Below the pieces are notes generated by a model. That model had not been told where the DNA came from and made no database searches. It saw nothing but the letters and a program-made list of their open reading frames with translations. The position numbers were made by a program, and so were the translations under genes. DNA of 37,062 nucleotides from an uncultured Acidimicrobiales bacterium (GTDB taxonomy: Bacteria; Actinomycetota; Acidimicrobiia; Acidimicrobiales; Poriferisodalaceae): positions 1-37,062 of the forward strand of contig CAYUOD010000001.1 in the NCBI GenBank assembly GCA_964446225.1, read 5' to 3'. Positions 1 to 37,062 of this stretch are shown here, piece by piece (within the stretch, counting starts at the first letter, position 1; each line of letters opens with the position of its first letter).

Positions 1-999
1 CTGTGGCGCATTGACCTCGACGCGGAAGGGGCCCCGACCGCGGTGACGCTGGAACGGGCTGTCGTACAGTCACGAGCCAAACTCACCTACAAGGAAGCCC
101 AGGGTTTCATCGACTCCGCCGATGCCTCAGAGTCCCTGACACTTTTGGCCGAGATCGGGACGCTGCGACAGTCGCTTGAAAGGCAAAGGGGAGCGGTCAG
201 CTTGAATCTGCCTGATCAAGAGGTCAAGCAGGGAGCCAATGGCTACGTAGTGGTGTACGACGAGACTCTTCCCATCGAAGGTTGGAATGCCCAGATCTCT
301 CTGCTCACCGGTCTTGTGGCTGCTCAATTGATGCTCGATGCGCGGATCGGCGTTCTCCGTACGCTCCCGGCGCCACGGCGCAAGACACTCGTTGACCTAC
401 GAAGTCGAGCGCGAGCGCTGAACGTCACGTGGCCCTCAGGGATGAAGTACCAAGAGTTCATTCGCGGCCTCGACCCGTCTCAGCCACGAGACGTAAGCCT
501 TCTCACAGCGTCACTAGGGGTCTTCCGCGGAGCCGGCTACGAGGCCTTCGTGGACGAGCTACCCAAGCTGTCCCAACATTCTGCTGTCGCGGGCAGCTAC
601 GCACATGTCACAGCTCCGCTGCGACGGCTCTGCGATCGTTATGCAAACGAGGCGCTAATGAGTCTTGCCAAGGGCCGTCGACCAGCACCCGAGATACTCG
701 AACGACTTCTCGAGGTGCCCGCCATCATGGGTCGAACCCGCCAGGTAGAAAGCAAACTAGATCGAGCGATGGTTGACTTCGTGGAAGCCGCGGTACTCCG
801 TGGCCGTGTTGACGAACAGTTTGATGCTGTCGTGGTCGCACGCCGCAAGGACCAGCTCGTCGTCCAGGTTGATGACCCGGCGGTCGTGACACGCATGGCA
901 GACAACGGGCAACTCACCGTCGGCTCAAGGGTAAGCCTGGTGCTGAAAAGCGTCGACCTGGCAGCGCGGACCGTCGAGTTCACAACCCGTCCAAGCTGA
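1..999 (+). CDS. RNB-domain 3'-5' exoribonuclease (RNase II/R family), 5'-truncated by the window edge
   Basis: Frame 1 is open from nt 1, and the listed GTG at 43 is internal. The translation carries the RNB catalytic signature YAHVTAPLRRLCDRYANE (compare HFTSPIRRYPD in RNase R/II). An S1-like C-terminal segment follows (QLVVQVDDPAVVTRMADNG...VSLVLKSVD). Confidence 0.8.
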   Translation: MWRIDLDAEGAPTAVTLERAVVQSRAKLTYKEAQGFIDSADASESLTLLAEIGTLRQSLERQRGAVSLNLPDQEVKQGANGYVVVYDETLPIEGWNAQISLLTGLVAAQLMLDARIGVLRTLPAPRRKTLVDLRSRARALNVTWPSGMKYQEFIRGLDPSQPRDVSLLTASLGVFRGAGYEAFVDELPKLSQHSAVAGSYAHVTAPLRRLCDRYANEALMSLAKGRRPAPEILERLLEVPAIMGRTRQVESKLDRAMVDFVEAAVLRGRVDEQFDAVVVARRKDQLVVQVDDPAVVTRMADNGQLTVGSRVSLVLKSVDLAARTVEFTTRPS

Positions 1000-1010
1000 C
1001 AGGCCAAGGC

Positions 1011-1979
1011 GTGGACGACAAGGCCATGAAGAAGGCCATACAGCTCTTGCGGGCAGGCGAACTTGTGGCGTTTCCAACCGAGACGGTCTATGGGCTCGGG
1101 GCTGATGCCCGCAACGAATCAGCGGTCCTGAAGATATTCGAACGCAAGGGGCGGCCTACCCACCACCCCCTGATCGTGCATCTCGGAGATGTCGCTCAAG
1201 TCGGTGCTTGGACGGATCACATCGATGCGCGCCTGGCTGCGCTGGGCGAAGCCTTCTGGCCAGGACCTCTCACAATCATTGCCCCCCGGTCAGCGCTGGT
1301 TCCCGCCGCGGTCACCGGCGGCTTGTTGACAGTTGGACTTAGAGTCCCGAGCCATCCTGTTGCGGCAGCGCTCCTCAAAGGCTTCAGTGACGGCATTGCG
1401 GCACCCTCGGCCAACCGGTTCGGAAGACTGAGTCCGACCAGCGCCCAGGCTGTGCGCGACGAGCTGGGCTCAACACTGCACGTGCTTGACGGTGGCTCGA
1501 CGCAGGTCGGCGTTGAGTCCAGCATTGTGACCATCGAGGACGGTCAAGTGGTTCTGCTGCGCCATGGAGGAGTCCCCATCGAACTCCTGCGCGAAGCAAT
1601 CGGCCCAGTTACCGACGACACTCACGGAGCCAGCCGTGCTTCGGGAATGATGGACTCACACTATGCACCTCAGGTTGAGCTCACCCTCTGCGAAACAGCA
1701 ACCGAGTTCAACCGCTGGGACTTCACTGATCCGGATATTGCGGTCATGGGACTCGCCGCGGATCTGCCCGATCATGGGGCAAGAACGCATTTTACGATGG
1801 CATCTGTAGACGAGTACGCGCGCCATTTGTTCGAAAGCCTGCGCGCCGCCGACGAGCTCGCGATAGCGCGCATTGTGGTTCTTCTGCCCCCGGCGACAGG
1901 CCTCGGGACAGCCATCCGCGACCGACTCAGGAGAGCAGCTGCTCCGGTGGGTCAAAACGACACCAACGAGGCACAATGA
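1011..1979 (+). CDS. L-threonylcarbamoyladenylate synthase (Sua5/YrdC/TsaC family, long Sua5-type)
   Basis: Family signatures FPTETVYGLGADA, HHPLIVH and APSANRFGRLSPT. The ~320 aa length fits a YrdC domain plus a Sua5 C-terminal domain. The start could be GTG 1011 or ATG 1026. Confidence 0.85.
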   Translation: MDDKAMKKAIQLLRAGELVAFPTETVYGLGADARNESAVLKIFERKGRPTHHPLIVHLGDVAQVGAWTDHIDARLAALGEAFWPGPLTIIAPRSALVPAAVTGGLLTVGLRVPSHPVAAALLKGFSDGIAAPSANRFGRLSPTSAQAVRDELGSTLHVLDGGSTQVGVESSIVTIEDGQVVLLRHGGVPIELLREAIGPVTDDTHGASRASGMMDSHYAPQVELTLCETATEFNRWDFTDPDIAVMGLAADLPDHGARTHFTMASVDEYARHLFESLRAADELAIARIVVLLPPATGLGTAIRDRLRRAAAPVGQNDTNEAQ

Positions 1980-3121
1980 CAGCACTTGAAGGCATCATGG
2001 TGGTGGACTTCACGAGGATTCTCTCGGGCCCCTACTGCACCATGGTGTTAGCAGACCTGGGCGCAAGAGTCATCAAGATTGAGCGGGCAGGCGCCGGGGA
2101 CGATAGCCGACAATTCCCACCGGTGGTTGCAGGCACAAGCAGCTACTTCGCGTCGGTAAACCGAGGTAAAGAGTCGCTGGGCCTGGATCTCTCCGACCCG
2201 GTGGACCTCGCAGTAGTCCGGCGCATCATCACCGAGGCTGATGTCCTCGTCGAAAACTTTCGCCCCGGAGTAATGAGCCGTCTCGGCCTGGGCTACGAGG
2301 ATGCAGCGCGGCTGAACCCCCGCCTGGTCTATGCCTCAATATCTGGCTTCGGACAAGACGGACCGTATCGGGACAGACCCGCCTATGACATGGTCGTTCA
2401 GGCCATGGGTGGCATTATGAGCATCACAGGCCACCCTGATGCTCCGCCAACCCGGGTCGGCACCTCCGTGGGTGACATAGTCGCCGGCCTTTTCGCTGTT
2501 GCAAGCATCAACGCTGCACTCGTCGCCCGTTCAGACGGTGGAACCGGCGAGCACCTCGATATTTCGATGCTCGACTGCCAGACCGCGATCCTTGAGAGCG
2601 CCATAGGGCGGTATTTCGCGACGGGAGAGTCACCCGGCCCGATGGGGTCGCGCCATCCCAGCATCACACCCTTCGCTGCCTATCGGGCAAGCGATGGATA
2701 CCTCGTGATCGCGGCCGGGAACGGGGACCTGTTCAAGCGCCTGTGCGCTGCACTTGAGCGGCCCGACCTCGCGGGTGACCCCCGTTTCGCCACCAACGAG
2801 AGCAGGGGAGAGGCACAGGAAGAACTGAGCCACGAGATCGAGGGAGCGCTCGCTGCTCGGACCGTCACCGCATGGCTGGACCTCCTTGGTGCCCGAGGAA
2901 TTCCATGTGGCCCGATCAACAACATCCAGCAGGCCCTTGACGACCCTCAGACCGTTTCCCGGGGCATGGTCATCTCAGCACACGATGCAGCAGGTACTGA
3001 ATTCAAGATGGCAGGCAGTCCGCTGGTGCCACTCGAAGTGCAGCACATCCCCAGCCTCGACGAACACGGAGACGCCCTCAGGGCTGAGTTCGCTCCTCTT
3101 CAGAAGGAGTCGGAGACCTGA
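1976..3121 (+). CDS. Family III CoA-transferase (CaiB/BaiF/Frc-like)
   Basis: N-terminal VVDFTRILSGPYCTMVLADLGARVIKIE, then NFRPGVMSRLGL, YDMVVQAMGGIMSITG and VGTSVGDIVAG (catalytic Asp region). ATGA start/stop overlap with the upstream gene. Confidence 0.85.
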   Translation: MTALEGIMVVDFTRILSGPYCTMVLADLGARVIKIERAGAGDDSRQFPPVVAGTSSYFASVNRGKESLGLDLSDPVDLAVVRRIITEADVLVENFRPGVMSRLGLGYEDAARLNPRLVYASISGFGQDGPYRDRPAYDMVVQAMGGIMSITGHPDAPPTRVGTSVGDIVAGLFAVASINAALVARSDGGTGEHLDISMLDCQTAILESAIGRYFATGESPGPMGSRHPSITPFAAYRASDGYLVIAAGNGDLFKRLCAALERPDLAGDPRFATNESRGEAQEELSHEIEGALAARTVTAWLDLLGARGIPCGPINNIQQALDDPQTVSRGMVISAHDAAGTEFKMAGSPLVPLEVQHIPSLDEHGDALRAEFAPLQKESET

Positions 3122-4025
3122 GCAGATCAGGCTCAATGAAGATGTAGACGGCATTGGGCATCACGTCTCGAATGCGCGCCTCGGCCGCATCGATGGTGTC
3201 CGCTATCTGGGCGACGTGGTACGAGGGCTCGATGGCGAGTTTGGCCGCGACCAGCAGGTCGGCAGGGCCGAGGTACTGGGTGCGGAGGTGGATGATCTGC
3301 AACACCCCTGGGTCGTCAGTCAGAGCTTGCTCAAGGAGTTCCACCTCTGCGCCATCAGCACTCTCTCCGATGAGCAGGCTCTGGGTCTCTATAGCGAGCA
3401 GAATCGCGACCACGCCGAGCAGGACCGCAATGCTCAGGGTGCCAACACCATCCCAAACCGGATTTTCTGTCAGTTCGCTCAATGAGATGGCGGTCAAAGC
3501 CAGGAGTAGGCCGACCAAAGCGGCGAGGTCCTCCAGTATCACCACAGGCAACTCGGGAATCTTCGTCTGGCGAATGAACTGCCAGTAGCTGCGCCCACGC
3601 AACAATGGCCTGGCCTCGCGAATAGCTGTCCGAAATGAGAAGGTCTCAACGACAACCGCGAACCCGAGTATCCCGTACGCCCAACCGACGCTCTCGATGG
3701 GGTGCGGGTTGATGATCTTCAGGACGCCCTCGTAGCCCGCGAAACCTGCGCCCACTGAGAACAGCACCAGCGCTACAACGAAGGACCAGAAGTATCGCTC
3801 TCGTCCGTAACCGAACTGATGCGTCTGCGTGGCCTGCTTCCGGCCTCGTCTGCCACCAAGAAGCAGCAGACCCTGGTTGCCGGTGTCGGCCACCGAGTGG
3901 ATTCCCTCGGCCAGCATCGACGAACTCCCGGTGAACCCGAAGCCCACGAACTTCGCAATCGCGATGACGAAGTTGCCGATGAATGCGGCCACTACCGCCC
4001 TAGTGCCGTGCGATTCTGCGCTCAT
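3078..4025 (-). CDS. Cation diffusion facilitator (CDF) family metal efflux transporter
   Basis: Multiple TM helices. HSVADTGNQ (HxxxD metal site in TM2) plus a C-terminal cytoplasmic domain (VLQIIHLRTQYLGPADLLVAAKL). The 3' end overlaps the convergent CoA-transferase gene by 44 nt. Confidence 0.85.
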   Translation of the reverse strand: MSAESHGTRAVVAAFIGNFVIAIAKFVGFGFTGSSSMLAEGIHSVADTGNQGLLLLGGRRGRKQATQTHQFGYGRERYFWSFVVALVLFSVGAGFAGYEGVLKIINPHPIESVGWAYGILGFAVVVETFSFRTAIREARPLLRGRSYWQFIRQTKIPELPVVILEDLAALVGLLLALTAISLSELTENPVWDGVGTLSIAVLLGVVAILLAIETQSLLIGESADGAEVELLEQALTDDPGVLQIIHLRTQYLGPADLLVAAKLAIEPSYHVAQIADTIDAAEARIRDVMPNAVYIFIEPDLLRSPTPSEEERTQP

Positions 4026-4101
4026 GGCTGGACCCTAGCTGAAAGCCTGATGAGCTCGGGACGTTATGCTCGTAGCCAAGTTATTGAGTGAGGTCTCGGC
4101 A

Positions 4102-4764
4102 ATGGAATTTTGCACATCTTGCGGCACGAAGCTGGCAGAGGACGCCAAGGAGTGTGACGCCTGCGGCACCGAGGTGACCGAACAGCCAGCGGCCGCGCCC
4201 GCACCGTCATTTCTGACTCCGGAAACTGAGACCCCTTATCCGGTCGCTGAATCCAAGAATGGCTTGGCTCTGGCGGCCATGATCCTCGGCATTGTGGGCG
4301 TCGCCCTGTCGATCACCGTGGTGCTTGGAGTCATCCTTGGTGTTCTGGCGCTTGTGTTCGGCATTATCGGGCGCAACCGGGCGAAGGCCCTGCCTCAGCA
4401 CACCAACAGCAATAAAGCTCTGGCGGGCATGATTCTCGGGGCTGTCGCCATAGGTCTTTCCGTGCTCGTCGTGTTCGCACTACGCGGTCCCGTTTCTGAG
4501 GTACTCAAGATTCTCGATGTTGAAATCACCCTCGTGGGCTGTAATGACAGCGGAATTGAGGCCGAGGTTCGCTGGACGGGGGAAGACTCAGTGGACCTGA
4601 CCCTCGAGGGCCAGGCCCTCACGCCTGACGGTGAGGTCGTGTTCAGCGACGAGATCGTCGTCACGAATCTCTCGGGCACAACACAGACAGTCACGATCGA
4701 GTTCCCAAGCACGATTGACTCCTCGTTCAATCAGTGTTTCCTCGCGCCCGTGTCTGTGAACTAG
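4102..4764 (+). CDS. Zinc-ribbon / DUF4190-type membrane protein
   Basis: N-terminal CxxC-x11-CxxC (FCTSCGTKLAEDAKECDACG). Two Gly/Ile/Leu-rich TM hairpins typical of DUF4190. GAGG lies ~10 nt upstream of ATG 4102; the track ORF begins at 4066. Confidence 0.6.
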   Translation: MEFCTSCGTKLAEDAKECDACGTEVTEQPAAAPAPSFLTPETETPYPVAESKNGLALAAMILGIVGVALSITVVLGVILGVLALVFGIIGRNRAKALPQHTNSNKALAGMILGAVAIGLSVLVVFALRGPVSEVLKILDVEITLVGCNDSGIEAEVRWTGEDSVDLTLEGQALTPDGEVVFSDEIVVTNLSGTTQTVTIEFPSTIDSSFNQCFLAPVSVN

Positions 4765-4773
4765 CGGCCGGTT

Positions 4774-5676
4774 CTACGTCTCCAGGTCCTCGACAGCCTC
4801 CCGTACCCGGGGGAGTTCGATGTCCCAGCTCCGGGGTTCGTCAAGCGGTACGAGCACGAACTTGCTTGCGCCGACTTCTATGAATTTGCTCAGCAAAGAA
4901 CGGAGTCCATCGAGCGTTCCTGGAACGACGTCCCCTGCGTCCACACCAGGCGCTCGCAGCGCAAGCAGCTTCGTCAACTGGGGGGCGATCTCGCCCGCTC
5001 CGTATGGCACAAGAACACCGAAATGGCCCTGGTCCATCTCTCGCGCAGCGGTCGACGCTGCAGCGTTTATCTTGTGCCATCCGGCCGCTGCAATGTCTGG
5101 AGTTACAAACGAAGCCAGCCAGCCGTCTGACAGCCGCCCAACCCGCTCAAGTTCCTTTGGACCACTTCCGCCCATCCAGACCTCGAGCTCATGGGCTGGC
5201 TTCGGCCGTACTCGGACCTCATTGATAGAGAAGTAGTCACCCTTGTGCGATACGGCGTCCTCAGACCACAGCCGCCGCATGAGCGGCAACGCTTCCTCAA
5301 ATCGGCGGGCCCGGGAAGCCCGTGCAACCGCAAATGCCTGTTGCTCGTGGTTGTCCCTGATGCCAAGCCCGAATGCGGGCAGCAGACGACCCTTAGAGAG
5401 CTGATCGAGGCTTGCCATCTGCTTGGCCAGTAGGACAGGATTGCGTCCAGGCAGGACCATCACACTCATGCCGAGCCGTAACCGCTCAGACCGGCCAGCC
5501 GCCACCGCCAAGCCCACCACGGGGTCGGGTGCGGATGCCCCGATCCGCTCGCTTAGCCACAAGCTGTCAAAGCCCGAGCTCTCGAGGCCGTCGACGAGCG
5601 ACAGAAATCGATCCTGGGTGTTTGTCAGGGTTCTTGTTCCGAGGCCATACCCGATGCGAACCTTCACAGCGGCCAC
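4774..5676 (-). CDS. Luciferase-like monooxygenase (LLM) class, probably F420-dependent oxidoreductase
   Basis: N-terminus VKVRIGYGLG, SLWLSERI, and overall LLM/TIM-barrel pattern (GRLLPAFGLG, WMGGSGPKELERVGRLSDGW). Confidence 0.8.
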   Translation of the reverse strand: MAAVKVRIGYGLGTRTLTNTQDRFLSLVDGLESSGFDSLWLSERIGASAPDPVVGLAVAAGRSERLRLGMSVMVLPGRNPVLLAKQMASLDQLSKGRLLPAFGLGIRDNHEQQAFAVARASRARRFEEALPLMRRLWSEDAVSHKGDYFSINEVRVRPKPAHELEVWMGGSGPKELERVGRLSDGWLASFVTPDIAAAGWHKINAAASTAAREMDQGHFGVLVPYGAGEIAPQLTKLLALRAPGVDAGDVVPGTLDGLRSLLSKFIEVGASKFVLVPLDEPRSWDIELPRVREAVEDLET

Positions 5677-5726
5677 AGTCTTTTGGAGTCACGGGACATA
5701 GGACCGAAGGTAGTTCGCCACCGGGT

Positions 5727-7106
5727 CTAGCGCGAGATCGCGAGGTCCAAGATCTTCGCGCCAGCGGCGAGAAGCGGTTGATCACCGTAGTTGGCGGCAT
5801 CACCGAACCGCAGGACGCGTCCAGTCTCTGTGGCGATCCAGTACCCGCTGCCAGTGTTACTCGTTCTGAGCTGCACAGCGGTTGGAGGCTTACAGAAACC
5901 GAGCCCCGGTATCGAACCGTAGAAGTCAATGTTGCCGAAGGTAAAGACACCACCATCACGTGCATAAAGCCAGTACCCCTCACCTGATGGATCAACCGCC
6001 ATCGCTGAGATCGCTGCGTTGAGAGCGATGTTTCCTGTGGAGCCCCGGAACTGCGCATCTCCGAAGGCGAAGACACCTCCGTCCGCGGCTACAAGCCAGT
6101 AGCCGTTGCCCGAATCAGTTGACGCCATTGCGATGATCGGCGCATTGAGAGCCTCACCTCCCATTGAGCCGTGGAATGCAGCGTCGCCAAAGGCGAACAC
6201 ACCACCGTCCGCTGCGAGCAGCCAGTATCCGGTTCCTGTGGGATTCGGGACTATCGACGTAATGGCAGCATTGAGTTGCAAGCCAGTCATGTCTCCCCAG
6301 AAGCCAGCATCACCGAAGGGATTCACCACTCCATTGACGTCCACGACCCAGTATCCGTCGCCAGAAGGCGACGCCTGCATGGCCATCGCGGTCGCGCTGG
6401 AGGCACGAAGATCGCCCAGGAGAGGCGCATTGAAGGCATGAACCTGCCCGTCGCTCGCCAGGAGCCAGTATCCGCTCCCGCTGTCGATCGAGGCACTCGC
6501 CTCAGGCACCCGGCTGGCAGAGCAGACTTGCTCATCGACGTAGGCGGCGAGGGTCGCGACCACAAGATCGCGCATAGCTGCGGCGCCCTCGGGGCGAAGA
6601 TGAATGCCATCCTTCCAGGTCGGATTCGCAGTTCTGAAGGACTCCGTGTTCCAGTCAGCGACTATGAGATTTGCGTAGGTTTCCTGCTTGGCATCGAGCA
6701 CGGCGTTCAATGACGTGTAGTCATGGTCTGCAGCGGTTCGCAGGTTTAGCCAGATGACCTTCGCCACGTCGGCAAGTTCGAGCATGATGTCGTCCACGTA
6801 GGAAGCAAACTCGGTGGGCTGCCCCTCGTTGTTGTAGCCAAGCGCAAGCACTACGACATCTTCAATGAGCGGACGTCTGGCGCGTATTGTGGCGAGGCCC
6901 TCAGGCGTCGTTCGGGCAACCACCGAATCGAACGTGACATCCCAGCCGCGGCTTTCCAGCGAGGTCACCATAGGGCTGTAGGACCCCAACATGACGGAGT
7001 CGCCGATCATCACCAGGTTTGGACGGTCCTGCGCCCCGGTGGCATCCGCTGTGACCAGCACCAACAAGACAGACACGACAAGGAGGGAAAACGCTCTACG
7101 GAACAC
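5727..7106 (-). CDS. Secreted SGNH/GDSL hydrolase fused to six ~41-aa GYW/DGGVFxFGDA repeats
   Basis: Signal peptide MFRRAFSLLVVSVLLVLVTADATGAQ. SGNH block I LVMIGDSVMLG and block V DGIHLRPEG. The C-terminal half (about nt 5730-6494) is six tandem repeats such as ALNAPIIAMASTDSGNGYWLVAADGGVFAFGDAQFRGSTGNI. GTG start with AGGGGG ~8 nt upstream. It overlaps the upstream gene by 11 nt. Confidence 0.8.
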   Translation of the reverse strand: MFRRAFSLLVVSVLLVLVTADATGAQDRPNLVMIGDSVMLGSYSPMVTSLESRGWDVTFDSVVARTTPEGLATIRARRPLIEDVVVLALGYNNEGQPTEFASYVDDIMLELADVAKVIWLNLRTAADHDYTSLNAVLDAKQETYANLIVADWNTESFRTANPTWKDGIHLRPEGAAAMRDLVVATLAAYVDEQVCSASRVPEASASIDSGSGYWLLASDGQVHAFNAPLLGDLRASSATAMAMQASPSGDGYWVVDVNGVVNPFGDAGFWGDMTGLQLNAAITSIVPNPTGTGYWLLAADGGVFAFGDAAFHGSMGGEALNAPIIAMASTDSGNGYWLVAADGGVFAFGDAQFRGSTGNIALNAAISAMAVDPSGEGYWLYARDGGVFTFGNIDFYGSIPGLGFCKPPTAVQLRTSNTGSGYWIATETGRVLRFGDAANYGDQPLLAAGAKILDLAISR

Positions 7107-8964
7107 TGGGCGCCCCCTGTGCGAACCAGCGCAGCCCCGGTTCGTACATCATCTCGTGGGCTCCGCTGAAGAGGACAAACGTGACGCTCCCCGATTTTCG
7201 CGTCATGAGTACCTGACGATCCTCGGGGCCGAAGAATGCATCGGCGCCGATTTGACCTGCCAACTCAGCGGGCAGACGGCGGGCACCAAGCGCTGCGACC
7301 TGCGCCGGTGTAAAGCGATCAGCTGGATCGGCAAGCTGATTGAACGCGAGTACCGCGTCCGATGGTGGCACAAGGGTGTCGGACAGACCTGTAGCAAGAA
7401 AGACGGGGAGTCCAGCAGCTCTTGCAGAGTCAAGATAAGAACTCGGACTCCGCGCAACGCATTGGTTCCGTGCCGCCGAGTCGCCAACGGGGGCCCCACC
7501 ACACGACGCTTCAATATGCCGCTTGTAGTAGCGCTGAGGCGCGTACACGGCGTTGTAGTTGTACCACGCTGGCAAGTCATACACCGGCACCCAGGAAGCC
7601 ACGCCGGCGAATCGATCTGGGTGGCGACCAGCCATGAGCAGCGACATCATGCCGCCGCCTGAGTAACCAATCGCATAGACCCGATCAGGATCGGCGCCGC
7701 GGGCCACCGCGTAGTCGATTGCGTCGACGACGTCCTGCACCGCCAGATCTGACCCCGTAGCACTCGGTTTGTTGTTCACGCCCCGGAAGTTCGGGGCGAT
7801 CATGGCCCAGCCGTTCTGACGCGCCCACCGGCCAAACGGAATGCTGTTCTGAGTGGTATAGCCGCCACTCCATGAGTGCAACACGACGAGAAGGGGAGCA
7901 CCAGGCTGCTTCGGCGGAAGCCACTTGGCTGCTTGTAGCTGCCCGTCAGCCGTTGACGGGATCCGTATGTCGGCCACGCCAGGGATTGCGCCGGCCCAAG
8001 CCGCGTTCGCCGAAGCAGAGTACTTCCGGAAGTCCCGCGTCCCAACGAAATCGTAAACAGGTGTTATCGCCATCGGCCCAGGCAGGAGATCAAGCTCGGC
8101 AATACGTTTACCCGTCTTGTCGCCTGCCTTTGCGGCTGTCTCAGAGAACTCCCATACCTCTGCGTTGGCAAGCACTATCAGATAACGATCGCCTGCGACA
8201 CTGCCCGCTACTGCTGTAGCTGGCGCTGCCTGCTGAGTCCCACCCAGACTGCCGTAGAACTCTGCGGTCGAGTAGTTGAAGATTCCGCCGTCAGCGCCCA
8301 CCAGCAGGTATCCGCCCGAGAACGCTATCGCTCCGATTACAGGCTGATTCAGCTTGAGAGAACCGGCGGAACCACGAAATGGCGCACCGCCGAGGGCAAA
8401 TATTCCGCCGTCATCTGAGACGAGCCAGTATCCGCCAGACGAGTGGGGAACGAGGCCATTCACCGGTCGATTGAGGGTGAGGTTGGCGGTTGAACCTCTG
8501 AAGCCAGCATCGCCGAGTGCAAAGACCCCACCATCCTTAGCAACCATGTAGTACCCGTTGCCGCTTGGCGTCGCGACCGAGCTCACAACGGTCTGATTGA
8601 GGTTGAGACTTTCGAGATCGCCATAGAAGGCGGCGGCACCAAAGTTGAAGACCCGACCAAGAGTCGTAAAGAGCCAGTAGCCATCCCCTGAGGGTGTGGC
8701 ACTCATCGACACCACGCTCTCGCCGTCCCTCAGTTCAGAGGCTGGGTTCACACTCCCGTAGTCAGGTGCTCCGTCCTGTGGGTAGACCCGTCCGAGTTGA
8801 TCCACAATCCAGTAGCCAACCCCGGACTCATCAAGGGCAATATCAATCGCAACGACACCCTCAGGCCCAGTAGCGCGCGCTCCCGCCGGGCTTGTGGGTG
8901 CGACAAGCAGCGTGACGAGCAAAAGCAGCGCGGCAGCAAGCCTCATCGCGCGATTCAGGTTCAT
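7096..8964 (-). CDS. Secreted protein: ~6 GYW/DGG(V/I)FxxG repeats fused to a C-terminal alpha/beta-hydrolase (esterase/peptidase S9-like) domain
   Basis: ATG 8964 is preceded by GGAGGA; the track ORF starts further up at 8985. Signal peptide ...AAALLLLVTLLVAPTSPAGA. Repeats lie at about nt 8137-8856. The C-terminal domain has the nucleophile elbow IGYSGGGMMSL and LVVLHSWSGGY. Confidence 0.8.
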   Translation of the reverse strand: MNLNRAMRLAAALLLLVTLLVAPTSPAGARATGPEGVVAIDIALDESGVGYWIVDQLGRVYPQDGAPDYGSVNPASELRDGESVVSMSATPSGDGYWLFTTLGRVFNFGAAAFYGDLESLNLNQTVVSSVATPSGNGYYMVAKDGGVFALGDAGFRGSTANLTLNRPVNGLVPHSSGGYWLVSDDGGIFALGGAPFRGSAGSLKLNQPVIGAIAFSGGYLLVGADGGIFNYSTAEFYGSLGGTQQAAPATAVAGSVAGDRYLIVLANAEVWEFSETAAKAGDKTGKRIAELDLLPGPMAITPVYDFVGTRDFRKYSASANAAWAGAIPGVADIRIPSTADGQLQAAKWLPPKQPGAPLLVVLHSWSGGYTTQNSIPFGRWARQNGWAMIAPNFRGVNNKPSATGSDLAVQDVVDAIDYAVARGADPDRVYAIGYSGGGMMSLLMAGRHPDRFAGVASWVPVYDLPAWYNYNAVYAPQRYYKRHIEASCGGAPVGDSAARNQCVARSPSSYLDSARAAGLPVFLATGLSDTLVPPSDAVLAFNQLADPADRFTPAQVAALGARRLPAELAGQIGADAFFGPEDRQVLMTRKSGSVTFVLFSGAHEMMYEPGLRWFAQGAPSVP

Positions 8965-9059
8965 TAATCCTCCGCATGCCCGCATCAGTGCACCCGTCGG
9001 CCGTAATGCGAGGCAGCCTAGGAGTTCTCAGCTTTGCTATCCCTACCGCCGACTGAAGC

Positions 9060-9860
9060 CTAAACCGGTCTAATACTCAGGTGCTTGGCAAACAGACTGT
9101 TCGTGAGTTGCTCCAAGCGATGAAAGCCGCTGTGAGCGCTGGAGCTCATCCAACCCGGCGGAGCGAGGGCAGGTGGGAGCAGCGGGTCCTCGGCAGTAAT
9201 GCGGATAGACGCACAGCCCACGAGGCACGCTGTGCGAAGCCCTTCTGGCCCTATTCTTCCAAGCAGACCTACCGAATCTGTCTGCAACTGCACGAGCAAT
9301 GCAGCCTGCGCACTCCAGGTATCCAGATCCCAGAGCCGGGCGACAAGACTTCTTGGATAGGGCATCCGGGATCGCATCAAGTGCAGCTGAGTCGGGGGGC
9401 TCACCGACTGCTGGTCGAATGGATTCGGGAGATTACTGGGACGCATCCAGCAGCCCCGCTGAAGCAGCCCGAACCGTCCATGAGACAGCAGACGCGCAAC
9501 TTTGTCGTAGTCAAACTGCGAGAGCTTCGGCTCTGCAAGATAGACCGAGAACTCGCCATCCCAATGCGCTGTGCCTGTGGCCATGGCGGTGTCACCCAGT
9601 GTGCCGAGATGGCGGAGCGAACTGCCAAGAGTAATGACTCGATTCTCATCGACAACGAGGTCGCCGCTCTCGATGAGCGACTCGATCTGGTCACGAGCTA
9701 AGTCATCATCCAGCAGGACCGCCGCACACAGCCGTGTGAACTGCTCCCGCTCGAACCGACCGGACGAACTCGTCGTCATCATCATGATGACGGTCTCGCG
9801 CTGTGACATAGGGGCGATGAGTCGGTCGAGTCGCTGCTCGATATCGGACGCTGCGCTCAC
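9060..9860 (-). CDS. PaaX-family-like transcriptional regulator (second of tandem pair)
   Basis: PaaX_C-like motifs GCWMRPSNL, LWDLDTW and EDPLLPPALAPPGW. GTG 9860 forms a GTGA overlap with the stop of the upstream paralog; ATG 9809 is an alternative start. The long track ORF to 10184 overlaps the upstream gene and is rejected. Confidence 0.6.
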   Translation of the reverse strand: MSAASDIEQRLDRLIAPMSQRETVIMMMTTSSSGRFEREQFTRLCAAVLLDDDLARDQIESLIESGDLVVDENRVITLGSSLRHLGTLGDTAMATGTAHWDGEFSVYLAEPKLSQFDYDKVARLLSHGRFGLLQRGCWMRPSNLPNPFDQQSVSPPTQLHLMRSRMPYPRSLVARLWDLDTWSAQAALLVQLQTDSVGLLGRIGPEGLRTACLVGCASIRITAEDPLLPPALAPPGWMSSSAHSGFHRLEQLTNSLFAKHLSIRPV

Positions 9861-10699
9861 GATCCTACGGGAAATCTCATGGCGAGTTCCTCGGTGAAGG
9901 CCCCGCGCAGCTGCCGCGCTGCTGCCTTGGACGAGATCAGAAGCTTCTCCCCGGCCCAGTGGGCCGGGAGCAATGCCGGAGGCATCAGCGGATCGATTCC
10001 GATCTGGCCAAACAGAGCCGACATCAGGATCCAGCCCTGGGCGGCATGTGCATTGGGGGCCCCCGAGGTCTGGTGCCTGAAGCTGTCCGCTGTCTCGGTA
10101 AGGCGCGCAGACCGAGCAGAGAACCCATCGAGATCCCAGAGCAATGCGGCCATATAGCGGGGCCGTTCTATCTGGGCAAAGCACGGAAAGTAGGCCTGTG
10201 ATTCGGAGGCGGCCTGCGTCAGCCTGTCCATGCTTCCGAGATTATCTGGCCGCAGCCAAACTCCTGGTCGGAACTCGCCCAAGCGGTCCGCACGAATCAG
10301 TTCTCTCACGTAATCAGGAACCTCTGAACTCTCAAGACCATCGGGAAACGCAACCATGACCCAGGAACCATCCCAAATCGGCGAAGTATGAGCGCGAGCC
10401 CGACGATGCAACTGGTGAGGTTTGGTCGTCCGGCGGCCAGGCACGAGCACTCCCTGTGCGTTGATGGCAATGCTCCCATCGCTCACCGCAGCTTCAATGG
10501 CGACAAGCGTGTCAGCCTTGGTTTCACCGAAAGTCGAGCCCACGCTCATCAACGAATCCCGTGTCAAGGTCGCGTTTGAATAGACGAACGTGGTGAAGAG
10601 TCCGCGCAGAGTGAGCGGACTCAGCACACTTTCCAGGCCGTCGTACAGACGCGGATCCGCCACGCCATCCGGTAGTCCTGGACCCACAAGCTCGACCAT
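9857..10699 (-). CDS. PaaX-family-like transcriptional regulator (first of tandem pair)
   Basis: WDGSWVMVAF, PGVWLRPDNL, LWDLDGFSARS and IDPLMPPALLPAHWAGEK match the PaaX C-terminal domain pattern (W-G-W, GvW-P, dPlLP..LLP..WpG). Confidence 0.65.
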   Translation of the reverse strand: MVELVGPGLPDGVADPRLYDGLESVLSPLTLRGLFTTFVYSNATLTRDSLMSVGSTFGETKADTLVAIEAAVSDGSIAINAQGVLVPGRRTTKPHQLHRRARAHTSPIWDGSWVMVAFPDGLESSEVPDYVRELIRADRLGEFRPGVWLRPDNLGSMDRLTQAASESQAYFPCFAQIERPRYMAALLWDLDGFSARSARLTETADSFRHQTSGAPNAHAAQGWILMSALFGQIGIDPLMPPALLPAHWAGEKLLISSKAAARQLRGAFTEELAMRFPVGS

Positions 10700-10864
10700 T
10701 CAAACAAGTTTCCCATCTGCTTGCGTCCCAGTCCGGGATGCTGGGGGAGCAAACGTCACCGTAAAAGACCGTATCGCGTGCTAAATTTGCCCCGATCCCA
10801 AATGGGGATATACGTATCTACCGTGGACGCGGTTGGTGCCGTGACTTGAGAGCAGAGCAACGAC

Positions 10865-11671
10865 ATGAACAAGGGTCTCTTGGCAGCAGGCGCGGCGGTG
10901 GTGTACGGACTTAGTGCAATTGGTCTGGCGCCCAGCGCCGGGGCGCAGGTTGGCTGTGAGACATTTGTCGTCTCAGACAATACGAACATCTACGCACCTG
11001 GCAACAACAACAACCTGACAGCTGGTCCGTGGATTCCTGTCTCGGTGAGCGCGGGCAGCACCGTCGCACTGTCGGTGACAACATACGATCCGACACACGA
11101 CACGCATCCGATCGAGAATCAGCTCCAAACGAACGAGATCATCGTTATTGAGATGAAGCTCGCTGACGGCACTGTTGTAAGGACAGGTCCCACCGGCGAC
11201 ATTCCCGACGGAGTCACTTCGGCTGGCCCGTTCGATCTCGGCCAATACGGTCCTCTTACGAGTGATCTCGTCGAGATCCGCCAGGTGCACGGGGCGCTCT
11301 TCACCGGACCCACCGAGAATTTTCAGTCCGTACACGGCATTGACCTGGTCGTCAGTTGCGTAGAGGTCCCGCCCGCGACCACAACGACCACAACAGCACC
11401 TCCAACAACCACCTCAACGACGGTTCCTGAGCAAACCACCACCACTGTTCCTGAGACAACCACAACAACAGCTCCGGAGACAACCACCACAACCGAGGCA
11501 CCAAGCACGACTGTGGCACCGACGAGCACATCCACTCCTGAGCACGTGCCCACTCTGCCCGTCACCGGACCTAGCACCACCACCGGCCTCGCCCTTCTCG
11601 GCGTGGGCTTCGTGACGTTTGGCGCGGCGCTCATCACGAGTACCCGCGACCGACGCGGCATTCTGTCCTAG
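10865..11671 (+). CDS. LPXTG-anchored cell-surface protein with unknown N-terminal domain and Thr/Pro-rich stalk
   Basis: Signal peptide MNKGLLAAGAAVVYGLSAIGLAPSAGAQ. The C-terminus has LPVTG (nt 11555-11569), a hydrophobic segment and the basic tail RDRRG, which is the classical sortase sorting signal. Confidence 0.8.
   Translation: MNKGLLAAGAAVVYGLSAIGLAPSAGAQVGCETFVVSDNTNIYAPGNNNNLTAGPWIPVSVSAGSTVALSVTTYDPTHDTHPIENQLQTNEIIVIEMKLADGTVVRTGPTGDIPDGVTSAGPFDLGQYGPLTSDLVEIRQVHGALFTGPTENFQSVHGIDLVVSCVEVPPATTTTTTAPPTTTSTTVPEQTTTTVPETTTTTAPETTTTTEAPSTTVAPTSTSTPEHVPTLPVTGPSTTTGLALLGVGFVTFGAALITSTRDRRGILS
11369..11539 (+). repeat. Low-complexity ACC/ACA-rich coding repeat encoding the Thr-rich stalk (TTTT-[VA]PE units)
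   Basis: Repeated units such as accaccaccactgttcctgag / acaaccacaacaacagctccggag / acaaccaccacaaccgaggca, visible directly in the sequence. Confidence 0.7.
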
Positions 11672-12249
11672 GAAGGGCTGTACGGCTCCCAATTGAGGAG
11701 CGCGGCCACAATAAGGTCAATGAGGCCGTAGACAGCGTCGCTCGTAAGCGGCTGAGCGCTGAAGTGGGAGCGGACAAATAGCGGGCCGGTGATCAGGTCA
11801 CTGGCGAGTTCCGTATCCAATTCAGGGTGGATCTCGCCACGCACCTTGGCCTGCTCCACAATCGTATTCATGGGCGCCTGCTTGTCGCTCATGAACTGAG
11901 CGTGGACTCGGGCGAACTCTGGATCGTTTGTCGCGCGGTTGTGTACACCGCGGAAGATACGCTGCCACGCCGGCTCATTGATCATCTCCATGCGCGCGTC
12001 CACAAAGTCCACGAGGTCGGCTCGCAGGCTGCCAGTGTCCGGCGTGGGATAGATCTCGATCATCCGGTCGAGCACTTGAATCAGGAGCTCGTTGGCTGAG
12101 GAAAAATGACGGTAGATGGTGGACTTCGCTACGCGTGATCGTCGGGCGACCTCGTCAATGCTGAACCCCTCAACGCCTGAGTCCCACAGGACCTCCTCCG
12201 ACGCGACAAGAGCCTTCGAGCGTGCCTCCTGGCTGAGCGGTCTAGACAT
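11668..12249 (-). CDS. TetR/AcrR family transcriptional regulator
   Basis: N-terminal HTH FSIDEVARRSRVAKSTIYRHFSSANEL. Divergent from the MMPL gene. Confidence 0.9.
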   Translation of the reverse strand: MSRPLSQEARSKALVASEEVLWDSGVEGFSIDEVARRSRVAKSTIYRHFSSANELLIQVLDRMIEIYPTPDTGSLRADLVDFVDARMEMINEPAWQRIFRGVHNRATNDPEFARVHAQFMSDKQAPMNTIVEQAKVRGEIHPELDTELASDLITGPLFVRSHFSAQPLTSDAVYGLIDLIVAALLNWEPYSPS

Positions 12250-12331
12250 GGCGTGCCTGGTGGATGGGTTTGCTGGTTAGCATTCAAGAACCTTCTGGTT
12301 GCGAGTTGCTCTCACGAGGTCCACCTATATA

Positions 12332-12357
12332 ATACCGCTACCACTACGGAGCGGTAT
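12332..12357. promoter_or_regulatory. Candidate TetR operator: perfect 8-bp inverted repeat ATACCGCT-N10-AGCGGTAT, flanked by TATAAT-like AT-rich boxes
   Basis: Read directly from the sequence. It lies in the 165-nt divergent region between the TetR gene (start 12249) and the MMPL gene (start 12415). Confidence 0.5.
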
Positions 12358-12414
12358 CGCTATTATAGACAACTCCGCTTCCTCAGTCACTTCGCATACA
12401 CGCAGGAGACAGCC

Positions 12415-14760
12415 GTGTTCACACGCCTCGCACAATGGTGCTATCGACGACGACGCCTCGTCCTCATCCTCTGGATTGTCACCATCCTGGGAGTGAACAT
12501 GGTCGGGGCCGCTACCGGCGGACCCTCATTCAACGGAGAACTCGACATTCCAGCAAGCGAGACCGCTGACGGCTTCGAAACGATCGACGAGTACTTCCCT
12601 GGCGCTAGTGGCACACTCACCGGCTCGATTGTCTTCACCACCGAAGCGGGGATAGCTGACCCAGAAGTTCAGTCGGCAATGGAGGGACTCTTTGCAGAGG
12701 TCGCCGAGATCGACCAGGTCACCGTGCTCAGTCCGTACTCAGACTTCGGACGTCAGCAGATCTCCCAGGACGGCACTATTGCGTTCGCACAGATCAACTT
12801 CGAGACCGGTGTGGACCAGACCGAATCAGCCCTGATCGGTGAGGAGATCGACGCGCTCATTCCCCCCGTCGATGGCCTACGCGTAGAGCTCGGGGGAGCC
12901 GCTCTGGCGCCCTTCGAGCCGCCCGCAACTGAACTCATCGGACTCGCATTCGCGATCGTGATCCTTATCGTCTCATTCGGCTCAGTCCTGGCCATGGGAC
13001 TGCCAATTGGCATTGCGCTATTTGGTGTCGGAACTGGTTCCGGCCTCATCATTCTGCTCACAAACTTCATGACTGTTCCCGACTTCGCACCTCTGATCGG
13101 CATCATGATCGGACTCGGCGTCGGCATCGACTACGCCCTGTTTATCGTGACCCGTTTTCGCGAGGGCACACATGTGGGCATGTCGAACGAAGAAGCGACG
13201 ATGGCAGCGATGGACACCGCCGGCAGAGCCGTCGTCTTCGCTGGTCTCACCGTGGTGGTGTCGCTTCTGGGCATGTTGCTCATCGGTCTGTCATTCATCT
13301 CTGGGCTGGGGGTAGCTGCTGCGGCAACGGTGACTGCGACCATGATCGCTTCGATCACCTTGCTGCCAGCGCTGTTGGGCTTTGCCGGCAGCCGCATAGA
13401 AATCACCCGCTGGCGGGGACTCATCGCCGCTGGCTTCACGGCCGCAGCACTCCTTGGGCTCGGGCTTGGCGCCCCGCCGGCCATACCGGTCGCCTCAATC
13501 GGACTGGCCGCCCTCACGATCCTTCTCGGATTCGTACTCGGACCGCTCAAGGCCCGGGTGCCGCAGCGCAAGCCTAAGCCCGTCCGGGAGACGCTCCCAT
13601 ATCGGTGGAGCCGCGCTGTTCAGCACCATCCCTGGATGTCCCTTCTGGTTGGCGGTGGAGCACTCCTGCTGTTGACCATCCCGTTGCTGGGTCTGCGCCT
13701 TGGCTTCTCCGATGAAGGAAACTTCCCAGAGGATACGACTACACGGCAGGCCTACGACATCATTGCTGAAGGCTTCGGCCCTGGCTTCAATGGCCCTCTC
13801 ATCGTCGCCGTGGAGGTCGGTTCGCCCGAGGACACCATGGTTGTAGCGGCGCTCTCCGACGCCCTCCTGGCCGACGAGGGAGTGCAGTCGGTCACTCCGC
13901 CGTTCCCGAGTGACTTTGAGAATCCCCGGACCTCACCGGCCTTCCTCATCAAAGTGATTCCGACGACGGCCCCACAAGATGAAGCCACGAGTCTCACGGT
14001 CGAACGTCTCAGGAACGAAGTTGTGCCGCCAGTCGTGGATGGCACCTCGGTTCAGGCGAATATCACCGGTGCTGTTGCCGCGAACGTCGACTTTAGCGAC
14101 TACCTGGGTCAGCGAATCCTCATCTTTTTGGGCGTGGTGCTGGCCCTGTCGTTCCTCCTGTTGATGTCAGTCTTCCGCTCGCTGGTCGTACCCCTCAAGG
14201 CGGTAATCATGAACCTGCTGAGCATCTCGGCTGCTTATGGTGTGGTCGTGGCATTGTTCCAGTGGGGTTGGTTCGGGGGTATTACCGGAGTCGAGCCGGC
14301 TCCGATCGAACCGTTCATTCCAATGATGCTTTTCGCCATCACCTTCGGCCTATCAATGGACTACGAAGTCTTTCTCCTGTCACGCGTGAAGGAGGAGTAC
14401 GACAAGCACGGTGATCCCGTGAACTCTGTGGCAGACGGACTTGCCAGCACAGCGAGAGTGATTACTGCGGCCGCGGCCATCATGATCGTGGTCTTCGGCA
14501 GTTTCATCCTTGAAGAGGACCGCATTATCAAACTCTTCGGAACCGGACTGGCGACGGCCGTGTTCCTTGACGCCACGCTTGTACGCATGCTGCTGGTCCC
14601 GGCCACGATGTCCCTGCTCGGTGGCAGAAACTGGTGGTTCCCGCGCTGGTTGGACAAGATCGTGCCAACGCTTCACGTCGAGGGCGCTGCACAGCCCGTG
14701 TCAGTGCCGGACGACGGCACCGAGGACGAGATCGACACCGGCGCCAAAGTCGGCGTATAG
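12415..14760 (+). CDS. MMPL family (RND superfamily) membrane transporter
   Basis: Two blocks of ~6 TM helices, each followed by an extracytoplasmic domain. MMPL motifs GVGIDYALFIVTRFRE and FGLSMDYEVFLLSRVKEEY. GTG 12415 is preceded by CAGGAGAC; the N-terminal extension from 12253 in the track looks non-coding (it covers the operator). Confidence 0.85.
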   Translation: MFTRLAQWCYRRRRLVLILWIVTILGVNMVGAATGGPSFNGELDIPASETADGFETIDEYFPGASGTLTGSIVFTTEAGIADPEVQSAMEGLFAEVAEIDQVTVLSPYSDFGRQQISQDGTIAFAQINFETGVDQTESALIGEEIDALIPPVDGLRVELGGAALAPFEPPATELIGLAFAIVILIVSFGSVLAMGLPIGIALFGVGTGSGLIILLTNFMTVPDFAPLIGIMIGLGVGIDYALFIVTRFREGTHVGMSNEEATMAAMDTAGRAVVFAGLTVVVSLLGMLLIGLSFISGLGVAAAATVTATMIASITLLPALLGFAGSRIEITRWRGLIAAGFTAAALLGLGLGAPPAIPVASIGLAALTILLGFVLGPLKARVPQRKPKPVRETLPYRWSRAVQHHPWMSLLVGGGALLLLTIPLLGLRLGFSDEGNFPEDTTTRQAYDIIAEGFGPGFNGPLIVAVEVGSPEDTMVVAALSDALLADEGVQSVTPPFPSDFENPRTSPAFLIKVIPTTAPQDEATSLTVERLRNEVVPPVVDGTSVQANITGAVAANVDFSDYLGQRILIFLGVVLALSFLLLMSVFRSLVVPLKAVIMNLLSISAAYGVVVALFQWGWFGGITGVEPAPIEPFIPMMLFAITFGLSMDYEVFLLSRVKEEYDKHGDPVNSVADGLASTARVITAAAAIMIVVFGSFILEEDRIIKLFGTGLATAVFLDATLVRMLLVPATMSLLGGRNWWFPRWLDKIVPTLHVEGAAQPVSVPDDGTEDEIDTGAKVGV

Positions 14761-14802
14761 CGCCTGGCCAAGCCGGTGAAGCCATAGAACTAGGCTGCAC
14801 GC

Positions 14803-16065
14803 GTGCGTGTGGAACTGACAGAGACTGATCGATCCATGCTCGCTGGCGAGCACGGCGAAGGTCACAGTCTGGCGATGCGGGTGGTGGCCCGCGTGGCCGA
14901 AGCCATGGGCGCCGAGATGTTGCTGGACGTGTCGGAGGCGCATATTGACTCGTGCCTTGATCACGGTCAGGCAGGTGTGGATTTCGCAGAACGCCTAGCT
15001 CGTGATGGAAGCCAAGTGACCATTCCGACCACGCTCAACGTCTCGTCGCTGGATCTGCTTCATCCAGAGCTGTACCGAGGCTCGCCGAGCCAGGCTGCGC
15101 GCGCCAAACGCCTGATGGACTACTACGAGCAGATGGGCTGCCGCCCCACCTGGACCTGTGCCCCATACCAGTCAGGAGCCCGGCCGGGACTCGGTGAGCA
15201 TGTTGCCTGGGCCGAGTCCAACGCGATCGTGTTCGCCAACTCGGTGCTCGGAGCACGCACACACCGCTACGGCGACTTCATCGACATCTGCGCCGCGGTG
15301 ACTGGTCGAGCTCCGGCGGCCGGGCTGCATCTCGATGAGAACCGTCGGGCTACCGTGCTGATCGATGTCTCCGGGCTTCCGCAGCGCCTTGTTGCCTTGG
15401 ACGTTTTCTATCCTGTGCTCGGCCATTTCCTCGGTGGAGCTGTTGGACAACGGGTGCCTGTGCTCGTAGGGCTCCCCCAAGGCCTCAGCGAAGACCGGCT
15501 CAAAGCAGTGGGCGCGGCAGCTGCATCCTCTGGATCTGTGGGCCTCTTTCACTGCGTGGGGAGCACCCCTGAGGCGCAGACGTTGGAAATTGCTACTGGG
15601 GGACAAGCGGTTCAGGACACGATCACTGTCGACCTGGCAATGGTTCGAGAAGCCCGCGATGCGCTCAGCACCTTTGACGGTACAGAACTGGGCATTGTCA
15701 GTCTCGGGACCCCGCACTATTCGGTGAGCGAGTTCGAAACGCTCATGCAGCTGATAGATGACAGAACAGTGCACTCATCCATTGACATGTACGTCTCAAC
15801 AGGACGCAGCGTGTTGGCCGAGATCCAGCTCCGGGGCTGGGTACGGCGCCTCGAACACTCGGGCATCCAGATCGTCACTGACACGTGTACGTACATAACA
15901 CCGATTATGCGCCCAGCTAGCGGTGCCGCAATGACAGACTCCGGAAAGTGGGCCTACTACGCCCCTGGCAATCTGGGACTCCCTGTCGTGTTCGGTGCAA
16001 CCGCTGATTGCGTCGAGTCGGCGATTGCCGGCCGCGTGGTGCGCGACGAATCGGTGTGGTCCTAA
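14803..16065 (+). CDS. Aconitase X (AcnX) large/catalytic subunit, DUF521 family
   Basis: N-terminus VELTETDRSMLAGEHGEG...AEMLLDVSEAHIDSC and the ~420 aa length fit DUF521/AcnX. Confidence 0.75.
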   Translation: MRVELTETDRSMLAGEHGEGHSLAMRVVARVAEAMGAEMLLDVSEAHIDSCLDHGQAGVDFAERLARDGSQVTIPTTLNVSSLDLLHPELYRGSPSQAARAKRLMDYYEQMGCRPTWTCAPYQSGARPGLGEHVAWAESNAIVFANSVLGARTHRYGDFIDICAAVTGRAPAAGLHLDENRRATVLIDVSGLPQRLVALDVFYPVLGHFLGGAVGQRVPVLVGLPQGLSEDRLKAVGAAAASSGSVGLFHCVGSTPEAQTLEIATGGQAVQDTITVDLAMVREARDALSTFDGTELGIVSLGTPHYSVSEFETLMQLIDDRTVHSSIDMYVSTGRSVLAEIQLRGWVRRLEHSGIQIVTDTCTYITPIMRPASGAAMTDSGKWAYYAPGNLGLPVVFGATADCVESAIAGRVVRDESVWS

Positions 16066-16514
16066 TGGCACAGACGCTCTCGCCCGGTCGAGGCTACGGC
16101 GAGTTGGTAGTCCTCGACGAACCATTGAGTTTCTGGGGCGGATTCGACGCTGACAGCGGACATGTCACAGACCAGCGCCACCCGCAGGTTGGGATGACCC
16201 TCACCGGCAAGGTCCTTGCTATGGAGCAGGGCCGAGGTTCAAGCTCGGGTTCGTCGGTGCTCGCAGAAGCGATCAGGGCCAGAACCGCGCCCTGCGCGAT
16301 CCTGCTGCTGGCGCGGGACGAGATCATCGCGCTCGGCGCGATCGTCGCTGATGAGGTGTACGGCCTCCAAGTACCTGTGGTGCTGATCGATAAGGCTGAC
16401 TGGGATGACCTCAGACCTGGCGAAATGCTGGGTGTGATCGCGCCGGACAGCCGAACCCCGACTCTGTCACGAGACGAGGCGCCCCACCTCACAAAGGACG
16501 AATCATGGACCTGA
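16065..16514 (+). CDS. Aconitase X small (swivel) subunit, DUF126 family
   Basis: LVVLDEPLSFWGGFDADSGHV...HPQVGMTLTGKVLAMEQGRGSSSGSSVLAEAI is the DUF126 pattern. The ATG overlaps the upstream TAA (TAATG). Confidence 0.75.
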   Translation: MAQTLSPGRGYGELVVLDEPLSFWGGFDADSGHVTDQRHPQVGMTLTGKVLAMEQGRGSSSGSSVLAEAIRARTAPCAILLLARDEIIALGAIVADEVYGLQVPVVLIDKADWDDLRPGEMLGVIAPDSRTPTLSRDEAPHLTKDESWT

Positions 16515-17029
16515 TGAGCTACATCGCCGATGTTGCGGACTTTCCGAGCCCCGGAATCCTGTTCAAGGACATCACACCCCTCCTTGAGGACCCCGCGGCC
16601 TTCGCCTACTGCATCGACGCCATGGTGGACCTGTGTGATGCGAACAAGATCGACAAGATCGCCGCACTAGACGCGCGCGGATTTCTCTTCGCTGCGCCCC
16701 TGGCACTGAAGTTGGAGAAGCCCCTTGTACTCGTGCGCAAAGCTGGCAAATTGCCTCGTTCGACCATCGCAGCGACCTACGAGGCTGAGTATGCGACCGT
16801 CGATATCGAGATCCATCGCTCCTCGGTCGTGACCGGCGACCGCTTCCTCATCGTGGATGACGTCAGCGCCACAGGCAACAGCCTGGCAACGACCGCAGGC
16901 TTGATCGAACAACGAGGCGGCACTGTGACCGCGATGATCGTGCTCATGCACTTTCTGAACCTAGGGGCACCCGAAAGACTGGCCGCCCATGACCTCCGTT
17001 ACTTGCTCGCTGTTGATACCGCGGGCTAG
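16505..17029 (+). CDS. apt: Adenine phosphoribosyltransferase
   Basis: DFPSPGILFKDITPLLEDP and the PRPP-binding loop FLIVDDVSATGNS. The start overlaps the upstream gene's stop; ATG 16514 is an alternative. Confidence 0.9.
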   Translation: MDLMSYIADVADFPSPGILFKDITPLLEDPAAFAYCIDAMVDLCDANKIDKIAALDARGFLFAAPLALKLEKPLVLVRKAGKLPRSTIAATYEAEYATVDIEIHRSSVVTGDRFLIVDDVSATGNSLATTAGLIEQRGGTVTAMIVLMHFLNLGAPERLAAHDLRYLLAVDTAG

Positions 17030-17058
17030 CAAGCACCACTGCCCATAGACTTTCTTCC

Positions 17059-18096
17059 ATGCGAGCCTTTACACGATTGACCCGACTCGGATCTCTGCTT
17101 GCTGTGATTGGCCTTGTTGCAGGTGCATGCACGGCCACCCAGGCTGAAGCGCAAGGGACCGATGAGCCGGGGTTGTTCTCCGCCAAGTACTTGTCGCTGG
17201 AAGACGGCGAGAGATACACCGTGGTTGACGGCGGCGAGTACGGCCCTGCGCTCGATGCCGACTTCATGCAGCCCGACGATGTTGTACTCGGCCTCGTAGT
17301 AGGCGACACGGCTATCGCGTTTCCGGTTGCCCTCATGGGCTACCACCACATCGCAAACCTGGAGATCTCGGGTGAGCCGTACGTTGTTACCTATTGAATT
17401 GTCTGCTCTTCAGGGGTCGCGTTCGATCCTGTTGTTGACGGCGTCCGCTACACCTTTGATGTAGCGGGGCTCTACAACGGGCTATTTGTCATGGAAGACC
17501 GCGAGACGGGATCAGTTTGGACTCACTTCGATGGCAGGGTACTGACAGGCCCGCTCGCCAACCAAGACATCGAACTGGAACCGGTACCGCTGATCCATAC
17601 GCGTTGGAACGATTGGCTCGATGACTACCCAAACAGCCAGGTGCTGCTCCCGGACGAAAGGTTTACCGACCGCTACTTCCGAATCGAACCGGGCAACGAC
17701 TGGCTCGGGCCTGACTTCGTAAAGACGATCATCGCCACCGATGACCGCCTGGCAAGCAACGAACTCGTACTTGGTATTGATACTGGCGATACGACCACAG
17801 CGATCGTGATCCAGGAGTTCAACAAGGAAGAAGCGGTCAACCTCGAAGTAGGTGGGGTACCAGTGGTCGCGCTTGTTGATCCAGAGTCCCTTCTCGGCAT
17901 TGCCTTCGAGTCCACGGTTGACGGTGAGGTGAGAGACTTCGAGATTTCAGATGGCGTACTCAAGGACGACACGGGAGCGCTCTGGGCCACGGACGGCAGC
18001 GGTGACGACGGCCAGCTGCAGTTCGTCACCAGCTTTGTCACAGAATGGTACGGCTGGAGCGGCTACCACCCAGGCACAGCTATCTATGACAGCTAG
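17059..18096 (+). CDS. DUF3179-family exported lipoprotein, single reading frame interrupted only by TGA at 17395-17397 (Sec candidate or pseudogene)
   Basis: Track ORFs 17059-17397 and 17491-18096 are in the same frame, and 17398-17490 has no stop. The joined translation reads ...IAFPVALMGYHHIANLEISGEPYVVTY[TGA]IVCSSGVAFDPVVDGVRYTFDVAGLYNGLFVMEDRETGSVWTHFDG... This matches the DUF3179 core (..VTYCPLCgs..vFdR.vdG..l.F..sG.ly.s.lvmyDreT.SlW.q). The N-terminus has a lipobox-like LVAGAC. Confidence 0.7.
17411..17431 (+). other. Bulged hairpin 13 nt downstream of the in-frame TGA (possible bacterial SECIS-like element)
   Basis: CAGGG-G-UCG [CGUU] CGA-UCCUG. That is 5 bp (one G-U), a bulged G, 3 bp and a 4-nt loop containing GU, hand-folded from the sequence. 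Chance hairpins are common at this GC content. Confidence 0.25.
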
Positions 18097-18377
18097 ACAA
18101 TCGGATCCGGCGTTGCAGCAGGATCGACTGCCGGCCCACGGCAAGGCCCAGATTCGAGTAGAGCTTGTTGGCCCCGGACGGACTCTCGCAGTCCACAAGG
18201 CGGGCCAGTTCGTCGTGATCAGGCGACCATTTCGCGAGAGCGAACCCTACGGTCCTGTTGATCAACGCACAGAGGCCATCGACATGCTTATCTTCGACCG
18301 CCTGCAGTTAATGTCTCACGGACTGGAGAGTAGCGGCGCTGGCTCTCACGTCTCTTCTGATTCTGACCAAAGCCCGA

Positions 18378-19262
18378 TCAAAGGCCCTTGAGGTGGGCGA
18401 GCGCCCACTTGTATGTCAACGGATCCGAATTCTTCTCATTTACAAAGATTGCCGAGTAATACAGCTTGTAGGTTGTCACCGAGGTCAGCGCCTCTTGACC
18501 GAAACGTCTCGACACGACCTGCTCCAGCCGCTCTGTCTCCGCGGTAGTTATCTGGTCATAAATCTGCGGAAAGTACAGCGCGGAGGCATAGTCCATCAGT
18601 GGATCGCCCACGACAGTGAGCATGCTGAAGTCGCCGACGCCAGACACGTTGCCGGAATCGTCCACGAAAATGTTGTTCGGATAGAAGTCACCGTGCACAA
18701 GCTGCTTTGCGGGTTCGTCCAGTGCCCCAATCCTGGCCAGCAACTCATCAACAACCCGCCCGCTGTCGGGGAGATCAGCCGAGAGATGAGGGCAGGACTG
18801 CGTCTCAGCGAGCACACGATTCTGCAGATACTCACCCCAGGTCGCCGCCGTCGAGCGTGGGGTAGCGAGAAGTTCTCCGAAGGGCCTCTCCGGCAGTGTG
18901 ATGCGCGACAGTTCACCCGCCGCTTCGATATAGCTACGCCAGGCGGTACGCCTTGTTGCGTCGTCGTCGGCTCGCGCCAGAAACTGTGACATCTCAGAGC
19001 CCGAAAAACGACGTTCGATCGTGTACGAGACACCATCAACTTGCTCGATGGAAAGAATCTCTGGAGTAGCAAACGTGAAGTCGTACTCCCTAATGAGTGA
19101 GCAGAGCTGGGAGCGATCATCGAGCGAGCTGAACTCCTTGTCACCGAGGATCCGAATCACGGTCGTCTCGCTGATGGCGTACACCTGCGCTTCGATGCCT
19201 GACCCAAGGTAGTCAGCAGACGTAATGGCGTGTCTGGCAAGAATTCGGTCGGTCGTCTTCAC
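18378..19262 (-). CDS. Aminoglycoside/choline-kinase-type phosphotransferase (APH family)
   Basis: Catalytic loop and Mg-binding motif LVHGDFYPNNIFVDDSGNVSGVGDFS (HGDxxxxN...D). Confidence 0.75.
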   Translation of the reverse strand: MKTTDRILARHAITSADYLGSGIEAQVYAISETTVIRILGDKEFSSLDDRSQLCSLIREYDFTFATPEILSIEQVDGVSYTIERRFSGSEMSQFLARADDDATRRTAWRSYIEAAGELSRITLPERPFGELLATPRSTAATWGEYLQNRVLAETQSCPHLSADLPDSGRVVDELLARIGALDEPAKQLVHGDFYPNNIFVDDSGNVSGVGDFSMLTVVGDPLMDYASALYFPQIYDQITTAETERLEQVVSRRFGQEALTSVTTYKLYYSAIFVNEKNSDPLTYKWALAHLKGL

Positions 19263-19342
19263 GGTGGCAAGTATCGCGTGTCAAAGCAGGCCCGAGGCTC
19301 ATCGAAAACGCGTCGTGCTGCGCCAAAGCCTATGGTGAAGCA

Positions 19343-20134
19343 ATGGAATCAGCTCTGACGTCACGCTTGGCGACGGGCATCACACAGGATCCGCCCGTAC
19401 TCTTCGTGCATGGGGCCTGGCATGGTGCCTGGTGTTGGGATACACACTTCCTGGGGGCGTTCGCGGAAGCGGGCTATGACGCATACGCGTTAGATCTGCG
19501 TGGCCACGACGGCTCCGGCAAGAGCATGCGGCAATTCAGTCTTGCTGACTACCTCGAAGACATTCGGACCGCTGTGTCCGAAATTGGGACAGAACCCATT
19601 CTGGTTGGGCACTCAATGGGTGGATACCTCGTTCAGCGCCATCTCGAAACTCAGCGGGCACCTGCAGCTGTATTGATAGCTTCCATTCCACCCAAAGGTG
19701 CTTTGGGTATCGCCCTTAGACTGTTGCGCTCGCACCCCGTTGCTCTTCTCAAGACGCAACTACAACTGCGCCTCTGGCCGCTGGTCGAGACACCTGAGCT
19801 TGCACGGGATCTGTTCATGCGCGACGACGCCACCGATCTTGATGCTGAGTTGCTGCAAGGCCGTCTCCAGGACGAGTCGTTCCGTGCTTTTCTGGGTCTA
19901 CTCAGTCGCAGGATCAGACAAGCAGAGACAGCAACGCCGACACTGGTGTTGGGCGCGGAGCAGGATCGTGTTGTAACCATCGGCGAAGTTAGAGCCACGG
20001 CTACCCACTTCGGTACCGACGCTGTCATCTTGGCCGAGATGGCACACGATGTGATGCTGGACCCCGACTGGAAGCTCGCCTCCGACGCCATCCTGACCTG
20101 GCTGGGCGAGGTTCTTGAACCCGACGATGAGTGA
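19343..20134 (+). CDS. Alpha/beta hydrolase fold protein
   Basis: VLFVHGAWHGAWCW, nucleophile elbow VGHSMGG and a C-terminal EMAHDVMLD (His). Confidence 0.8.
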   Translation: MESALTSRLATGITQDPPVLFVHGAWHGAWCWDTHFLGAFAEAGYDAYALDLRGHDGSGKSMRQFSLADYLEDIRTAVSEIGTEPILVGHSMGGYLVQRHLETQRAPAAVLIASIPPKGALGIALRLLRSHPVALLKTQLQLRLWPLVETPELARDLFMRDDATDLDAELLQGRLQDESFRAFLGLLSRRIRQAETATPTLVLGAEQDRVVTIGEVRATATHFGTDAVILAEMAHDVMLDPDWKLASDAILTWLGEVLEPDDE

Positions 20135-20708
20135 CCAACACAGAAGGCCTGCATTGATAGAACCACTCGAACCGCCCTTCGAGGATCGCCAGGCCGCCAT
20201 CATGGAGCGCATTGCACCTGGCCAGGAACGACCACTTGGGCTCTTTCGTCTGCTGGCTCACAACCCCGACATGTTCGACGCCTTTCTCGGCTACGGCTCC
20301 TACAACCTGAGCCGGAAGTGCTCCTTGAGTATCCACGACCGTGAACTCGTGATCTTCCGAGCTGCAGGAAGGGCTCATGGTGAGTACGAGTGGGGTATGC
20401 ACGTACTGTTGTTCACTGAAAAGGCCGGCCTCACTGAGGCCCAGGTCAGGTCCTGTGCCACCGGCGGCCCGAAGGACGAGTGCTGGCAGGATCCGCGCGA
20501 CCGAACAATCCTCGCCGCCGTTGATGACCTTCACGATGAAGACCGGGTGTCAACGCCCGTGCTGGGCCAGCTTGAGAGTCTCTTCAGCCCGGCCCAAATC
20601 CTGGACCTTATCCTGATTGCGGGCTGGTACCGGACCCTGTCCAACGTGACAGAATCGCTTCATCTGCCACTGGAGGACACTGCGGCCCGCTTTCCAGAAC
20701 GTCCCTGA
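20127..20708 (+). CDS. Carboxymuconolactone decarboxylase (CMD/AhpD-like) family protein
   Basis: LFRLLAHNPDMFDAF and DRELVIFRAAGRAHGEYEWGMH fit the CMD-family pattern. ATG 20127 overlaps the upstream gene by 8 nt; the track start TTG 20115 is also possible. Confidence 0.7.
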   Translation: MSDQHRRPALIEPLEPPFEDRQAAIMERIAPGQERPLGLFRLLAHNPDMFDAFLGYGSYNLSRKCSLSIHDRELVIFRAAGRAHGEYEWGMHVLLFTEKAGLTEAQVRSCATGGPKDECWQDPRDRTILAAVDDLHDEDRVSTPVLGQLESLFSPAQILDLILIAGWYRTLSNVTESLHLPLEDTAARFPERP

Positions 20709-20766
20709 CCAGGTCATATCTGCGCGTCCAACTTCCACGGATAGCAGAAACGTTCCACCTTAGCTC

Positions 20767-20831
20767 CCCAGTGTCTATAGTGTCCCTTCTAGATCGCCCT
20801 TCTGGCGATCCAAGAAAGCGAGACTGGCGAG
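20767..20831 (+). promoter_or_regulatory. Conserved upstream element, copy 1 (TATAGT box 20776-20781; hairpin GATCGCC-cttct-GGCGATC 20792-20810; AGAAAGCGAGACTGG 20813-20827)
   Basis: Hand alignment with 28547-28609 gives roughly four-fifths identity. The spacing between the three blocks is the same in both copies. Confidence 0.45.
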
Positions 20832-21212
20832 ATGCCACTATTTGATTTGTTCTGGTCCATGATGGTGTTCTTCTTGTGGATTGCGTGGATCTGGATACTG
20901 ATCTCAGTATTCATGGACATCTTCCGCAGCGATGATCTGAACGGTTGGGGCAAGGGCCTCTGGTCCATCTTTGTTCTCTTCCTGCCATTCCTGGGAATCT
21001 TCGTGTACCTGATCGCGCGCGGCGACAAGATGCAGGAGCGCACAATCCAGCAGATGCAGCGCCAGGATCAAGCCACACGCGCCTACATCCAGGATGCATC
21101 GGGTAGCGCAAGCACTGCTGACGAACTGCAGAAGCTGCAGGGACTCAAGGACTCGGGCACCATTACGGACGAAGAGTTCGCTTCGCTCAAGGCAAAGGCC
21201 ATGGGCGCGTAA
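20832..21212 (+). CDS. Small membrane protein: PLDc_N (PLD nuclease N-terminal) domain plus C-terminal SHOCT domain
   Basis: Two TM helices with WSIFVLFLPFLGIFVYLIARG (PLDc_N pattern). The C-terminus ELQKLQGLKDSGTITDEEFASLKAKAMG is a SHOCT motif. Confidence 0.8.
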   Translation: MPLFDLFWSMMVFFLWIAWIWILISVFMDIFRSDDLNGWGKGLWSIFVLFLPFLGIFVYLIARGDKMQERTIQQMQRQDQATRAYIQDASGSASTADELQKLQGLKDSGTITDEEFASLKAKAMGA

Positions 21213-21234
21213 AACACTCAAACACGCTATCGGT

Positions 21235-21272
21235 GCGTGACTCGGGGTTGCTGTAGTAACCCAGAGTCACGC
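21235..21272. terminator. Bidirectional intrinsic-terminator-like hairpin between convergent genes
   Basis: GCGTGACTCGGGGTT-gctgtagt-AACCCAGAGTCACGC forms 15 positions with one mismatch and an 8-nt loop. There is no clear U-tract, so it is an I-shaped type. Confidence 0.55.
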
Positions 21273-21281
21273 ATGGATGAC

Positions 21282-22304
21282 CTAGTCGGGCCTGACCCGG
21301 ATGACCGTTTTCCCCTGCGCGTGCCCTTCGCTCTGGTGCTGGAGCGCGTCCGCTGTCTCACTCAGGTCGTAGATTCGATCAATTACTGGAATCACCTGCC
21401 CAGACTCGATGAGTTTCCGCAGGAAGACGAGGTCCTCGGGCTTCACTTTCGCCAGCAACATTGATACCTGCCCGCGGCGCACAAGCGCTGCCAGGGTTAC
21501 CTTCAGGGCAAAGGCCAGCGGCCCACGGCCAATACGGTGGCCCTTAGGTGCACCCGCCGCCACGTACCTGCCGCCCGTCACCAGCACGCCACGACTGTCC
21601 TTCAGCGAGCGATTCCCAACGTTGTCGAGCACGAGATCGTAACGTCGGCTGGCCACAGCGAAGTCCTCTTTGGTGTAGTCGATGATGTGATCTGCTCCGA
21701 GTGACCTCACCAACTCGACGTTTCGCGTACTGCAAACAGCAGAGACCTCCGCATCGAAGGCCTTCGCTATCTGCACCGCGAAGGTGCCTACGCCTCCTGA
21801 TGCTCCATTGATGAGCACCCGCTGACCCGCTTTGAGCTGCCCCTTGTCGCGCAACCCCTGCAGGGCAGTGATTCCCGCGAGAGGCACCGCTGCTGCCTGC
21901 TCGAACGTGATATTGCCTGGCTTGACCACGACTCGATCTGCTGCCGCGTTGACATATTCGCCATAGGCTCTCGGCACGTCGCCGTACACCTCATCGCCTG
22001 GCTGTAGATGCCCAACGTCTGCGCCTACCGACACAACCACTCCTGCCACGTCGGCGCCCACAATTGGTTCCTTCGGCTTGAATAGCCCGAGTTGGAGACG
22101 CATGAGAAACGGCCACCCCGTGACGAAGTGCAAGTCATAGGGATTTACCGACGAAGCGTGCACCTTCACAAGGACCTCATCTGCGCCTGCGGCTGGCCTG
22201 TCGACTTCCGCGACTCGAAGAACCTCTGGGGAACCGTATTCGCGGTACACAACGGCCTTCATGGTGCTGGGCTCTGCTGATGCAGGAGCGTCCAACTCAG
22301 ACAT
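21282..22304 (-). CDS. NAD(P)-dependent medium-chain dehydrogenase/reductase (quinone oxidoreductase-like)
   Basis: MKAVVYREYGSPEVL and the Rossmann motif VLINGASGGVGTFAVQIAK. ATG 22304 forms a TGATG overlap with the upstream MMPL stop. Confidence 0.85.
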   Translation of the reverse strand: MSELDAPASAEPSTMKAVVYREYGSPEVLRVAEVDRPAAGADEVLVKVHASSVNPYDLHFVTGWPFLMRLQLGLFKPKEPIVGADVAGVVVSVGADVGHLQPGDEVYGDVPRAYGEYVNAAADRVVVKPGNITFEQAAAVPLAGITALQGLRDKGQLKAGQRVLINGASGGVGTFAVQIAKAFDAEVSAVCSTRNVELVRSLGADHIIDYTKEDFAVASRRYDLVLDNVGNRSLKDSRGVLVTGGRYVAAGAPKGHRIGRGPLAFALKVTLAALVRRGQVSMLLAKVKPEDLVFLRKLIESGQVIPVIDRIYDLSETADALQHQSEGHAQGKTVIRVRPD

Positions 22305-24544
22305 CAAACAAACACCTCCTCGCGCACGATGTTCTCGAGTCCATCGGCTTCCATTTCCGGGTCGGGTAGTCCGCTTTCTCCCTCGATATCAATCGTAGGC
22401 AGTATGCGGTCGAGCCAGTCGGGGATCCACCAGTTGGCATCACCCATGAGCTTCATTGAAGCAGGCACAAGCACGATTCGCACGATGGTGGCGTCCACGA
22501 AGATGGCGGTCGCCAAGCCAAGGCCCATCATCTTGATGACAGGATCCTCGCCGAGAACGAACCCGAGGAACACCGAGATCATGATGAGTGCTGCTGAGGT
22601 GATGACTCGGGCGGTGCTGGCTATGCCATAGATGACCGAGGCCTCGTTATCGCCTGTTCGCAAATACTCCTCGCGCACTCGCGACAGGAGAAACACCTCA
22701 TAGTCCATGGACAGTCCAAACAGGATCGCGAACATGAACATCGGAATGAACGAGACAATTGGGACTGTTGCCTCCAGGCCGATGAGGCCCTTGCCCCAGC
22801 CCCACTGGAAGACCATGACCATCACGCCGTAAGCGGCACCAATACTCAAGAGGTTCAGCAGAGCCGCCTTGATCGGTACGAGGATCGAACGGAAGACCAG
22901 AGTCAAGAGCATGACCGACATCAGAATCACCGCGGCGATGAAGAAGGGCAGTCGAGCGGAGACGCGCTCAGCAATGTCGGCAAAACTGGCTGTTGCGCCC
23001 CCCACATGAACGACCGCCGGACTTCCGTCCATGATCGGAGGGAACGCCTCAGAGCGGAGGCGCCTGACGGTGTCGACGGTTGCGTCATCCTGAGGAGCAG
23101 TGGTCGGGAACGCAATGATGGTGGCCACGCCGGCAGCGCCGTTCACTTCAGCAGGCGCCACAGCCGCGATGCCTTCGTCGGAGGCAATTGCCGTGAACAG
23201 GGGCTCAACGACACTGGCATCCTCAGAGATGTCGACCGCTATGACCAACGGACCGGCAAATCCTGGTCCGAACCCTTCGGCTAGGAGATCGTACGCCCTA
23301 CGCTCTGTGCGGCTGTCGGGCAAGGCCCCGTCGTCAGGGAAGCCCAACTGGAGTGCCAGCACGGGTGCGGTGAGCGCCAACAAGAATACGGTCGTGCCGA
23401 TCGCATAGGACCAAGCGTGCCGTGTTACATGCTTCCCCCAGCGCTGCCAGTTCGCTCCGATTGTCTGGCCGTCGCTAGGCCGAGTCCGATGGAGACCAAG
23501 GCGGTTGATCCAGTGGCCTGTGAGACCCAGAAATGCGGGCAGCAGCGTCACCGAGGCGATCACCATCAGCATCACAATCACCGAAGTGGCGATGCCTGCA
23601 GCGGTCATCGCTGGCACACCGGCAACGGCGAGACCGAGAATCGCGACGACCACAATAGAACCAGCGAAGATGACTGCCTGGCCAGCGGTCGAAACAGCGC
23701 GCCCGACGGATTCCTCGACGGTCATGCCCCGGGCAAGAAACTCCCGGTGGCGTGTGACAAGGAACAACGCGTAGTCGATGCCCACACCAAGCGCAATCAT
23801 GCTGGCCATCTGAGGCGCCCAGCTTGGAATGTCAATGAAGTAGGTGATGAGCGACATTGAGCTCACCCCAAGGGCCAGGCCAAACACGGCCATACCAATG
23901 GGAAGCCCCATTGCGATGAGAGATCCGAACGCGAGGAGCAGGATAACAATCGCCGCAATGATGCCGATCATCTCACCGAGTCCAGTCTCTGGCTCCTCAA
24001 AGGTGAAGAACAGATCGCCACTCAGCTCAACCTGCAGCGGAGAATCCTCAGCGATCTGCGCACCGAACTCCTTGAGGTTCAACAGATCGCCCCGGCTCAG
24101 GTCATCCACGACCGGGTACTGGACCCGGATAAGCGCAATACGTCCGTCCTGGGACACAGCGCCACTCAGCACCGCAGCTTCAGGGCCTTGCGCCACTACA
24201 CCCGCGGGGTCGTTGGTGCCGATCACCTTGGGCAGGCTCGCTGCTCCGGCCTGTACCTCTGCCAGCGCAGTCTGCGCTTCAACCGAGTCGAAGAACGTGG
24301 CGTTCTCTGCAATGGGGGTAACGACAACTTGCGCGGTAAGTCCCGCGCGATCTGACTGGGCTTCGATGAGAAGATCCGTGGCGAGCTGGGAGTCAAGGCC
24401 TGGTACCTCGAACTTGTCTTCCAGTTCCCGACCGAACGTGCCCGAAGCAACAACGACCAGCACCGATGCGACAATCCAGACCCCAATCACGACCCATGGT
24501 CGACGTGCCGCGTAGCGGCCCCACCGGTAGAGAGCGTGTGACAT
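22304..24544 (-). CDS. MMPL family (RND superfamily) membrane transporter, paralog 2
   Basis: Same architecture and motifs as 12415-14760 (GVGIDYALFLVTRHRE, FGLSMDYEVFLLSRVREEY). AAGGAGA lies upstream of ATG 24544. Confidence 0.85.
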   Translation of the reverse strand: MSHALYRWGRYAARRPWVVIGVWIVASVLVVVASGTFGRELEDKFEVPGLDSQLATDLLIEAQSDRAGLTAQVVVTPIAENATFFDSVEAQTALAEVQAGAASLPKVIGTNDPAGVVAQGPEAAVLSGAVSQDGRIALIRVQYPVVDDLSRGDLLNLKEFGAQIAEDSPLQVELSGDLFFTFEEPETGLGEMIGIIAAIVILLLAFGSLIAMGLPIGMAVFGLALGVSSMSLITYFIDIPSWAPQMASMIALGVGIDYALFLVTRHREFLARGMTVEESVGRAVSTAGQAVIFAGSIVVVAILGLAVAGVPAMTAAGIATSVIVMLMVIASVTLLPAFLGLTGHWINRLGLHRTRPSDGQTIGANWQRWGKHVTRHAWSYAIGTTVFLLALTAPVLALQLGFPDDGALPDSRTERRAYDLLAEGFGPGFAGPLVIAVDISEDASVVEPLFTAIASDEGIAAVAPAEVNGAAGVATIIAFPTTAPQDDATVDTVRRLRSEAFPPIMDGSPAVVHVGGATASFADIAERVSARLPFFIAAVILMSVMLLTLVFRSILVPIKAALLNLLSIGAAYGVMVMVFQWGWGKGLIGLEATVPIVSFIPMFMFAILFGLSMDYEVFLLSRVREEYLRTGDNEASVIYGIASTARVITSAALIMISVFLGFVLGEDPVIKMMGLGLATAIFVDATIVRIVLVPASMKLMGDANWWIPDWLDRILPTIDIEGESGLPDPEMEADGLENIVREEVFV

Positions 24545-24620
24545 CGTAATTTCTCCTTGGATTTCCGTAAGTACTCAGAAGACTGTGACGGCATCAGGTC
24601 GGTCCTCGGTGGTGGACTGC

Positions 24621-24661
24621 TTTGGGTTGAGTTGAGGCCATCAGGGCGGGCTCAACCCAAA
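24621..24661. promoter_or_regulatory. Perfect 11-bp inverted repeat TTTGGGTTGAG-N19-CTCAACCCAAA in the divergent MMPL / FGGY-kinase intergenic region
   Basis: Read directly from the sequence. It lies ~77 nt upstream of the MMPL start and ~74 nt upstream of the kinase ATG. Confidence 0.4.
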
Positions 24662-24734
24662 CACAACCCGGCCGGACCCCGAGTCGAACGAGACGGGTTT
24701 GCCCCGGCAATTACCTAGACCCCATGATGGTCAG

Positions 24735-26288
24735 ATGGCGGCAGCACTCGGACTCGATATCGGCACGACAAACATCAAGGCGGTACTGGTGGGCCCGGAC
24801 GGTCATGCGGCCGCTCGGAGCCAGCGTGAACTTGCTACAACTCAGCGCGGCGCGGTCGTCGAGCAGGATGCCAACGCAATGTGGCGCGGCTGCATCGAGG
24901 CCGTCAGCGAACTCACTTCTGCGCATCCGGGTCTGGCAGGCAAAGTTGAGTCCATTGGGGTGTGCTCGCAGTACTCGTCCATTGTGCCGGTCGACGAGGA
25001 CATCAAGCCGGTGGGCCCGATCGTGATGTGGGGCGACCAGCGGGGTACCGACCATTCGTGGGAGATCATGGGGCGTGACGAGAATGCGTTCCTCACGTGG
25101 ATTGACGTCCACGGAATCCCGACGGTTGGCAGCGGACTCTCTCTCGCCCACATTCTGTTCCTGCAGCACGACCGGCCCGAGATTCACTCTCAAACGGCGA
25201 CCTACCTTGAACCGATGGACTATGTCACCGCTCGCCTCACCGGGCGCGTTACAGCGACGCAACACTCCATGTTCATGTCCCAGCTATGTGACAACAGGAC
25301 CTTGGGTACCACCTCTTACGACCGTGACCTCATTCGGCTCTCGGGAGTCGACGAGTCGCGGCTTCCGCCGCTCATCGGCGTCGATGATGTGGTGGGGGAG
25401 TTGCACGCAGCAATCGCCGGAGAAATGGGCCTTCCCGCCACCGCGGTTGTGTACGCGGGCTCTAACGACACGGCGATTCTCGCCGTTGCCAGCGGAGTTG
25501 CAAAGTCCGGACGAGGGGGACTCGCAATCGGAACCACCAGCGTGCTGTTGGACTCGGTCGCAAGAAAGGACACTGACCTCGACCACGAGGTGCTCTCCAT
25601 GCCTGGCTTGGCCTCGGACCAGTATCTGGTCTTCGCTGAGAACGGCTACGGCGGACGAGTGGTCGAGTACATGCTCGATCAGATCGTCTACGCGGGAGAT
25701 AGTCTGGCCGACCACAGCACGCAGAATCTGTTCACACGGCTTGATGACGCCCTCAGGGAGTCCCCGCCGGGAGCCGGAGGTTCCCTGTTTCTACCGTGGT
25801 TGGGTGGCTCACTCGCACCAAGCGCAAATCCAAATATGCGCGGTGGTTTTATCAACGTCTCTCTTGAGACGCGTCGCGTCGATCTGGTCCGCAGTGTGAC
25901 CGAGGGTGTCGCACACAACCTTGCGTGGCTCATGCCCTTCGTTGAGACATTTACCGGCGACGCCATCGAGGAACTGGCCTTCGTCGGGGGAGCTGCCCGC
26001 TCCACTGCCTGGACGCAGCTGCTTGCTGACATTCTGAACAAGCCAGTGATGGCTGCAGTCGAGCCCGAAACAGCCGTCGCTGGCTCTGTGGCGCGCCTCG
26101 CCATGGCCCGGTCAGGATCACTTGACCGAGAGACGGTCGAGGCTGGCGTGGAACTGGCTCAGCCCCGCGTTCCACAAGCAGACCTGCGCTCAATGTACGA
26201 CCTTCACCAGGAACAGTTTCAGGCATCCTTCGAGGCCCTACGGCCCATAAACGAAGCACTCAGCGCATTCCATGGAGATGATCAGTGA
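24735..26288 (+). CDS. FGGY-family carbohydrate kinase (xylulokinase/gluconokinase-like)
   Basis: ALGLDIGTTNIKAVLV (phosphate-1 loop), FLPWLGG...RGGFINVSLET, and FVGGAARSTAWTQLLADILNKPV. ATG 24735 is preferred over the track TTG 24699. Confidence 0.8.
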   Translation: MAAALGLDIGTTNIKAVLVGPDGHAAARSQRELATTQRGAVVEQDANAMWRGCIEAVSELTSAHPGLAGKVESIGVCSQYSSIVPVDEDIKPVGPIVMWGDQRGTDHSWEIMGRDENAFLTWIDVHGIPTVGSGLSLAHILFLQHDRPEIHSQTATYLEPMDYVTARLTGRVTATQHSMFMSQLCDNRTLGTTSYDRDLIRLSGVDESRLPPLIGVDDVVGELHAAIAGEMGLPATAVVYAGSNDTAILAVASGVAKSGRGGLAIGTTSVLLDSVARKDTDLDHEVLSMPGLASDQYLVFAENGYGGRVVEYMLDQIVYAGDSLADHSTQNLFTRLDDALRESPPGAGGSLFLPWLGGSLAPSANPNMRGGFINVSLETRRVDLVRSVTEGVAHNLAWLMPFVETFTGDAIEELAFVGGAARSTAWTQLLADILNKPVMAAVEPETAVAGSVARLAMARSGSLDRETVEAGVELAQPRVPQADLRSMYDLHQEQFQASFEALRPINEALSAFHGDDQ

Positions 26289-27673
26289 GCAGCACATATC
26301 CGTACGCAGACCGCTACCCGGTAAACGCCACGATGCCCGACACGGGGCGCGACCGATCCGACATCATTACCGAACTCACAGAGATCGCCCGCACCGAAGA
26401 TGCCGGATGGGAGAAGGGGCAATGCTCTGGAACGATGTACTGCGGCGACCACGAGCACTACGGATTCATGGCAGAAGCCTTTGAACTGTTCGCACACGTG
26501 AACGCTCTGCAGCGCGACATGTGCCCCAGTTCGACCCGCTTCGAAGGGGAAATCATCGCGATGACCCTGGACCTGCTGAACGCTGCTGCCATTTCCGACG
26601 GCGAGCCGGTCGGCATGATGACTTCGGGAGGAAGCGGCAGCATCCTGCATGCCGTACTGGCCTACCGTGAACAAGCACGCGAAAGCGACGGAAACCCTCG
26701 TCCCAACATCATCAAACCCGAGACGGGCCATGTCGCATTCGACAAAGCGGGCCATCTCCTCGGGGTCGAAGTACGCAACGTTCCCGTGGATCCGGCAACG
26801 GCCACTGTGGATGTTGACGAAGTCGCCGTGCTCATCGATGACAACACCGTCGCGCTCATCGGATCGGCGACGAACTACGGGTACGGCACTATCGATCCGA
26901 TTGTGGAACTCGGGGCACTCGCTCTGGAGCGGGGTGTTGGCCTTCATGTGGACGGCTGCCTCGGCGGCTTCATACTGCCTTGGGGCGAGGCTCTCGGCTA
27001 CGACCTGCCGTTATGGGACTTCCGAGTTCCGGGCGTTACGTCAATCTCGGCCGATACGCACAAGTACGCCTACGGCTTCAAGGGCACTTCCGTGCTTGTC
27101 TTCGCAGACAAAGCCCTCCGTAACAGCCAGTACTTCTATGTCACGGACTGGACAGGAGGCAAGTATTGCTCCCCAGGCATAGATGGCTCGCGGTCAGGTG
27201 GACTCCTCGCAGCTACCTGGGCAGCGATGGTGAGCTTTGGTCGGGAGGGCTACCTGGACCACGCCCGGGGAATCTTCGAGACCTCCTTCGCGTTGCAGGA
27301 CGTCGTACGCGGCCACACGAGTCTGCGCATTATTGGTGACCCAAGCTTCTGCTTCAGCTTCACGAGCGACGAGTTTGATATCTACCACGTCAACGACTTC
27401 ATGCGCACCCGTGACTGGCGCTTCAACGGCCAGCAGTATCCAGACGCGATTCACATGGCTGTAACCCGACCTCAGGTGCAGCCAGGACTCATTGAAAAGT
27501 TTGCGAGCGACTTGAGCGACGCAGTCGCCTACGCAGTGGCAGGTCCGGAGTCACCACCCGCATCAGGCGCAATCTACGGGGGAGTCACCGGCGGTCTCAC
27601 CGACGAAGCCGACGAGTTCATCCGTGCTGTCATGGCTGACATGATGGACAAGCATCAGGGACTCCCTGGCTAG
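26285..27673 (+). CDS. PLP-dependent group II decarboxylase-fold enzyme, sphingosine-1-phosphate-lyase-like
   Basis: SISADTHKYAYGFKGTSVLVF matches the SPL-type PLP-lysine motif (S.D.HKYG...KG). GLHVDGCLGGF is also present. GTGA overlap with the kinase stop. Confidence 0.75.
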   Translation: MSSTYPYADRYPVNATMPDTGRDRSDIITELTEIARTEDAGWEKGQCSGTMYCGDHEHYGFMAEAFELFAHVNALQRDMCPSSTRFEGEIIAMTLDLLNAAAISDGEPVGMMTSGGSGSILHAVLAYREQARESDGNPRPNIIKPETGHVAFDKAGHLLGVEVRNVPVDPATATVDVDEVAVLIDDNTVALIGSATNYGYGTIDPIVELGALALERGVGLHVDGCLGGFILPWGEALGYDLPLWDFRVPGVTSISADTHKYAYGFKGTSVLVFADKALRNSQYFYVTDWTGGKYCSPGIDGSRSGGLLAATWAAMVSFGREGYLDHARGIFETSFALQDVVRGHTSLRIIGDPSFCFSFTSDEFDIYHVNDFMRTRDWRFNGQQYPDAIHMAVTRPQVQPGLIEKFASDLSDAVAYAVAGPESPPASGAIYGGVTGGLTDEADEFIRAVMADMMDKHQGLPG

Positions 27674-28476
27674 TCGAGGCCCGGAAGAAGTTCCACGTCT
27701 GTTGGGCCGTTTCCCGTTGATACGCCAGGGATATTGAACCATTCCGAGCCGAACGCCAACCCAAAAAATTCGACCGGCATCGTGAAGAAAAAGCTCTCAG
27801 GACCAATCTGACTGCGATGCGCAGCCATAGCTGCTCGTTTCTGCGCGATCGTTGACCCGACATCCACCCGGTAGGCAATCCCAGCACTGGGTGTGCCGGA
27901 GGTTTCGACGTCGATACCTGGATCCTCAGCCTCTTCACCACTCGCCGCCGCGAGCTCCTGTTGGGCGGCGATCAACTCTCTGAAGTGATCGCGGTTGAAT
28001 GTCGCCTCAAAGACATTCTCCACACCCCCAAGCGCGGCCGCCGCCTTGCCGACGGTATGTACGCGGATGTGGTCGGGGTGGCCATACCCACCGTGCTCGT
28101 CATAGATCGTCAGGACGTCGGCTTGTACCTCCGTGAGAATTCCAGCCAGACGTGCCGACGCCTCGTCATGGTCAGACTGCCAGAAGGACGCTGGGTTACT
28201 GTTACTTTCCTCACCGACCATGCCGGAGTCCTCGTAGCCGAGCCAGAGAGGCTTCTCGGCCCCAAGGATCTCAGAGGCCTGCTCCAATTCGGCCATCCGC
28301 CGCTCCCAAAGCTGCTCACCAGCACGCAACACACCAGGCTCTGGTTCACCACACTCACCCCGTGTCGCACAAACCAGGAAAACCCGGTGCCCAGCGGCGG
28401 CGGCCTTGGCCATTAGCCCTCCGGTCGCAATCGCTTCGTCATCGGGATGCGCATGAAAACAGACAAGTGTGCTCAT
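27670..28476 (-). CDS. PIG-L/LmbE family deacetylase (MshB/Mca-like)
   Basis: N-terminus LVCFHAHPDDEAIATGG and a later GHPDH motif. Confidence 0.8.
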   Translation of the reverse strand: MSTLVCFHAHPDDEAIATGGLMAKAAAAGHRVFLVCATRGECGEPEPGVLRAGEQLWERRMAELEQASEILGAEKPLWLGYEDSGMVGEESNSNPASFWQSDHDEASARLAGILTEVQADVLTIYDEHGGYGHPDHIRVHTVGKAAAALGGVENVFEATFNRDHFRELIAAQQELAAASGEEAEDPGIDVETSGTPSAGIAYRVDVGSTIAQKRAAMAAHRSQIGPESFFFTMPVEFFGLAFGSEWFNIPGVSTGNGPTDVELLPGLD

Positions 28477-28546
28477 AGTCCGATTACTCTACCGAGGCGA
28501 AGTGCACCTTGGGACGACGCTCACGAGCCGGTCTGTTGGCGGCGGT

Positions 28547-28609
28547 CGGGTCTCCTATAGTGTGCCTGCAGGGTCGCCATGCTGTGATCTCAGAAAGCGA
28601 GACTGGTCA
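28547..28609 (+). promoter_or_regulatory. Conserved upstream element, copy 2 (TATAGT 28556-28561; hairpin GGTCGC-catgct-GTGATC 28572-28589; AGAAAGCGAGACTGG 28592-28606)
   Basis: Paralogous to 20767-20831, with the same block order and spacing. The hairpin is kept through A-U to G-U and G-C to G-U changes. Confidence 0.45.
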
Positions 28610-28885
28610 ATGCCCGTACTAGACCTCTTCTGGTCCATGCTCTTCTTCTTCATGTGGGTTGCGTGGATCGTGATCTTCGTGCAAGTCGTCGCCGACGTAT
28701 TTCGCAACGACGCACTCGGTGGTCCGGGCAAAGCGATCTGGCTCGTTGCGCTTCTGTTCCTGCCATTTCTCGGCGTATTGGTCTACCTCATTGCGAGCGG
28801 GGGATTCACGAGTAGTCCTGCCTCACACTCGACGGTCTCAGGCAACCCGGTAAGGGTTGGGTCCACCACCACACTGGGGCTCTAG
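28610..28885 (+). CDS. Small membrane protein with PLDc_N domain (paralog of 20832-21212, no SHOCT domain)
   Basis: MPVLDLFWSMLFFFMWVAWIVIF...WLVALLFLPFLGVLVYLIASG aligns with the paralog. The track ORF starts upstream at 28469, but ATG 28610 matches the paralog's start. Confidence 0.7.
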   Translation: MPVLDLFWSMLFFFMWVAWIVIFVQVVADVFRNDALGGPGKAIWLVALLFLPFLGVLVYLIASGGFTSSPASHSTVSGNPVRVGSTTTLGL

Positions 28886-28888
28886 GCG

Positions 28889-29314
28889 CTAGTGCAAGCG
28901 GGCGTCAGTGGCTCGTAGCCTCTGCGCAAGCACTTTTGCGATCTGGCTACCGAGATGTGGATTGTCATCCAGGATCTGACCGAACCGGTTGTAAGGAATG
29001 ACCAGTAGGCTCATCGCGGTCTTCGCTCTCACTGTCGCGGTCGCGGTGCCGGGATCAAAAAGTCCGAGTTCGCCGATCATTTCGCCTGGACCAATCTCGG
29101 CCACGACCGTGTCGCCGATGGTGACTTCGGCCGTACCCGCTTCCACAATGTAGGCCTCGTGGTACAGACTCTTCTCGATGATCAGCGCCATGCCGGGCTT
29201 AACCTCGGCAATATCTACCGCTGAGGAGAGGTGCTCCAACGCACGACTATCTGCTTCGCTGAAGAACTGTTGGGCTTGTATTCGGACCGTCTTGGAATCT
29301 GGCTGCCGTGACAC
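28889..29314 (-). CDS. Stand-alone cyclic-nucleotide-binding (cNMP) domain protein
   Basis: GEMIGELGLFDPGTATATVRAKT is the phosphate-binding cassette pattern (GE..GE.al.....R.AtV.A). There is no HTH and the protein is 141 aa. Confidence 0.75.
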   Translation of the reverse strand: MSRQPDSKTVRIQAQQFFSEADSRALEHLSSAVDIAEVKPGMALIIEKSLYHEAYIVEAGTAEVTIGDTVVAEIGPGEMIGELGLFDPGTATATVRAKTAMSLLVIPYNRFGQILDDNPHLGSQIAKVLAQRLRATDARLH

Positions 29315-29423
29315 GACGAGACACCTTTCAGCAAGTGAACTGCCTATACCTTCAAGCTACAGACCCCTGCAGGTCTCAACAGGGCAAATAGTCCGTATTC
29401 TCGAAACCTCGCGTGAAGAACCG

Positions 29424-30206
29424 TTAGGGAATCGCGTGGATGGGCAGCGTCACGAGCCGGAATATGGCCCACAGAAGCATGCTCAACGACAGGATGAACA
29501 TCAGATTCTGATTGCGCTGGGAGCGCATCTTGCTGCTCACGCCTGCAAAGAACAGCACGGATGCAAGGAGAACCACTGTGACGACATAGTTGTCAGAGTT
29601 CTGATTATCCGCACGCGCTGCGGTTGCCTTCTCGGATGCGATGAGCGCGAGGCGCTCAGATTCTGCGGCCTCTGGCACTGACTCCTCGAGGTATTCCTCA
29701 AATGGGAAGAACGGGCTCGCAGTAGATGAGCCGCTGGCACCATTCTCGCCGTACCACTCATTCACTCGTGGCTGGAAATCCTCGCGAAACTGGGTGAAGA
29801 GGAACCCACTCAGGGACGGATTCGCAGGGTCATAGGTCGTTGGATCCGGGGCATCCTCGCCCGTCGAGTCAGCAGCTATCACCTCTGTGCCTACCGCCTG
29901 CACCCACTGCAGAAATGTCTGAGAGTCCAGCAAGATCAAGGAGGTGGCCCTGCCATCAAAGCGCGTCGACTCGGTGCGGTTGGCTCCCGCTTCGCTGAAG
30001 TTGATGGCCTGCTCGCCTGACCACTTCGCACTCTGTAGCGCAGACCAGGCCGTGAGCACTCCGGCTACCGCAAGGATGATCGTAATGAGCAGCTCCACGG
30101 TCACAACGCGAGAATCTGGCGTGATCGTCTCAATAATTCGCTGAACGATGCGGTCCTCGTCGGCGCCTTCTTCGGCCCCGTTTGGTTGTGCTACCTCGTC
30201 GCTCAT
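29424..30206 (-). CDS. Hypothetical membrane protein (one N-proximal TM, two C-terminal TMs; DUF4337-like at best)
   Basis: Long ORF with coding-like composition, an acidic N-terminus and hydrophobic segments VELLITIILAVAGVLTAW, YVVTVVLLASVLFFAGV and LMFILSLSMLLWAIF. No family is confidently recognised. Confidence 0.5.
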   Translation of the reverse strand: MSDEVAQPNGAEEGADEDRIVQRIIETITPDSRVVTVELLITIILAVAGVLTAWSALQSAKWSGEQAINFSEAGANRTESTRFDGRATSLILLDSQTFLQWVQAVGTEVIAADSTGEDAPDPTTYDPANPSLSGFLFTQFREDFQPRVNEWYGENGASGSSTASPFFPFEEYLEESVPEAAESERLALIASEKATAARADNQNSDNYVVTVVLLASVLFFAGVSSKMRSQRNQNLMFILSLSMLLWAIFRLVTLPIHAIP

Positions 30207-30269
30207 CTCAATCCCTTGTCGCTCCAGATGACCGACAATAACCTAGACGCGGAGCAATCTCGACGAAGC

Positions 30270-30718
30270 CTAAATCTCGAAAGCGACGATCGCCACGATT
30301 CCGCCAGCTGGGGGATTCGAGCCGAGGCTTCCGAGAAACTCGCGATCTGAGAAGGTGAACACTCCGCCGTCGCTGCCCACCACGAGATACCCGTTTCCAT
30401 AGGGGACCAGTCCATTGATGGGGGAGTTCAGTGCTGTGCCCGTGGGAAGTACACCAGGAATCGATCCTCTGAACTGGGCACCCCCGAATGCGAACACGCC
30501 ACCATCACACGACACCATCCAGTAGCCGTTGCCACTCGGTGCCGGCACAAGTTCGATAATGGGACAGACCAGTTAGCCCGGAGGCAGCACTTGCGGAATG
30601 GAACCCGCGAACTGGGCATCACCACTGACGGTGCGCCAATACCGATCGTTGAGACGCCAACAAGTCCCATAAAAAGGCTCGTCGCGAGCAAGCCGAGTGC
30701 GCTTCGTCTGATCTTCAT
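30270..30718 (-). pseudogene. Decayed third member of the GYW/DGGVFxFG repeat family (signal peptide in one frame, repeats in another, in-frame TAA)
   Basis: The frame ending at 30718 gives the signal peptide MKIRRSALGLLATSLFMGLVGVSTIGIGAP. A different frame reads ...RYWRTVSGDAQFAGSIPQVLPPG-TAA(30573-30575)-LVCPIIELVPAPSGNGYWMVSCDGGVFAFGGAQFRGSIPGVLPTGTALNSPINGLVPYGNGYLVVGSDGGVFTFSDREFLGS... Confidence 0.55.
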
Positions 30719-30833
30719 GTCGCCGATCTGCCCTCAGATACGGGTGAGTACTGCGGGCTCGTACTTTCGCGCCAAGCCAGTGCGCAGCACTTGGGACTTG
30801 TGCCCTCTCTGTCGTGACGCCAAGATTGAAGTT

Positions 30834-33800
30834 GTGACGGGGGACGGAACATCTGACGCGAAGCGCGCCAATACTGAGTCATCCCTGCCCTTCGTCGGGC
30901 GCTCAGAGGAGCTGACAGGGCTGCGTGGCGCAACCGCCGAAGACTCTGCCGTCGTCTATGTGAGTGGGGCTGCTGGTATCGGCAAGACCCGGATCGTGGA
31001 CACTCTTTGTGCCGATGGAGAGCACGAAGTCCTGAGGGGCCGTGCGTGGAGAGGCGCGTACCATATGCCCTATCTCCCATGGACGCAGGTGCTATCAGCT
31101 GCGCGTCAGTATCTCAGCTCGGGGGACCTAGCCCGCTACCGGGACCTTGCGCCACTCATCAGCCGCACGTCGCACCGTGCGCGCTTTGAAGAAAGCGAAT
31201 CCACCCAACATGTACTCGGATTGGCACTCGGCGACTACCTCCGCGAGGTGTCAACGCGCTGTGAAGGCCAGCTGCTACTCGTCTTAGAGGATCTTCACTA
31301 CGCAGACCGTCCGTCGATTGCCCTCGCCGTGACGATCGCCCGACAGCGCCTGCCCATGTCGTTCATTGTCACCTGCCGACCGACCGCTCAAGCCAGGCTG
31401 GAAAGCCGCGAGCTACTCGAGCTTCTGCGGGCAGAGTCTGAGGTCGTCGAGCTTCCCCCGCTCAGCCGTACCGCAATTGCTGAAGTGCTCTCAGAACGTG
31501 ATGTACCCCCAGACCGTCTCAGCGCGGCGGAAAGGGCTACGTCGGGATCACCGCTGCTCCTCGAGCAATGGCTGCGAACCGACCAGAGCGAAAGTGAGTT
31601 CGACTACGGAAACTCCATCGCACTCCAGCTTGTAGAACTCAAGCCTCAGGCCCAGGAAACGCTCAAGCTCGCCGCCCTCGCTGGCGAAACATTCGACCTC
31701 ACAACGATCGCAGAAGCAGCAGGCTTTCCCGTGGTTGATGCGTTGGACTACGTCGAGGAAGCAAAAGTCGCCGGACTGGTGGGTAACCTTGACCGCTCAC
31801 TTGTGCGCTATGAGTTTCATCACCAGAGCGTGCAAGAGGTACTTGAGGAGATGCAGACACCATCCCAGCGCGCACGCGGCCACGCGCGGCTTCTTCAGGT
31901 GCTCCTCGCGAGGCAGGGCTCCGCGGGAGAAGTTGACGTCTCAGTTCTCGCCGCTCATGCCAGCGAGGCCGCAATAGTTGGCGACGCGCAGCTGGCCGCA
32001 GACCTCAACCTGCAAGCGGGACAGGTCGCCCTGGACCGCGCCGCCCCGGAGACAGCTCTCATGAACTTTCAGCGGGCAGTCGACATCGCCGCGGCGGCGG
32101 GCCTGGCGCTCAAGGTCCGGCTCAATGGCGAACTGGGCTTGGCTCGCGCCCACAAAATCTCTGGCTCCGAGCTTGCCAGGCCGGCCCTGCTACGGGTGCT
32201 CGAAGCCTGCGAGAAGGATCCTGATTCGGCCGACGTTGGCATTGAGGCAGCGCTCCTTCTACCAAGCAACGCTGGCGCGCTTGGGCTTGGGGCCGATCGC
32301 GATGTGGTCGTGGTCCACTGGCTCGAGTGGGCGCTTGAAGCGATGAACTCAGAGCCGTCAACGCTACGGGGCCGTTTACTTCTGGAGTTGGGCATCCAGA
32401 GCTATGCCCGCAGCGCCGCGGAAGGCGAAGCACTGGTCGTCGAGGCCGCCGAGATAGCCGAGTCGGTGGATGACTCCGCACTGCTTGTCCAGGCCGTCTG
32501 TCACCGGCACTGGTTCCGCAGATTTCCCGGCGACGCCTCTGCTGTTCTAGAACTCACCGATCAACTCGAGAGCCGGATTCGAGCAACCGACACCCGGGCC
32601 CGGCTATCGCTCGCCGGGCTTCGCTTCGCGACGCTTCTTCGTCTCGGGCGCTTTACCGAGGCTCTTACTGAAGTACACACACTCGAGGTTGAACTCTCTC
32701 CGCTTCCACCGGTTGCGAGCTGGTCCATTGGACGCTGGCGCGCCACGATCCACTATGTCCGAGGCGAGCACCACGAAGCCGAGGCCGCCGCGCTCGGCGC
32801 GTTCAGTCTCGTGGAGCAAACACGATTCGGTGTTGTCGCGTTCGACTATCTGGCGCTGGTGTTGTCGGCAGTCATGCACGCCAGGATGGAGCACGAGCGG
32901 ATTATCGAGCTGACGGCATCCATGGTGAGTTCACCGAGTCCACTGTTGGCGATCCCTGCCAAGGCGGGCGGTGCCACGATTCTCGCCGAGCTGGGGCGAG
33001 ACTCCGAGGCTGCAGAGCTGTTGGCGCAGATTCCAAGAGACGCTCTGTCCTACCGGGATCCCTACGAACTTTCTTGGTTGCCTGGCGCCGCATTTGTCTC
33101 GCAGGCTGCCGTGGCCCTCAAGGACTCTGGTCGCTCGCGGGAAGCGCTCGAAAACCTGGAGGCCTACCGGGAAGAGTGGATCGTCTGGGGATCTGGCTTC
33201 ATGTGCGTCGGCCCGGTTGCGCTCCATCGGGGACAGGCGGCGCTTGTTGCAGGCGACCACAGCGTTGCGGAGCAAGATCTTGGCTTGGCCCGAGATGAGA
33301 TCATTGGCAGCGGAGCCCGACTCTTCGAACCTGCGCTCCTATGCGCCGAGGCCGATCTTGCCCTTGTTTCTGGTGACACTGGGTCTGCAGTTCAAGCACT
33401 GACTCAGGCCTCGACCCTGTGTACCGAGATGGACTTCGGCACAGCCGCGGCCATGTTGGCGGCACGGGCAATTGAAATCTCGGCGCCAGTCAAAGCAGAA
33501 GTCGAACCGAACCTGAAGCTACGGTCGCTTCGACGTGAAGGTTCGATTTGGACCATAGAGTTTGACGGCGAGACTGGACGTGTCGCGCACCTCAAGGGCA
33601 TGACGGTTCTTGAGCTCCTATTGGCAGCTCCCCGGCGCCAGTTCCATGCCTTGGAACTCAGCGCTGTCATTGACAACGTCACAGGTGGAATTGGTGGAGA
33701 GCCTCTGGGAACTCTGCGAGAAGCTTCCGCGCCAATACTGGACGACCAAGCCTACGGCGAGTATCGCAAACGAATCCGTGAACTCCAGGAGGAGATCGAC

Positions 33801-34103
33801 GAGTCAGAATCTTCTCAGCTCGGGACAAACAGCGAGGCTGCCCACCGTGAACTCGATGCGCTCCTTGATGAGCTACAAAGAGCCACAGGAATTGGCGGCA
33901 AGGCGCGGCAGACGGCTAACAACAGCGAACGCGCCCGGGTTCGCATTACCAAGAGCATCCGTACCGCGGTAGCCAGAATCAGCGAGGTAGCTCCCGCGGC
34001 CGGGCATCATCTCACCACCTCGCTGAGCACGGGGGCGTTCTGCGGCTACGATCCCGGTACATCCGGTCCCGAGTGGTCGGTCGTGCATAACCGAGATGCG
34101 TAA
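30834..34103 (+). CDS. Large P-loop STAND/LAL-like ATPase with helical (TPR-like) middle region and a non-LuxR C-terminal module
   Basis: FVGRSEELTGL, then Walker A GAAGIGKT (nt ~30966-30989) and Walker B LLLVLEDLHYAD, followed by a long Ala/Leu-rich helical region. The C-terminus is LRREGSIWTIEFDGETGRVAHLKGMTVLELLLAAPRRQFHALEL...coiled coil...ERARVRITKSIRTAVARI...GAFCGYDP. The start is uncertain (GTG 30834, TTG 30797 or ATG 30717). The track start 30591 overlaps the opposite-strand gene remnant. Confidence 0.75.
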   Translation: MTGDGTSDAKRANTESSLPFVGRSEELTGLRGATAEDSAVVYVSGAAGIGKTRIVDTLCADGEHEVLRGRAWRGAYHMPYLPWTQVLSAARQYLSSGDLARYRDLAPLISRTSHRARFEESESTQHVLGLALGDYLREVSTRCEGQLLLVLEDLHYADRPSIALAVTIARQRLPMSFIVTCRPTAQARLESRELLELLRAESEVVELPPLSRTAIAEVLSERDVPPDRLSAAERATSGSPLLLEQWLRTDQSESEFDYGNSIALQLVELKPQAQETLKLAALAGETFDLTTIAEAAGFPVVDALDYVEEAKVAGLVGNLDRSLVRYEFHHQSVQEVLEEMQTPSQRARGHARLLQVLLARQGSAGEVDVSVLAAHASEAAIVGDAQLAADLNLQAGQVALDRAAPETALMNFQRAVDIAAAAGLALKVRLNGELGLARAHKISGSELARPALLRVLEACEKDPDSADVGIEAALLLPSNAGALGLGADRDVVVVHWLEWALEAMNSEPSTLRGRLLLELGIQSYARSAAEGEALVVEAAEIAESVDDSALLVQAVCHRHWFRRFPGDASAVLELTDQLESRIRATDTRARLSLAGLRFATLLRLGRFTEALTEVHTLEVELSPLPPVASWSIGRWRATIHYVRGEHHEAEAAALGAFSLVEQTRFGVVAFDYLALVLSAVMHARMEHERIIELTASMVSSPSPLLAIPAKAGGATILAELGRDSEAAELLAQIPRDALSYRDPYELSWLPGAAFVSQAAVALKDSGRSREALENLEAYREEWIVWGSGFMCVGPVALHRGQAALVAGDHSVAEQDLGLARDEIIGSGARLFEPALLCAEADLALVSGDTGSAVQALTQASTLCTEMDFGTAAAMLAARAIEISAPVKAEVEPNLKLRSLRREGSIWTIEFDGETGRVAHLKGMTVLELLLAAPRRQFHALELSAVIDNVTGGIGGEPLGTLREASAPILDDQAYGEYRKRIRELQEEIDESESSQLGTNSEAAHRELDALLDELQRATGIGGKARQTANNSERARVRITKSIRTAVARISEVAPAAGHHLTTSLSTGAFCGYDPGTSGPEWSVVHNRDA

Positions 34104-34106
34104 CTA

Positions 34107-34940
34107 GTGCCACGGATACTTGACTACAACGGACAGGAAGCAGACCGGACCGTTACGGTCGCGTCCATCGTCGCTCTCAGGCAGAGCCAGAGCAGCCTCG
34201 CGCAGGTGACAGCAGCTTCTGCCGCAGAGGCAGCCGCAGCGGAGACCGCCGGCATTGAGATGGTCGTGTGTATGGCGGGCGCGGTGCCCGCCGTGCGCGA
34301 GGGATCGTCGCGCGTCTTTGTGACAGCCGCCATCGACTTCGACGGAGCGGTCACCCCTGATGACTTGCTCGGAGCGGCTTTCAGCGCCTTGTCTGACGGC
34401 GCGGATGCCGTCATAACGGCCAGGGGAATGGGCTGTGTCGAAGCTCTTGCAGCCGAAGATGTTCCTGTCATGGGGCACCTGGGCTTCGTTCCGAAGAAGT
34501 CCACGCTATATGGCGGTGTTCGCGCTGTCGGTAAGACCGCAGCAGAGGCAGCGACCCTGTGGCGGCAGTTCCAGCGTCTACAAGATGCGGGGGCATTTGC
34601 CGTCGAGTGTGAACTCATACCCACGCAGGTCATGGCCGAGATCAATCGAAGAACCAGCATGGCGACCATCTCGCTCGGATCTGGCGCCGACGCCGACGTG
34701 ATCTTTCTCTTCTCCTCTGACATCTGTGGTGAGAGTTCCAGATCCCCTCGACATGCGCGCGCGTACGCTGACCTGGCGGCTCTCTATGAGCAGATCAACT
34801 CCGCTCGGGTGGACGCGCTGACTGCATTTCGCTCGGATGTCTCCACAGGCCGTTATCCAGACGAGAGCGAGATGGCCAGAGTGGACGAGAGCGAGCTCGC
34901 CGGCTTTCAGAAGTTGCTCGACGACGAGGACAGCGTCTAG
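34107..34940 (+). CDS. PanB (3-methyl-2-oxobutanoate hydroxymethyltransferase)-like protein, divergent
   Basis: VPVMGHLGFVPKKSTLYGGVRAVGKT, DAGAFAVECELIP and TISLGSGADADVIFLFSSDICG align by eye with the PanB motifs GHLGLTPQS...GGYKVQGR, EAGA..LVLECVP and IGIGAG..CDGQ.LV..D.LG. GTG lies 3 nt after the STAND gene stop. Confidence 0.65.
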   Translation: MPRILDYNGQEADRTVTVASIVALRQSQSSLAQVTAASAAEAAAAETAGIEMVVCMAGAVPAVREGSSRVFVTAAIDFDGAVTPDDLLGAAFSALSDGADAVITARGMGCVEALAAEDVPVMGHLGFVPKKSTLYGGVRAVGKTAAEAATLWRQFQRLQDAGAFAVECELIPTQVMAEINRRTSMATISLGSGADADVIFLFSSDICGESSRSPRHARAYADLAALYEQINSARVDALTAFRSDVSTGRYPDESEMARVDESELAGFQKLLDDEDSV

Positions 34941-36190
34941 CTCACCGTGAGCTTGAGCTCTGTGAGTCCTCTGATCACGAAGGTGGAGTGGTAGCTGGGT
35001 TCTTCGACCAGGTGAAGGTCGGGAAAGCGCTCAGTGAACCCAGCGACTGATCGAGCGAGCTCCTGGCGGGCCAGGGGAGCACCTATGCAGAAGTGGATAC
35101 CCCCGCCAAAGCCAATATGAGCGGAGTCATTGCGGCCAACGTCAAAGGCATCCGGATCATCGAAACGCCGAGGATCACGCTGCGCAGATCCGAATAGCAT
35201 CGCTATCTCGTCACCGATCTTGAGCTTCTGTCCCTGGATCTCGAGATCAGGTTCAAGCACCCATCGTTCGAAGAGTTGCAGAGGCGGATCCCAGCGCAGC
35301 AGTTCCTCGACAGCCGCTGCTGGCTCGACGCTGCCCTCGGTGAGGCGTTCCCACTGATCTCTGTGGTGCATAAGGGCACGGAAGCCGTTGCCGAGCGTGT
35401 TGACCGTGGCTTCATGGCCAGCCTCAAGGAGAACCATCGTGGTCGAGATGATCTCAGCCTCTGTGAGGCTGTCTCCCGCGTCCTCGACCTGCGCGAGCTC
35501 TGAGACAAGCAGGCCATCAGGGCTTCGACGTTTGTGAGCGATGAGGTCCCGTGTGTAGTCGATGTATTCACCGGCAGCCTGGTTCGCCGCTTGTTTGACC
35601 TCCACGGATGCGGAGAGTTCGTACATCTTGACGATGGCGTGAGACCAGTCCAACAGTGATTGTGTATCTGAGGCAGGTACGCCGAGCATCGAGCAGATCA
35701 CCGCCACCGAGTAGGGCTGCGCGTAGTCAGACAACAGGTCAAAGGTGCCACAGTCGGCACAGTCGTCCAGGAGGTCATCAGAGAACTGCGCAATCGGATC
35801 AGCCAACATGGCTATTGCCCTGGGCGTGAAGACCTTGGAGATAAGGCGGCGGATTCTGGTGTGATCGGGTGGTTCCAGACACAGCAGAGACCATTGCTCG
35901 TGTTGGTTAAAGTGCTCCCAGCGCTTGTCTGGAGCGGCCTTTCCCAGTTCCTCGTAGCTGTACTTATGGGCGTAGTCGCGGCCGAGTTTTCTGTTTCGCA
36001 GTGCCGCCGCGACATCCTCGAAACGGGTGAGCATCCACTGCTGGCTGCGCTCGTTCCAGAAGATCGGCGTGGCCTCACGCAGGGCGCCCAAGACTGGGTA
36101 GGGGTCAGCGATGAACGCTGGATCGTCCACCGCCAGCGCGTCAATAAGTCCGTCGAGATCTCTCACTTCCGCTGATCCTAGCTGTGTCAT
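34937..36190 (-). CDS. Cytochrome P450
   Basis: Heme-binding loop FGGGIHFCIGAPLARQE, ExxR (VEELLRW) and I-helix LLEAGHEATVN. ATG 36190 (MTQLGSAEV...) is preferred over the track start 36271. Confidence 0.9.
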   Translation of the reverse strand: MTQLGSAEVRDLDGLIDALAVDDPAFIADPYPVLGALREATPIFWNERSQQWMLTRFEDVAAALRNRKLGRDYAHKYSYEELGKAAPDKRWEHFNQHEQWSLLCLEPPDHTRIRRLISKVFTPRAIAMLADPIAQFSDDLLDDCADCGTFDLLSDYAQPYSVAVICSMLGVPASDTQSLLDWSHAIVKMYELSASVEVKQAANQAAGEYIDYTRDLIAHKRRSPDGLLVSELAQVEDAGDSLTEAEIISTTMVLLEAGHEATVNTLGNGFRALMHHRDQWERLTEGSVEPAAAVEELLRWDPPLQLFERWVLEPDLEIQGQKLKIGDEIAMLFGSAQRDPRRFDDPDAFDVGRNDSAHIGFGGGIHFCIGAPLARQELARSVAGFTERFPDLHLVEEPSYHSTFVIRGLTELKLTVS

Positions 36191-36225
36191 CCGCCAGCAC
36201 AGCCAGCCAGGACTACGATCGGCAT

Positions 36226-36930
36226 GTGGACAATGATGCGGCCCGTATCGGGACCCTCGGCGAGAAGCCACTCCATGCGTCGTTGAAGCGCTGGTGCTCT
36301 GAGCCCGGCGATCGCTTTGAGATCCCCACAGACGGCTATGTGATCGACATCGTCCGCGAGGACCTCCTCATCGAAGTCCAGACCCGCGGCTTCACAGCAA
36401 TGAAGCGCAAGATCCCCGCGCTCCTGGAGTTGGGCCACGACGTGCGGATTGTGCATCCCATCCCAGCAAACAAGTGGATCGTGAAGATCGACCCCTACGG
36501 CACAATCCTGAGCCGGAGACTCTCCCCGAAGCACGGAAGCGCTGTGGATGTCTTCAGCGAATTGGTGAGTTTCCCCGAACTTGTGGATCACCCTCAGCTG
36601 GAGGTTGTCCTCGTCATCATCGACGAGGAAGAATACCGCTTCCATACACCGGACAAGTCGTGGCGCCGCAAGGGCTGGAGCATCAAAGAACGTCGACTCG
36701 TCGATGTGCTCGACTCTGTGCGCATCGCAAGCAGCGACGATCTTTTGGCGTTGCTGCCTTCGGGTTTGCCCAGTCCTTTCACCACCGCCGATCTCGCAAT
36801 AGCTCTGGCGCGCCCACGGCGCCTCGCCCAGCAGATGGCGTACTGTCTGCGAGTCTCCGGTGTGATCGAGGCCAGTGGCAAGAGGGGCAATGCCATCGAG
36901 TACTCGCTCATCGCCCCACCCAACTCATAG
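36226..36930 (+). CDS. Conserved hypothetical protein, possible PD-(D/E)XK nuclease fold
   Basis: GEKPLHASLKRW...GDRFEIPTDGYVIDIVREDLLIEVQTRGFTAMKRK...VRIVHPI has a D...E-x-Q/K-like core. I recall this pattern from uncharacterised actinobacterial and cyanobacterial proteins but cannot name a family. GTG 36226 is preferred over 36184, which overlaps the P450 start. Confidence 0.45.
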   Translation: MDNDAARIGTLGEKPLHASLKRWCSEPGDRFEIPTDGYVIDIVREDLLIEVQTRGFTAMKRKIPALLELGHDVRIVHPIPANKWIVKIDPYGTILSRRLSPKHGSAVDVFSELVSFPELVDHPQLEVVLVIIDEEEYRFHTPDKSWRRKGWSIKERRLVDVLDSVRIASSDDLLALLPSGLPSPFTTADLAIALARPRRLAQQMAYCLRVSGVIEASGKRGNAIEYSLIAPPNS

Positions 36931-37062
36931 ATGCGTAACTGGATCGGCTTGGTTTCCGGCGGCTCTGGCTGCCCGAACTTACGCACCTACGCCTATTTCG
37001 GCCGATGTGCCTCGCTGGGGAGTGAGCTGACAAACTGGCGTCCGATCTGATCGGAGCGTCAA

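Follow-up and report, generated by a model that had tools for sequence, protein, structure and literature searches.

The locus described here lies on the forward strand of the window, by which we mean the whole 37-kb stretch of DNA that was analysed, at positions 17059 to 18096. It holds one gene of the DUF3179 family, 345 codons in length, which ends with a TAG terminator and carries a single in-frame TGA at 17395–17397, in the context GEPYVVTY-TGA-IVCSSGVAFDP. As open reading frames the gene appears in two parts, 17059–17397 and 17491–18096, that share a common frame, and the translation agrees with the first-pass annotation of this DNA in that the TGA is the sole stop between them. The same annotation had noticed that family-like sequence runs through the TGA. 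This is borne out by the Pfam search, in which the 345-residue product (with U replaced by C) matches PF11376 (DUF3179) with E=2.7e-48 and 165.3 bits, the curated gathering cut-off being 27 bits. The match is one stretch, from residue 56 to residue 340 (profile positions 7–292 of 292), that crosses the TGA. An NCBIfam model search with this product gave no match. The single frame, the Pfam match and the dN/dS ratios given below point to a complete selenoprotein gene with one selenocysteine (Sec) codon.

The translation begins with a putative lipoprotein-type signal peptide (17059–17130), MRAFTRLTRLGSLLAVIGLVAGA followed by the lipobox Cys24 at 17128–17130. Its end reads LVAGA directly before C24, so that position -3 is Ala and not the classical Leu. 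As judged by regular expressions alone, most of the reconstructed Sec-form orthologues have an h-region that leads into [LA][AG][AG]C, and most orthologues have signal peptides of either the lipoprotein or the ordinary type. His96-His97 (17344–17349) lie 16 residues ahead of residue 113, the predicted Sec, which is encoded by the TGA and takes the first position of a U-I-V-C motif whose partner residue is Cys116 (17404–17406). U113-I-V-C116 would thereby place Sec at the first position of a UxxC/T motif inside the DUF3179 domain.

The remaining gene content of the window (MMPL, TetR, PIG-L, luciferase-like, P450 and AcnX) is of actinobacterial type. When the window was scanned for other same-frame ORF pairs split by TGA, no second convincing selenoprotein candidate was found.

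The TGA column among relatives

Among the best 120 of the 130 homologues that a protein search gave, about 113 are short, at 200–243 residues, and cover just the C-terminal 58–67% of the query. In the alignment the first residues of these short proteins, M[IV]CSSGVGFDP, lie one or two codons past the TGA column. A shared in-frame stop would lead to short gene calls that start just past this column, exactly as is seen. Contigs of one homologue (P0009) show the arrangement directly, since a 223-codon DUF3179 ORF ends there in TGA and is followed at once, in frame, by the annotated ORF, in the context GEPWLVTY-TGA-VVCSSGVGFDP. Full-length homologues are few and more distant, and have Cys in the TGA column, within VTYCPLC, VTFCPLC or VITYCILC; Cys stands there in P0097 and P0115–P0120. 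The first-pass annotation had placed the TGA at the first Cys of a CxxC motif, and these Cys forms confirm it. In some distant homologues (P0117) Thr is found instead of the second Cys, in agreement with the published UxxC/T motif.

Scanning species-representative genomes yielded 80 loci, which belong to Actinomycetota (Acidimicrobiia, Microthrix), Chloroflexota (Anaerolineae, Dehalococcoidia, SAR202), Acidobacteriota and Armatimonadota. The codon at query position 113 was read over 83 loci; it is TGA in 71 and TGC in 6, all six of them from Armatimonadota, while five partial loci were unmappable and one locus (L075) is a disrupted paralogue. The 71 TGA loci are the three P0009 contigs together with 68 scan loci from about 63 genomes in four phyla, the numbers differing because each of five metagenome-assembled genomes (MAGs) has two Sec-form paralogues. 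Whether other taxa carry TGA or Cys in this column, a check that the first-pass annotation had proposed, is answered by these counts. Among 73 reconstructed full-length homologues, H97 and C116 are present in all 73 and H96 in 72, and the residues that are invariant or nearly so in the clade are H96, H97, N100, U/C113, C116, S118 and G119.

The closest relative (L086) lies on an independently assembled JGI contig, with 84% nucleotide identity and the same upstream phosphoribosyltransferase gene as in the window, and it keeps the TGA at codon 113. Between the two genes the dN/dS ratio is 0.12 for codons 1–112 and 0.06 for codons 114–345, with dS of ~0.77 on either side of the TGA. Their differences fall on the first, second and third codon positions as 14/8/41 before the TGA and 13/9/82 after it, third positions dominating in both parts. 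Such ratios, with the TGA in place, indicate that both halves of the gene are under purifying selection.

The hairpin downstream of the UGA

A hairpin at 17413–17430, within the codons for G-V-A-F-D-P, is the candidate bacterial SECIS element of this gene; the assignment draws on its fold, the RNAalifold consensus, covariation and forced synonymous codons. Its 5′ arm GGGGUCG (17413–17419) and 3′ arm CGAUCCU (17424–17430) form 7 bp around the loop CGUU (17420–17423). The hairpin starts 15 nt past the UGA and its loop starts 22 nt past it. In the centroid fold a bulged extension brings the hairpin to 17411–17431, which is how the first-pass annotation had described it, with the loop about 22 nt downstream; it folds in this way and is, in addition, conserved and supported by covariation. 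The free energy is -12.2 kcal/mol for a 46-nt segment and -8.0 kcal/mol for a 38-nt core. Taken by itself the window hairpin is energetically unremarkable (z = -1.3) and contains two G-U pairs.

When 68 distinct TGA-form sequences were folded together in RNAalifold (ungapped), this helix alone appeared, columns 19–25 pairing with columns 30–36. Paired cells make up 97.9% of the stem; with the 3′ partners shifted, the share is never above 70%. The first-pass annotation had suggested looking for covariation of the hairpin among the orthologues, and it is found: 31 cells are compensatory, with both sides changed, against 9.0±2.3 in shuffled alignments, and none of 500 shuffles reaches 31. Pair 22–33 is G-C in 48 sequences, G-U in 12 and A-U in 7. 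Pair 24–31 is C-G in 46 sequences and U-A in 20. The third base of the Val/Ile codon is C before Asp (GAY) and U before Asn (AAY), with C-G in 47 sequences, U-A in 20 and two exceptions, so that an amino-acid change is tied to a synonymous site; where the codon is Ile (AUC), of which there are 8 cases, its partner is GAU in 7.

In the clade the stem encodes G-V-x-F-D/N-P, and because it overlaps this conserved peptide, part of the conservation of the hairpin comes from protein constraint. Codon choice within the peptide can be compared with that elsewhere in the same genes. The Gly codon of the stem is GGG in 68 of 69 sequences (22.7% elsewhere), the Pro codon is CCY in all 68 (47% elsewhere) and the Val codon is GTY in all 61 (52% elsewhere); the binomial probabilities of these choices are tiny, but they are nominal values that take no account of common descent among the sequences. 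The Cys-form loci of Armatimonadota differ from the window gene in that these hairpin-forming codons are missing, with GGC at the stem Gly in 4 of 6. Most loops (59 of 69) read GGUU or GUUU; that of the window, CGUU, has G at position 2.

The hairpin agrees with the criteria of the bSECIS model that are quoted in PMC13188914. It can also be compared with the SECIS elements of E. coli fdhF and fdnG, with which it shares a stem-loop within the coding sequence, directly 3′ of the UGA, a small apical loop that opens with an exposed G, and a spacing between UGA and loop inside the 16–37 nt range. It differs from them in having no sequence similarity, and in its short 7-bp stem, which lies wholly inside a conserved hexapeptide where D/N and V/I changes go together with synonymous changes across the stem. 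A search of the whole window against Rfam at gathering thresholds gave no match. Rfam covers bacterial SECIS elements poorly.

The first-pass annotation had also pointed to a stronger 9-bp hairpin at 17444–17468. This hairpin does fold in the window; it is absent from the consensus of the 68 orthologues. It was set aside as an alternative SECIS on account of that absence and of its loop, which is too far from the UGA.

Decoding of the UGA

Taken together, the UGA at 17395–17397, lying in an intact gene under purifying selection, is with high probability a Sec codon that is served by a covariation-supported SECIS. This reading of the sequence data gives support to the selenocysteine candidate of the first-pass annotation, through the TGA orthologues, the Cys in the same column, the covariation and the standard genetic code. 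In the mechanism that we propose, the 7-bp hairpin, written into the G-V-x-F-D/N-P codons, would present a G-containing tetraloop 22 nt downstream of the UGA and would recruit the complex of SelB and Sec-tRNA(Sec), so that the UGA is decoded as Sec. The putative lipoprotein signal at the N-terminus would then probably direct unfolded export through the Sec translocon and lipid anchoring outside the cytoplasmic membrane, where Sec113 and Cys116 could form a U-x-x-C redox-active selenol/thiol pair.

Of the other readings, the one that survives best, with a small probability, is that the UGA is read through in a selenium-free manner, either by a near-cognate tRNA (Trp or Cys) or by a reassigned code, perhaps with stimulation by the hairpin. 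In other systems, structured RNA can promote read-through. The Sec machinery is, moreover, not seen in the window, where none of selA, selB, selC (tRNA-Sec) and selD was found. ARAGORN detected no tRNA-Sec in the window, which has no tRNA gene of any kind, or in any of the 83 loci; a 91-nt 'tRNA-???' at 5935–6025 of one locus (L048) had no Rfam match and was dropped. Likewise, tblastn with E. coli SelA and SelB gave no selA or selB in the window and all loci. With E. coli SelD it found selD in two of the loci, L071 (Dehalococcoidia) and L017 (Anaerolineales), in each case less than 10 kb from the TGA-form gene. Both of these selD genes have TGA at the position of Cys17 of E. coli, which makes them the classical Sec-containing SelD, and relatives with the TGA form also carry Sec-SelD, which speaks against selenium-free read-through. 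So does the full set documented for Acidimicrobiia in a 2026 preprint, which reports selA, selB, selC and selD, with Sec-SelD, in all 84 complete genomes of the order Actinomarinales. Reassignment is opposed by the use of TGA as a normal terminator, which indicates the standard genetic code: of 25 other Pfam-supported ORFs in the window, 10 have TGA as their stop codon, and it also closes many of the DUF3179 orthologues. The first-pass annotation had excluded a code change on the same ground, and the count upholds it. Selenium-free read-through is further opposed by the Cys that fills this column in homologues lacking the TGA, which is the signature of Sec/Cys pairs, and by the geometry of the hairpin and its G-first loop, which fit the bSECIS model.

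Still less probable is a conserved split gene, in which translation truly ends at the TGA and the last two thirds of the protein are made separately, by restart or from an internal start. Most databases, following the gene callers, annotate the gene in this way, and a possible start codon (GTG, ATG or TTG) is found no more than two codons from the TGA in 23 of the 69 sequences. In the other 46, however, the first canonical in-frame start is 12–32 codons downstream (32 in the window), past the invariant C-S-S-G-V-G-F-D-P segment, which would be left untranslated though it is conserved as protein. A Shine-Dalgarno-like motif was found in the 18 nt ahead of the TGA in 0 of 72 loci, and the C-terminal piece would be made without a signal peptide. 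Nor would such a gene explain why the stop is aligned with an essential Cys, why the GGG, CCY and GTY codons are forced or why the compensatory pairs exist.

The null of the first-pass annotation, a fresh pseudogene or an assembly or sequencing error in which a change of TGC or TGT to TGA, or a miscalled base, truncates the product after 112 residues, is the simplest one for a single in-frame stop, and a few related loci are truly degraded (L071, L072 and L079 with extra stops or frameshifts, L075 disrupted), yet we reject it as scarcely credible, given the same-column TGA in four phyla, its retention in the independent assembly of L086, the low dN/dS on both sides and the third-position bias of the differences past the stop.

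The DUF3179 family and its possible role

The first-pass annotation knew of no description of DUF3179 as a selenoprotein family, and in this it was mistaken. Selenoprotein catalogues already list DUF3179 as a family with a UxxC/T motif (PMC9312934, PMC13188914), with MBW1804167.1 and MDJ0986319.1 as example accessions. These catalogues, by Zhang and co-workers, credit the DUF3179 selenoprotein to Zhang & Gladyshev 2007 (NAR 35:4952), where provisional names such as OS_HP1-3 are used. In the clade of the window gene itself, MDE0928661.1, a member of the database cluster of P0021, bears the NCBI product name 'DUF3179 domain-containing (seleno)protein, partial [Acidimicrobiales bacterium]', while the clade is otherwise still represented in the database mostly by truncated calls. 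The family, and even the clade, is thus already recognised as selenoprotein; the gene is real and can be mis-called, and it is not new. In the literature we found no experimental report that a DUF3179 protein incorporates selenium. With the family in the catalogues already, the Sec codon raises no new question.

The catalogued selenoprotein and the window gene have in common the Pfam family, a Sec that comes first in U-x-x-C, one Sec per protein and a bSECIS-type hairpin just downstream. They differ in that the catalogues give the protein no more than a table row and the original report concerns a deltaproteobacterial worm symbiont, whereas the clade of the window gene is found in Actinomycetota, Chloroflexota, Acidobacteriota and Armatimonadota and has the motif U-[IVL]-x-C-S-S-G. 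Canonical Cys-form DUF3179 proteins, with VTYCPLC (P0118 and at least 7,967 relatives), are like the window product in their full-length domain, in the position of the reactive residue and in their probable export. They are unlike it in having Cys for Sec and CPLC in place of U[IV]xCSS, at ~30% identity, and, unlike the Sec form, they are recovered at full length by gene callers. The family can also be set beside the UxxC/CxxU oxidoreductase selenoproteins (thioredoxin-like, DsbA-like, Prx-like, AhpD/CMD-like). Sec and Cys are two residues apart in both, Cys homologues are the commoner ones, Sec probably derives from a redox-active Cys, and fusions to thioredoxin-fold domains occur occasionally. 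The predicted fold of DUF3179, mostly beta and two-lobed, is not thioredoxin-like.

This fold was taken from an AlphaFold model of the Cys-form P0118 (pLDDT 89, pTM 0.87), which shows two similar beta-beta-alpha-beta-beta lobes. In the model the Cys that is equivalent to Sec is placed in the loop that follows strand 132–139. A Foldseek search of the model against the PDB gave nothing at E<=0.001, and a PDB sequence search gave no meaningful match. The weak top matches of Foldseek were consistently Rieske-type domains (best E = 0.04, over ~110 residues). Membership in the Rieske-type [2Fe-2S] proteins was rejected on this E value and on the result of the Pfam search, in which no Rieske family matched at E<=10; in place of the Rieske ligand set CxH...CxxH, the DUF3179 clade has HH-x15-U/CxxC.

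Genomic context was looked at in two ways. Gene neighbours clustered over 70 loci include no conserved partner, the largest cluster being the antisense shadow of the gene itself. Fusions to thioredoxin-fold domains (Redoxin, AhpC-TSA or thioredoxin) were found in two of the best 120 homologues, the distant P0116 and P0119; in a second set of matches no such fusion was found.

The protein is likely to be exported and lipid-anchored, with a function in redox chemistry or metal binding. By analogy with UxxC/CxxC proteins, and given the DUF3179–thioredoxin-fold fusions, an oxidoreductase role was judged most likely, that is, a redox-active Sec113/Cys116 pair in an extracytoplasmic oxidoreductase that would be serviced by thioredoxin-fold partners. 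An alternative role is the binding of soft metals by Sec/Cys together with the His-His pair. His96-His97 may act as ligands or as catalytic residues.

For annotation the meaning is direct. The window gene and more than 100 database relatives are routinely called wrongly, either split into two ORFs or cut short to ~235 residues; the two ORFs should be joined, with U written at residue 113. The locus is also a very clean case of a SECIS inside a conserved peptide, in which synonymous changes in the other arm make up for D/N and V/I replacements, and its product appears, from its sequence, to be an exported and lipid-anchored selenoprotein. We can further suggest, as a tentative idea that we consider somewhat unlikely, that the Sec-form clade is an extracytoplasmic, lipid-anchored selenoenzyme or seleno-metalloprotein whose fold and chemistry (two beta-rich lobes, an invariant His-His and U-x-x-C) are unlike those of any characterised selenoprotein, and that it is kept almost only as the Sec form in largely aerobic lineages (Acidimicrobiia, Anaerolineae, SAR202/Dehalococcoidia and Acidobacteriota). 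If this is true, selenium would have an undescribed role in redox or metal handling at the cell surface, one that lies outside the anaerobe-centred view of bacterial selenoproteins.

Neighbourhood of the DUF3179 gene and nearby RNA features

Directly upstream of the phosphoribosyltransferase and DUF3179 genes lies an Aconitase X, which is encoded by two ORFs in different frames, the large subunit (14803-16065, forward strand) and the swivel-domain small subunit (16008-16514, forward strand), with an overlap of ~58 nt. The adjacency of the phosphoribosyltransferase and DUF3179 genes is common to the window and its closest relative (L086) and is absent from more distant relatives. A carboxymuconolactone decarboxylase/AhpD-like (CMD) family protein is encoded 2 kb downstream of the DUF3179 gene (20115-20708, forward strand). 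CMD-like proteins are also a catalogued selenoprotein family (CxxU); this copy is without an in-frame TGA. Further along, a 1170-residue ORF (30591-34103, forward strand) has an AAA_16 ATPase domain near its N-terminus as its sole Pfam match, leaving ~900 residues beyond this domain without annotation.

The strongly folding, GC-rich 9-bp hairpin at 17444-17468 of the window (the GCGUCCGCUACA...UGUAGCGGGGC region) was not found in the consensus structure of 68 orthologues and is probably incidental. In another genome, a 91-nt 'tRNA-???' whose anticodon loop is abnormal was called by ARAGORN at L048:5935-6025 (reverse strand), ~4 kb away from the DUF3179 gene. It was rejected as tRNA-Sec since Rfam gave no match at E<=0.01, and is probably spurious.

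Predicted DUF3179 fold

The DUF3179 fold looks internally duplicated in the AlphaFold model of P0118, a homologue with Cys at the Sec position. Two beta-beta-alpha-beta-beta lobes (residues 101-221 and 262-390) are predicted, each terminating in a short helix and a strand, and the Cys/Sec motif is confined to the first lobe. Foldseek gave a weak and partial resemblance of the model to Rieske-type domains (best E = 0.04).

selD genes and degraded or mis-assembled DUF3179 copies

Two of the ~75 loci with DUF3179 genes carry a homologue of selD (selenophosphate synthetase) near a Sec-form DUF3179 gene, with 41-42% identity to E. coli SelD: L071:6379-7386 (reverse strand), at a distance of ~3 kb, and L017:467-1498 (forward strand), at ~8 kb. 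This co-occurrence is not clearly above chance. Both genes have an in-frame TGA at the position of E. coli Cys17 (HCAG-TGA-AAK and TCAG-TGA-ASK, respectively) and therefore encode a Sec-containing SelD.

Certain DUF3179 copies are degraded or mis-assembled. A second copy on the same Dehalococcoidia contig as L064 is frameshifted in its N-terminal part (L075:9970-10900), and the L071 copy has a TGA replacing a conserved Trp at 10046 (LE*NGEARAYP vs LEWEGEARAYP) and a C-terminal frameshift at ~10691. Two others lose the frame in their C-terminal third (L072, ~10607; L079, ~10523).

Paired Sec-form paralogues

Five Chloroflexota MAGs contain two Sec-form DUF3179 paralogues apiece (L007/L038, L011/L043, L024/L046, L033/L035 and L037/L051), and the members of the pairs belong to different sub-clades, U-V-V-C-S-S vs U-I-[KR]-C-S-S. 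The DUF3179 selenoprotein has therefore been duplicated or twice acquired, without reversion to Cys.
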